A stretch of DNA of 64,000 nucleotides from Botryllus schlosseri (taxonomy: Eukaryota). Under the pieces are notes generated by a model, which did no database searches, was not told where the DNA came from, and saw only the letters and a program-made list of their open reading frames with translations. Numbering within the stretch: the stretch's first letter is position 1; every line of letters starts with the position of its first letter. Of this stretch, positions 1 to 64,000 are shown one piece after another. A program made the position numbers and the translations under genes. The stretch spans positions 18,600,001 through 18,664,000 of the forward strand of contig CM119374.1 of NCBI GenBank assembly GCA_051294905.1, in the 5' to 3' direction.

Positions 1-1249
1 CAATGCATTATTGCGACGATTTGACGAAACCTTGCAAATTGAAAGCAATCCTCAGAGTTTTCTCTTCCTTCGTCGTACAGGCCTATAGCCTATAGGCTAT
101 AAGTGTTTATTTGGTAAAGACAGGCCGTATCTCAGGATCGTATCGTGTCCTGACGATTGTGTTGGCTTATCCATTCAAGGGAGTGGGCATCTTCATGGCT
201 TCAGTAAGAGCAAATGGTCAACAAATGTTGTGGCCATATACTGTACTGGAAGTCAGCCATTGGCAGTTCACAACAGTGCATTTCTGTTGAAGTATAATTC
301 CAGTACTGTAGCATTAAGGTGCCATTCATTAACAAACATATGCCTGTCTTGATTTACTAGACATGTAACTGATGAATAGTATCTGTAACAAGAGATTGGA
401 TTCAAAAGTTGTTATGGACACTTACAACTGCAACGACCTTGACGTGTTGTGTTTGTATTAGATTCAAATGTTTGGTTATCCTTATTTGAAATGCCTCTTG
501 AATCTTGCACATCCGTAGTGTACTCATGCAGTGGCTCCAATTCTTACTAAGAATAATCAAGCAATGATCTGGAATACTGGTAAGCCTGCAATAGGCTACC
601 AGCACTACCTGCATATTCACATATTAATCCATAGCACAAGATCTTAACTGACGAAGTCCCTCCTAACGGTCGCCTTCATAGCTCACACGGCACAGTGTAA
701 ATGTACACTTGTACTTGTACAATGTACAGCCTTGGATGGTATGGTGACATACATTCGCATAACATACCGGTAAATGAAAAACATACCGCAAGGCGTAATC
801 TAAATCATACTGCGGATATCAATGTTAACGTTAATTATTCTACATTTTGTTATTTTCTCACGATTATCAGCGCAGCAAAACATGTTACATAAGATACTAC
901 AGAAGCAGAGATATTCCGAAGCCGAGTAAATGACCGTACCGGCATACCGCTCAATTGCTGCTGAAGGAATAGGGCTAATACCGCAAAGTTTCAGACTACC
1001 TGAACATCTCATAACCTAGTTAACGTATAGCTTTATATAAGAACATAAACATGAATATTATATGCCCCTACCGCTCTCAAAAACTTGAAATTACACACAG
1101 ATGAAGCGGCTGACTGGAACGTGCATCAAAACTGAATGCGTGAATCCGGACCTACTTAGGTAATGCCGCGATGACGCAATTGACGCAGTCAGCCATCCCG
1201 GAGTTCTATATATCCCTGGTACTGCTCCGCACTGCTTAGACATCATATC

Positions 1250-1441
1250 AGCCTGATTTCAACCAACTTGCAGCCCGGGTGGAGACGCGTCATATCGCCA
1301 CACAATAATAAACTTCGTTCGATAGCCTACATTTCATTGTGAAGTCCTAAGTACGTACTTTTGAATATCGGTGTTGTGGCTCTTTCTTAGCTAAAATTTT
1401 TGGTAAGCAGTTCGCTCATGAAGCAGGTCTGCCCACCCCTC
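1250..1441 (-). mobile_element. Partial copy of the hAT-type MITE family at 15411-15944
   Basis: The reverse complement (AGGGGTGGGCAGACCTGCTTCATG...AGAGCCACAACAC...GAAGTTTATTATTGTGTGGCGATATGACGCGTCTCCAC) aligns with ~15412-15590. The other end was not located. Confidence 0.65.
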
Positions 1442-1490
1442 ATATAGTATAGCACAAGAAATAACGACATCCGGACAGTTTATCACTTAC

Positions 1491-4400
1491 CCCAAGAATA
1501 TACGGTGCCGTCGTTGGCAATAGCCAGAGAGTGGTTTGCCGTGCATCCGCTGATGACTTTCGAAAACTTTACGTCCAGAAGTGCGGAATAGCGATGAGGC
1601 TTAAATAGGTTTCTGCCGACCTTTGCATTCTTTTCTGCAGGAGAAAACATCAGATTTCGATGTGATAACGTCATTGATGCTTATAGCAAATACAAAAAAT
1701 ATCCAAACATCAAGAAATAATTTCTGTGTACTAATTCGGTGCTGACGCGTCTTTATGTAATGAACTCACGATTAGCATAGTAACCTTACCACCGGCAACG
1801 GAAGCGTATCAAAGCAGACACTGCCTTCGTCTTGACTTATTACCCCCTGTCTAATTACACACATGTATAATACATAGCCTGTGACGGTTTGTATACATAT
1901 CCAGTTTGAAAAGAAATTGATTTATTCAGTTTAATCTGATAGTGCTCTTTACTTTCTCAGAATGACAGCTCATTATAATCTACTCCTTGTATATATCTGC
2001 GTCAACTACCTGACATACTACCCAACCATTGTAAGGACTATTCGCTCTCAACCTCCCAATGATCACAGCATTACTTTATGTATGTTAACTACAGCTTGTT
2101 GACTGATTATAATGAATATGCAAGCACCTAACATGCAGGATTTATTCAGGGATTCTTACAAAACATTGATTCACAGACACTCAGACAGGTGCCAGAACAC
2201 ACATTCTGTAACATCACACCACATCAGTATTGTTTTGAGACACGAAAACATATAAACAGAACATTTTCATTCATAGGTCAAATTATGCGCGAAGTTTGAG
2301 TAGCTGGTCTTTCTACAACCATTTGTGTTATAACGTCTTCCATTGAATTACTCCCGGCATGCCTCACATCACTAATTGTTCTGCAAAAATACGAAATAAC
2401 AAATTCTGATGGTGCTGGCACATGTGACACATTGATCAGAGATGACTGCACTTTTACTGAAGAAAACATTTCACTTCATAAGATATGAAATACATACACA
2501 AAACAGGCACTTGTGCTGATTAAACTGCTGAGCTATAAGTAGTGCAGTAGGCCCTATATGAATAAAAGGTCATCAAAGAGTAGCGTCAAACGAAGCAGTT
2601 TGCCTGAAACGATTTCAAGTCCATGAAGAGTTCTCTTACTGTGAGGATCAATCAGTAAACCTCTTCAAGAAGTGACTTGAAAAACCTATTCTTCCCCACA
2701 CCTGCACACAACAGCACGCATGTCGCCCATAAATCCTCTCCATGAGGCATCTATTTGCGAGTAAAACCACTTGGCAGTAACATGAAATAGAGTGGCAAGG
2801 TAAAAAAAGGTATAGAAACGATTGCTTAACGGTCAATCTTATCGATTCTTAGGTTTCAACTAAATGCATTCATGGTTTAACAACATATATAAAGCTGCTT
2901 TTCAAGTGACAACATTTGCGTTGTAAAAGAATCGGATCGATTTTGCACCGTACTTGACAAAAATATGATTTAACGCAATTGGAGGAAATGCAATGGTCTT
3001 TTGACAAAAGAAAAAACAATAAAATTCAAAGATCTACTCATATGTAAGGCACATTTTTCCATTAGTACCGAAGAAGTTGCTTCAGTTCAGATATGAAACT
3101 ATAATTGTATAATATATAAAGAAACACAACATAACGTCGTGGGAAATTATAGCACTTGAAAACGGTTAGATTTGAGCGCGTACTCAATTTCATTAATGCG
3201 ATCCTTCTCTATTGGGTCGCAGAACATGCCGCGATACTCTGACTTAGAACGAAACATGATCCATATCAATATCAACAAGTTGAAGATCTGTTTCCAAAGC
3301 AGGCAAATTTTCATACCAAAATCTTTTGCGATTTGGGAAAATATAATTTGGATCAAAAAATTCAGCAAAGTCACCATTTTCATGACACGTTATCACACTG
3401 ACATCCCGCGACGATCCATTAAACGCTATTTCAAGTCAACCATGTAAGATCAGATGTCATCACAGTTCAGCGCTACCGACAGAGCGCTCCAGTCACGTAT
3501 TCGATATTACGTGCCAAAGCGCTGGACCTTGTCAGCTCGTAAAATTTGCGTTCGCCATTCTGCGCGACTGCAACTGTTGCGTTTTCAACTCGTAGTAAAT
3601 CCGTTGCTGCTTCGCGGCAAGAAACTGCTCGCCGGCGACTTTCATTTGCATCTCAATCAATTCCATCTGTCTACTCAAAAGTGATTCTTGCCCGTGATTA
3701 TCGAGTCCCATACTAGAACTGCAATATTCGTGAGAAAGCGAGCGTCTCGACGAGTTCGCACTCTGCGGTATCGGCATTTCACAATTCGTTTGGTGGCTGA
3801 AAATTGATTCGCGTTCTGCTGGTTCAAAACGGGCGTCGGTAATCTCATTCAGACTAGCGACAGACGCCAGCGTCGGTGGCTGGTTTTTCACATGTTCGTT
3901 CATATAAGACTCCTCTATTCCTGTATCGTCTGCCGAAAACGAGGTTGCGCTCAAAGGCGCACGAGGCGATGGTAGGTGCAGTGCCTTTTGAGATGGCGGT
4001 AACGGTGCCTTGCTGGACTTTTCTAAAATGAAAAGCGGTCGTTGGTGCCAAGTCGATATTAGCGTAGTCAGGCACTAGCGAGTGACAAAGCAGAATGTAA
4101 AAACTATCTTGGCCAAATCGCGAATACCAGCTACTTTCAACCAAATCGCAACACATGCAATGAACATATCAATTACGTTAAATTCAGTGAGCGTTTATCG
4201 AGGTACAACATAAACAGGTATTCAGAAAACATTTCTATTGTGCCCCGATCGGTATCGACAAACCAAGCAGTAACTGAGGTTTTGAGATTCGCAAATCAAG
4301 CCAGATCTTTGCAAAAAGAGCGTAAGCTTCACATCCTCACGGTTTTTCTATGTGATGCATCTCAACTTTTGTTATATCAGTGAAATATTTCTTTCTTCAG

Positions 4401-7400
4401 TTATGGCTGATAATAAACACACAGACATCACTCGACCGCGACATACAATGCGGTCTGCTACACTTGAGAATATGTTCAATAGTTCAAAGCTTAATCACGT
4501 TACCTCAACCTTTTTCTTTATTATTAATAATTTCTATATTTTCAAAACATCACAAGATTGAGATACGATGAGCGATGTAAATAACTATTAGTTTACAATA
4601 AACTAATGGACTCTAACTAGCACTGTGTGGGATATATTACTGGATACAAAATCAAAGGCTTTTCAAACACTCAATTCATCGGAGAGTCGTCAGATACTCA
4701 CTTCGCAATCCCGGCAGGCTCTTGAAATTGCACTTTTCGTCAGCCCCAACCGATATCGGCCCCAGCAAGTCAGAAAACTTCTGCTCCTGCAGCGATAGCC
4801 TAACCCGTTGATTTCCCGTCTGGCTCTGAGTCGTTTTCCACTTGATACGCGTCCGAAAGTTGTTAATCGTCTTTCTAATTTGCTTGTCTGTCCGGTAGAC
4901 GCCGCGCTCGTGGTATATCCTTAAAAGACTCTCCATGTCGGATTTCTTTGCGGCCTTAACGTCCGGGGCGCAGCTTATCGACAGCAGCGAACGGTTCCGC
5001 GACAGAAAGTCGACAAGAATGTCCTCGCCATCTGTGGACGACAAAGGACCTTTGCTACCCGGTGTCCGCTCCAATCCTATTTTTATCGATAAAACCTGAG
5101 ACAACATTACAAGCGCTCTGTCGGGGCCAGTAGGCCATACTCTCTTCGGTGCCATTTGATTCAAGGCGAAACGAGTTATTCCGCACAATAATCCAATAGG
5201 TATAGGCATATCCTGACATACACTCATGGAGTAGTGCATTCAGCACTTGGCGACTTTAGCACTTGGTGGCACTTAATCCTAACCTAACCCGAATAGATTA
5301 CCGTAATTTTCTATGTATATAGTACTCGTGTACAATACGCACTCGTGTATAATACGCACAATGGCATACCAAAACTGGAAAAAAGCCTGCACCCACATAT
5401 AATATGCACCCCTGTACGAGCAGGTAATTTAGCAAGAGTCTGACGTGAGAGCATTGTGAGTATTGATGAGTATTGAGTATATGAGATGTTATACACTAAA
5501 TATATAAAGAAGGAAATACAGCAGTAAATCAACGGGCAATATGACCAATGTAACGATCAGGAAGGTGATATCATGCTGCATGCTAAGCATGTTACGTATT
5601 AGATTCGAGCAGTACTAAGAACAAGTGTATTCAGTTTTCAGATGTATTGGTATTACGGCGTAATCATTATACAAAACGAGCTTATGTTTTACTCTAATAT
5701 GACACAATCATCCATCCATATATTTCTGCAGCAAGTCGGAAGCATTTTCAGTTTTGAGACCGCAACACCAACCTTTGCATCAGAGGTATGTGACAATTCA
5801 TTAACAGGAATGGATAGTTCAGTAAATTGTCATTTAACACTAATCCTAAGACGTACCACAGGGATGGTTACCAGGAAGACAAAGGACTCCCTATAATTGA
5901 TACGCTCATAGGCAAGTAATCAATTTTCTATACATACATATTATAAATTAGTGACAAATTTAGTAAATTGGCATTGTATGCTAACCTAGAGGCATACAAA
6001 GACGAAGACCAACAATGGTGCCGAGGAGACAACAGACTCACAAGCAAGAAAATCGTTTCCCGTACCGGTATAATATACATTATAAAATATTCTACGGCAT
6101 AGCACTACAACTGCTGTATTGTGGTTCACAATTGCATAGGGAAGAACATGAGTGGCAGCTATTTTTGCTGTCCAGTGTCCACCTTCAACTGACATATATA
6201 CTAAAACATGTTCCCGTCACCTTAATTGATTCTCAACAATGTTATAATTTCTTGGTGAAATTAAGACCCCCAAAGATGCATGCAAGATGCCAACGGTATC
6301 AACCATCACACAGAAGAGTGTCTTTCATAAACATGTGGTGTAGGCCTATATAGTTTCTTTTAATAAACAAGAATATGAATATACTGTAATGTATTTATGT
6401 GCGGTACATCATCAGTGAATAGCAATATCACACCCACTACACTAATTTATCACACTTAAGCATGATTAACACCATAATCCAAATCACAAGTGACAGAGAT
6501 ATATAAAACTAAACCCTTTGAATAATCACAGCAGTCTGAGCAAAAAGCCTGTACGTAATTTCAGACATCTGAATTATGATGCCATTATCCGTTAGGAGTA
6601 CAGTTGCCATAAGAATAACCTTACATACCAGTGCTCTTTTGTCATTTAAAATATTCTTCATAAAAATCAATACTTCCAACTAACTGATATTCTGTGGACT
6701 CCTAGATCACTTTGAATTCATTATGCATAAACATCAAGCAATATCAGCAGTTACACATGCAGCACCATTATATATATATACCAGTATTGTTTGTGTTACA
6801 CTGGAGCCGAACCTTGGCTGCTGTTAATTGGTATAGGCTAATGATTAGTACTCTGATTGCGTTTATTTAATTGCCTTATATAACGACTACTCCTGGTGTT
6901 GGACCATCTCTTCTGCAATGAACGTTTTTCGTGTGCTGACACTGTTTCGTCGCGCAACAAGGAATACAGACTCTGTATCTTGGCGATAACATTAGATAGG
7001 TGATTTACCTACTAATGCAAATGCAAAGAATAATACCACTCCCAACCAAGTTGGCCACATATTTATTATGGCTAAATGAGAAATAGTTTAGTCACCCGGC
7101 TGTAAAGTATCACGAAAATTTACAAAGTCAAATGAAACCAGATTGACCTACCATCGCCTTTTCTTGGCTTCTTTCTACCATTGAGACTCCAATTTGTTCC
7201 ACCACAGATCAGAAGGACTCCATCCTCATCAGGAACTGGTATATTCTGCAAGATAAGATAAAGGCGTTATGGTACATGCACTGCAAATTAGAGTGGGGAT
7301 ATATCAATTACACCAAATACCTTCAGGCAATATGTCGATCTAGTACTCTAGTGAGTTGCATCCCGGCAATGTATCAATTATAGTTATGATTTTCGTGATA

Positions 7401-9886
7401 TCAGTTTACAAGTGTGATGCTGAGCGAGCACAAACCTCATAGCGTATATAGTTTCCTGCCAAGACTGTTTGTGTTAAGAAATATTCAAAACATGAACGTT
7501 TGGTTGAATAACCAATAAAGCAATGCATTGTAAATACCAAATCCAAATTATGCCAATCATATGTTATTAAAACGCGTATCAAAATTATAACAAAACACAA
7601 ATGCTGCAATAGGCACTAATTGTATTTATGATCAAGTAGTCCTATAAGTTAGCTGCAGTGTAATTCTCTTATTTATTGCAATAAAGATCCAGTGATAGCT
7701 TTGACACAGAAAAATTACCCATTCAAAACATAATTTGAACAATAATAGTTCTGCAATATAGGTCGCAAACAGCTACTAAATTTATCCAATATTGGTATGT
7801 GGTTGCGATAACAACACCACTCATGAAAGCGTCAGGTCTATCCATAAATGGATTACAAATGACAATATCAGAAAACCATTTTCAATTATGGAGCGGGAGA
7901 AGACATTGCGTAAGGCTTGCATTGCATTAATATCATGGATCTGCTAATGATTAATTATTTTCAGAGTGAGCTAAGTTGCATTAGTGAAATTTCTCTTCAG
8001 TTTTCTCTCACATATAATACCATGGCTAGTCGACATAACAAAAATGAGGACATGAGGACCGAGGGGTATCATGTTGGTTGAGCAGGTGCTCCAGAAACTT
8101 CATTGAGCACGAAATGACTATTCGTAGAGATCACGTTAACCCTTTATATTATAATTTAAAAATCCTGAAAATTGATGATATTTACAGATTTGAAGTCGGC
8201 ATTCTGATGCATAAGTTCTACAATAACACCCTACCTGACATTTTCTCAAACTACTTTACACCTATCAGTGAACATCATTCTCATTTTACAAGAGGTTCTG
8301 TTATGAATCTGTATTTACCTAAGTCCCATCACAAAACCATTGCCTATCAAGGTCCTCTAATATGGAACTCCATTCCTTCGCATATTAGGAGCAATTCTTT
8401 ATATGTATTTAAAACCATGTATCGTGCCTTCCTTATTGAATCATACAAAAGCTAAAATGTATTTTTAGTGTGAACTAGTACCGGTCAACATATCTTGTTT
8501 GCTTCAGACCAGTACACTTTATATTCTTTTCCTCCGTTTTTACTAACATGTGCTCTTACATTTATCCTGTCAATCTTACAATTCACTGTTGCAGTACGAT
8601 GTATGCAATTTATAGCCGATCTACTTCGATCAGCTGCAGTAGACTCGATGATCAACAGATCACTTCGCTGCAGCTTCATCTTTCAATCGTAAAACATATT
8701 GGCCAATTCTATGAACTGTATATCATATTCGTACACATCTCATTTGCTTTGAAATTGACACTGTCACCATTTTTTTGTATGTGTCCGTGATTCTGCAGTT
8801 TATGCTATTTTGTTGCCTGTTTTGTTATTTTGCGATGATGAATAAAAAATTCTCTCTCTCTCTCTTTCTCTCATGGCACAACAGTCCTCATTGCAGAATT
8901 TATAGATTGGTGACGGATATGATACAAAATACATTCCAGGTTGCAAGCAATTGCCTCTATATAATAAGCAGAAATAGCAATAGCTGAAATTGGTGACCCT
9001 AGTAATAACGACCATTTAAGAGTCCTATCCAGAACCTCGTGCCCCTATTTAATTGAAGTCCATAGAAAATGGCATGGCTCCATGCTGGGACAAGTAAGTG
9101 CACAATGTCACAGTTTGGTGACTATGGTCTATGGACGACTGGACGTGGACCCGATGATGATAATGAACACTGAACTGTGTCAGTCCCATTTTACAATTTC
9201 TGATGTAGGTCTATATACCACACTTGCCAGAGTAACATAGGCTCTTCTGCAACTTGCGATTTCTGTTGAAAATATCTCGAAATGGTGATACACAAAAACA
9301 AAACCTAAGCTATTGGCATTGGGATAAAATCTTGTTACGCTTTCCTTTTCTTGAAAAATTGCACCATTCGGATTGTGATGCTGACGGAAATCCAGTGTGA
9401 CAAAATCTACTTTCTTATGTGTGCTATTTACACTAGCATGAATAATATAATGGGTTCGATTGCCCGCCCGATCGGTACCGTAGCCTAATTGTCTGTGATA
9501 TTGTGTAAATGCAACCTGTGTCAGTCCATTCCAGTGGCCCAGTTGCATTACACCGATTAATGAATGAAACCGATGACCAAAGTGTGTTAGTGCACTGGTA
9601 CATGGCAAGATAGGATCAATATAGCTTTTAGCACCCTCGTCTAGACTTGAACGGTAGTGTGTAGTAGTGATTGGCCTAATCAAATACCGGACTATAGTCA
9701 TAGTCACATTGAATGAATGAACGCAATCTTCAAAAACCTTTCAGAAAGACTCACCATTAAATCAGCCTCGGAATTTGATATTTTTTCCTCGGGTTTTTCA
9801 TCCGATACCGAGTCCACTTTAACTCTCTTCCCTTCCGGCTCTTCGGTGGCCTGAACTTTCGCAGGATCGTTTTTTCTTCTAGGCAT
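1491..9886 (-). CDS. RCC2: RCC2 (TD-60)-like RCC1-repeat protein, 5' three exons; 3' part not found in window
   Basis: Exons 9886-9755 (MPRRKNDPAK...ADLM|gtgagt), 7245-7152 (NIPVPDEDGVLLICGGTNWSLNGRKKPRKGD) and 1634-1491 (EKNAKVGRNLFKPHRYSALLDVKFSKVISGCTANHSLAIANDGTVYSWG|gtaag). All GT-AG, with phases 0 and 1 consistent. The peptide matches recalled RCC2 motifs LLIxGxTNWxLxGRK and NLWGPHRY...VVSGxxAxHSL...WSWG. Confidence 0.85.
3532..5155 (-). CDS. Myb/SANT-like DNA-binding protein (MSANTD / Harbinger-associated type), 2 exons, ~314 aa, nested in RCC2 intron 2
   Basis: Exon 5155-4702 (MAPKRVW...LPGLR A|gtgagt) joins exon 4022-3532 (ttttag|AA AAG TCC...TGA) in phase 1. It has a trihelix-like segment (EDILVDFLSRNRSLL...RTDKQIRKTINNFRTRIK) followed by TGNQRVRLSLQEQKF, and a C-terminal coiled coil (RQMELIEMQMKVAGEQFLAAKQQRIYYELK). 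The start codon is the most plausible of several. Confidence 0.7.
8120..8872 (+). mobile_element. 5'-truncated CR1/L2-group non-LTR retrotransposon 3' end (ORF2 C-terminus, 3' UTR, (CT)n tail)
   Basis: ORF 8078-8455 contains HVNPLYYNLKILKIDDIY...LPDIFSNYF...HSHFTR...IAYQGPLIWNSIP, the typical post-RT tail of CR1/L2-type ORF2. It ends with AATAAA at ~8839 followed by a CT microsatellite at 8849-8872. The 5' boundary is approximate. Confidence 0.8.
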
Positions 9887-12200
9887 TTTCCCTCAATTTG
9901 TAGGATACGCAATATATTGAGCTAACGTCCAAACTGCCAAAACAGTACCGATATGATATGTATCGTTTTACCTGCCTAATCAATAATTAGGTAATTTCCG
10001 CGAGAATATCTACTACAGCTCGGGCGAAACAAAAACCTTCTCTCAATAAATACCTCAAAACATTATCAAATACCGCCGCCTATGGCTAACATATGCAGGA
10101 CAAAAAGCCCGCGTTTGTCCATTGAGCTATGTAATACAGAGATAGGCTGCAGGTAGCTGCGTTGTGATCGTACGTGGAGTTTGAGCTTTTCTAATGCTTT
10201 TATACTGATGGACGGGTAGAATTTGTTCAAAGCACTATTCAAACGAATGGTTCGCGGGGCCGATTATGTAACTCCTGCTCGAGTTTGACAGTTCTATCTA
10301 GGTCCCTCATCGTTACCATCTAGGATGGAAGCAGCAGGTCGTCAATTCAAAAATCAGCAGAATCCACTGAGCCGAATATCAAATATCAACATAAGATTCG
10401 ATGCACATTTAAAAAAGACGGACAAGAGAAGAGGTCAGTTGATATTGTTATCCACGCCGGGAAACGAATTACAGATTTCGTCGTTTCGCCGCAATAAGAG
10501 TGGCAACTTATACGGCGCCACTATACCTGCTTGTCACTGAACTCGATACAAACATTAAGCATGTGAACATGAACGAATTTCATTTAATCCTCACAATTTT
10601 CTGGCAGTCGCAAGGGGCACCTTATCATTACCACGGCGTCGTAACACAAAGAAAAAAAACCGTTGATGGAAGAGAGAGAGAGAGGCACAGAATATTCATT
10701 TGTGAACCATGCAAATCAATAACATACATGACAAAATGCAATTGGGCGAACCCAGGACCGAAATTGCCGCACCCCAAACCCAGTGGGGGGGGGGTGGTGA
10801 GCTCGAAGGAGGCCCGAAATTATTCCATGAATTAACACAAATTATAGAGTATTTTTATGAAAATTTATGCAACTTTGTCAATTTATTTTTCGTGCAACAC
10901 GCTATATAACGTCTCCAAATATGTTACAGGGATATCCCTGATATGCTATTTACTGGGTACCCCCCACGCACACAGGAAAAATACGCATTATTCATAGAAA
11001 CGGTCATTCAGACGTCGGCCATGACCGCGCCACGACGTATGAAGTTTTAGGCCATGTAACATGCGACTCCGAGAAGTGTGCCAGAGCGATCGGCAGCAAG
11101 AAAAGTTTGGCGGAAAAGAACTACCCTTATGCTGACCTTTCGATATATCTAATATACATACATGTTTAATTGTCCATAGGCGCCTTTATGTTCATGTCCT
11201 GGCAATATGAAGCATACAAGACAAGTGCCACCGCGCAGAGAATAATTATTAGCCATCAGTGAAGAAATAGCAATTTGAAATCGTATGTGTCTTTTAGTCT
11301 AGTACGTTTGGGCGATTTCAATATCTCTTGACGGAGCAGACATGAGGTCACCACATACCATCCTCCAATACGTCCATTGCATCGCACTGTACTGCGTCTT
11401 TGAGGGCATAAAAATTACAGAACCGCCGATTTAGCCTACTGATTGAACTGCTCTCAGAATATGGGCTTGGAAGAGCTTCAAAAATGTAAAAACACCAAGA
11501 TTGAACGCTCTTGTATCGGTTACGAATTGATGGAACACCTTATTTCGGTTCGACTCCTATCTGTTCATAAGATAGCATTCTGTCTTGAGCGGATGATTGC
11601 GATTCTACTCTTGCTCTCCTGTTCCCGTTGCTGCTGGGTATTACTAGAAACTAGCCCTGCTTCATCCCAGGTACCAGAGATCGCGAGATTCAGCGCATGG
11701 CCCATCACCCACACAAGCCAAAAAGCGACATTTCAATTTCATTTTGGCCTCTGTTCAAGCATTTTTTCGTTGATCATCTTGTTAAGACACTCAAAAAGTA
11801 CGTAGGACGCGACAACATCAAATAAGTATGCCAAACACTGTACTTCGGAAGGTGTGATTCTAACGGCTCATTACAAAACGAAATCACAGGCTAATTTTCA
11901 TGAATTCAGAAAGGGTATTTGTGTATCAAATAATAGAATGACTTTATAACGCATTCGTTACTCAAAAATACCACGTATTGGCGGTTATATGACAGCTCCG
12001 AGATGTCTGATACCCGATGGGAAAAATATCATCAATCGTCGACAAACTATACAGAAAAATTCATAGATTCGAAAAGAAAATAGAAAAAACAAGGCATCTG
12101 GCAGGTATTGTTTTGAACATTGCACTTCATCGCATAGAAACTCAATAATACATGAACGGTACAAAGTCGAGAAATATCGAAATGAAAGGAGATTCATTCA

Positions 12201-15200
12201 TCAAGAGTTGACGGCGTTCTCCGGCGTACTTCGAGCTGGGTCTGTGAAACAGAAACGTTGAAATGAAACTTGTTAGGGTTCGATACACAGAGCAGAAGAG
12301 CCGGTGATGAAAAACACGGTTTGACAAGTTGGTAAATAGTGTAGGAATAGAGATTTTTAAAAAATGGTGTCAAGCTCATCAGTCAACAGCTATCATTTTT
12401 ATTGTTGGATAGACACAAGATATCATATTAACTAAATATTGAGCATAGCTGTTCATAAGCACACGCAGAAGTAATGCTGTAAATATCTACTGATTTTCGA
12501 GTATCAGTACCAATTTCCGAGCCATGCCATAACTACTTCAAGTAAATGTAGGAAATGAATGTGCCGAACATTCGTCAGTAGCTTAAAAATGTAGTTTCGA
12601 TCAAGAATTTGTATACTTTAAGCAGTCGATCAGAGGTGGACTGTATTGGAAACCGAAACTAAATGAAAATGTCTATAACGACACTACAAAATATTGCAAT
12701 TTTGGAAAATGCATTCAGTCACCATATCACTGGGACTATTTTTAATTACTTCACTCAATAAAGTGAAGCAAATCTACCAACCTACCAAAAACTATAATCC
12801 TCATTGCAAAAACCAAAGTGTGAATACTAAGTAGTTTTGCATCGTTAACTGTCGAAACATCATTAGTAAGGAATGGAAGTTAACGAGACGTACTCAAGTA
12901 CTGGGAAAAGAGTAGAAGTAGTTTACTTCCTTATTGATAACCCTCTACTCACAAAACCAACCAAATCACGGAGTGTTCGAAGTTCCACGAGTAATTTCAA
13001 CTACCAGTGGTACATCAAAAGGCACTTGATGTATCACTACGATTCCTACCTACCTATTTGCTTGAAGTTATCACCATATACGGCGGCAGCCACTACTCCA
13101 ATTACGCATACGGCAGGAATCACCCAGCCCATCACGTATACGAAGAATTGCACACAGAGATTACAATGGCAGCTGTAAAATTATATGCAAAAGGTAATTG
13201 TGAAGGCAGTCATAATATCACACCAAATCTGTATAGTTCGATTCCAATCAACTCGCAAAGAAGTTCTCTCATTTGGGAATATTTCATACAAAGAAAGATG
13301 AAGGGGGATCGAATACATTCCAAGACGAGTCTAGGAGATTCTGGTTACATACATAGCATGGAACCATAGTTTATCAAATGAATTTTCTGATTGGTGTTAG
13401 AGATATGAATTTAGCATTTTAGAAAAACGACATTCACAGTCCATCAGACCAACGAAGCTGCTAGGGCTCCAGAACGATGGCAGAACCAGCATAAAATTGG
13501 GTCAGGAATCATTTGATTATGTCAAAATTACTAGCTTCATGCAAATATCTTTCAAACAAAGAATTATTATCGAAATATTGGGCTCCACACTATCACACAT
13601 ATACATGATTTTCAGATTGACACGTCACACAGAGTCAACACGTAACCTGACCAGGACCTTTTCTTGTACATAGAATCCACATTATCATGAAAAAAATGGC
13701 GATAACCATGCAAGAGCTGATACCGCAGCCCACGACGAATTTGAAGAAGCCTGCACATTTATTGCAGTAACAGCTGTAATAGACGTATCATTTAAGCTGG
13801 TGCCTCCGTAACAGGAATTCCACTATTGTTGGCTGTGGGTAAATATTGCGGCTGATATTGAATTGGAGCCACAAATAACTGTTGCATGTGATGTTAAACA
13901 ATCACAAAGTATCATTTGGAACAACAGCACTTACGCAACCATTACCGGGTAATAAAAGACTTAACTCTGATACAGTCACGGAGTCGCTAAAACATTTCCG
14001 ACAAGTGAGTTGTAAAACGCTATATGATAGAGAATCGTGTTTAACTGCGGGGCAAGACCATTCACTTCATCAAAGTCCCATTCATGACAGGAATTCTGAG
14101 AACCACAATATTAGGCTCAGGAATTCATGCAATCGAAATCTGGACTCGGAAAATCCAAGTCTCTGATGTATCTGACTGCAAAAATATATATTCAGCAAAC
14201 AACACTGTCTAATTCATTTTTAAAGAATGTGTCTTCAATGGAGACAGTCAAATCTAAGCACCAAAACAAAAAGTGTTTCCATTGGCAATGGCAGGTATTG
14301 AAACTGAACTTTTACTGGTCAGCCTCCATTCGTAATCGAACATACAGGTACGGTACATACGAATCTAGCATCAGCATAAAATGTATACTTACACACAAGG
14401 GTTCAGATTCTGGATAACTGCGATTGCAATGCCGTTCGACACTTTATCCGTGAGGCTCATCGAGCCATACACGAAGGCACCAGTCTCCTTAACAGAAAGA
14501 CCCACTGGTAAACTGGCCGTGAATTGGGGAAGATTCAGAGGTTTTTTCTTGTAGAATGACTCAAATCATGATGAATAAAATAAATGTCTGGTTTTGACTT
14601 CACTGAAGATTGAACCAAAAATTTCGATGTGCAGACATGTAGTCTACCGCCTGATGTATAGTCAGTAGTCACAGAAACAACGAGGGACAGACGGGACAGC
14701 TTAAATTCAGAACGGAAGTTGTCAATTTCTGACAAGAAGATTAATCTCATGGACAAACTCTGACAAAATTTACTAGGTTTAATTTCAACAAATTTTTTAT
14801 TTATGATCTGCCGATAATAATCGACTTTCAAACAGATCCAATTTCATAAATGTTTTTAAAAACATTTTCTCTTTGCTTTATGTGGAAGTGGAGGTTAGAA
14901 ATACACAAATAACGACATTATTCAATAGTGCCAGAGTACACAAGAATAAATTCGAACTTCGTCCCATGATATGAGATTTGTGAAGCCTCAAATGTTGCTC
15001 CCACCATATTGGTTCATATCTAATCTTCTCTCTCTACAGGTTTAAATATAAAATAGAGGTAGTGGCATCCGACATGCCAGAGGTAGCAATATGAGGCTAT
15101 GTCAAGGCCGTGGAGTTTGGTATGGCTCAAATCGTGATAACAAATACCATACACAAGAATTTCATCAGAATCATTAACAACACCGGCACGTATATTGTAG

Positions 15201-18200
15201 TGTAGCTTGATAGTATCAATACATTGGATGAAGCAAATTCATTCCTAAACTCGATATGAAAGCAGATGGCGTAAACATGTGGTCAGCAACCTGTGACCCA
15301 CAAAAAAAGATGAATATTTGTGTTTTTGAAGAGCGGCAGGCTATGCAAAAAAAATCATTTTGAAACCGTTTCGCAGAGCAATAACGACGCCTGATTTACA
15401 TAACATATATCAGGGGTGGGCAGACCTGCTTCATGTGCGAGCCACATATCAAAAATCTTACCTTTAAAAGAGCCACAACACAAAAATACGAATTTATGAC
15501 GTCACGATGGAGTGTAGGCTATCGAATGAAGTTTATTATTGTGTGGTGATATGGTGCGTCTCCACCTAAGCTGCAAGGTGTTTGAAATCGATCGTGACCT
15601 GCGCTGGTGTAATCAATTATCAAGTTCATTGTTGAACACAATGATTTGTCATTGATTGATGACCAGGCATCTATTGTTGCTGGTGAAACGTTTATGTAAG
15701 CTCGATTCGAGAGTTCAATTGCGAATTTCCAACCCTGTAGTGCCACCTACCCCTAAATCTTACAAGTCTTGCGTAAACCATAAGGAAAGAAACAACACGA
15801 AAATAATATGCATATTGTTAATATGCGATAAAATGCATCAATTTATTGTCACGATAAACCTGTCTAACAAAATGATGAAACACATTTGGAATCATTAAAG
15901 AGTCGCAGTCAAAGGTGGAAAGAGTCGCAGTTTGCCCACGCCTGACACATATTGTAGTACAGCACGGTAACAATACATTAGTGATTGGAATCATTCCTCA
16001 ACTTGATTTGAAATATCTGTATTCTTATTAGACGGCTTAAATAACAAAAAGCGGCAACCTCCCGGTACCAAGTTTCAGACAGGAAAAACATACCAAGCAT
16101 TACTTACAGTGTTATCACCGACCATCTCAGACAGCATCGAAAGGCACATGACCAGTATGATGGTGGTTCCCAAGCCCAACAGTATCGCCAGGAAGTAGAT
16201 GCTAATCTCACTGGTCGCATCGTTTTCGGTCAGGAAATGAGACCACGTGCAAGAGGCTAGCACGAGAACGCCGCCGATCACGTAAATAAACTGCAAATGA
16301 TGTAATGAGTCAATACAGTTCAAGACAACATTCTATTTTCGGTCTGGTGCCAAATCCATTTACAGTGACATGACAAATGCCGCAACACAAATCACATGGG
16401 CGAACTTTATAGTAGGCCGGCAGATCAGGTTTCAAATTTTCTTTCAACCGCAGGGTTCATCAGGTGACTGATAGCCGAGTACAATGCTGTTGCGGGAAAA
16501 AATACGCAGAACGGAATCTGTGACTCAATCACATGTTCAAGTCAAAATAGGTGGGGAAATGCAAGGTTAGCGTATCTAGTTGCACCTAGCACCATGCCGC
16601 TTGATCATGGGATATTTTGATAATTGCAAATTCATGCTCTCTCTAACATGACACAGCATCATTTACAATTCAACTTGGTGGTTACAGGTTAGTGAATGAC
16701 TGCAGCGTGATGGATTTGTAAATAAAATCTATAAAATTGATTTTACTTCACAAGTACTGGTCAGAGATTGTATTCAAGCTATCTAGTGACACTACTGCTA
16801 CATATTTTGCCAATTTACACCAGCTTTACAATATATTTGTGAGCAAATAATATGGCCGATGTTGGGCGATACTTTCAAGGATTGCTGTGGACTAAAGAGG
16901 AGACAGTTTCAAAGAAGAAATGATAACACCAGCAAAGATTTAGCAAGAGGAAAAATGGCGCTGCTAAAATCAGAATTACAGCCCGACCAATGTATCAGGC
17001 CGATACGTTTATCTATAAAATTATTGCTCTCGGCCAATTCCAGTCGCTATTCATCAACCTGTACAGTGGTACAAGAACATCATCACTCTTGCAATTCTTC
17101 CACGTGACTGTTAGATTGATTTACGAGGACCATAGCGTCCATTGCTTGGTGAAAATGCTAAAAAGTTATGTTTCCTGAACTACAATATGCGTCTGTTGAA
17201 CTACACATACTAATTACTTACGAACCTAAAGCAGTGTAGCAAATGAATAAAGTTTATGTGAAATATAACTTCAAATTACAGCCACTAACTACAAGTTCAG
17301 TTGAAATATATCATATTTTCATATCAACAGAATATACGGACATTATTAGCAGAAATATGTTGTATGGGGGGCATTGGTCGGACTCAAGGGGCTTACTTTA
17401 ATGCAATTACTCATTTACATCACATACTTTGTTCATGAAACTCAAAACCCTTGAAATACAGTACATGTGTATTGTGCACAAGGGAACTTTAAGGTCATAT
17501 TCATTTAATTTTGATCAATTTCAATCTTACTATGTATCAATAGTTTGTGCAAACTCTCAAATTTGGAGTCAGAACCGATGTAGGCCCGACGCATTACCTT
17601 ACTTGCTGGCAGCTGCAGCAACACAAACCACGTTGCCCAAACATTACCTACCTCATTCCTCAACACTTTTGTCAGAGGTCTTGTCACAATCGTCGCACAA
17701 AAGCCTGACACAAAGACTATCAGCGGAATAATCGCGATATACTGCTTGTCAAGTTTCAATGTGTCAGTCAGGTACATCGGCAAGTACACTTGCGACAGAT
17801 TCACCACCAATCGTGTGCACATATACAGCAAGCCCATCTGAAAGAGTGACGAGTTGTCATGAGCAACTGACACTCGGCAGGAAATAGAATACTTCTTGGT
17901 ATACGTATTCATTGCAGCATTTGAAATATGCCAATTGTCTAGTGAGAAAATAACTCATTAAAGGAAATGCATACATCAATTTCACTTTATCGGTGAGCCT
18001 TACCATTATTATTATAATCATATATCCTTGCTGCGTATTAGCATTGATATTGTTTGAAAAAGTCGGTGCTTAACCAGCTTACACAGCAATAATTGGTTCA
18101 CGTGTGTCACATCAAAATGGAATGCATCCGGTACTGAAGGTTATTATTATGCTGCATGGGACTGTCACAAGTTTACGATGCCAAACATCACATGCTGCCC

Positions 18201-21200
18201 TGTGAGCATCAGGAGTAAACAGTGCACAGCAAACACTTCGCAGTCCTATCCTTAATCTGCATTATGGTAGTCTTACTACAGAGCTTCGTAAATAATGGAC
18301 ATTTTGACACACAGACAAGGTATTTGAAGGAAGCCTACTCACGATTCCCAAATCTAGAGTACAAGCCAAAACGGGAAGACAATGTGGATGAGAAAATACA
18401 ATGTCAAGTTTCAGTTAACACTAGGCAATGGAGGTTATTTACTGCTTCATTCTTTCTAACTTTTCCGTACGGACAGCACAATCTTAGTGTAGATGTACTA
18501 GCACTAATATCTCACTTTCATATCAAAACCAATGTAAAAGGTCATGTCCATATCATGACACTTCACATCACCGCAGGGTACGAAACTTGAGACCAACAGA
18601 TAATTACTAGTTACTATGCCTATCAAGATTTGACTAAAAACACAGGGTACCAAGAAATTACAATCATTCAATATCGAGTTTCGTATTGAACACGAAAACT
18701 ATCTATGACTAAAAACGGCATTACTTCCGTAAACACAAGCAATAATAGCCCTACTATATCAAGCGAAAATGAGTAAACGGGCCACATAATATAAATGAAA
18801 ATTTCACCTGGTAAAACTCTTTCTTTCGAAACCAATCAGACGATTTCATCAGCCTTACTTCGCAAATAACTTCTAAAATACAACACAACACTATTAAATG
18901 AAGACAGAGCGGACGAGAAAGAGCATATTTTGGTGGTGACATATTGGTACAAACGAGTTCAGCACACCAAAACAGAACCACAAAAATCCACTCAATCGGT
19001 TATGACACCACAAAACAATCAATAAAAATTATGTAAAATATTGTCAGCCAAACAATCTTCGTTACAGTATACAAACTTTGATCTCATCATGATTTGATGG
19101 ATGAGGAATTTGATTCGACTTTAGAAGTAGAAGTAGCGATTACCAAGGTATATCAAAACTAAATTTGAGTCGCAGTACAAAATGAGAGGTGCCCAAGACA
19201 GTAGTTTCAGAACGTAGACGTCAAGACTTCGAATATTATTAGTATGACTTGCGAACTTGAAAGATTCTTCATAGTCGGTAACACAAAGTGACTTGAATGA
19301 CAATGTAAATGGGCGCACTTTTCTAAAGTATATACAGTTGCCAAGACACAGGGGGTGTTTCAGTCGGTCATCGTGACAATTGCACTAAGAAATAAAAACC
19401 TATTCGCTTTACAAAAGCAACATGAAAAAATTCAAGTAGGCCTAATCTTGTTTTAAAGACTGTTATGTAGAAGTGATCGCAGTCTAAAAACATGTACACT
19501 TGATTAAGTGGTGCAAGAAGGAAATTATGGTAGCCGAATATAATACTCCGAAAAAGCATAAGTATTTCATCACTGACGACCTCTGCAATTACCTGATGCC
19601 GATGATGCCACGCTTTCCGATCCGAGCAGACGCGTCTTTTCGTCAGGGACATCGACTACGGCGGTGACAGAATCATTCCGTTCCGAGTCTCCACGCTGCA
19701 GCCCTGAGTGACTGTCCACAAACCTTTGCTCGATCTCATGTTCCTTGACGCCGAAATGGAACATCGCGGAAAACACAGCGCCCGTTGCCACCACGATTAA
19801 AGCGATGTCCTGAAATTTGATGAACTTATAGGCTGTGGAAGCCGCTTCATGTTTTTCAACAAATGTGGCAGGCTACGAAACTGTGACGTGATATATGTAG
19901 GCCTGGGCGCAGGCTTAATATCTTAGGACACTTAGGCCATGGTTGAGTGATGTGTAGAAATTTAATTACCTCCCCCACTGTCACTTATTTGCCTGACCTC
20001 CTGACAACAGTAGCGTGGTTCAAAGTTAACAGCATGCAAAATACGACAAAGGTAACAGTATTCGTCAATGGAGATAGATTTCATCATATAAATATGTCTC
20101 TCTGGGATTTGTGTTCGTCTCAGACCTCAAGACTACGAAATCTAATATCTACATGGAAATTACGCATCCGACTAACTTCGGAAGTCACATTTCGTCACAG
20201 GTATTGTACTGTATTCTTATTATCCTTGAATCAGAGTAGGTTTCCTGATATGTGAAAAAAGTTTGGGGGAATGACCTTGAGATCAAGGCACATCGAACCA
20301 TATTCAGGATACCACACTAATATGCTACTATGCTCACTATAACTTATGCTACTGCATATCAATATTAAATTATACGACTTCACCTTCAAAAGTATGAAAC
20401 GAAAGTACAAAATCTACAAATGGTTGGGATGAGAAGGTTACTGGCGTGTACCTACAAACCGATACCACAAGAGGACCAGTCTATATACAAGCAACTAATC
20501 AGAATTTCAGACCGTGATCAATTCGAAGACGCAAGTCTCTGCGTGCTCACCCGGAACTCTGTCAAATCGTTTTCCGATAGTTGTTGAGCATCTTCTCCGC
20601 TAAATTTGAACACCAAAAACGTCGTGACGTACACCAAGATGTTGCTCAAAACAGTGAAGGCGTATCTGAAAGTATAGAACACTCAATTTCAATCTAGTAG
20701 GCTTAATCATATTTTCATTCATTGCGCTTCGCACAAATTAGTGGACAAGAGAGCATACGCAAGAAAATGGGTAACACAAGAAGTCGATTCACACGGGATA
20801 TAATATGAGATTTAGAATACGCTACATCAGAAGTATAATAAAAAATGCTGGAGAATCTGATAGATTGTTATTTTCATGGAAGTTCCCTTCGATTAAGCTT
20901 CAGTAATTGTTAAGATGAGGGAAGCAGTGCTGAGCATTCACAAGAATACTTGTTAAGCAATGCTTACAGGATACAAGGGTAGCCTATTACATCCCCCAAT
21001 GAAAATATGGAGCGAAAACAAGCTTCACATGATCAAATACACCGATAAGCAACGGACTTCAACTAGAGATGGGTAAAGTAAACACTCATCAAACCTTATT
21101 GAATTGAGATTGACTTTTTCCGCGCGATTTCTTGCCAATTCCGGGATCAGAGCTAGATGATTGATTTGCGTGGCGGCCCAGCCGCATTGAAATATGACTA

Positions 21201-22026
21201 CTAACGGCACGTAATAAATAAACTGCGCATACTCTGGAGTGTCTTTATTGCAACCGATACATCGCATGAACAGTGACGGGAAAGATAAAGCGACGGCTAT
21301 TGTTCCTGGAAAAATAAGAAATTTATGCAGAAATGACGAATATTTAGGATACATCCGATTCAAAGTTGGATGTCACTTTCGGCATTTGTTCGGTATGCCT
21401 GCCTGTTCGGGTTTCGAATACCGGTATCAACCCTCATAGGGCTAGAGCCGTGACACCAATTTCTGTCCAGAGAGCTGACATCTTTAACTGCCGGGTTAAC
21501 GTCTCCTACATTGCTTTAATCTCTGTGGGAGTTGGCCTATAGGAAGAGCTCATCGATTCACCTTATATAACAGGTGAGCAGTGATGATTCTCCAAGTTTA
21601 AGTAATTTAATGAAAAATAATAAAAAATGAAGCATTGTGTGAGCACAGGACACCGATTCCATACAGGTCGATTCATAATTCAACAAATATTTCAAAAGCC
21701 TACCTAATAAATGCCATGATTTCCTCCGTCCATAGCCGCATATATTTCCTCTCCTATCTGATTCATAGCCAACAAGTGGTGTGGCGATGCCGTCTGCTAT
21801 TTGTCCGACAAGAAGAACATAGCCTGCTGTTGCGTTAGAAAAATCCAAAACCTTGAAGTGAAAAACAGAATTTATTCGATTATAGTGTTACTCCATGGCT
21901 AAAATATAAACTGCACAGTACCTTATGAAAAAATAAGAGAAGGTAACTAAACCACATCGACGCACATAAATCATTGAGAACATGACCCACGCCGTACGAG
22001 AATCTCGTCGAAAACGAAAGAGTCAT
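12201..22026 (-). CDS. MFSD12: MFSD12-like major facilitator superfamily transporter, 11-exon CDS (~493-494 aa) with two alternative copies of exon 10
   Basis: Exons 22026-21922, 21851-21704, 21305-21095, 20665-20551, 19809-19593, 18872-18808, 17837-17652, 16290-16108, 14487-14393, [13773-13658 or 13172-13054], 12241-12201. All GT-AG and phase-consistent (1485 nt using 10b). Motifs [74 protein letters not shown] and [17 protein letters not shown] match MFSD12. The final 41-nt exon is less certain. Confidence 0.92.
13054..13172 (-). CDS. MFSD12: MFSD12 alternative exon 10b (last TM helix, version B)
   Basis: Acceptor ataattttacag|C; encodes (V)[39 protein letters not shown]; donor G|gtaggt. 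Confidence 0.8.
13658..13773 (-). CDS. MFSD12: MFSD12 alternative exon 10a (last TM helix, version A)
   Basis: Acceptor gtctattacag|C; encodes (V)[38 protein letters not shown]. The donor (G|gtcctg) is weak; read-through gives GPGQVTC* with the stop at 13635. Confidence 0.75.
15411..15944. mobile_element. hAT-type MITE
   Basis: TIRs CAGGGGTGGGCAGAC / CAGGCGTGGGCAAAC; near-perfect 8-bp TSD acatatat / acacatat. Confidence 0.75.
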
Positions 22027-22360
22027 GGCGCAGTCAACTCAAAAACTGATCCAAATTAGGCATCTAAATAGAACTATATATCTATATCTGAAATAGCATG
22101 GTCCATTTACAGTTGATCCCAGCACATGATATAAGAGGGCGGCGTGAAAATATTGTTTACGTAACCAAATGCAATGTTACATCACTCCGCGACCGGCATG
22201 GACTGACTGAAGACTGACTTGAGCGCTCGGGGCATCAGCTGATTAGCGCTGTGACCATAACAAACTCCGTCCACGAGAGGTCGTGGTAATATAAATTATA
22301 TCATAGTTCAGGACACTATGATTATATTTACATCTTGGTAATCGAGTTGGAGTGAGTTAA

Positions 22361-22493
22361 GAGAGAGAGAGAGAGATGGTATTCTTTTTCGCCTGCACCA
22401 TCGAGATGCTTTGACGACGGAGTTGCGATACGGCCCCATGAGGTCATCTAGTCTGCGCCCCCGTTTTTTTTCTCCTCCATGCTATCCGTGATT
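22361..22493 (-). mobile_element. 5'-truncated copy of the SINE at 27522-27790
   Basis: Near-identical reverse complement of ~27651-27790, including the (GA)n/(CT)n tail. Confidence 0.85.
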
Positions 22494-22832
22494 ACCACTG
22501 AGCTATATAAACAATAACCTCAAAATTGCTATACAATAGAAAGAAACGGCTTCGTGAAGCCAATCCATCAAGTCCTACCTCGGCAGGCAAATATAGTAAG
22601 AAAGAACACCTTCAATGCGACATGATTGTTACACGATTAACAATGTTGTATTTAGTCTTGTATTTAGACTCACGCTCGAGGAGTAACATAAACATACCAC
22701 CACCTTTATTGAACAAGAATCACAATCAAAATGCAATACATTCTGCAGTGATACCATCGTTAGGGGCTCCCGCTGATCATCCAATCAGTTGCATTAGTGG
22801 AGTACAAAAGCCATGTTAAAATAACTTGAAAC

Positions 22833-22854
22833 CATAGCCTTTATAAAGGCTATG
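22833..22854. mobile_element. Ultra-short palindromic element (22 bp) with 8-bp TSD
   Basis: Perfect palindrome CATAGCCTTTATAAAGGCTATG flanked by direct repeats cttgaaac (22825-22832 and 22855-22862). Confidence 0.7.
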
Positions 22855-24443
22855 CTTGAAACTGTCCATCACGTTATGAACCAGTTGAAAGCAAAGTAAA
22901 ATGGTTGCAGACCGAACAGTGGGAAGATAGTTGGAAAAGAATAATAGATAACAGCAACAAAAATTCAACCACTTCACGATGATTGAATGTTTACCTTGCC
23001 ATAATTCAACTTACAAATTCACAGATACCTTTGAAAGATGTTTGAAGAATTCCATTACGCATGAATAGTCATAACCGTGGCAACCCGAAGCCTTCGGGAC
23101 TTCGGGCAAATGGTCGAAGCGCAGGCATAATGTTACAAAAACTGGTGGCGGCATTCCCGTCAAAAAGAGAACGAGGACGCTTCCTAGCAGCACTGTGTAA
23201 TCCCATTTTGTACCGAAACTCTGAGACTGATAGAGAGCATTGTATAGTTGGTCATGGTTAAAAGCTCAAAACCAGTAGGGCACTGTCTAACATTGACATT
23301 TGTGAAATATGTTGTAACTTGACCTACAAGAAATAATTTGGAGTCCCTTGCATGGAACAAGTATCAATATTATATAGTGCTCTGCAAGGGACTCAAAACT
23401 ATTTCTTATAAAGGCCAAGTTAAAAGGCATTGATCTAATTAATGCAAAAACAGCACTACGGTAGTAATTTTGACTCTGATGACTGCAGCCTGTAAGAGCA
23501 GGTACCGATACATACAATGTCATATTTCGGAGAGTAGGCGCAATTGGTTGGTCCACTTTTATCGGCATGATTAGAAACTCGGTATAGCAGTCAAAGTTTC
23601 AACCGCAGGCCTCTACCGAGAAAGGTTAGGCACTTCCCTAAATTTTCCGTCCATCGCCCGAAAGTGCATGGGCATCAATTCCCGTCACAAACCTATTCTG
23701 CACTTTGTTGCTTTCCTTACGCCAAACTCGGCGATTTCATTCCTAACACACCTTCATTTGACAGGCTTCCATCTACTTCTCTAATACAGGTGTCAATGTG
23801 ATCTACTAGTGCTACCGCTTAATCCAAATTTTACCGGAAGGGCTTCTTTGTTGCTAGTTTTGGGTGGTACTTTAGATATTGCGCGCTTCGATCAGTCTCC
23901 TGTATGTTAAGTATTGCTGTACGGATGGCGGAAACATTATTGCAATCTACCGCAACGGCCTCGTCATCTAAAGGTAGATTGCTGTAATCCTGAGTGGAAT
24001 TGGTGGCAACATTACACGCAATTTTCCGATTAACGCAAAACATAAACTTCATGTTGTTAATTGATTCGCTAAAAGCATTTCGACTGACTCTCATCAGTAG
24101 CAAACGTCACGCACATTATATTGCCGAAAACAACCACTGCTTCCTGTCTGGGCTGTAATGAGCTTAGACATACCTCTATGTATTGCTTGCAGGATAAGTA
24201 TTTCGGCTCTGATTGTGTTCCTTTCTTACTTCTTTCGAGTAAGAGGTACGTCAGAAAAGATGATGAGAATTCCAAGTTGAGTACAACTAATGTAATTATT
24301 GTCATTTTGCGTGTTGTTCACTGCAATTAACTTTTACAATTCTACGATCATAAGTTCACCAGATGCAGCCACACCTCATTGGTGGATTGTATACTTAAAT
24401 AGGCTATCTAGTGTAGAGGTCGAACCTGATCAAAACCCACACA

Positions 24444-25382
24444 ATGGCAGGCGGAAAAACGGACATGGAGAGGGTAGGCCTCTTTCAGGAGCAAGGCTAC
24501 ACCACAATTGGTGACCGATACCCAAAAGTGGACCCGGCAAGTCGACCTTTCAACGATGCGGCATACAAGGGCAAGAATATGCTCCCAGGAGGCAGTAAAA
24601 CACGGTCGGCATTGCAATCCGGATATTTTGAACCCCAGTTTAAGCGCATATTGGAGAAGGAAGCCTATTCCGACCCAGTTAAAATACGACGTCAGCAACG
24701 CATTAAGGAATCGAAGAAGAATGTGGGGAAAGCGTTTGTTCCGAATTCCGGTGAAAAAAAGATGGCCGGTCTCGGCAATCATTTTGGCACGTTTTCAGGA
24801 CCGGTCGGTGCGTTCAGCCCTGTTGCAAGGCCGCGCAAGTCGTACACAGCGCCGCCTCGAAATATCACCACGAACCCACCGAAAAAAGGTACTGGATTCG
24901 GCTATCTCGGTGTTACCCTCGGTAAATATCCCGATCACGCAACGGAAAGCTACGACAAAGCCAGAGATTTACGCCGTAAGGAGATTATGGCTCACAAATC
25001 GCAATTGAAAGGAGGCGCTTTTAAACTGCATCTTCACCCGGTGTCATACTTTGATCAGAATCCGTTCAAATCTGACAGGCCGTTGGGTCCGCCGAAAAAA
25101 TCAGCAGGAAAACTACCCGCAGTGAAACCGTTCAAGCCAAGCTCTCCAGCTAAGAAAATCGGGGGCTCTAAATCCGGAACCTTCGACGGATACCCGACGC
25201 ACTCCAACGACGCGTACGTGGTCAAAACTAAGAAACTACCGTCCACGAACAAGGAAGGCAAGATCTTCCATCCGTCGCCAGGTCCCAAATCGAGACCCAT
25301 CAAATCTATTCTCAATCAAAATGTCGTCAGGTCGATACACGCGGATAATTACAAAACCACGCACCAGGTGATGGCGTTTTAA
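24444..25382 (+). CDS. CFAP96: Cilia- and flagella-associated protein 96 (C4orf47/UPF0602), single-exon, 312 aa
   Basis: Uninterrupted ORF matching recalled C4orf47 along its length: GGKTDMERVGLF, RPFNDAAYKGKNMLPGGSK, TNPPKKGTGFGY, GAFKLHLHP, FKPSSPAKK, GTFDGYPTHS, KIFHPSPGPKSRP. Confidence 0.93.
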   Translation: MAGGKTDMERVGLFQEQGYTTIGDRYPKVDPASRPFNDAAYKGKNMLPGGSKTRSALQSGYFEPQFKRILEKEAYSDPVKIRRQQRIKESKKNVGKAFVPNSGEKKMAGLGNHFGTFSGPVGAFSPVARPRKSYTAPPRNITTNPPKKGTGFGYLGVTLGKYPDHATESYDKARDLRRKEIMAHKSQLKGGAFKLHLHPVSYFDQNPFKSDRPLGPPKKSAGKLPAVKPFKPSSPAKKIGGSKSGTFDGYPTHSNDAYVVKTKKLPSTNKEGKIFHPSPGPKSRPIKSILNQNVVRSIHADNYKTTHQVMAF

Positions 25383-26506
25383 ATGCGACTCTTATCACGA
25401 AACTTTCGCGATTTGTTTGCTACTTTAGCTTCCCTCAATGATGCACTCGCCGGAAAGAAAGGATGTCGACAAATTGTTCATTTTTGTTAAACTAAATTAC
25501 AACTTTAATGACAGAGCGATAATATTATCAAGACACATGGAATCAAGGCCAGTGCATATGAAATGCTTATAGGATTTACAAAGAATAGTTTTGTTCAAAT
25601 CAAATTTGATGTTCAATTCAATTCAAAGGAGCTCTCTTTGTCGAAATCGGCATGTTAATTTTCAAGCTCTTTTGTTTCCTTCGATACAAGTGCAGACTCG
25701 GGTCGAGCAGTTGCCCCTGTCAGATTGTAACTAATGTTGTGCACTTATCATGTAATATTAACGGTGTCACCTTATTGATCATGTTTTTCTATTTTACGAT
25801 AATTTCTGTTTAAAATATACAATGTACCTTTTGACTGAAAAGCTTTTGAACTGCATTTATGGGATATTAGGATGGCTTGAGTTATTACTTGAATTGGATC
25901 CATGTCATGCATACAGACTGGAATCTCATTGATAAATGGTTACGAGCTATAGCCGGACGAAACTTACTGCGGCTGAAATCGGTCAATTGTTTTAATATTG
26001 CATTGTGGGTCTTGTCTCTTATGAATTAGAACATTGAATCAAATTTGAAATGAACGAAATTGGTTGGAACGTTGAAGGCCCCAAATCATGAAATGCATTG
26101 TGCTTGTAAATTTTTGTTCATCTTTTGGCATTGATTCCATTCTAAATGCTAATATGTCAGGAAAATTGTAGCCTTTTGACAGTCTTGCAAAAATTATGTG
26201 TGGTGGCCTATCTAATAATATTCTTTTGTTGTCAAATTATCTAGAGGTTATTATATGTAATTTTGATTGCTTCTGAGCTAGTTGCAATTATTTCATTATG
26301 ATCTAACCGGTAGATATAGCCAATTGATGGTTATTTCTCAGATGTGCATGATCATGGCATTTTAAATTGAATATCAGTATGTCATGAGTATCATCAATAT
26401 TTTAGAAAATTCAATGGTGTGAGTCATTTTTATGAGACGGTGTATTCTGTTATATATTTGTCACTATTTAGCATATCTAATCATGTTGGGGTATGAATCT
26501 ATATGA

Positions 26507-29500
26507 ATGGATGCTACGATAATCGGAAAAGCTATTACGCCGATCAGTCATGAACGTCTTTTGCAACTTCCTTACTGCAATCGCGCGAACGATTGGAATA
26601 CAAAGAGAATGCCGTTGTCCAAACGCTACGCTGATTTGAAGTCTCTTCAAATATATCATGACAAAATGGATGACGGACAATTTTCAAGCCGGCACGACCC
26701 CGCGCATGAAAGGACGGTTACTAATCTATCACCTATCTTTCGTAATATGTCACTGTCGGAGACTTACAATTTTGCACGCGCGCAACTGCAGTGTATGCCA
26801 TATCAGAAACAGCGTAAGCGCACGCACACTCCAATTTTGGCATTCCCCAAAGTTAACACTATGAATAAGGAAGCGCACGATACCAATTTAGAGGTATCAA
26901 AATATAATGATATGAAGCCATCATCGCTAAGCGAAACTTTAGACAAGCCCCAAACATCGACAAGGAAAAACGCACAATTAACCCCGCTCAAAGTACAACG
27001 CCGAGCAAAAAGTGTAACGACCCACCGAAGACACCGTAAGAGCAGCACACGACGGAAAAAGAATGTCCGCGCCGTGAGTCGAAGATCGCGAAAAGAGTCA
27101 TCGAAACCCGCGAACGAAATTGCAATAACCCCGGTACGCACGAGTACATCGTTTCCTTCCAAACTGAATGCTGCTGCAGGCAACCATCGAGGTTACGAGA
27201 CTCGGTCGAGCGTCACTTCGCACAGTGGCAGACCAGGCCCTATCTACGCCAACAGAGATATTCTTCGATTTCGGCCGTCGCGGCCTTCGACGAAAAAGGA
27301 TTCTTTTGATCTTGAAGCCAACGACCCGCTGCTATCTTCACTCGGTGAGACGAAATATGCGTTGTCAAAGACGTTCTGGCAGCTAATATATCCGAATCTG
27401 TTTTAGATATGTCTACGATCAGCAAAAAGGTAAACATGTTTTCGTTTTACCTTTTTTATGCACGATTCTAACCAAGTCATCAGTCAGTTTGACTTTACAG
27501 TTTTGACTCGAGTCATGTTCCACCGAGCGAGATAGTGTAATGGTTATGCGTCCGGCTTCTCGAGCGGTAGGTCGTGGGTTCGATTCCCGGCCGGGTCATA
27601 CCAAAGACTCGAAAAATGGTATCCGCAGCTATCCTGCTAGGCGCTCAGCAATCACGGATAGCATGGAGGAGAAAAAAAACGGGGGCGCACACTAGATGAC
27701 CTCATGGGGCCGTATCGCAACTCCGTCGCCAAAGCATCTCGATGGTGCAGGCGAGAAAGAATATCATATCTCTCTCTCTCTCTCTCTCTCCACTCACTTT
27801 TTCGAAACACTTGGGTGGTATCGAAGGCCTCATAATATACTCATTTTTTTGCACTCTTAACATGTTTATTCAAACACTTGGTCGAGTCATGCACAATTAC
27901 TTGAGTACAAGTCGAGTCATTTTTCATTTTTAAGAAAATGACTCGAGTCAGGTCAAGTCAACGAAAAATTCCGACTCGATTCACTACAACCTTTTTGAAA
28001 TGCTAGACTGGAGTTTACCAATTGTTGACCGAATATTTGTTCCGTAGATGTTTTCCAATTTGCGTTGTCGGCTTCGGACAGTCTGCCACGTCCCCTAAAG
28101 AATCCGCACTCTTTCGAAACTTTACTAAAGAAATAGAAGAGGAGCATGTAGGGATTCTATTTATACCGTTAACGTTCAAGGCAGGCTCAACTGCCAGGTT
28201 TCATTTATTGTTAATCCATAACTTGGAGTCAAGGTTCCTTTGCGTATCGAAAATGACATTGCCAAAATTGGCCTCCGATAGCATAAAAGATTTGGCTGGT
28301 GTCTGCATATCTTTTAAAATTTGGAGACAGGATTATATCCAGCGCATGCACATATTACTTTCAGTTTTACAACGTTCAATGTGCAAAATATAAGTAGTGG
28401 TTAATCGATGTTAAGCAAAAGTGGTAATACTAGAATAATCACCAATACAATCAGTAGTACAATAAGGCAAAACCTCAATGAGTGCTCTGAGAAAGTGAGA
28501 GTATTTCGTTACTAAGCACCTTTGCTTGTAAACTCTGGTATGCGAGACCATCAGTGTAGTTTGTCTGCTCTTGTGGCATCTAGCTTGTACATGGATATAT
28601 TTAGTTTTGTTTCTTTTTGTTTAGTGGCATGATTTACCACTTTGACTACGTCGTATGGGAGTAATTATGGCAGCCGGAATGCGATTTCAAATTCACCATT
28701 TTTTGTAATAGGGCTCTCGAGAGCTGTCCACCCGAATCCAGTTGATCCATCGATATGGGAATGAAGATGTCATCCAGAAGCACATGGAGATGAAAAAGAA
28801 AAGAGAGATGGTTGTCAGGCTGGAAAACAGAGTTCTCGAACAGCAAGCTAACGAAAGGAAGAAGGAAAAGCAGAGGTTAAAGGTGAGAAACACAGATATT
28901 CCGGACTTATTTATGACTTTCCAGTCTCTTTTGAGATTTCAATAAAAATATTCTGGTGATAGCAAATTGTTCTTGATCAGGATTGGGTTCTCGAAGTAGC
29001 CTAAGCTAACGCATATAACAGTGTTTATGTTTCGCTACGAACCAACTATTAACATGATGTCTATGGGCTACTACAGGATGTGTCTTGGACCACCTGACTC
29101 ATGTTTTTTGGTTTTATACAGTGAATCAACTTCAAATCCATGGAAAATATGATTATGTCACAAATGCCACATAATTTCCAACATTTGAGCTCCACTCACA
29201 TTATCAGGCATTTGCTATTGGCGAAAGTTAGTCACACAGCTTTTAGTGAATGACTTAAAGCTGTTGACTTATGCAATTCTGAAATTCGTTGCTGTGAATG
29301 GCATACAGTTTTCTTTCGACGGAGATCAAGCCACACACCCATCTCATACAGCACAGCTCACACTGATTTTTCCTGAATATTCACTATAATATTGTTTGTT
29401 TGAAAATCATGTTTCAAGGTTTAGTTCTTTTAACACTCTTATTGATACACGGGTCATTTTGTGAACAACTATTCTATAATAATGAATTAGATGTTTATGC

Positions 29501-29934
29501 TGTAGGCTTGTGATTCACCTAAAATTTGGGGTGCACCGATGGCTTGGAACCACTGCTTTCGAGTGAATGGAAGTTGTATCATATGTGGATAATGTTACAC
29601 AACAATGGCTCGCTGCACAATTCAGATATAACCTACCATTATTTCGATGTACGAAATCAGATTCTTCTGTTCAATACAATTGAACTAAGGCTTGTTATCA
29701 GGTGTCACTGTGTTGCGGGAACAATGGACCAACACTGACCTATACCAGACAATAATAAAGTAATTGTTGGCGTGTGGCCCTCCTGGTGTTTATTATAGAG
29801 CAATGTGCACAATTGCCTACCTGTGTCTTATCACAATGTCCTGATAATGTAATTTGTTGCAGATCTATGCACTTAACAAATTGATGACAAAGTTGGAGCT
29901 TGAACAATTTGAAGAATTCAAGAGGAGCTTATAA
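26507..29934 (+). CDS. Uncharacterised ~389-aa protein: basic disordered N-terminus plus C-terminal SVBP/CCDC23-like helix (5-exon model)
   Basis: Exons 26507-27344 (G|gtgaga), 27407-27429 (ttttag|AT ATG TCT...AAG|gtaaac), 28082-28147, 28712-28882 and 29863-29934; 1170 nt, phase-consistent. The C-terminus ERKKEKQRLK|IYALNKLMTKLELEQFEEFKRSL* resembles SVBP [32 protein letters not shown]. Linkage of exon 1 and the identity of exon 3 are inferred. Confidence 0.65.
27470..27990. repeat. Degenerate GACTCGAGTC-motif MITE, interrupted by the SINE
   Basis: Several GACTCGAGTC(A) motifs on both sides of the SINE; the same motif family occurs at 61602-62130 and ~63137-63350. Ends are not defined. Confidence 0.5.
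27522..27790 (+). mobile_element. tRNA-derived SINE (Pol III A and B boxes, conserved central domain, (CT)n tail)
   Basis: A box TAGTGTAATGG, B box GGTTCGATTCC, then GGGTCATACCAAAGACTCGAAAAATGGTATCCGCAGCTATCCTGCTAGGCGCTCAGCA (resembles the recalled Meta-type SINE core), and a CT tail. It sits in intron 2 of the SVBP-like model, inside a GACTCGAGTC-rich repeat. Confidence 0.85.
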
Positions 29935-30454
29935 AGTCGTTTTTTGCCTACATACTTCACTTGCCGCTATCTATGAGATTGTATCTGAAATGATTACCTA
30001 CAAGTACATTGTATGACTACATATGAGAGAATGGTCATCTTTGTCTGGATATCGAATGTTGCACAAAGGGATTGTTGCAGTTATGCAGAAACATACGTTT
30101 TTAAGGAAAATTATACAAGCACTTAGCTGCTGCCAACAGGCACTCAACGTATATTGGAAAATTTACTGGAGCTTGAGTCATTCAACATTTTGACCTCCTT
30201 GTAAGTTATGAGCACATTGAAGCAGTCCTGATTAAAAAAAAAACAGAATTTGATTATTCTAGTAATTCTTTGACTCGCCATTGTTGCCTTTTGTGAAATG
30301 TTCATTCCACATCGGATATTTCGATATACCACACGACACATAATCATTCACACATATCCTACAAGCTTTTTATTAACATTTGAATGTATCGAATACCATA
30401 ATAAAGCGACGAAAGCACTACAATAAAATATAAGATTGCAAAATTTTCATGCCA

Positions 30455-33400
30455 TCAATATTGACACTCATGGGAGCAGGAACATGCTTGCGCACTCAGC
30501 AATTCGACTGCATAGCCACACGTTGTGTTGGCAATGATCACGAAATCAGAAGTTCTCCTGCAGCAGCCGCAAAAATCTGAAATATAATCCAGGGTGAGAC
30601 GAGTGGCTAGAAACAATATTAGTACAGACTAGGGAATCATAGTTCAAGGTTCCCTTCATGAAGTCTCCAATAACTAACATAACAGTGTATAAACTGGTCA
30701 CCTTGAGATACTCTTCAATGTTAGTTACAATCCTTTTTTAGGATTTTTAGAATCCTTTTATACTAGTTTGAAAATCCTTGGAAATCGCTCATCCCTGTGC
30801 TTGAATATGTTTTGGTAATTTTTGCTTTTCCTGTCATTAATCTGTTTTTGCATATAGCATTCTTTGAATTTTATACGGCGGCGAATTAACAAAATGAATG
30901 CAAAGGGTTTACTAGGTAAGAGTTTGAAAAATTTTGGGAACCCCTGCCTAGACTGATCATTACAAAATATATTCAAACTAGATATCAATTGGAAGCAAGA
31001 GAGAAGAGTATAAGTGTAGGCTTCAAAATTTATGAAGTACCATCAGGATCTAGAGCAGTGGTTCCCAACGTGGGCGATATCGCCCCCCAGGGGGCGATTT
31101 GGCGATCTAGGGGGGCGAAAATGACGAAGGGGGCGACAGGGGGGCGAAAATGGACAAAGGGGGCGACGGGGGGCGAAAATAGCGAAGGGGGCGATGACGC
31201 GTAAAACGGCTGACCTTTTTTTTTTTTTTAGTCATCCACCTAGCAATGCGGAGCGAAAAAACGTTATTTTCAGCTCTGAGCGGAGAAAGATGACCTTTTT
31301 TTTTTTTTTTTTTAGTTAACCCGCCGGTGATTACAGTCTGTATGCCCAATTATCGGTGCACAAAATTTGGGGGGCGATGATCGGTGTTGACCTTGAAAAG
31401 GGGGCGATGGGTCGAAAAAGGTTGGGAACCACTGATCTAGAGTTTAATGAAAGAAATTTGCATTGGAATTAGGCGTGTCTATCCTGGCATATTCATTATA
31501 TTATCAAACCATAATTTCGAGTACGAACCTACATTGATTCACAATACAAATAGTGATGAATTATGTATGTAAAATAGCTTTCATTTACCAATAGTCTTCT
31601 TAGAATCCAACATTTGGAAGTTGGATTTAATATCACAATAGCCCATGCAAACTCCAACGGTGACATAGTCAATGATGGCACAGTTCTGGTTGTCGGCATC
31701 CGTAAAGTTGATACGTCGCGTTTCATTCACCACACCGCATTTCCTGCAAGTTTCTGCAACGTTGAGCAGAAATTAGAATGCCAGGAGATGGCAAATAACG
31801 GCAGCAGGGAGAATAGCATATTCCAGATGGCGGTAGTATCAAACATTGTCTGCAAAACTTTTCCGCTCGATTCCAATTTAAATGTGCATCTTCACTACAA
31901 TAAATCAGTCATGGGACGAATCTTGGATAGGGATTCAGACTGCAATTGAAATTGAGTCCATGCGCCAAAAAAGAAGTTAGGGGGGGAATTGGTGACGGTG
32001 TTCAGTAAATTTGCAGTTTGTTCAAATTAATGGTTCGGAAAATTCAGCAGCAGTTAATATTATAAGGTTATTTCTTAAAGACCATAAACCAGTGTTGGCG
32101 GCCCCTGGCATGCGTGCCAAAAGTGACATGCGCGGTGATTCTTCATGGCACACCAGATGATTTGACGCACGCAACATTGTAACCATGTCTGATTAGCGGG
32201 ATTTAGTGTCACCAGATTTTCTTGATTTCAATATGGGTATGCCCCTTCCAAAAAATGTGGAAAAAATATAAACGAAACAGTCCAACGCAGGGTCTCCGTC
32301 CTCAGCCATATTCTAGCTAGATCAACCAATCGGGCGTCGTCAGCGTCACTTCCCGGCTCGCTGACGGCAAGTCACCGAGTATCCCTGTTGGTCAAGGATC
32401 TTCTTATTGCAACCTTGTATTCACCTCGATTGCAAACGACAGGTACCTCACGTCACCAGTATGGGCTTCCCGCAGCCCCAACACATCTTAGTATGTAGTT
32501 ACTCTCACCGTTTACCCGTATTTATACTGTTTTTTTGCTAAAACTAGTTTTGTGTTCACAATAGAGAAAACTTTTTTCTTAGGACCTATAAAAACATGAT
32601 GTTTCTGCAGCTTTTGAGCTATATATCATGACTCTACGACTAGTGGTTGCCGAGATATGCAATTTTACCCCCGTGCACACATAAATTGTGGGATTGTCGG
32701 ATGGAAAATGGGGGCGATCCCCTAAATTCAATTTTTATTGAAGTTTCAGGTCATTTGTCTGGATTTAAGAACCCCCTTTTTCGATTTGAAAAAATGTCAT
32801 TTTCACACCACCCTATTGAATATCATGCACTAATAATACATTTGCTGTGACCAAGCCTGCACCATCAAGTGAAAGAGCATCCCATGCAAATAGGAGCATG
32901 TCATATTCAAAATAAACACAACATAAATGTGGCTACACTGAAAATTGAGAACAGATTGCCAAAACAAGCGGGATATTTTGCCGCACTGACATTTTAAATA
33001 TGGACCTAACTAAAGGACGTTGTGAATTGCAGCACATCTTCAACATTATGAACACTTGGGGTTGAGGCCACAATTGCATCGTGATAACTCTTGCTGCGGT
33101 TAGTTTAGGGTCCAGAAAAATATCCCAGTTAATCTCTACGAGAGAGCACAGGATATTTTCAAAATGGAAACTGGGCCACTTAGATATATGAATTTCAAGA
33201 ACCATCAATCCACACGGAGTTATAGAGAAGATTAAGCTACCTGTCACCAGGGGTGGTCAGTAACCAAGTACTTCTACTTTTGGGAAGTACTCAAGTAGTT
33301 TTCCTCTACTTCTCGTATTTATTCAAGTAGATCTGATTTCTACTTCTACTTCATAATATTTTGCGATCCACTTACTTACTTTTCGCTATTTTCAGTTTGT

Positions 33401-36400
33401 CAAGTAGAAGTAGTTCAAATCCCAATACGAAAGATAGCCCGAGGAATTTCAGGGCTGTTTTTACAGAGTACCAACATTTAATAGTCATAAAAGTCAAGTA
33501 AAGCCTGAAAATTTTGTTGCGCTTCGTGCACAGTAGTTATGTAGTGACAAATATGTTTTCACAGAAGTATCAGTGAATATAATTTAGGTACCGGATTGCT
33601 TGGTTCCGCTCACTCCGCATTGTTGCCCATATCAAATATTTCATCACAGTAAGTATGGCACACCATAACGTTTGAAACTACTGTTTCGCAATCTAGCAAT
33701 TACCTATCATATCGTAATCTAGCAGCCCATGACGTGTCCTGCTAATCTGGAAAATCCGGCTTTTTTGAACGTTACACATGTTGTAGCAGATCACCTTTGA
33801 AGCTTTATGGACAAAAGACGGCTTATATTTTCCGCTTTTTGTAAGTGGTATTTGTGTTTCATTTTCAATTCCGAGTATCATGCTTTGAGTTCTGATTATA
33901 CTTTCAGTTCTTTTGTCTACATAACATACATGTTGAAGCATAAAAGAGAGTATAGTAATGCCTCTATTTTCCGAAAATAAAACTACACTAAATCTAAATT
34001 TTACGATCCACAATATTTGCTATTAACATATACTAATCGTGCAAAGTGTTGAAACCGTATCCGATACAACTTCTCCGTATTTCTCTTCGCCTAAACTTGA
34101 GGCCTTATAATATGGGGTGGGGCGCCACGCGAGGATATTCTCTAAAACGGGGTCTTCTAGTAAACAAAGGATTAGTATCGCATTTCATATCAATACTATA
34201 ATTTCCATCCCATGATGCGAAAGAATGCTTATTCTGTAGAAAATTGTTACCTCCTGCGATGCATCAATACCAATCAAGCTCTCTGCAACTTCCGCATAGC
34301 TCAATTTGGAGCTTTTGACAGTCCATGCGAACGAATTCAGACTGTGTTCAAAACTACTTACTTACTTGAGTAGATTTAAAGTAAGTCAATTCTACTTCTA
34401 CTTCAAGTAGTTTTAGGTGGCTAACGGAATAAGTACTTCTACTCGTACTTGAGTAGATTTTTTCGTTGCTACTTCTACTTTTACTTGAGTAGCTTTCATG
34501 ACTACTTTGACCACCTCTGCCTGTCACACACATGAGTTAAAACTTGAAATGTAGAGAAACCATCACCGTCCCCGAACGATGCGGAAATCGAAAGAGCAAA
34601 TAGGACCAAACCCCTCAGTGAAACTACAATGAGCTCGGTCAATAATGTTGCATAAAATGAATGCATAATATTTATTGTCCACTTACATCCAAAGATAAAG
34701 AGCTTTTCATTTATAACACTGGGCAAAAATTTCGAACGAAAAATTTGTTGACTTTCATTCGCACTCGATCTAGCCTGATTTTGGCACGCTGATTCCAAAA
34801 ATGCCACTGGTTTTCTTCTATCACGTCAACTTTTTGCTCTACGACATATGCCTAAAATATGCAAATTTTCATGAATTTAGCCATATTACTTTTCCACATC
34901 ATATAAAAAATCCATACTATTACCATATAATAAGTTATATAGTCAAGGGCTCGATTGAATTATGTAGGAAAAAGGTACTGGTATCGATCTAGGCCGATAC
35001 TTTCACCCATTTTTGGTTACAGGATGCAATCATCCGAGGATATTTGACACATATATTTGATGCAAACTGCAGGATATGGCAAGAAAAATGAACATGACAT
35101 TTGCTATCAGCTACAGGTCCAATGCCCCATTCAGCTTATCCAGTGTAACCTGAAACTCCTATACGCTCGACAATTTGGATCAAGATGAAGGTCTTAGGGA
35201 TAGCAGGCCAAATGATGAAGATTTTGAAATCGAAGTTGATTCAGAACGTAGAGTAGTCGTTCAACACGAGTTATTGATGTGACATAAGCTTTGGGACTTG
35301 GAATAGAAATCTTCAGAAGTTTTAACATCCTTATGAAGTGAGAAAAGAATACTTGAACATTGAATTGAACATTGAATTATTGTAATATCAAGAACACGAT
35401 TGGATCATGAGTCAGCTTTGAAATATTGTGTTTTCTAGTGGTCAGACAATAAGGATACACATACCGTAACCCTGATACACATGTGTCACTTCCATATGTT
35501 TATGTCGGACAGCAGAAATTCAAAAAAGCTAAAAATCTAAATAATTTCCATAAAAACCTGGACATAGTAAGAGATGGACAAGGAGAAAATGTTCCCCAAC
35601 ATATGAAGATGATGGGGGTAAGATAACAGAGTAGATTGGAGCTAATATATGTTAGCTGACTATTGCTCGAGTATCAAACTAGAAAACCTACAGAATTACA
35701 CGTCATTAGCGTAAATTTGGACCCTGAAACTCGTACTTTATTTGTCATGTAGAAGCAAAAAAACGGAAATCATTTTTGAATTCAGCGCCCAAAAGTTAGT
35801 CCAAATCAATTACCTGATCAAAGTCAACAAAAATAGTGTCGACCAGTGTAATCAATGTGTTAATTACCTGGTTCTATAGGTGCAGGCATTTCCGTTCCAT
35901 TGAAAATATGATGAGGGGTACTCAAAGTAGAATAACCCGAAGCTGTTTCTGCTGATCCTGTTTGTAGTGGAATAGTTGATCCTCCAACTCCAGATGTAAC
36001 AGTTGTTACTCCACCTACGGGTGCCGTGGCCGATCCTTCAACTCCAGTTGTGACTCTACCTACAGGAACAGTGGCTGATCCTCCAATTGCAGGCGTGACA
36101 GTTGATACTCCACCTACAGGCGCAGTGGCTGATCCCCCAACAGGACCAGTCGCGGTTCCTCCAATGGCGGGCGTGACAGTTGATACTCCACCTACAGGCG
36201 CAGTGGCTGAACCCCCAACAGGACCAGTGGCTGTTTTTCCAATTGCAGGCGTGACAGTTGATACTCCACCTACAGGCGCGGTGGCTGATCCCCCAACAGG
36301 ACCAGTGGCTGTTCCTCCAATTGCAGGCGTGACAGTTGATACTCCACCTACAGGTGCCGTGGCTGATACCCCAACAGGACCAGTGGCTGTTTCTCCAATT

Positions 36401-39400
36401 GCAGGCGTGACAGTTGATACTCCACCTACAGGCGCCGTGGCTGATCCCCCAACAGGACCAGTCGCTGCTCCTCCAATGATGGGCGTGACAGTTGATACTC
36501 CACCTACAGGCGCCGTGGCTGATCCCCCAACAGGACCAGTCGCTGTCCCTCCAATTGCAGACGTGACAGTTGATACTCCACCTACAGGCGCAGTAGCTGA
36601 TCCCCCAACAGGACCAGTCGCTGTTCCTCCAATGATGGGCGTGACAGTTGATACTCCACCTACAGGCGCAGTGGCTGATCCCCCAACAGGGCCAGTCGCT
36701 GTTCCTCCAATTGCAGACGTGACAGTTGATACTCCACCTACAGGCGCAGTAGCTGATCCCCCAACAGGACCAGTCGCTGTTCCTCCAATGATGGGCGTGA
36801 CAGTTGATACTCCACCTACAGGCGCAGTGGCTGATCCCCCAACAGGACCAGTCGCTGTTCCTCCAATTGCAGACGTGAGAGTTGATACTCCACCTACAGG
36901 CGCAGTAGCTGATCCCCCAACAGGACCAGTCGCTGTTCCTCCAATGATGGGCGTGACAGTTGATACTCCACCTACAGGCGCAGTGGCTGATCCCCCAACA
37001 GGACCAGTCGCTGTCCCTCCAATTGCAGACGTGACAGTTGATACTCCACCTACAGGCGCAGTAGCTGATCCCCCAACAGGACCAGTCGCTGTTCCTCCAA
37101 TGATGGGCGTGACAGTTGACACTCCACCTACAGGCGCAGTGGCTGATCCCCCAACAGGACCAGTCGCTGTTCCTCCAATTGCAGACGTGAGAGTTGATAC
37201 TCCACCTACAGGTGCAGTGGCTGATCCCCCAACAGGAGCAGTCGCTGTTCCTCCAATGATGGGCGTGACAGTTGATACTCCACCTACAGGCGCAGTGGCT
37301 GATTCCCCAACAGGACCAGTCGCTGTTCCTCCAATTGCAGACGTGACAGTTGATACTCCACCTACAGGCGCAGTGGCTGATTCCCCAACAGGACCAGTCG
37401 CTGTTCCTCCAATTGCAGACGTGACAGTTGATACTCCACCTACAGGCGCAGTAGCTGATCCCCCAACAGGACCAGTCGCTGTTCCTCCAATTGCAGACGT
37501 GACAGTTGATACTCCACCTACAGGCGCAGTAGCTGATCCCCCAACAGGACCAGTCGCTGTTCCTCCAATGATGGGCGTGACAGTTGATACTCCACCTACA
37601 GGCGCAGTGGCTGATTCCCCAACAGGGCCAGTCGCTGTTCCTCCAATTGCAGACGTGACAGTTGATACTCCACCTACGGGCGCAGTGGCTGATTCCCCAA
37701 CAGTGCCAGTCGCTGTTCCTCCAATTGCAGACGTGACAGTTGATACTCCACCTACAGGCGCAGTGGCTGATTCCCAAACAGGACCAGTCGCTGTTCCTCC
37801 AATTGCAGACGTGACAGTTGATACTCCACCTACGGGCGCAGTGGCTGATTCCCCAACAGTGCCAGTCGCTGTTCCTCCAATTGCAGACGTGACAGTTGAT
37901 ACTCCACCTACAGGCGCAGTGGCTGATCCCCCAACAGGACCAGTCGCTGTTCCTCCAATGATGGGCGTGACAGTTGATACTCCACCTACAGGTGCCGTGG
38001 CTGATCCCCCAACAGGACCAGTCGCTGTTCCTCCAATGATGGGCGTGACAGTTGATACTCCTCCTACAGGCGCCGTGGCTGATCCCCCAACAGGACCAGT
38101 CGCTGTTCCTCCAATGATGGGCGTGACAGTTGATACTCCACCTACAGGTGCCGTGGCTGATCCCCCAACAGGACCAGTCGCTGTTCCTCCAATGATGGGC
38201 GTGACAGTTGATACTCCTCCTACAGGCGCCGTGGCTGATCCCCCAACAGGACCAGTCGCTGTTCCTTCAATGATGGGCGTGACAGTTGATACTCCACCTA
38301 CAGGCGCCGTGGCTGATCCCCCAACAGGACCAGTCGCTGTTCCTCCAATGATGGGCGTGACAGTTGATACTCTACCTACAGGCGCCGTGGCTGATCCCCC
38401 AACAGGACCAGTCGCTGTTCCTCCAATTGCAGACGTGACAGTTGATACTCCACCTACAGGCGCAGTAGCTGAACCCCCAACAGAACCAGTCGCTGTTCCT
38501 CCAATAATGGACGTGACAGTTGATGCTCCACCTACAGGCGCAGTGGCTGATCCCCCAACAGGACCAGTCGCTGTTCCTCCAATTGCAGACGTGACAGTTG
38601 ATACTCCACCTACAGGCGCAGTAGCTGATCCCCTAACAGGACCAGTCGCTGTTCCTCCAATGATGGGCGTGACAGTTGATACTCCACCTACAGGCGCAGT
38701 GGCTGATCCCCCAACAGGACCAGTCGCTGTTCCTCCAATTGCAGACGTGACAGTTGATACTCCAGCTACAGGCGCAGTAGCTGATCCCCCAACAGGACCA
38801 GTCGCTGTTCCTCCAATGAAGGGGGTGACAGTTGATACTCCACCTACAGGCGCAGTGGCTGATCCCCCAACAGGACCAGTCGCTGTTCCTCCAATTGCAG
38901 ACGTGACAGTTGATACTCCACCTACAGGCGCAGTAGCTGATCCCCCAACAGGACCAGTCGCTGTTCCTCCAATGATGGGCGTGACAGTTGATACTCCACC
39001 TACAGGCGCCGTGGCTGATCCCCCAACAGGACCAGTCGCTGTTTCTTCAATGATGGGCGTCACAGTTGATACTCCACCTACGGGCGCCGTGGCTGATCCC
39101 CCAACAGGACCAGTCGCTGTTCCTCCAATTGCAGACGTGACAGTTGATACTCCACCTACAGGCGCCGTGGCTGATCCCCCAACAGGACCAGTCGCTGATC
39201 CTCCAATTGCAGACGTGACAGTTGATACTCCACCTACAGGCGCCGTGGCTGATCCCCCAACAGGACCAGTCGCTGTTCCTCCAATGATGGGCGCGACAGT
39301 TGATACTTCACCTACAGGCGCCGTGGCTGATCCCCCAACAGGACCAGTCGCTGTTCCTTCAATGATGGGCGTGACAGTTGATACTCCACCTACAGGCGCC

Positions 39401-42400
39401 GTGGCTGATCCCCCAACAGGACCAGTCGCTGTTCCTCCGATTGCAGACGTGACAGTTGATACTCCACCTACAGGCGCAGTAGGTGAACCCCCAACAGGAC
39501 CAGTCGCTGTTCCTCCAATAATGAGCGTGACAGTTGATGCTCCACCTACAGGCGCAGTGGCTGATCCCCCAACAGGACCAGTCGCTGTTCCGCCAATTGC
39601 AGACGTGACAGTTGATACTCCACCTACAGGCGCAGTAGCTGATCCCCCAACAGGACCCGTCGCTGGTCCTCCAATGATGGGCGTGACAGTTGATACTCCA
39701 CCTACAGGCGCAGTGGCTGATCCCCCAACAGGACCAGTCGCTGTTCCTCCAATTGCAGACGTGACAGTTGATACTCCACCTACAGGTGCAGTGGCTGATC
39801 CCCCAACAGGAGCAGTCGCTGTTCCTCCAATGATGGGCGTGACAGTTGATACGCCACCTACAGGCGCAGTGGCTGATTCCCCAACAGGACCAGTGGCTGA
39901 TCCTCCAATTGCAGACGTGACAGTTGATACTCCAACTACAGACGTGACAGTTGATACTCCACCTACAGGCGCAGTGGCTGATCCCCCAACAGGACCAGTG
40001 GCTGATCCTCCAATTGCAGACGTGACGGTTGATACTCCACCTACAGGAGCCGTGGCTGATCCCCAAACAGGACCAGTCGCTGTTCCTCCAATGATGGGCT
40101 TGACAGTTGATACTCCACCTACAGGCGCCGTGGCTGATCCCCCAACAGGACCAGTCGCTGTTCCTCCAATGATGGGCGTGACAGTTGATACTCCACCTAC
40201 AGGCGCCGTGGCTGATCCCCCAACAGGACCAGTCGCTGTTCCTTCAATGATGGGCGTGACAGTTGATACTCCACCTACAGGCGCCGTGGCTGATCCCCCA
40301 ACAGGACCAGTCGCTGTTCCTCCAATGAAGGGCGTGACAGTTGATACTCCACCTACAGGCGCAGTGGCTGATCCCCCTACAGGACCAGTCGCTGTTCCTC
40401 CAATTGCAGACGTGACAGTTGATACTCCACCTACAGGCGCAGTAGCTGATCCCCCAACAGCACCAGTCGCTGTTCCTCCAATGATGGGCCTGACAGTTGA
40501 TACTCCACCTACAGGAGCCGTGGCTGATCCCCCAACAGGACCAGTCGCTGTTCCTTCAATGATGGGCGTGACAGTTGATACTCCACCTACAGGAGCCGTG
40601 GCTGATCCCCCAACAGGACCAGTCGCTGCTCCCCCAATGATGGGCGTGACAGTTGATACTCCACCTACAGGCGCCGTGGCTGATCCCCCAACAGGACCAG
40701 TCGTTGTTCCTCCAATTGCAGACGTGACAGTTGATACTCCACCTACAGGCGCAGTAGCTGATCCCCCAACAGGACCAGTCGCTGTTCCTCCAATGATGGG
40801 CCTGACAGTTGATACTCCACCTACAGGAGCCGTGGCTGATCCCCCAACAGGACCAGTCGCTGTTCCTTCAATGATGGGCGTGACAGTTGATACTCCACCT
40901 ACAGGAGCCGTGGCTGATCCCCCAACAGGACCAGTCGCTGTTCCCCCAATGATGGGCGTGACAGTTGATACTCCACCTACAGGCGCCGTGGCTGATCCCC
41001 CAACAGGACCAGTCGCTGTTCCTCCAATTGCAGACGTGACAGTTGATACTCCACCTACAGGCGCCGTGGCTGATCCCCCAACAGGACCAGTCGCTGTTCC
41101 TCCAATGATGGGCGCGACAGTTGATACTTCACCTACAGGCGCCGTGGCTGATCCCCCAACAGGACCAGTCGCTGTTCCTTCAATGAAGGGCGTGACAGTT
41201 GATACTCCTCCTACAGGCGCAGTGGCTGATCCCCCAACAGGACCAGTCGCTGTTCCTCCAATTGCAGACGTGACAGTTGATACTCCACCTACAGGCGCAG
41301 TAGTTGATCCCCCAACAGGACCAGTCGCTGTTCCTCCAATAATGGGCGTGAGAGTTGATGCTCCACCTACAGGCGCAGTGGCTGATCCCCCAACAGGACC
41401 AGTCGCTGTTCCTCCAATGATGGGCGTGACAGTTGATACTCCACCTACAGGCGCCGTGGCTGATCCCCCAACAGGACCAGTCGCTGTTCCTTCAATGATG
41501 GGCGTGACAGTTGATACTCCACCTACAGGCGCCGTGGCTGATCCCCCAACAGGACCAGTCGCTGTTCCTCCAATGATGGGCGTGACAGTTGATACTCCAC
41601 CTACAGGCGCCGTGGCTGATTCCCCAACAGGACCAGTCGCTGTTCCTCCAATTGCAGACGTGACAGTTGATACTCCACCTACAGGCGCCGTGGCTGATCC
41701 CCCAACAGGACCAGTCGCTGTTCCTCCAATGATGGGCGCGACAGTTGATACTTCACCTACAGGCGCCGTGGCTGATCCCCCAACAGGACCAGTCGCTGTT
41801 CCTTCAATGAAGGGCGTGACTGTTGATACTCCACCTAGAGGCGCCGTGGCTGATCCCCCAACAGGACCAGTCGCTGTTCTTCCAATGACGGGCGTGACAG
41901 TTGATACTCCACCTACTGGCGCAGTAGCTGATTCCCCAACAGGACCAGTCGCTGTTCCTCCAATGATGGGCGTGACAGTTGATACTCCACCTACAGGCGC
42001 AGTAGCTGATCCCCCAACAGGACCAGTCGCTGTTCCTCCAGTGATGGGCGTGACAGTTGATACTCCACCTACAGGCGCAGTGGCTGATCCCCCAACAGGA
42101 CCAGTGGCTGATCCTCCAATTGCAGACGTGACAGTTGATACTCCCCCTACAGGCGCCGTGGCTGATCCTCCGATTGCAGGCGTGACAGTTGATACGCTAC
42201 CTACGGGTGCAGTGGCTGATCCTCCAAGTCCTGGTGTGACAGTTAATTCTCTACTTATAAATGGAATCGTTGATCCTCCAGCAATACCTACAAGGGGTGT
42301 TGAAGTAGGTCCTGTATATTCAATCAATTCGGCTTGAGCATCCCCTTCTCCCGGATTTACTATTCCGCCCCCGAGAATTCCTGTGACTGTTGATATTCCA

Positions 42401-45400
42401 GCTGCAGGCGTAGTTGAGGTTACTTCAGATGTCATCGCAACAGACACTCCTACCGTCGATGTTCCCACTTCAGTCGTCATTACAGTAGATGCTGTAAATT
42501 GATGCACTCGGATTATTTCGTATTGTAGTTAGTATCATATAATGCCAGTATTAATATCTATACTTCGATTAGGGGAGATAGGGTAGTGGCGGCCTGAGTT
42601 TGATTCCGCGTTGGACGTTACTCTGGGCTCTCTTTCCCGTGTCGCTGTTTTTATGGCGATGAAAGAGCGTTCTCACAAAGAATGGCAAGAGCAAGAAAGA
42701 GCCACGCAATAGAGACTACCATCGAAAAAGGAACTGTTACATCGGGCACTAGGCCGAGGTGAATGCCAGCATAAGAGACCGCAACTGCAACCACAGCTGG
42801 TCGTTTGGCATACTCTTATATGTTGATTACATCGCAGTGTGTCTCATCTCATTGTAGGCTACATTGTGCGTGTCTTGTTCAGATGAAAATATAATCTGAC
42901 GAATATTGAATATACAATACTAGTTGAATATTTATCATTTATGAGAAGCATTTGTACCTCTATTGTAGGCCAGTGTGGTAGTCAATTCAACATGTGTTGT
43001 CACTGGCGCTGTAGTTATTTCCGGACACCCGCAATCTTCTTCATATACACACTTTTGCCAATCACGTCGAAATTTCTGTCCGTATGGACATCTGCAACGC
43101 GTTTACTATCATGAACGACACATAGTAATATTTGTCAGTTCTGAAATAGCGATCTAAGGTACAATAGCGGTACTTACTGCGGGTAACAACCTTCGTAGCA
43201 ACCAATGCAATCCGTGAAGCAGCAAAGTTTTTCGCAATTTGAACTGCAAGGTTCATACTTGTAGTATCCTGGCCCGTACACTTCGCACATAACAGCTGCG
43301 AAACATTGAGTTTATTAAAAGCATCTGATAATTATATCACATAAGGTCATGCTGATACGTCAATTTATGCCGATAAAGCCTAGATTTTCTGTCTTTGCCC
43401 TGCCCAATTCCGATGATTTCAAATGCTCGTGGACACGCGAGTATGTAATATTTGAGCATGTGGGTTAAGATTAGATTTAGCTTATTAAGCTTTTAGCACT
43501 TGATCGGTGATCGCTTCATCATTAGAAATTGTAGGGTTATTCTTTGAGAATAGTACAAAATGATGAATGACATTACATACAGATGAAGTTTTCGAAAATA
43601 TCTCAAGTGATATCTCAAGTATAGGTACTATTTCGCCCAGTTTTTATGACAATTTCACTCTTAAAAGTGATACAAACATATCCCAAACTACTTTCTAATG
43701 TACAAAATCGAAAGTATAAAGTATGAGTAAAAGTTGCCGAAAAACCGTTGAGTAGGAGTAGAAGTAGGCTAAAAACATACCCACTTGAATAAGTAACCTA
43801 AGTCGGCAAAACATATCAGAGTACTCCGAAAAAGTTGAAGCACTTCGTCTCTGACCACTGTGGGGTTCGGTTGGGCTAGGCCCTCAAGTTTTTTTATCCT
43901 GACAACCGCAGCAATGTTTTAAAAGAAGGCCTTTTAAAAAAAGTTGTAAAATTATGCCATAATTGTGTAAATACCTTCCGAAACACATGCTACGGACAAT
44001 GTATACTATATGCGATAGTTGAAGCCCTCAAAATGGTCGGTTCAACAGCTATAGCACGTAGATGTTTCATCAAAGGAGCTATAATTAGTCTATATTTTCA
44101 ATTGTCAGTGCCAATCCACTATGCCGTCACAATTGAATATTCACGACGTCATGGCTAAAAAAACAAACAATAAAAAACATGTTTTAAACGAGGGCCTTGT
44201 TTTAAATATGTCTGTTCTGCATTGATTTTTGTTTTAAATGCAACCCTAGTCAAAAGTATACAATCAACTCTATTTTTTGAAACTCGGTATCTATCTAATT
44301 ACGCCCCAAGCAGTTTCGAGATGTCTCGGAAATTGCGACTCGTACTTGAGTGGAAATTTATGCCGTTGCTTTACTTCTACATGAGTAGCAACACTTATTT
44401 CGCTGACTAATACCCATCTGGTTACGTCGACAAAACAACTACTTACGGCAAACTTGACCATTCCTCCAATTGATGAACACCCCGCCATCACCGCAAGCTT
44501 GTGCATACGTTGCGACCGCAGTGCAATAACACTCGCAATCACCCCCACTTTCGCATGAGCACGTCTCCTTTTTGCAGTATTCATAGTAGGGCTTGTATTG
44601 CACCTATTTTGAAGAACATCAATTTTTTTTTGGTCTTGCCAGGTTTCTGAAAATTATTCATGTCTTTCATAGGGCAACGCAAGGTCAAAAGGCCTGGTGC
44701 CACTGCAGTATGCAGTACTCATGCTTAAGCAGTCTTGTTGTGTAATGACCACATTGAACAGCAATTGTCCGTAGTGCGCTGACGGGTAATAGTGCGCACA
44801 AATATTGTTTTTCAAGTGTTTAGTGTTCAGTCGGCTCGCAGAGTACCGTAAAATGATATTCTGAGCCATCAGCTTCCGGAAATGACTCAATTATATGAGA
44901 TCGTTTAGTGTGGAAGTAAAAAAAGCTTGGATTCGGAATGCAAATTTTCGAAACATGATAATAATCAAGTACAATATAAATTGCTTGAAATGTTTTAAGT
45001 TTCAAATACTCCACCGTTTCCTGCGCTGAATTCTTGAAATCTCTTTCTCAGTAGTTGAAATAGCATTGCGTTTTTTGACATTTGATTAGTATGAAGTAGG
45101 CTTTCAGGTGATGGCAGCAACCAAAAAAAAACAAAGGGACTTGGACATATACAAGACATTCCACTCCGACAGATTTGAACAAACTACTCAATTTTCAAAA
45201 CTCACAACTAGAACTAGAATTAGAATCAACAACCTTTAAAAATTTGCAACTAAACACAACTAACTAGGATCAATTCCGAAGCAACCATTAATTTTATATA
45301 TAATAATAAAAAATACTAACTAATTTAAATAATAATGGCATAAAATCGTACCACGTTGTGGCACGCCTTGAATATAGGCGATACGATGATATCACAACTT

Positions 45401-48400
45401 TCCGCTGCCCGGGTCGCCCTTGTAGGAAATTCTTTGCAAGCATCGATCGGATGAGACTCGTTCCGAATCGGGCAATTATGATTGGTCCTCCAGTTTGCGA
45501 AGTTATCGTACGATATCGCCGTCAGTACGTTGGGGTGAAAATCATTGTTCTTATTGTCATCGTAGTTCCCACACAGGCCGCACACTTTCGACTGCAAAGC
45601 AATGGTAAAATTCGGTCGCTATTGCGATTCCACGGACGCACAATCGCCACATGACATGATGTATTACCAGACTGAAATCACACAAGAACAGGTCAATCCC
45701 AAGACAGACAGGCGATTATTTCCAAATCATTAGAAATAATTCAGTGAAATGGTGACCAGCGATACGACAATTAGGATATCAAGTTATCTGGTCACCTTAT
45801 GTTAGGGGGGCAAGGGCAACTTCTCCGGTCAGCGAGCCTGATATGGGAAAATGGAGTACTTGGCGGGCCGGATTACAGAATCAGTACATTAATCACTTAT
45901 TGATCCATGCATACAAGGAATAAATTGTATTAAAGCATAGAGACCAAAATCAGTATCTAGTGTAGGCTACTTCAATCGTTGTCATGTCAGACATCTGTGG
46001 TCGATCATAGTTGTCAACAAATTGTTTGAACTTTGGCTGTGCAGTTGACTGCGTTCCTCTACTGTTGCAGCTGCATGATGTAGAAACCCTTAGTAAAGAC
46101 TGTACGCGAATATCAGTTATATTGAGAAACAGCCTTGTCTCATGTTCATGTCTGAAAATGTTTGCTTGCATATGTATGTAGACCCGAACCGATCAAGTAT
46201 AGTTTCGTGACAATGTTACTCAGGTTGCCAAGCTTGGATTCATTCTGTGACGCGTAAAATTGTCAATACTTTCAAATTAGAATTTCACTTTCAGGGTGGA
46301 AACTCTCTGCGGGACTGTTTAAAATCCCGTCGCGGGCCGGATCCGGTGCGCGGGATGTATATTGCCCATCCCCACCTTATATGATCATATATAGGCCTAT
46401 ATGTAATACTATTTATAGTTACAACATATTTGAATGTCATATGCAAACATTACATATACATATCCCACATATGTATATTGTACATATATGATTCAGCGTA
46501 TCACTGCAGTCAATCAAACTATATGGAATAGATGAGTAACGAAACAAATGGTACCAATGGTATGCATAAGAAGAATACATACATAATGGGTTTGCATATT
46601 TTGCGAAAACCTATTCAAACAAACAACTTGCATCGATGTCAATTCACAATATGCATACAGAAAGTCTTATTGAAAGTATAAAGTTTTATGAAGAAACTTT
46701 TGAATACCTAATAACCACAGGTAATTCAACAGTTTCTCAGCAATGTTCGCTATCGATATGGATCTCTTTATTTATGATGCCGCAATGGCATATGCAATAT
46801 GCATCTCTATTTCTTACACCTGTCATCAGCTGTGATAGCGGTCCCTTATGATAAATAAATAGGGCCAAACAGAAACAAGGGCAGCTGGCAGCCAGCAACA
46901 TGTACTCATGGACGTTCGTGAGCACCAAGTGACAAGAACTTCCACCCGTTTCGAGGACTTGAGTTGAGAGCAACGACCTATACACGACACAAAATATGAC
47001 AAGAACAACAGTCAAAAATATGCTTACCTTGTAGTCTTTTGACAATTTCACAGTGATCCGAAATCCTTCCGCGACAGCAACAATGATTCCAGACGTACTT
47101 CGAATAACTGTATACAGCCCAGATCTGTCGATGGCATGTTCTACAGCCGACGCAGGGTCAGGTCTAAATTCGTCGCTTTGAAGTATCCCGTTTTCAAATA
47201 CGTACTCCATATGCTGTAGGATTTGAATGCTAAATTTAACTGCGACAAATGTAATATTGAAGTTTCTGTGAGACGAAGCTTCCAAAATCACATGTTAAAG
47301 ACCACTAACTGAATTGGGATTGTTTTATTCAAGAAATCCGACTTTGCTGTTTGCAATAGCATCTATTATACTGCCTGGTGTCGATTAATCGCACTGACGG
47401 AGTTGAACTTTTTAAATGTCTCCGTAGTTTTCACACAATTTGTCCGAAACGAGTTGTAAGCATTATGACGTACGCTCAAGTACACCATTAACTGTCTGTT
47501 ACGACACCATGCAGAAAATACGTTCAAAACTTCTAAACGAAAACAATTATAATTCAATGTTTTATTTCTCTAATTATTGCACAAGCCTCCAAGCTCCAAC
47601 CTCGTGCATTTTGGATTTGAGGTATACAATTCTAATATTTGGCGGACCGGCAGGAAACTTGCCACGGACGGACTGACGCGGTTGAGAACCACCGCATTAA
47701 AAAGCACGAATCATGACCATGGTCCACTTGACATCATATTCTTCAACAGCTTGAAACATTATTATTCCTAACTTTAAAATTTGAATACTGGAAGCATTGT
47801 CGATATATATGCCAATCATGGAACTCAATGAAATGATGTGCTGAAGTCATGCGCAAGTCTTATATGCAGAAAGTGCTGGCCACACTAACGGAGAAAATGT
47901 TCTAGTCCCTCATTTCAATGCAAAGCTCATCGTCAGGTCGAGTAATACTACTACCAGTAGCCTTGAAGTAGATTCAAAAAATTGAATATCACCCACATCA
48001 ATTCGAACATTGACCATGATTTTGCAGACGCTGAACGCCTTGTCCGTGTCAGTTGTCTTGCATGCATAGTTGGTGAAGGTCACTCTGAGATTATTCGGCC
48101 CACCACAGTCGTCATGTACCAATAACAATTCGCAGTTGGTCAGGATAGAATCATATATTTTCTGGTCAAAAGTCATAACGGTGGTGCCCCCGCTCATTAT
48201 GCATGACTTGAAGCAGCTCTCCATGTTCGTGCAGGTCCACCTTCCTTCCGCACATGTACTGAATAGGGCGCAGAAGCGGTCAAAGGGGCCAGCGTTGCTA
48301 CTCAGTTAGCAAGAGTTACACCGACAATATCTACTCAATTACAAGTAGAAATAGGAATTCCCAAATATGTGAAAGTAATTTTTGGCAAATGTATAAATCA

Positions 48401-51400
48401 TCTGGCAGTCAGTAATAGGCCACTAGGAAAATCATTTTCCCTAGTAGTGCAAGTAGCCTAATACTGCAAGGTTGATTACCTTCAAAAAGTGGAACTACCT
48501 TGTCATAAACCTTTACGACTACCGCGCTACATCACTTCCGCATTTTGCTAAAGCCAAAGGACTCACCATTCCATGCAGCCTTGCGTGGTGACTTCACCGC
48601 TTCGATAAAACACATTTTGATACTCGCACATGCAGTCTTTCTGTTCGATACACTTGTCATAAAATCTCAATAAACCATACGGGCAGACGCATCCTAGAAA
48701 ATAAATAAAGTGGAAATTGTTTTAAAGCAGCGTTGATCCTATGTGTGAGTTTTATCAGTTTGAGCACATACCAAGTTAAGTGAACTATAGGATCATCAGC
48801 ATAACTAGAAAAATATTGATGTGTCGGATTGTCGATATATCGACTTGAGGATATCAGATTTTGAAACAATATCAATATCTCATGCATATAGCCTAGGGCA
48901 CGCGATCAGTAACCTTGTTTCTTGTTTTACCCTACGATGAAGATAGGGTTTTCCCATGAGTTGGGTTGACACAGCGTACCGGGGATGAGCATCATGATTT
49001 GGCCAAATTTTGGCTGTGTTCTTGGGGTCAGCCTGAAGGAATCGAATTGCAACATTTGGTCCGTGAGACTAGTGACGTAACCTCTCAAGATCATAGTTGT
49101 ATTTAAAAACACGCATAGCTGATGTGCTTTACTAATGAAACTGGAAGTTTAGATACTGTTGGGCAAATTTTCCCATGCAGGTTTAAACTATCAGAGTAAG
49201 TCTAAGGAATGCGCACTAGAGAGTGATTGCTAGCTCGGTCGATACTCATACATACAGTCTAATGAATTTGAAGATATCTATGCCTGTCATATTTTTCCTA
49301 CATTTTTCTGATGCAGCAACAGCTGATTATTAATTCGTATCAAAACACATAACATGAAACGGTGTGATACAAGCATTTTAAGTTACATCAGGGGCGGCCA
49401 ACCCGTGGCCCGCAAGAAGGTTTTGTGTGGCCTGCGAGTTAATTCTTAAAATTAGTTATAAAATGAGGTAAAACTGCAAGGCCAACCAAAATTCGATTAA
49501 CCGGACCGCCCAATTTGATGATGACTAAGACATCAGTTCCGGCGCATTGGCGTAAGCAGGGGTCAGCCACATTTTTCGCAAATCTTCGTATATGACCATA
49601 AAGTAGAATATTTCGTAGCAGCTTTATTTGACTTGAAATTTTGCTTAGCATTGCGCATAATTTATTGTCACCTGATTTCTTGCAGTTAGTATTGGAGCCC
49701 TCTCCTGAAAATTATAAATACGCGTAATTTACAGAATTGAGTCTAACTATATTCGCAATTAGGAGGTAACGTGTCATCCAACATATGACTTTGTTTGAGC
49801 GCTCGCAGCGAGATCGTCGGCGGTGAACGTTTGTGCAAAATGATTGAGGCATGTTCAGTTCACCGACATCTTCGATATTGCTATATTTAAACGCCGAATA
49901 ATCCTGTCCTTGCCAAATGAGCCCAGTGGTCAGTGGTGGATTTTGGGGTGGGCAAGGTGGGCGGTCGCCCGGGGCCCCCCTGGTTGAAGCCCCCCCCCCC
50001 CCCCCCCGTATTTGAATTATGCGTCTTTTTCAAGGATAATAACGAATAAACATGGAAATCCGTGTAACAAGCAAGAATATGATTCCATACAGATGTGTCA
50101 ATCATCATCAAATCTCTGCATTTGACAGAAAAGTCCCGTATCTCGATAATCATCTCATCTGTGCATGCGGTAGAATTACTTAGCCTTGATGTAGTCTTTC
50201 CTTGCACACAAGCAATAATAGACATGGCCGAATCCATACCTGGCCAAACCTTGGCGTGGTGAAAGATAGATAATAATAACAGATGCGAAAGGGGGGTCTG
50301 GGGGGTCTGCGGTTAGATACTTATAGGGCCCCTCCGGTAAGTCTCGTCCAGCCGCCCCCCCCCCCGTTCGTAGGGCAACCACTGCTGTGGTATACAGAGG
50401 GGACTCCCAATATCTTCAAGTAAACTATTTATTGATGAAATTCATTCATTACCTTTGTGAAAAATTTGCGCTTCACGCGACCTGGACATGATTCTTTACT
50501 GAAATGTTGCACACAGAGTTTTCATGACATAATTGTTATCAATTTTAAAGCGTAGTAATATAAGTCTTGTTTTCAACGTTACCTAATTTGATTCGCTCCT
50601 ATCGACGACTAAAAAAAGTCATCAACATTCATGTGACCCGCGCAATGGTTCGCAAATCTCATGTGGCCCTTGGCCGAAAAGGTTAGCCACGCCTGCGTTA
50701 CATGGTGCAGGTGAAATAAATGGAGGTTGACAGTCGTCACTGGTCAGTAATAATGTATTCAAGTCATTTTTTCTACTTTTATCAGTTATTCATCTGAGAT
50801 TACTTCGATTTCAATTCAACATTTTCGGAAGCAAACCTATTTGGAATTATTTGCATTGCTTTCATTGGTTGATCAGTTAAGTTTTCATGACGACTGGCAA
50901 TATACACACGGCATGACGGCAACCAATTGTTATTTCAAATCTTGCAAATCTTTCAATTTTACTACGCCTAGTCTTCTTATACTTCAAGTTAAATACTTCA
51001 ATGTTACACGTACATTTTTCTTTCTACTACTTGAAGTCATCTTGACACTAAACCAATACTTCTACTTGCATTCCTTCACTTGTACTTGGGTGTAATCATG
51101 ACTGCCGACTCTGGCTCTGAGAGGCCAATTTTAGCGTAGCGCTCCGACTCCAACCTCCAGCGTAGCGGTTGACTTACCAGGCAGACATATTTCATGTAGG
51201 CATGTGGTATTTCTGCGATGATTTTCGCAAGTGGCGGCACATTCAATTCCAGTCCCTGATGTGCAATCTTTATAAGTCATCAATGCGTCTGGACATGTCG
51301 TACTGGACTCTGTAACAAGATACACTCCGCTCTCTAAAGGTTGCAGATTACAAGGTAAGTTACCAGTGATCCTCATTTTTAAATGCGAATTGAGATGCGG

Positions 51401-54400
51401 TAGTAGGGATCACTTGAAGAATGTGATTTGAGTTGAATCTCAACAGCTATGAGAACCATTCCTGTGGGCTAGCCAAATTAATGCTACTTAATAGTGATTA
51501 ATACACTTTATACCACCAAATTCGGAATCTCTACTCTTGCAATAGTGCTCGCCAAATTTCAGATTACAACGACAACACAGCCCACAGACTCTTTCGAATA
51601 AAAATTAATGACTCAAATGCTGAATGTCGACTCCAAATAACAAGTATGATGGTCTCATTGTTTGTTAACTTTGACCTGCCACAGCCCGGCTAAGTCGGTG
51701 TGGCTGTACGAATGTGGACCTTGTCATTATGAATCTCATCAACTTACCCACATTTGAATCAGGGACACATTCCAAAATGCCTTGACTGCATTGACTGAAA
51801 ACAATAATATTTTTTATGTTACATTTGAAACTGCCGATTATCAATTCCAGCATATTGAGAGCAAACTAATTGTATATTCGCAAACAAATGGAACACATAA
51901 ACAAAAAATTTGACAAAGACACGCAATGATATGTTATAGGATGCATTACGAATTTTCATTCATTGCAAGTGGTAAAAGATAACATAGATTACACTGTGCT
52001 GTGTTTGAAAATTATTTTTCAAAGGTCAAAGATGTTTCAACTGTTTTTGGATCAGTTTTTCGTGCTGAACTCAAAAATCCAACCAGTTTTTCTCAATCAG
52101 GTCAAGTTTTTCTCCACGTCATATTCAATTATGTTAGCTTTTGGTCATTATTCTACACAAAGAAACCAATTTCTGTGGTAGCTTGATTGGTTATGCATGT
52201 TATAAATTTTTCGAAGATGGTATTTTTATTTGAATTCAAGGTTAATGCCATGACAGCCGTTTTAAATACTACTAAAATATAATAACACAGTTGAAATAAA
52301 GGCACTTACAACTAACCAACAAATCATAATTTTGTTCAATGGCGCTCAACCTAACAGAAGAAGGTATAAGTTGATATGTTAAAGGTTACACTATAGACAC
52401 GTAAACACTTCTAACATCACAAATGTGTTTTAAATTCTTGCCAACATCAATGTTGGAAGTGTGAAATGAAAACAAAGTATTCAAAATAGCTTAACAAAGA
52501 AAGCGTTGTGCGGAACATGATGATAAATTAAACTGATACTGATACTGATATTCCGACGATAAATACAATAACAATATATGATGTAAATGATTTATGCTGA
52601 CAATAAATGTAGCTTCAAAGATTTCCTTCTCTGTGTGGAGTTATGTGGATATCTCTTTAAGCACCAACAGTAATATGCAAACATGTTTAAGTCCCTGTAT
52701 CCTTTATACCTTTCTTCCATCTGGTAAAAGTCTTGGTGGAATCTCTCTCCGGGTTATTTGCTGTAATCACCACAGTTGACTGGAAAATTAATCCTAATGA
52801 GAAGTCAGAAAGCGCATTTTCACAGACATCGGGGCTCCAGAGGATTTAAAGCTTTCAAGCAGCCCTTTGACCTGTGCTTCATAATCAGGGCTTCTTTCCG
52901 GGGAAGTTTAAAATGACTACTCGAAAAGTTGCCCATGGTCATTTTTCTACTGTCACCCCTGTGTGCAGTGAAGCCTTCGTCTTTGATCAATTCACATATC
53001 TGTGGTCTATGCTCAAAGGTGATAATAATCCTGAAACGTCTTTACAGTAGGCTATACTATAGGGCAGTGGTTCTCAAACTTTTTTAGTCACTTGATAGTG
53101 AAAAATTTTGCGCCCTCTTCTTGTGATATTACGAAATATTAAAGAGAGAAATCATATTCCTAGCAATCGCAACGGACAGTTTTGTGGCATTTAAGGTTAT
53201 GGCTATTGAGGAGAGAATTCTCAAATATGAAATTCGGGCAATAGACAATAGACAACAGATAAACCATGAGCTGGTCGTAAATCGCGCGAAGCGCGAAAAA
53301 TTTCAGTTAACACCGGCTTCGCACCCCTCTTCATATGCTTTCGTGTCCCCCACTTTAAGAACCACTGCTATAGGGAACGGTCTTCGTCATAATTGAAATA
53401 TTTTCTAAACTTTTCATCAAAGCATCATTGCTAAATTCTTTTTATGACGTCACAAATCTCAATCGCATAACGCTGAAAACTGTAGTTTTTGAAAATTCAA
53501 ATGCAATTTACCAAAAATCTAGACCTGATTGAAGAAAACGGATAACAGTTTTGGATTCAGCACCAAAAAGTACACTAAGGACCGTCAATACTTTAGCAAC
53601 CTTAAAATTAACGCAGCACAGTGTTATTAAGGATATTCATAAATGAAAGGCATATGTGAATGATGACAAATATTAGTAAACAAACTTTCACATATTGTAA
53701 TATTTTGACGTACCAGAAACGATAGCTGTTCACCGAAACAACTGTATTAGGTGGTATTCTTCTATCTTCTTCATAATAGCACTCACAATCTTCTTTAAAC
53801 ACGCAGAGACCGCTATCGCTCAAATATTTACCTAAAAAGAACAACGTATCCATGGAACTATTGGATCATGTGAGATTTTGAGAAAATGAAATAAATACGC
53901 TAAGATTTCAATCTGGTTAGACATCAATCCTCAGTTTGTTGTGCTCGGAAATTGTTTTCGTAATGGTTGACAATGTTTTCTAATCTTCCTATCTTAGATA
54001 CAAAGTCGTGGGATTTAGAAACTTTTAACAGGGATCAAAATACAACAAGTTTAACCCAACTTCATCCGTAGACTACATTATATTTTACAAATTGGAAAGG
54101 GTAAGAGGTATCCATTATAATAATCCATTGTAGTACTGATCATGTCTTGATGTCATCAAGTAAAGCTTGATAAAACTTATAAAGTGTTTGAGGGATCACA
54201 CTGCAGGCAGGGGAATGAGAATGAAGAAAGGCATGATGGGAATTTCAACATTGATAACAGTGTGGTGTAATGACTGTCATCTTGTCTAAGATTTGGACTT
54301 GGACAAAAAAGTAAATGTCATTCAATTGTAATTTTGTACTTCCAATTCTGCCACGATGTTGCAATTGCTTTTGTTATTTTTTCAATTTATATTCATGAAT

Positions 54401-57400
54401 TGTATTTGGAACTGGATTTAACAATAGATTTATTAGTCTACTCTGGCTGGATGAAAGCCAGCTAAAACAATTATCACCTAAAAGTAAATAGCATCCACAG
54501 ACCTAGCATGGTCAGACCTCTGTACTAGAATATTATGTCACTGATTTTTCAACTTATATTTTGATAGATTTACTTGATTCTATCTCTGATAACTCATGCT
54601 GGATCACCGGCAATACTAAAATTCACGAGCTTTCCTTTGAAATCAAGCTTCAAACAACGTTACACAGAGAAAATAGGAGCCTTACCACTCGGGCAATTGC
54701 ATCCTTCGACCATTGAGTGAGGCCCACAATTCTCCGGAAACATACGAGATTTACAAGATTTGTTGCAACGCGTGCTGTATTCAAAGTACATCATCGTGTC
54801 TGGGCAAGAGATCTCCGCTGTATAAATACAAGTAATGTACAATGTTAGATCGAGTGATGGAAAAGCCTTATATCATGGCAAACACCAATGCTGTTATGAG
54901 CATTTCAGTGTTGGCTGATGTATTATTCAGATGCGTGTAGGTGAAAACTGTGACATATTAAACTTGATATTTTATACATAGATACAACTTCAAAACGAAA
55001 AGTCCTTTAGTTACCTTATGACAATCATTATTATAAGTCGTGCAAAAATATTAAACAGTGATTGTGTTTGCTCGTCCGTGGCTGGGTTTTTGGGGTGGCA
55101 GATATCGACACAATTTGTACCTGGGCCGGCAGATTGTGAGAGAGCGAGTGCTTCAATCACTGATGGTTCTCTATGATATATTAGTTTATGATGTGCAAAT
55201 AAATAAATAAATACATACATAGGAAAAGGTTCGGTAGCACAGAGTTTGCATAATGATTTAGAATCCACTTACGGCATCCGAATTCACTTCTCCAGTTTTC
55301 TATTTGCAGACTGTTCCTAGCGCACTGTATCGCATAGACCGCCAGCGACTTGCAGATGCACAACGTAAATTCATTGGTGCAGCGACAGCCGTCTTCTACA
55401 CATTGATAATAATATTCCTGAGGATCTATCACCGACTCGCATTTCTTGAACTTTGTAAATACTTCCATGCATTTCAACTCCACTGTTGTCCCTGAAAGCA
55501 ATGTATCTTGCGTAGAAGTTGAATGCATGGTAAATCAAGTCATAGGTCAGCCGATCACAGCTACGAGCACCGACTTAGCAGGTCAGTTGGCCAACAATTA
55601 ATAATTACAGGGTCCATTGCTAATAGAGTGTTTGAAACCAGATTTGATTAGACCAAGTTACATACACGGCAAAGGAATTTCATTGGCTGATTTTATAGGC
55701 CCATACTAGGACATCATCGATTTTTAGCGAAATTTGCGGGATTATTTTTAGTCTTTTCTTTGACATTTGACAATTCACTTTTCAGCAAATGATTCCCCAA
55801 TCCCCCGCTAATTTCCAAATATTCAGCAATGCCACAGACAATTTCCGGGCCCAAATTTTGAATCCCAGCCTATAGAGTAAGTTCTCAAATACCAAAATGG
55901 AATCATTTTTACAGCCAGCGCATGCAATTCTATGAATAATCGTCCGAGCATACTTTCTTGTGCGCAAGTGAACTGATTGACGGGACCCACATCCGGGCAA
56001 GTCTCGTCCGCCTTATAGTGATTGCCGAATGCAGACGCGATCATGGAGCTTATTCCGTTTCGATAGAGGAAATCATCCGTTGTTATCCAGCTGTAATAGC
56101 CAGCCATGCCCAAAAACATTTCTGAGAAGGGAAAAAAATAAGAAATGCTAGTGTCCAGCGTTATCCAAGCTGATACAGCTTCTGTGAATCACACAATTAT
56201 GGATTCGGTAACGTTTAGCTTTATGCTACAAATTGAGATAACAGATAACAGAGGCCGCAGAGTAGTCACTTGTGTTGCTCGGATACAAATAATACAGTAA
56301 ACTTGAATGGAAATATACATAGCTAAAATGCTTCGTTCCAAAACTAAAAAAGTGAACCTCGGTGTCTCAGTGGCATGAATATATGAAGAGTTTCTTCATT
56401 CCACAGCAGCACAATTCCAAATTCATGGATTTCAATACTGATATACATCGAAGACAGCGTGCGCACAGTGAACAAACCTGAGAACAGACAAGGTTCATTG
56501 CAAGGCCATTGCTAAATGACATCAGATTTTACGTGAGGAAAGTTACTATTTGCCAGCTATGGCCTAAAAGATTTGAGTAGTCAAATTTCAGACAAACATC
56601 AACTGAAATAATTACAGTCGATTAAAAGCAGTTATTTTTTATATCTATGTAATAAAATTAGTGTACATAACTAAAAGCATATGCGGAATCTTTAGATAAT
56701 CTCACCAAACTCAAACGGAATCGGAAGTGGCTGCGATCCCATTACGACATTGTTTTTCCCGTTGATCGTGAGCTTGACAGGGTTTGAATTTTCCGAGGAG
56801 AACTTCACAATAACTTCACTGAAATTTATGGAATCAAGCAGAGTCGACTGTACATAAACTCATGTCAGCATATCGAAGATGTTATCGTGAAAATTTTGAT
56901 GTACGTTTGCATATTAGGCACACACCAAGGACTACCACAGAGCATAGGAAATTACATAAAATAAAGGAATTTTCAGATAATATACGACACATAATTCAGC
57001 TACCTTAGACACACTGACGAGGTCGAACAGGCACCGTTTGTGTTGACATCAAGAATGAAGCTGTTATCAGAGAAGCTGACAACGTTGTATTCACACTGCC
57101 CCCTGTAGCTATACCACACGCCATCGAAGGTTTTCCAATGCAGTGACCCGTGCACTATCGCCCATCCTAAAAAACAGTGGTTAAGGAACAGGCACATCTC
57201 AAAATTGATCACTGGTCACTTGGTCAGTGTAGCAACTGATGATACTCAAGTGCAAATAGCAAACGTAAAAAAGTTATGCCATTTAAGGCAGTCAAACAAG
57301 CCTTTCACAAACTAGCATTTAGTGTGAATCGCTTCATTTCCCAGTTCGATGCATCATACAAATGCATCATAGCAAGAATACATTTCAATTTCTTCCATAT

Positions 57401-60400
57401 ACGATTTTAATACAGGTACCGCCAATGTAACAATATCTAATATACATACTAAATCTGTCACTATTGATTAAACAACAGATTCAATTCAACAGGGATATAC
57501 AGAAAAATACAAACAATCCATTTGTGAATCCCACTTTAGTACACACTGCACAGTGTAAGTAGAAATTCTGTCTTACTGGCCACCTTTGGAATAGCGTTAT
57601 AACTTACTCGGACACTCGTTATCTGTACAGGTCCATTTCCCAGATTGACATTCACTGGAGAAATAAGAAGGAGATTAATAAATTCTAATTATACTGTATA
57701 GCACTGGTTACCAACTCAAAACGGGTCACGTGCGACTTTTCAAATTTTGTGAAGGCTGCGAGCCGCATGAAATCAATATCAAGACAAAATAGGCCGCACA
57801 GTTTAAGGGGCACTGCACTCTAAATATGATGTTGTATCAAATGAAAGATGAAATCAGGAAAAACCCTTTGGCCACAGCCATTTTTTTCAGAAAGCTGCCG
57901 TAATGGAACTGCATTAAAAAGTAAAGTCTAACTATTCCCATTCCACGTTGTTTTTGTGGGTCGCTTTTTTACCCCGCGGGTGCTAGCCATTTCACTGCCT
58001 GGGCACATCAATATCAAAGGTTTCAGCAAGCATAAAGTTGTCATTATGAGTCACGGTTTTATAGTCATTGATCTTTTCGACTGCGTACTTCAAAGAGTCG
58101 CATGTTGGCCCAAACTGCTTCATGGTCCCAAATAATTGTCTTGAGGACCTTAGTTTGACAACCGCTGCTGTGTAGGATGGTCACAAATCGAAACCTTGGC
58201 CTCGCGCATCTATGGCAACTGTCTTGGTTAAATCAAATACTTCTTTGAAAGTGAGCCGTTATTCTTATTTTAGATGAACGTCGTCTCTGCTAATTTTTAC
58301 GAGTTGTTTCAATTGAAAACTTGATTGTGACGATTTTATTGAATAACGATATGCAAATCTGCCCGAACACCATTTCTACCTCACAAAATATAAAAAATGA
58401 AACCTAAGCGATTAAGTTGCAGAAATTTCAAAAGTAAATGTAAATGAGTTGTAAATTCTACTTATTTGATGCAAGCGGAGAAAACTGATGTGTGTATCAA
58501 GAAAAAGCAAAACTACTTTGATGATGGTAATTGAACTGGTTTTGCGTATAGAACTTTGCGACAAAATTCCTGTTTCAGGTGCTGAAATTTTGCAAATGGA
58601 TTGCTATCTCACCAAGTATTGCAATCGATAGCGATCACATCGCTGGTATGGTACGAGATTTCACCAAATTTGCAAGGGCAATCTTCCACAAGAACACACT
58701 TCAGGCCATCGACCGACAAAACCATATCTGAAAATGATAAACAGCTGTTTGAGATAAGAAAAATTCTACTGCATTCATGTGCAGTTATTCTAGATCAGTG
58801 GTTCGTAACCTCCTTGTGACGGTCGAGCCGAGATTGTAGATGAGATAAAGGATTTGTGTATTGTGATCTGCTTACATATATGGATCAATAACTTGTCAGT
58901 TATTAACTGCGGAATGCTACCATTGGTTATGTTACAAAGCTGGGGAAATTCCACAAATGGTGATACCTCAGGAAAGTATTATTCTAGATTTGGTTGGTGA
59001 CCCCAAGTCAACTTCCTATAAGTCAAATATGACTACATGACAGTATATACAATTGCATAGTATATTCATATTTAAATGAACCCGAATATTTTCGGCTGAC
59101 ACTCGTCAGGGGTAATTGTCAGCAACTAGTAGAGAATTCGAAAGAACAGCGTATATCAACAATCGTAACACAAAATATGACGTCACCAGCACGAAATGTC
59201 GAATACGAGATCGTTCAATGTACTATTTTTAGATGATACACGAACTCTTTTTGTTGACACAGCCATGGCTGGTGTATTTTGATAAAAGTCGACTCCAAGG
59301 CACACAAATGAAAGTGTGAGCGACTCTTTCCGAGTATGCGAAATCTGTCGTCTCGATAATTTTTCGCACAGGCGGGATTATCCAACAAGTGTTTGCCAAT
59401 TGCAGAATTTATGGCCTTTGATTGTTCCGCATCGATCTTGAGCGGATGAGTTAAGGGTGAGCTTTTCAGTATATGAAAACAAACTGCTGTTAAAAACTGC
59501 TTGGCAGATAAATATTTCACTCTTGAAGGGGCACTGCACTCTAAAAATGATGTGGTCTCAAATTGAAGGGCGAAACGAAGAAAAAAAAATTGGCCGCAGC
59601 CATTTTCTTCAGAACGCCACTGTAATGGAGCGGCAATTTCTTGAAATTTCTACAAGGGTTTTACGCTCCAGCAGTCACGCAGAGATCGAACTTTATATAG
59701 TTGTAAGCCGATGTTATGAAGGAAATATGTCGTACACGCCAAGGTGGTTTAGATAACGCGTTCAACGGAAGATGGTGGCGTTCTGAAGAAAACGGCTGCG
59801 GCCAAATTTTTTTTCTCGTTTTGCCCTTCAATTTGAGACCACATCATTTTTAGAGTGCAGTGCCCCTTTAACGTAGGCTTACCATATTTTGGAAATCAAA
59901 AAAGAGGACACTTTTTCAGAAATTTGCAACTTGCAAAACCGGAGTGAAATTCTCAAAAACCTGTTAACTTTTACCACTTTGTGATCGGCTGACTAAAAAA
60001 AAGGTTATTCTTTTCTGCTCAGAACTCAAAATACCGTTTTTCTCTCCACATTGCCAGGCGGATGACTAAAAAAAAAAAAAGGTCATCTTTCCCGCTCAGA
60101 GCTCAAAATACCGTTTTTCTCTCCACACTCAGAGCTAAAATCACCGTTTTTCACTCCGAAATACCCGCCGGAGCTTCACTTCTGTGCTGATATGCGGGTT
60201 ATCACTCGCCATTTGCTCTAAATCTGCCTAAATTTTCAAAAAAGAGGACAAAATCTCAAAAAAGAGGACAAAAGTGCGTCCTCCGAGGACACTTTCAAAA
60301 AAGTCAAAAAAGAGGACAAATCCTCTTAAAAGAGGACGTATGGTAAGCCTACTTTAACGCAGACATTCCTTTTGACCCTAAAGGTTTTGATCAACCTGCA

Positions 60401-62815
60401 GCTATTATAGTTTATAGCATATATCAGCAGCGTATATCCTGGAAAGCTTTTTCCGAAGGTTTCATCACCGAGTCTGAGACTAGTCTAAGCAGTCTTCAAA
60501 TGAGATTCAGTAATGACTCACACTCACTGACCGTAAAACCGCAGATGTCTTGTTACAATAACGAAACAAAGTGAAAAATTAAAGACTGAATAAATTTGGT
60601 TTTGGTTGACTTCAAAAGGCACAAAAATGTAAGCCTAATCAGAAATCCTGAAATATTATTCCTTTTTCACAAGACTAGGCATTTCTGACTAAAAAGAAAA
60701 AGCAAGCAGGGCTTTTATGACAACAATTATACTTCGTTGTCGATCCAATTAGTGCTAGGGCAGGCCGATAGCACATTCCCTATCTACTTTTATGTTACGC
60801 TATTTGTCAAAGTGGGCCAATATGTAGATTAGAACTGCAGACGGATATCTCATATATACTCCATCGACGAAAATAGACTTAAATAGTTTAATAGTGTAGA
60901 CTTGAAAAAGTGTTCAACAAACAATGATATCCTTGCATACCTCGCGGACACCTGCATCCTTCGCCACTTCTGTCATGGCAGTCCTCGTTGTGCGAAGATT
61001 GACATGTCTTCAAACAACCAGGTGCTTCTTCTGTGTAATACTGATCGCCCTCACATGATATTGGCTCTGAATTACATTATGGAAGCACTGTAATCACTGG
61101 GGCGATTTTTTTGACTCGTCAAAATTTGTCAAAATTTTGTCATAATTGTAGCGTTAGGTCAAAATTTGTCAAAATTGTTTACAAAGTCAAAATTTCTTTG
61201 ACCTCTACATTTTGTTTGTATTGTAGATTCGCACTGTCTGTGAACCTAACATTTGATATTTTACATCTTGTAGCCTACTTCATAGGCCTACCGTTGTAGA
61301 CGGCCCATTGTCTGCTCATTGTGAATCATAAACGGTCAAATGAAACAAATAGTTTGGCATGGTGTTATGGTCAACGTACCACAATATCCTTACTGAAGCA
61401 AGACTGCTTGGGTATTGCATGGTTCTTATAGCGAGAAGCGCATGATGAAAAATTGTGATGTAGACAGCACTGTCAGAATGAAGCAACACGGTGTGTCACA
61501 AGCAGTGAACCACTACTTCAGTGTTGTCATCCAACAACTGCTGCTGTTGAACGTTCTTTCTCCATTCTTGGCAAGCTACTTAGCAAGGACACACACTTTC
61601 TCAGGGTTGTAATGACTCGAGTCAGACTCGAGTCACGATTTTCAGATGACTCGACTCGAGTCATTTTCTCAAAATACGGAAATGACTCGACTCGACTCGA
61701 GTCAATCTGTGTATTGACTCGACTTGGACTCGAGTCATTGCGCATGACTCGAAGCAAGTCATTGACTCGAGATTCAGACGGCCAAGACCGACATTTCATT
61801 GTAATTTCGAAGCCAACACACTATTGGGATTTCGTTTGTTGGTACTGGTGCTTGAAAATGCGACCAGAAACTGCTAAAAGTGAGGAAAATTGATATATTA
61901 TAAATGCGAACCATTCAATATCACCAAACAGAGTTAAAAAAGTGGGTTTAGGAAGACTTTAACTGGAAACTGAGCAGTCAACACAATGACTTGGACTTGG
62001 ACTTGAGTCGTAATACCATGACTCGGACTCGATCCTCTGTTCGCTGACTTGGACTCGGACTTGACTCGGTGGGAATTGAAAATGACTCGACTTGACTCGA
62101 GTCAAAAATTGTGACTTGGTTACAACCCTGCACTTTCTACCCGAGAATGTAGGAAAGTATCTTTCGTTGTACTACAACAAATTTTTATCACTTCTACCAT
62201 AATACTGGAATTCTTCATAGAGCCAGATTCCGTTAAAATACTAGTTTTTTTGAGGTTTGTCAGTTTTTAAGCCAAAAACGCTTTTTCTGGCCAAACTACG
62301 TCGCAAGGACAAACAGCAGAAATGAAGATAAGTACGTAGTACAATTTTAACATTATGTGAGAAAACACATGATTTGCATACTTGAGGTCAAAATTTGGTC
62401 AAAATTCAGTATTCTTATGTCAAAAAAATTCAAAATGTCCATTTTTTAGGTAAAAAAAAAATCGCCCTGGTAATCACCATTGCAAAACGAATATATGCTA
62501 AACTCAACTTAAGAAAGACTGGCGAGTATACTCTGGGAGACCTTGTCAAGGCTAGATTAGGATTTTTGACAGAATTTCTAGTCGGATAAACTCACTGCAC
62601 ATTTCCTCAGTCCGCCAGTCTTTAACAGGATTGCCAAGTCTGGCGCAATGCCTCGATAACCGTGTCAGCACCGAGCAATGACAGTCGCTGAATCGATCTG
62701 CTTCGCAGGAGCATGCGTCATGAACACACAACTCATAGTATGTGTCATGGTGCAATTTCTCAAGGCAGCCTTCGAAGGCATGCGAGTAGATGATTTTACA
62801 CACGATGTGTCCGAT
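30455..62815 (-). CDS. Gel-forming mucin / VWF-family protein (partial D1, D2, D', D3, PTS-like repeat, CTCK; no D4); 5' end beyond window
   Basis: 23 phase-consistent GT-AG exons: 62815-62596, 61066-60941, 58727-58613, 57654-57608, 57166-57004, 56818-56706, 56477-56358, 56121-55954, 55491-55273, 54817-54686, 53831-53714, 51794-51748, 51309-51178, 48693-48567, 48258-47955, 47213-47028, 45591-45352, 44603-44447, 43295-43178, 43091-42958, 42491-35868, 31753-31589, 30576-30455 (9897 nt). Motifs include TFDG, VCGLCGNYDDNKNNDF, C8 WRT..C, ETCSCESGGDCECYC, and CTCK CMGYC...CGCC...CSC. Confidence 0.9.
31056..31434. mobile_element. hAT (Charlie-like) MITE
   Basis: TIR CAGTGGTTCCCAAC at both ends; perfect TSD atctagag (31048-31055 and 31435-31442), fitting the NTCTAGAN target preference of Charlie elements. 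Confidence 0.92.
33248..34519. mobile_element. Non-autonomous hAT element with ACTTCTACT/TACTTGAGTA subterminal repeats
   Basis: TIRs CAGGGGTGGTCA / CAGAGGTGGTCA; perfect TSD cctgtcac (33240-33247 and 34520-34527). Confidence 0.88.
36060..42200 (-). repeat. 78-bp (26-aa) coding tandem repeat, about 75-80 copies, within the 6624-nt mucin exon
   Basis: Unit GGTATGPVGGSATAPVGGVSTVT(PII/SAI), internally 8+8+10 aa. There is one 27-bp irregular duplication near 39934-39960. Confidence 0.97.
49389..50695. mobile_element. hAT-type MITE, probably with a second GC-rich element nested at ~49924-50384
   Basis: TIRs CAGGGGCGGCCAACC / CAGGCGTGGCTAACC; TSD agttacat / cgttacat. An internal CAGTGGT...AACCACTG segment with poly-C runs lacks a clean TSD. 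Confidence 0.7.
53065..53367. mobile_element. hAT-type MITE
   Basis: TIR CAGTGGTTCT at both ends; perfect TSD ctataggg (53057-53064 and 53368-53375). Confidence 0.9.
57806..57910 (+). mobile_element. Partial copy of the Kolobok-type MITE (one terminus)
   Basis: AGGGGCACTGCACTCTAAATATGATGTTGTATCAAATG...GGCCACAGCCATTTTTTTCAGAA resembles the 59527 terminus. The other end was not found. Confidence 0.6.
59060..59526 (-). mobile_element. Penelope-like retroelement 3' fragment (GIY-YIG C-terminal part)
   Basis: ORF 59215-59520 contains SAIGKHLLDNPACAKNYRDDRFRIL...HLCALESTFIKIHQPWLCQQKEF, the typical end of PLE GIY-YIG endonucleases. It is followed by a hammerhead motif and bounded at its 5' side by the Kolobok-type MITE. 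Confidence 0.8.
59080..59113 (-). ncRNA. Minimal type I hammerhead ribozyme (Penelope-associated)
   Basis: - strand ACCC-CUGACGA-GUGUCAGCC-GAAA-AUAUUC-GGGU: core CUGAnGA/GAAA, stem I ACCC/GGGU, palindromic stem III AAUAUU, and a UUC cleavage triplet. Confidence 0.75.
59527..59867. mobile_element. Kolobok-type MITE with ~95-bp TIRs
   Basis: AGGGGCACTGCACTCTAAAAATGATGTGGTCTCAAATTGAAGGGC...GAAGAA inverted at both ends; flanked by ttga / ttaa; AG...CT termini. Confidence 0.8.
59874..60351. mobile_element. hAT (Tip100-like) MITE
   Basis: TIR TAGGCTTACCATA; perfect TSD ctttaacg (59866-59873 and 60352-60359); AAAGAGGAC subterminal repeats. Confidence 0.9.
61098..62469. mobile_element. hAT-type non-autonomous element hosting a nested MITE
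   Basis: Termini TGGGGCGATTTTTT / CAGGGCGATTTTTT; perfect TSD gtaatcac (61090-61097 and 62470-62477). Confidence 0.8.
61602..62130. mobile_element. hAT-type MITE with GACTCGAGTC palindromic subterminal repeats
   Basis: TIR CAGGGTTGTAA; perfect TSD cactttct (61594-61601 and 62131-62138). Confidence 0.9.
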
Positions 62816-63136
62816 CTGTGGATTGGAGAGAGGTATAAACACAACATTGGAATGAAGGAATGAATAAATATCACATGACCAAAAAACATAGTAGATGAAT
62901 GCTATTTTTGGTCAAGTATTCTTGGCGCTTATTGTGAAACAGTAATTCAATGTTGCTTTACATTCATTTGTCTTATAATAAAGTATGTTCGGAAACCGCT
63001 CATTATATTTTTCAACTGAAAACTCAATATTCCCAACATTTTTGAGAGCAGAATCGTCAAAAACTGGGGGATTTCGCTATTGACTCTTCAGTTAGTAATT
63101 AGTGTCAGGGTCAGAGCCATTGCACACTCGTAATCA

Positions 63137-63350
63137 GGGATGTAAATTGTAACCAAGTCACAAGGTTGAAGGTTCCCAGTCACAAGTCAAGTCATATAGA
63201 ATGTGCTGAGTCATACATAATGACTCGAGTACAAATGAAGTCAATACACAAATTGCGTCGAGTTGAGATAGTCATTTTCCATTTTCAAGAAAATGACTCG
63301 AGTCAAGTCGAGTCTACGAAAAATTGTGAATCGAGTCCGATTACTTGAGT
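63137..63350. repeat. Degenerate copy of the GACTCGAGTC MITE family
   Basis: TTGTAACCAAGTCACAA plus repeated GACTCGAGT(C); termini are not clean. Confidence 0.55.
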
Positions 63351-64000
63351 CAAAACAAACCTGCTCGTTATTCATTACACTCACGACTACCCAATTTTAT
63401 CACAATGTCCAGAATATAATCTTGAAGAGACATCTTGATCTGCATTGAAAATTCATTGGTTTCAAAGGCTATTGAAATGGAAATAGTCTAAAAGAGAGGT
63501 GTCAAACATACGGCCCGACAGACCATTTTATCCGGCTCGCGAGGTAATTCTGAATAATTTGAAAAATTATTGCGATGTAGCCCATTATACAGTAAGACTA
63601 CAGTAGTAAATGTCGAACATGTTCATCGGTCACATTATAACGATCTGTCGACAAGGTTGAGTTCTCAGTCAAGTAACCATCAGGAACAAGGTGGTGACAT
63701 CGACAATACATTATGGGCAAGCAAAAATAGCACATTGTGTTCAGAGTGTTCTGGGAAAAGGGACCAAATATTAGTTATTCACATAGGCAGAAACGACAAT
63801 ACGAAACCATTGCATGTAACATAGATGGAGAATATAACAGCTACACGAAAAATAGAATTCAAATATCACTGCTTGCACTGCTGCTTATGTTACTCTGACC
63901 CAAACGGCCCCAGCTCCGGTCTCCATAGAAATCGAATGATGAATTGGTGATATTAAAATGATGAACGAAATTCCAGCGCCCTCGTCTACAATCTCTTACA

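What the first reader, a model, noticed from the sequence alone, without database searches (positions are those of the whole stretch)
13054..13773. Tandemly duplicated, frame-incompatible last-TM exon in MFSD12: candidate mutually exclusive splicing
Seen: two homologous exons follow exon 9, 10a (116 nt, [15 protein letters not shown]-hydrophobic-RK) and 10b (119 nt, [15 protein letters not shown]-hydrophobic-KQI). Both have a tacag|C acceptor, enter in phase 2 and exit in phase 1, so including both frameshifts. Both keep the CxCxxC loop and a TM helix but are otherwise highly diverged, implying old duplication under selection. Known: MFSD12 imports cysteine into lysosomes and melanosomes. Inference: the isoforms swap TM12 and the start of the cytosolic tail, possibly changing organelle targeting or transport. 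I know of no description of this. 10a may instead be an alternative terminal exon ending GPGQVTC*.
Basis: partly seen in the sequence, partly recalled or inferred. Interest (0 to 1): 0.75.

Follow-up and report, generated by a model that had tools for sequence, protein, structure and literature searches.

The report
Spare last-helix exon in ascidian MFSD12
A sea-squirt copy of the lysosomal cysteine-importer gene MFSD12 carries two versions of the exon for its last membrane helix; every RNA sample examined uses only the second, yet the first has stayed intact in at least three species, so it is probably a rarely used alternative exon, though its use is unproven.

Summary
On the minus strand, exon 9 of a single-copy MFSD12 orthologue (a stolidobranch-type ascidian; closest named relative Styela clava) is followed by two homologous exons. 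These are 10a (13773-13658, 116 nt) and 10b (13172-13054, 119 nt). Both are open and have the same phase. Joining them shifts the frame and gives a stop 15 codons into 10b.

RNA does not show mutually exclusive use. In two raw RNA-seq runs and two transcript assemblies, the only junctions seen are 9>10b and 10b>11. No read crosses either 10a splice site as a spliced read. Eight mRNA-like runs lack 10a words.

Comparative data argue against a dead relic. S. clava and a third ascidian (Logan contig from SRR10746997) each have an extra last-helix exon copy in intron 9. In both it lies upstream of the used exon, is open, has length 2 mod 3, encodes a helix-grade hydrophobic stretch and is bounded by AG/GT. 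The introns of these species cannot be aligned. The two foreign copies are reciprocal best hits, in the coding frame only (z about 11).

Verdict: 10b is the default exon. 10a is most likely a minor or conditional alternative exon (about 0.45). An unused relic is the main rival (about 0.33). It would be a new member of a known kind, of moderate interest.

The parts
11750..22026 (-). MFSD12 orthologue, 11 coding exons plus the spare exon 10a; the 3' end is approximate
   Evidence: tblastn of S. clava X1/X2 and Logan transcripts P0001, P0151, P0152 covers exons from 22026 to 13058. RNA depth runs down to about 11750-11830. Pfam MFS_2 hits on exons 2 and 3.
14393..14486 (-). Exon 9 (end of TM11 and the ...QNLNPC loop), constitutive
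   Evidence: Junctions 16107>14486 and 14393>13172 appear in reads and contigs. It is 97% identical to S. clava.
13658..13773 (-). Exon 10a: spare copy of the CxCxxC loop plus TM12 exon. It is 116 nt and open, with a weak donor (GTCCTG) and a thin polypyrimidine tract.
   Evidence: No spliced read touches it, and depth is 0 over 13738-13904 in all four runs.
13173..13657 (-). Intron between 10a and 10b (485 nt), too long for steric exclusion and without a poly(A) signal
   Evidence: Only about 1x unspliced reads in the bulk RNA run.
13054..13172 (-). Exon 10b: the used TM12 exon, 119 nt, strong donor (GTAGGT), carries the stolidobranch VMGW motif
   Evidence: Junctions 14393>13172 and 13054>12241 occur in X23, X21, X10 and X14. 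Contigs X10 record 1 and X14 record 7 read 8-9-10b-11. It is the best match to the orthologues' exon.
12201..12241 (-). Coding part of exon 11 ([13 protein letters not shown], then stop), shared by both possible isoforms
11750..12200 (-). 3' UTR (extent judged from RNA depth)
   Evidence: Depth table and single-cell read ends near 11830.

Best explanation
The region holds two tandem, homologous versions of the penultimate coding exon of MFSD12. This exon encodes the Cys-rich loop after TM11, the last transmembrane helix (TM12) and the first residues of the C-terminal tail. Exon 10b is the default and is spliced into essentially all mRNA sampled (shown). Exon 10a is an old duplicate kept as a translatable, phase-compatible exon that still encodes a helix. 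It is most likely a genuine but minor or condition- or cell-type-restricted alternative exon used instead of 10b (inferred). Exclusivity would be enforced by reading frame, not by sterics. Both lengths are 2 mod 3, so including both gives a premature stop in 10b about 74 nt before the last junction, which should trigger nonsense-mediated decay. Skipping both also changes the frame. The weak 10a donor and acceptor would explain why it is skipped by default and would need an activator to be used (inferred).
For: 1) The anatomy is confirmed.

2) Styela clava (L004) has, between exon 9 (ends 13738) and its used TM12 exon (14898-15034, 137 nt), a second copy at 14543-14685. This copy is 143 nt, has acceptor ttgttacag|C and donor CAG|gtgtta, is open, and has length 2 mod 3.

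3) A third ascidian (L006, SRR10746997) has exon 9 at 2931-3025 and its used exon at 3781-3911 (131 nt). A further copy lies at 3371-3495: 125 nt, AG/GT-bounded, open, length 2 mod 3.

4) Between all three species only exons align at the DNA level and introns do not, so neutral sites are saturated. Even so, the S. clava and L006 spare copies align ungapped over 36 residues (score 71, z about 11). This holds only in the coding frame; other frames give z of 2.1 or less.

5) The two spare copies are reciprocal best hits across whole loci, ahead of the canonical exon, and share a one-residue insertion in the Cys loop.

6) The L006 spare copy's best hit in the window gene is 10a (rank 1 of 2772 windows).

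7) All three spare copies have 0 stops in frame and 1-3 in the other frames, and a helix-grade hydrophobic core (Kyte-Doolittle 2.0-2.6) followed by basic residues.

8) From a stop frequency of about 0.066 per codon at this base composition (my own hand estimate, not a tool output), staying open by chance is about 4-7% per copy.

9) Frame-enforced exclusivity is a recognised class of mutually exclusive exons (PMC5740500). Such exon pairs are enriched in membrane transport proteins and are often tissue-specific (PMC9741552).
Against: No spliced read or contig uses 10a in the bulk RNA run X23, the single-cell run X21 or the assemblies X10 and X14. The 5' 36 nt of 10a have zero depth, and the 1-2 reads over its 3' part appear from the bin depths to run unspliced across the donor. 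Power is low: about 14 junction reads for 10b, so roughly 15-20% usage is not excluded.

Eight mRNA-like runs (X7-X14) hold no 10a words. The nine runs that hold them also hold much intron.

RefSeq for S. clava annotates only the canonical isoform and a form truncated after exon 9. Three Logan transcripts from related ascidians carry only the canonical type, and their clusters have no second isoform.

All three spare copies have weak donors. The spare copies evolve faster than the canonical exon (scores 40-71 against 84-131).

Window 10a resembles canonical exons (61-84) more than the other spare copies (40-41). Its orthology to them is therefore unresolved, and it could be a younger, not yet decayed duplicate.

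In L006 the homology extends 7 codons upstream of the only in-phase acceptor, a hint of erosion.
Confidence: 0.45

Rival explanations
1. Unused relic: 10a is a leftover of a tandem exon duplication that the spliceosome ignores. Only 10b functions, and 10a is decaying slowly or is young enough still to look intact.
For: Only 10b is seen in RNA. 10a words are absent from the mRNA-like runs. The donor GTCCTG is weak and the polypyrimidine tract poor. No 10a-type isoform is annotated or assembled in S. clava or three other ascidians. 10a diverges faster. Its N-terminal half is still about 69% identical in DNA to 10b by my own hand count from the alignment, and some similarity shows in a second frame (z 5.9), as expected if that part is younger or was gene-converted. 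My rough hand estimate is about 10% chance of staying open by luck in a young-duplicate scenario.
Against: Three species keep an open, phase-compatible, helix-coding copy at the same place, while introns are saturated. The S. clava and L006 copies are reciprocal best hits with similarity only in the coding frame. A neutral relic of that age should be unrecognisable.
Confidence: 0.33
2. Regulatory poison exon: 10a is occasionally included together with 10b. This gives a frameshifted transcript with a premature stop that is degraded, and so tunes MFSD12 output.
For: Joint inclusion gives a stop 15 codons into 10b, upstream of the last junction. Such transcripts would be rare in steady-state RNA, which fits the absence of reads.
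Against: A poison exon needs conserved splice sites, not a conserved open frame, a hydrophobic helix and basic end, or a length class that allows in-frame replacement. Similarity is frame-specific and at protein level, not DNA level. No 13658>13172 junction was seen.
Confidence: 0.1
3. Alternative terminal exon: 10a is read through its donor to ...GPGQVTC*, and the transcript is polyadenylated within the following intron.
For: The read-through frame closes after 7 codons. In S. clava and L006 it also closes within 1-5 codons.
Against: No AATAAA or ATTAAA in the 485-nt intron. The 3'-biased single-cell run has zero depth from 13237 to 13737, and all its 3' signal is at 11800-12240. A quick stop after a donor is expected by chance in AT-rich introns.
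Confidence: 0.04

Closest known systems
Tandem-duplicated, mutually exclusive exon pairs in membrane transport proteins (the class catalogued in PMC5740500 and PMC9741552; examples named there include SCN-alpha exon 5a/5b, CACNA1 genes and ABCC9/mrp; SLC25A3 exon 3A/3B is from my own knowledge)
   Same: Adjacent homologous exons of similar length and the same phase, encoding the same structural element (a transmembrane helix). Joint inclusion shifts the frame. The pair is conserved in position across species.
   Different: Here only one of the two exons has any splice-junction support, so the defining RNA criterion is unmet. The pair is restricted, as far as seen, to stolidobranch-type ascidians, because Clavelina has a 140-nt intron 9 with no room for a copy.
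Vertebrate MFSD12 (lysosomal and melanosomal cysteine importer; role as stated in PMC12435214's abstract, and from my own knowledge)
   Same: Orthologous 12-helix MFS_2 protein, about 48-50% identical to the S. clava orthologue over its full length. The ...NPC motif at the end of exon 9 and the TM12 layout are shared.
   Different: No alternative TM12 exon has been described for MFSD12. Of the 6 listed papers holding both 'MFSD12' and 'mutually exclusive', none is about such an exon judging by title and abstract (7 papers hit, and the passages themselves were not read), and MFSD12 is absent from both exon catalogues. No MFSD12 structure is in the PDB; only MelB matches, and only the N-terminal half.
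Styela clava MFSD12-like gene (XP_039250507.1 isoform X1, XP_039250508.1 isoform X2)
   Same: Same exon structure, with the spare TM12 exon copy in intron 9 upstream of the used exon.
   Different: The S. clava copy is 143 nt with a CxxCxxC loop and is not annotated. The annotated isoform X2 simply stops after exon 9 (TA|G gives TAG, by intron retention or by 9>11 skipping).

Membership tests
MFSD12 orthologue (MFS_2 family) | Full-length similarity to named MFSD12 proteins | tested here: met
   S. clava MFSD12-like X1/X2 and related transcripts align to every exon from 22026 to 13058. The nearest database proteins are all named MFSD12 or MFSD12-like.
MFSD12 orthologue (MFS_2 family) | Pfam MFS_2 / MFS_1 domain | tested here: inconclusive
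   Single exon ORFs hit PF13347 at 21-22 bits, below the 27-bit cutoff, as expected for fragments. The full-length orthologues carry PF13347 and PF07690. The spliced window protein could not be submitted by reference.
MFSD12 orthologue (MFS_2 family) | Cysteine import into lysosomes or melanosomes | not testable with these tools
   Function is inferred from orthology only.
Mutually exclusive exon pair from tandem exon duplication (criteria of PMC5740500) | Neighbouring exons with significant sequence similarity | tested here: met
   z 5.4-7.3; 0 of 5000 shuffles reach the observed score.
Mutually exclusive exon pair from tandem exon duplication (criteria of PMC5740500) | Same reading frame, similar length, no in-frame stop, GT-AG borders | tested here: met
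   116 and 119 nt, both 2 mod 3, both open, both AG...GT.
Mutually exclusive exon pair from tandem exon duplication (criteria of PMC5740500) | Splice-junction reads from each exon to the flanking exons, bridging the other exon | tested here: not met
   10b has 14393>13172 and 13054>12241 in four runs. 10a has none. Depth was low, and only one read-laying run was allowed.
Mutually exclusive exon pair from tandem exon duplication (criteria of PMC5740500) | No exon-joining reads, or joint inclusion causes a frameshift | tested here: met
   No 13658>13172 joint. Joining gives a premature stop.
Mutually exclusive exon pair from tandem exon duplication (criteria of PMC5740500) | Homologous cluster at the same gene position in other species | tested here: met
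   Spare copies lie in intron 9 of S. clava (L004 14543-14685) and of the SRR10746997 ascidian (L006 3371-3495). Clavelina has none.

The most novel reading that the evidence does not exclude
Stolidobranch ascidians have kept, since before these lineages split, a cell-type- or condition-specific alternative version of the luminal Cys loop and last transmembrane helix of the lysosomal cysteine importer MFSD12. This would give a second transporter isoform whose use is hidden in bulk RNA.
Probability: 0.4. Interest if true: 0.5.

Novelty: new member of a known kind. Interest (0 to 1): 0.38.

Why it matters
If 10a is used, it would be the first alternative-helix isoform reported for MFSD12. MFSD12 is a transporter of interest for lysosomal thiol supply and pigmentation. 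The natural swap would point to TM12 and the preceding Cys-rich loop as tunable parts of the protein. It would also be a lineage-restricted example of a tandem exon duplication retained in tunicates. If 10a is unused, the case is a caution: an exon copy can look conserved and spliceable in three genomes and still lack any transcript support.

Tried and rejected
- Looking up S. clava isoform X2 by exact sequence failed, because only the longest product is on record. This was solved through cluster members.
- DNA-level alignment between species cannot test 10a, because even the functional 10b does not align.
- Inverted repeats that could act as selector or docking RNA structures: three short pairs were found, none flanking 10a, and they look like chance.
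- A word search for exon 10a alone in public runs found nine holders. All belong to studies whose runs also hold much intron, so they say nothing about splicing.
- A PDB search found no MFSD12 structure on which to place the exon.
- The paper search turned up no paper whose title or abstract concerns an MFSD12 alternative TM12 exon.
- Alternative donor 11 nt downstream of 10a (CAG|gttacg): it would give a 127-nt exon in a different phase. Exon 11 stays open in that frame, but the donor is just as weak and has no read support, so it was not pursued.
- More ascidian genomes (Ciona, Phallusia, other styelids) could not be reached.

Full report
**What is there.**
- Exon 9 ends at 14393 with TGT GT|gtaagt.
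- Exon 10a is 13773-13658 (116 nt).
- Exon 10b is 13172-13054 (119 nt).
- Exon 11 begins at 12241 and closes the frame at 12201.

Each of 10a and 10b takes two bases from exon 9 and hands one base to exon 11. Either one alone gives an open product ending ...PENAVNS*. The two together shift the frame and stop 15 codons into 10b. Both peptides begin with a CxCxxC..FF loop and continue with a hydrophobic stretch of transmembrane grade.

The similarity is far above chance: z is 5.4 (global) and 7.3 (local), and none of 5000 shuffles reaches the observed score. The flanking introns share nothing.

The splice signals differ. Exon 10b has a strong donor (TAG|gtaggt) and a good pyrimidine tract. Exon 10a has a weak donor (AAG|gtcctg) and a thin tract.

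**The gene and the organism.** Stop-to-stop ORFs, Pfam MFS_2 hits on exon pieces and tblastn of full-length relatives define an 11-exon MFSD12 orthologue from about 22026 to 11750. It is single-copy in the 495.5 Mb assembly.

The closest proteins are MFSD12-like of the ascidian Styela clava and three unnamed Logan transcripts. Next come Phallusia, Ciona and Clavelina. The window therefore comes from a stolidobranch-type ascidian.

- All four runs show 13054>12241. 14393>13172 shows in X23, X21 and X10, and X14 has the same junction with a one-base variant (listed at 13171).
- Contigs X10 record 1 and X14 record 7 read 8-9-10b-11.
- No joint touches 13773 or 13658.
- Depth over 13738-13904, which includes the first 36 nt of 10a, is zero in every run.
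- The roughly 1x depth in X23 over 13571-13737 continues into the next intronic bin. By my reading of the bin depths this is one or two unspliced reads running across the 10a donor.
- No 14393>12241 or 13658>13172 joint is seen.

Power is modest. There are about 14 junction reads for 10b, so usage of 10a up to roughly 15-20% in these samples cannot be excluded.

A word search with exon 10a alone found nine holders. All are from runs or studies that also hold large intron fractions of the locus, so they are uninformative. The eight runs that look like mature-mRNA assemblies (X7-X14, share 0.05-0.12) do not hold 10a words.

In other species, every available transcript uses the canonical type. 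This covers S. clava isoform X1 and transcripts P0001, P0151 and P0152, and their 90% clusters contain no second C-terminal isoform. S. clava isoform X2 merely stops after exon 9.

**Comparative evidence.** This changes the picture.

In the S. clava genomic locus (L004):
- Exon 9 ends at 13738 and the used TM12 exon is 14898-15034 (137 nt).
- Between them, at 14543-14685, lies a second copy.
- That copy has acceptor ttgttacag|C and donor CAG|gtgtta, is 143 nt, open, and 2 mod 3. It has a Cys loop..FF, a hydrophobic helix and a basic end.

A search with the exon 9 ORF returned one fragment, from an 18-kb Logan DNA contig of another ascidian (L006). In that contig:
- Exon 9 is 2931-3025 and the used exon is 3781-3911 (131 nt).
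- Intron 9 again contains a copy, at 3371-3495.
- That copy is 125 nt, AG/GT-bounded, open, and 2 mod 3.

Clavelina (L005) has only a 140-nt intron 9 and no copy.

**Does this reflect selection?** Between the window, S. clava and L006, only exons align at the DNA level and introns do not. Neutral sites are therefore saturated.
- The S. clava and L006 spare copies align without gaps over 36 residues (score 71, z about 11). This holds only in the coding frame; every other frame combination gives z of 2.1 or less.
- In whole-locus six-frame scans each is the other's top hit, ahead of the canonical exon.
- They share a one-residue insertion in the Cys loop.
- All three spare copies have no stop in frame and 1-3 stops in the other frames.
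- With about 0.066 stops per codon expected at this composition (my own hand estimate), staying open by chance is roughly 4-7% for each copy.

Together these are the marks of long-term constraint on a translated sequence.

**Caveats.**
- Window 10a is more like canonical exons (scores 61-84) than like the other spare copies (40-41).
- Its first third is still about 69% identical in DNA to 10b, by my own hand count from the alignment. It also shows some similarity in a second frame (z 5.9).
- On the other hand, the L006 spare copy's best hit in the window gene is 10a, not 10b.
- The orthology of window 10a with the other two is therefore unresolved. It may be a separate, younger duplicate or partly gene-converted.
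- In L006 the homology extends seven codons upstream of the only in-phase acceptor, which may mean erosion.
- All three spare copies have weak donors and evolve faster than the canonical exon.

**Mechanism.** The best-supported account has these parts:
- Exon 10b is the constitutive TM12 exon (shown).
- Exon 10a is a retained alternative used rarely or in restricted cells (inferred from conservation).
- Exclusivity is enforced by reading frame and nonsense-mediated decay, not by sterics. The intron between the two exons is 485 nt here and 212 nt in S. clava.
- It is also not enforced by an evident RNA selector structure.

Frame-enforced exclusivity is a recognised class of mutually exclusive exons (PMC5740500). 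Tandem-duplicated exon substitutions are enriched in membrane transport proteins and are often tissue-specific (PMC9741552).

By the usual MFS topology (my own knowledge), the loop between TM11 and TM12 faces the lumen and the tail faces the cytosol. A swap would therefore change a luminal Cys-rich loop, TM12 and the juxtamembrane start of the tail. Nothing here tests a change in targeting or transport.

**Rivals.**
- Unused relic (0.33). This fits the RNA data and the weak splice sites, but not the three-species retention.
- Poison exon (0.10). This does not need an open, helix-coding frame.
- Alternative terminal exon (0.04). There is no poly(A) signal and no 3' reads.

**Novelty.** No listed paper holding both 'MFSD12' and 'mutually exclusive' appears, by title or abstract, to concern such an exon. 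MFSD12 is not in the two exon catalogues checked. No MFSD12 structure exists in the PDB copy. The kind of feature is well known. This would be a new, lineage-restricted member of it, and it currently fails the defining RNA criterion.

**Verdict.** Interest is moderate.

Noticed in passing
window 15408-15908 (intron 8 of MFSD12): A roughly 500-nt stretch with RNA reads on both strands. Several short contigs lie on it at high depth (up to 58x) but differ from the window by 6-11 letters and run on into unrelated sequence. It looks like a dispersed repeat or transposon fragment expressed from other copies.
   Followed up: no
window 36001-42000: A sharp GC-rich block (57% against about 39% around it) with negative GC skew. 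Another first-stage note on this window calls it a Gly/Val/Ile-rich PTS-like domain.
   Followed up: no
L004 13730-13745 (Styela clava): RefSeq isoform X2 (441 aa) ends exactly at the end of exon 9. The exon ends in TA, and both the intron (gtaagt) and exon 11 start with G. So intron retention and skipping of the TM12 exon both give TAG and a protein lacking the last helix.
   Followed up: partly
window 11554-11586: A 30-nt island downstream of the MFSD12 3' end, where 10-13 bulk-RNA reads match only this short piece and run off into unrelated sequence on both sides. It is probably a short repeat shared with another transcript.
   Followed up: no
window 14484-14486 and 13171-13172: Some reads and contigs place the exon 9 acceptor 2 nt further in, with TT between, and the 10b start 1 nt in, with T between. 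These look like allelic substitutions at the first exon bases rather than alternative splice sites. The species is highly polymorphic, with many reads only 90-95% alike.
   Followed up: no

What the first reader, a model, noticed from the sequence alone, without database searches (positions are those of the whole stretch)
26507..29934. SVBP-like helix at the end of a ~389-aa basic, disordered protein next to a ciliary gene
Seen: the last two exons give QQANERKKEKQRLKIYALNKLMTKLELEQFEEFKRSL, strikingly like the vasohibin-binding helix of SVBP ([19 protein letters not shown]). The apparent 299-aa single ORF at 26507 hides a 62-nt intron (27345-27406) that links it in frame through MSTISKK to these exons. 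The N-terminal part has a Lys/Arg/Ser-rich tract (RRHRKSSTRRKKNVRAVSRRSRK). Known: vertebrate SVBP is only ~66 aa and is the chaperone/activator of VASH1/2 tubulin detyrosinases. Inference: an extended SVBP-family protein whose basic tail could tether the detyrosinase to acidic tubulin tails or axonemes. An internal ATG (27409) could also give a ~109-aa short form. Tandem position behind CFAP96 hints at a ciliary or sperm role.
Basis: partly seen in the sequence, partly recalled or inferred. Interest (0 to 1): 0.75.

Follow-up and report, generated by a model that had tools for sequence, protein, structure and literature searches.

The report
Long-form SVBP with disordered N-terminal extension
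This animal's only homologue of SVBP, the small helper protein of the tubulin-detyrosinating enzyme vasohibin, is made as the tail end of a 367-residue, mostly disordered, very basic protein; RNA data and a distant relative both show the fusion is real, but what the extra part does is untested.

Summary
The gene is real and the fusion holds, with one correction. RNA contigs from three studies and raw RNA-seq reads join 26470-27344 | 27407-27429 | 28712-28882 | 29863-about 30420, all at GT..AG.

The C-terminal 56 aa pass Pfam CCDC23/SVBP (30 bits, cut-off 27). All 13 PDB matches are SVBP, aligned to human residues 8-59.

A genomic contig of a distant relative (40% identity in exon 1, synonymous sites saturated) has the same four exons. 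These include the 23-nt frame-restoring microexon and an open 369-aa frame.

The best conserved stretch (21 of 24 residues) lies upstream of any shared internal ATG, so the long protein is the product.

The genome holds no second SVBP. It holds one vasohibin locus with the Cys, His and Ser motifs in place.

The N-terminal 279 aa are predicted disordered (pLDDT 46) and basic (pI 11.4 for residues 101-279). They carry conserved short motifs and have only three relatives in billions of proteins.

Microtubule tethering is a reasonable inference by analogy with the basic tails of VASH1/2, but it is untested. The ciliary link rests on gene adjacency alone. The short form from ATG 27409 is not conserved.

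I rate this a new variant of a known kind, of moderate interest.

The parts
26470..26506 (+). 5' leader of the mRNA, about 37-42 nt, with three upstream ATGs (26483, 26493, 26503). All are out of frame with the main ATG and open short uORFs.
   Evidence: RNA contigs begin at 26465-26470. The ATGs were read from the sequence. The relative L007 has a similar pair of upstream ATGs just before its start codon.
26507..27344 (+). Exon 1 coding part: 279 codons plus 1 base (phase 1). It encodes the disordered, basic N-terminal extension with conserved motifs at residues 1-22, 41-51, 73-94, 162-185, 207-221 and 273-278.
   Evidence: ORF. RNA contigs and the donor at 27344. Three relatives share the donor position. 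SNPs are 13 synonymous to 8 non-synonymous, against 23% synonymous expected, p = 1.7e-4. AF2 mean pLDDT is 45.7, with one helix at residues 83-96.
27345..27406 (+). Intron 1, 62 nt, GT..AG. If retained it would end the frame at the apparent 299-aa ORF.
   Evidence: Joint 27344>27407 in contigs of X1, X4 and X9 and in 2 raw reads of X23. The L007 intron is 60 nt.
27407..27429 (+). 23-nt microexon (with the last base of exon 1 it encodes D-MSTISKK). It restores phase 0, so the SVBP module is in frame only when it is included.
   Evidence: Both joints are seen in three RNA contigs. L007 has a 23-nt microexon at the same place with a different sequence (D-ASPNKRK) and no ATG.
27430..28711 (+). Intron 2, 1282 nt. 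It holds a young, abundant SINE-like repeat at about 27520-27795.
   Evidence: Joint 27429>28712 and zero depth at 28000-28199. The repeat has at least 2754 candidate copies, the 40 scored being mostly 98-100% identical.
28712..28882 (+). Exon 3, 57 codons. The first 24 residues are a highly conserved segment with no counterpart in vertebrate SVBP. The rest is the basic N-terminal half of the SVBP module.
   Evidence: Translation. 77% identity to L007 overall and 87.5% in the first 24 residues. The part from residue 25 aligns to human SVBP from residue 8.
28883..29862 (+). Intron 3, 980 nt, GT..AG. It splits the SVBP helix between ...QRLK and IYALN...
   Evidence: Joint seen in three contigs and in 4 raw reads of X23.
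29863..29934 (+). Exon 4 coding part: 23 codons plus the stop. This is the core of the vasohibin-binding helix (IYALN...FEEF).
   Evidence: Translation. Pfam CCDC23 25.8 bits on its own. 14 of 19 residues are identical to human SVBP 39-57, and the Leu matching human L49 is kept.
29935..30420 (+). 3' UTR, about 490 nt, with AATAAA at 30400 and 30422.
   Evidence: The X1 contig (1620 nt) runs past 30390. Poly(A) signals located.

Best explanation
One four-exon gene (CDS 26507-29934, + strand) gives one mRNA of about 1.6 kb encoding a 367-aa protein.

Shown: the C-terminal 56 or so residues are the species' only SVBP module, the single helix that in vertebrates slots into vasohibin, keeps it soluble and makes it active as a tubulin detyrosinase. 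In front of it sit a 24-residue conserved segment, a microexon-encoded linker and a 279-residue N-terminal region. That region is predicted disordered, is strongly basic and carries a handful of conserved short motifs. It is found only in a narrow lineage.

Inferred, likely: the C-terminal helix binds and activates the genome's single vasohibin.

Inferred, more tentative: the N-terminal region adds a second function in trans. The most likely one is electrostatic attachment to the acidic microtubule surface or tubulin tails, tuning residence time, with the conserved motifs recruiting or regulating partners. This would be the job that the disordered basic flanks of VASH1/2 themselves do in vertebrates.
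For: RNA:
- Contigs from three separate studies carry all three splice joints on one molecule. A true RNA-seq run supports two of them.
- The X1 contig (1620 nt) matches the predicted mRNA from leader to poly(A) signal.

Family:
- Pfam CCDC23 at 30.0 bits against a 27-bit cut-off.
- All 13 PDB matches are SVBP, best E 3.5e-8, covering human residues 8-59.

Conservation:
- L007, from a species with saturated synonymous sites (pS 0.8-1.0), keeps the same exon sizes (23, 171 and 72 nt) and phases and an open 369-aa frame.
- pN is 0.28 for residues 1-100, 0.47 for residues 101-279 and 0.16 for exons 2-4.
- The best conserved 24 residues lie upstream of the first shared internal Met.
- Within the species, SNPs favour synonymous changes, p = 1.7e-4.

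Genome:
- A single SVBP locus.
- One vasohibin locus with the helix alpha1-alpha2 region and the PIKCLEAV, YYHIVLG and MGISRR motifs.

N-terminal region:
- Predicted disordered. pI is 11.4 for residues 101-279, with net charge +14 in residues 166-195.
- The basic patch is conserved in all four sequences.

Analogy: the basic disordered flanks of VASH1/2 lengthen microtubule residence time (PMC9750192). SVBP residues 26-60 form the ordered helix that binds vasohibin (PMC6642083).
Against: - There is no protein-level evidence for the long form: no peptides and no ribosome profiling.
- Three upstream ATGs sit in a leader of about 40 nt and could lower initiation at 26507.
- Binding to vasohibin is inferred from homology only. 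No complex model was run.
- Nothing tested here bears on microtubule binding by the N-terminal region. The basic patch would also fit a bipartite nuclear localisation signal.
- I could not check whether long SVBPs are common in other invertebrate phyla, so 'unusual' is relative to vertebrates and to the literature I could search.
Confidence: 0.75

Rival explanations
1. Only a short, vertebrate-like SVBP of about 56 aa (starting at the Met-Glu-Met in exon 3) is made. The upstream 279-codon frame would be a long translated or untranslated leader with no function as protein.
For: The Met at 28784 aligns near the start of human SVBP and is kept in L007. Three upstream ATGs crowd the leader, so initiation at 26507 may be leaky.
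Against: With synonymous sites saturated, an unconstrained 279-codon frame would not stay open in four sequences that share one donor position. SNPs are biased to synonymous changes. The 24 residues just upstream of that Met are the best conserved part of the protein, 87.5% identical. A 23-nt microexon that exists only to restore the frame is conserved. Depth over the 3' exons is no higher than over exon 1.
Confidence: 0.07
2. This is a read-through chimera of two neighbouring genes, an orphan gene (exon 1) and a separate SVBP gene. The separate transcripts would be the functional ones.
For: The N-terminal region has no relatives outside a narrow lineage, as expected for an orphan gene. Intron 2 is long enough to hold a promoter. 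X1 has faint contigs (depth about 3) inside intron 2 at 28193-28660.
Against: All three contigs that cover the junctions are joined, and none ends after exon 1 or starts before exon 3 with another 5' exon. The intronic contigs show no joint to exon 3, and their depth is about 3 against 21.5. The same joined and phase-matched layout is kept in L007, where intron 2 is only 365 nt.
Confidence: 0.06
3. The long protein is real, but the N-terminal region does not tether to microtubules. It might instead direct nuclear import, control stability, or act as a phospho-regulated docking site. It might also give the protein a job unrelated to vasohibin.
For: The conserved basic patch (residues 162-185) fits a bipartite NLS pattern as well as a microtubule-binding patch. 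An R-x-x-x-S-x-P site at residue 211 is shared by two of the species. The strongest conservation lies in non-basic motifs at residues 1-22 and 73-94, which electrostatics does not explain.
Against: None directly. The preference for tethering rests only on analogy with the VASH1/2 flanks and on the net positive charge.
Confidence: 0.3

Closest known systems
Vertebrate SVBP (CCDC23, Pfam PF15674; for example PDB 6J4O, 6JZC, 6NVQ chain B or C)
   Same: The C-terminal 56 residues align to human SVBP residues 8-59. Of the 19 core helix residues, 14 are identical, including the Leu matching human L49, whose change to Pro causes disease (PMC11709099, abstract). Both have a basic stretch before the helix. 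A vasohibin partner is present in the genome.
   Different: This protein is 367 aa against 66 aa. About 311 extra N-terminal residues include a 24-residue segment that is more conserved than the SVBP module itself. The coding region is spread over four exons with an obligatory 23-nt microexon.
Disordered basic N- and C-terminal flanks of VASH1/VASH2 (PMC9750192)
   Same: Both are disordered, positively charged regions attached to the detyrosinase complex. In vertebrates these flanks set the residence time on microtubules and the pattern of detyrosination.
   Different: Here the region sits on the SVBP subunit rather than on the enzyme. No microtubule binding has been measured. It also carries conserved non-basic motifs with no counterpart in the VASH flanks.

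Membership tests
SVBP / CCDC23 (PF15674) | Match to the family profile above the curated cut-off | tested here: met
   30.0 bits against a 27-bit cut-off, E 5.3e-7, profile positions 5-54 of 63, for the spliced 56-aa C-terminus. Exon 4 alone scores 25.8 bits.
SVBP / CCDC23 (PF15674) | Nearest solved relatives are SVBP and nothing else | tested here: met
   All 13 PDB sequences with E up to 1 are small vasohibin-binding protein, best E 3.5e-8.
SVBP / CCDC23 (PF15674) | Conserved vasohibin-binding helix (human residues 26-60, core IYALN...FDEF) | tested here: met
   The alignment gives 14 of 19 identical residues over human 39-57, with the equivalent of L49 kept. The ordered helix is residues 26-60 according to PMC6642083.
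SVBP / CCDC23 (PF15674) | Small size: a protein of about 60-70 aa that is little more than the helix | tested here: not met
   The RNA-supported CDS encodes 367 aa, and the relative encodes 369 aa. This is a descriptive trait of the vertebrate proteins, not a functional requirement.
SVBP / CCDC23 (PF15674) | A vasohibin partner is encoded in the same genome | tested here: met
   One locus at G000:C6:17884557-17887079. Pfam Vasohibin exon hits reach 78.7 bits. The Cys, His and Ser motifs are present. PDB matches to VASH1/2 cover the SVBP-binding alpha1-alpha2 region and the catalytic sheet.
SVBP / CCDC23 (PF15674) | Physical binding to vasohibin, making it soluble and active | not tested
   No complex model was run. 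Both proteins exist here only as spliced products, which complex prediction does not accept as unaltered session sequences. A biochemical test is needed.

The most novel reading that the evidence does not exclude
In this lineage the sole SVBP is a two-part protein. The C-terminal helix switches vasohibin on. A conserved, disordered N-terminal region supplies in trans the microtubule-residence and targeting functions that vertebrate VASH1/2 carry on their own flanks. Where and how tubulin is detyrosinated would then be set by the 'helper' subunit. The frame-restoring 23-nt microexon could act as an on/off switch for making an SVBP-competent protein.
Probability: 0.25. Interest if true: 0.6.

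Novelty: new variant of a known kind. Interest (0 to 1): 0.45.

Why it matters
SVBP is treated in the field as a minimal 66-residue chaperone helix. All known tuning of where vasohibins act is ascribed to the enzymes' own disordered flanks. A natural SVBP with about 300 extra conserved residues, which is the only SVBP in its genome, suggests the helper subunit can also carry targeting or regulatory information. It also offers a ready-made comparison (full length against the C-terminal module) for testing how disordered basic regions shape detyrosination patterns. The practical gain is a corrected gene model: the 299-aa 'single ORF' is an artefact of a retained 62-nt intron.

Tried and rejected
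No RNA depth there and a direct 27429>28712 joint.
- Short form from ATG 27409: not conserved. The L007 microexon has no ATG.
- Second SVBP locus: none found by the Pfam profile or by protein search of the whole genome. The weak C3 hit (16.4 bits) reads as chance.
- Paralogue of the N-terminal exon in this genome: none.
- Homology of the N-terminal region: nothing in Pfam, nothing in a PDB profile search, and no ESM Atlas hit reaching 0.9 (best 0.80; the CIMIP4/TEX33 hit at 0.77 is a lead only).
- An exhaustive profile search of 1.84 billion representatives found only the two related clusters.
- A word-index search with the 80-aa C-terminus found only the L007 exon.
- Atlas look-alikes of exon 3 (CFAP141, RIB43A, TPH, scores 0.88-0.92) are charged-helix proteins. 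The tool itself flags the family as probably wrong. They are not used as evidence.
- The tRNA-like head of the intronic repeat: ARAGORN and Rfam found nothing.
- Literature: no paper found on extended or invertebrate SVBP.
- Complex prediction was not run, because spliced proteins are not unaltered session sequences.
- The bacterial promoter and terminator scan was irrelevant to a eukaryotic gene.
- The organism stayed unnamed. The cluster look-up returned no source names.

Full report
**What is there**

The window is animal DNA. It lies at G000:C4:18600001-18664000 of a 495-Mb assembly. On the + strand, a 299-codon ORF starts at 26507.

Exon 4 alone scores 25.8 bits against Pfam CCDC23/SVBP. 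The spliced 56-residue C-terminus scores 30.0 bits, above the 27-bit cut-off.

A search of all PDB chains with the 80 residues of exons 3 and 4 returned 13 sequences, every one of them SVBP. The best E-value was 3.5e-8, and the alignment covers human residues 8-59. In the helix core, 14 of 19 residues are identical to human 39-57. The Leu that matches human L49 is kept; its change to Pro causes disease (PMC11709099, listed). Residues 26-60 of SVBP form the ordered, vasohibin-bound helix (PMC6642083).

**Is the long protein real?**

I laid four runs on 24400-30390. Contigs from three different studies each carry the same chain on a single molecule. The exons are 26470-27344, 27407-27429, 28712-28882 and 29863 onward. 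The skipped parts are 62, 1282 and 980 nt, all GT..AG. Raw reads of a true RNA-seq run support the first joint (2 reads) and the third (4 reads).

No second copy of the N-terminal exon or of the SVBP exons exists in the genome. The spliced contigs therefore cannot come from a retrocopy.

The X1 contig is 1620 nt. It spans from about 37 nt before the ATG to the AATAAA signals at 30400 and 30422, so it is close to a full mRNA.

Depth there is zero in all four runs, and the joint goes straight from 27429 to 28712. The CDS is 1104 nt and the protein 367 aa, with pI 10.4.

CFAP96 (24444-25382, Pfam E 9.5e-110) is a separate gene. No run has any depth from 25400 to 26199.

**Conservation**

The 279-residue exon 1 has only three relatives in the protein collections: P0001 (87% identity), P0004 (45%) and P0002 (40%). 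All are ORFs called on genomic contigs. All four end at the same ...LLSS(L/F)-G|GT donor.

The contig that holds P0002 (L007) shows the whole gene:

| Feature | Window | L007 |
|---|---|---|
| Exon 1 phase | 1 | 1 |
| Intron 1 | 62 nt | 60 nt |
| Microexon | 23 nt | 23 nt |
| Exon 3 | 171 nt | 171 nt |
| Exon 4 (with stop) | 72 nt | 72 nt |
| Spliced protein | 367 aa | 369 aa |

Between the two species the synonymous sites are saturated (pS 0.8-1.0). Non-synonymous differences are 0.28 for residues 1-100, 0.47 for residues 101-279 and 0.16 for exons 2-4.

Within the species, 21 listed differences between the RNA contigs and the window in exon 1 split 13 synonymous to 8 non-synonymous. Random change would give 23% synonymous; binomial p = 1.7e-4. 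In CFAP96 all 11 listed differences are synonymous. The extension is therefore less constrained than a typical structural protein, but it is clearly coding.

The most telling point is the first 24 residues of exon 3. They lie upstream of the part that aligns to human SVBP, and they are the best conserved stretch of the whole protein (21 of 24 identical, pN 0.08). The window has no in-frame ATG between the microexon and that stretch. The relative has none in its microexon. Only initiation in exon 1 explains translation of this segment in both species. This argues against the short-form rival and against a read-through chimera.

**Nature of the extension**

AlphaFold2 with the four-sequence alignment gives mean pLDDT 45.7. 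One confident helix lies at residues 83-96, inside the most conserved motif.

Residues 101-279 have pI 11.4, and residues 166-195 carry net charge +14. The core of this patch (KVQxRxKSV ... RRK) is kept in all four sequences.

Other conserved islands are residues 1-22, 41-51, 73-94, 207-221 and 273-278.

No family, solved structure or Atlas cluster matches the region. It looks like a lineage-restricted disordered region that carries short linear motifs.

**The partner**

The genome has one vasohibin locus, at C6:17884557-17887079. Reading its exons shows the PIKCLEAV, YYHIVLG and MGISRR motifs, which hold the catalytic Cys, His and Ser.

Its exons match VASH1/2 structures over the alpha1-alpha2 region that wraps SVBP and over the catalytic sheet.

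The first coding exon seen puts only about 22 residues before the core. That would be a much shorter N-terminal flank than in human VASH1/2, but I had no RNA evidence for this gene and upstream exons may exist.

**How it most likely works**

Shown: one mRNA, one 367-aa frame under selection, a bona fide SVBP module at its end, no other SVBP in the genome, and a vasohibin present.

Inferred from homology: the C-terminal helix binds, stabilises and activates vasohibin.

Inferred by analogy: the basic disordered region holds the complex on the acidic microtubule surface, as the basic flanks of VASH1/2 do (PMC9750192). The conserved non-basic motifs would dock other partners or be regulated.

The patch fits a nuclear localisation signal equally well, so this last step carries perhaps one chance in three.

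Because exon 1 ends in phase 1, skipping the 23-nt microexon would throw the SVBP module out of frame. No skipped form was seen.

**The ciliary idea**

It rests on adjacency to CFAP96 alone.

Two other contigs, those carrying P0001 and P0004, also have a 278-aa gene just upstream.

Run X1 holds the long SVBP transcript at depth 21 with no CFAP96 contig. Contigs show presence, not absence, so this neither supports nor excludes a ciliary role.

**Limits**

- There is no protein-level evidence for the long form.
- No complex model was run, because the tool does not take spliced proteins.
- I could not survey other phyla for long SVBPs.
- My literature searches found nothing on extended SVBPs. 'New variant' is judged against vertebrate SVBP and that literature.

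Noticed in passing
window 27520-27795 (inside intron 2): A SINE-like repeat of about 270 bp with a tRNA-like head and a (CT)n tail. The genome has at least 2754 candidate copies, and the 40 scored are mostly 98-100% identical, so the family is very young. It is heavily represented in RNA (contig depth in the thousands). ARAGORN and Rfam do not call it. Some RNA reads skip 62 nt (27566-27627), probably a variant copy elsewhere in the genome.
   Followed up: partly
window 24444-25382 and G000:C6:5576126-5576983: The genome has two CFAP96 genes. Both read as single uninterrupted ORFs (368 and 347 bits against PF15239). Whether one is a retrocopy of the other was not examined.
   Followed up: no
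window 26483-26509; L007 503-529: Three out-of-frame upstream ATGs lie within about 25 nt before the main start codon, in a leader of about 40 nt. The last overlaps the start as ATGAATGG. The distant relative has a similar pair (ATGAAATGG). This may be conserved translational control.
   Followed up: no
G000:C6:17884557-17887079 (loci L003-L006): This is the single vasohibin locus, with very short introns (about 30-50 nt) between the core exons. The first coding exon seen has only about 22 residues before the core. A possible last exon ends in a short Arg-rich tail. The gene model has not been checked against RNA.
   Followed up: partly
Logan sample SRR25569784 (contigs of P0001 and P0004): One sample yields two versions of the N-terminal exon, 87% and 45% identical to the window's, each about 1.3-1.6 kb behind a 278-aa gene. 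The window's own genome has one copy, so the sample probably mixes two species. No DNA could be fetched.
   Followed up: no
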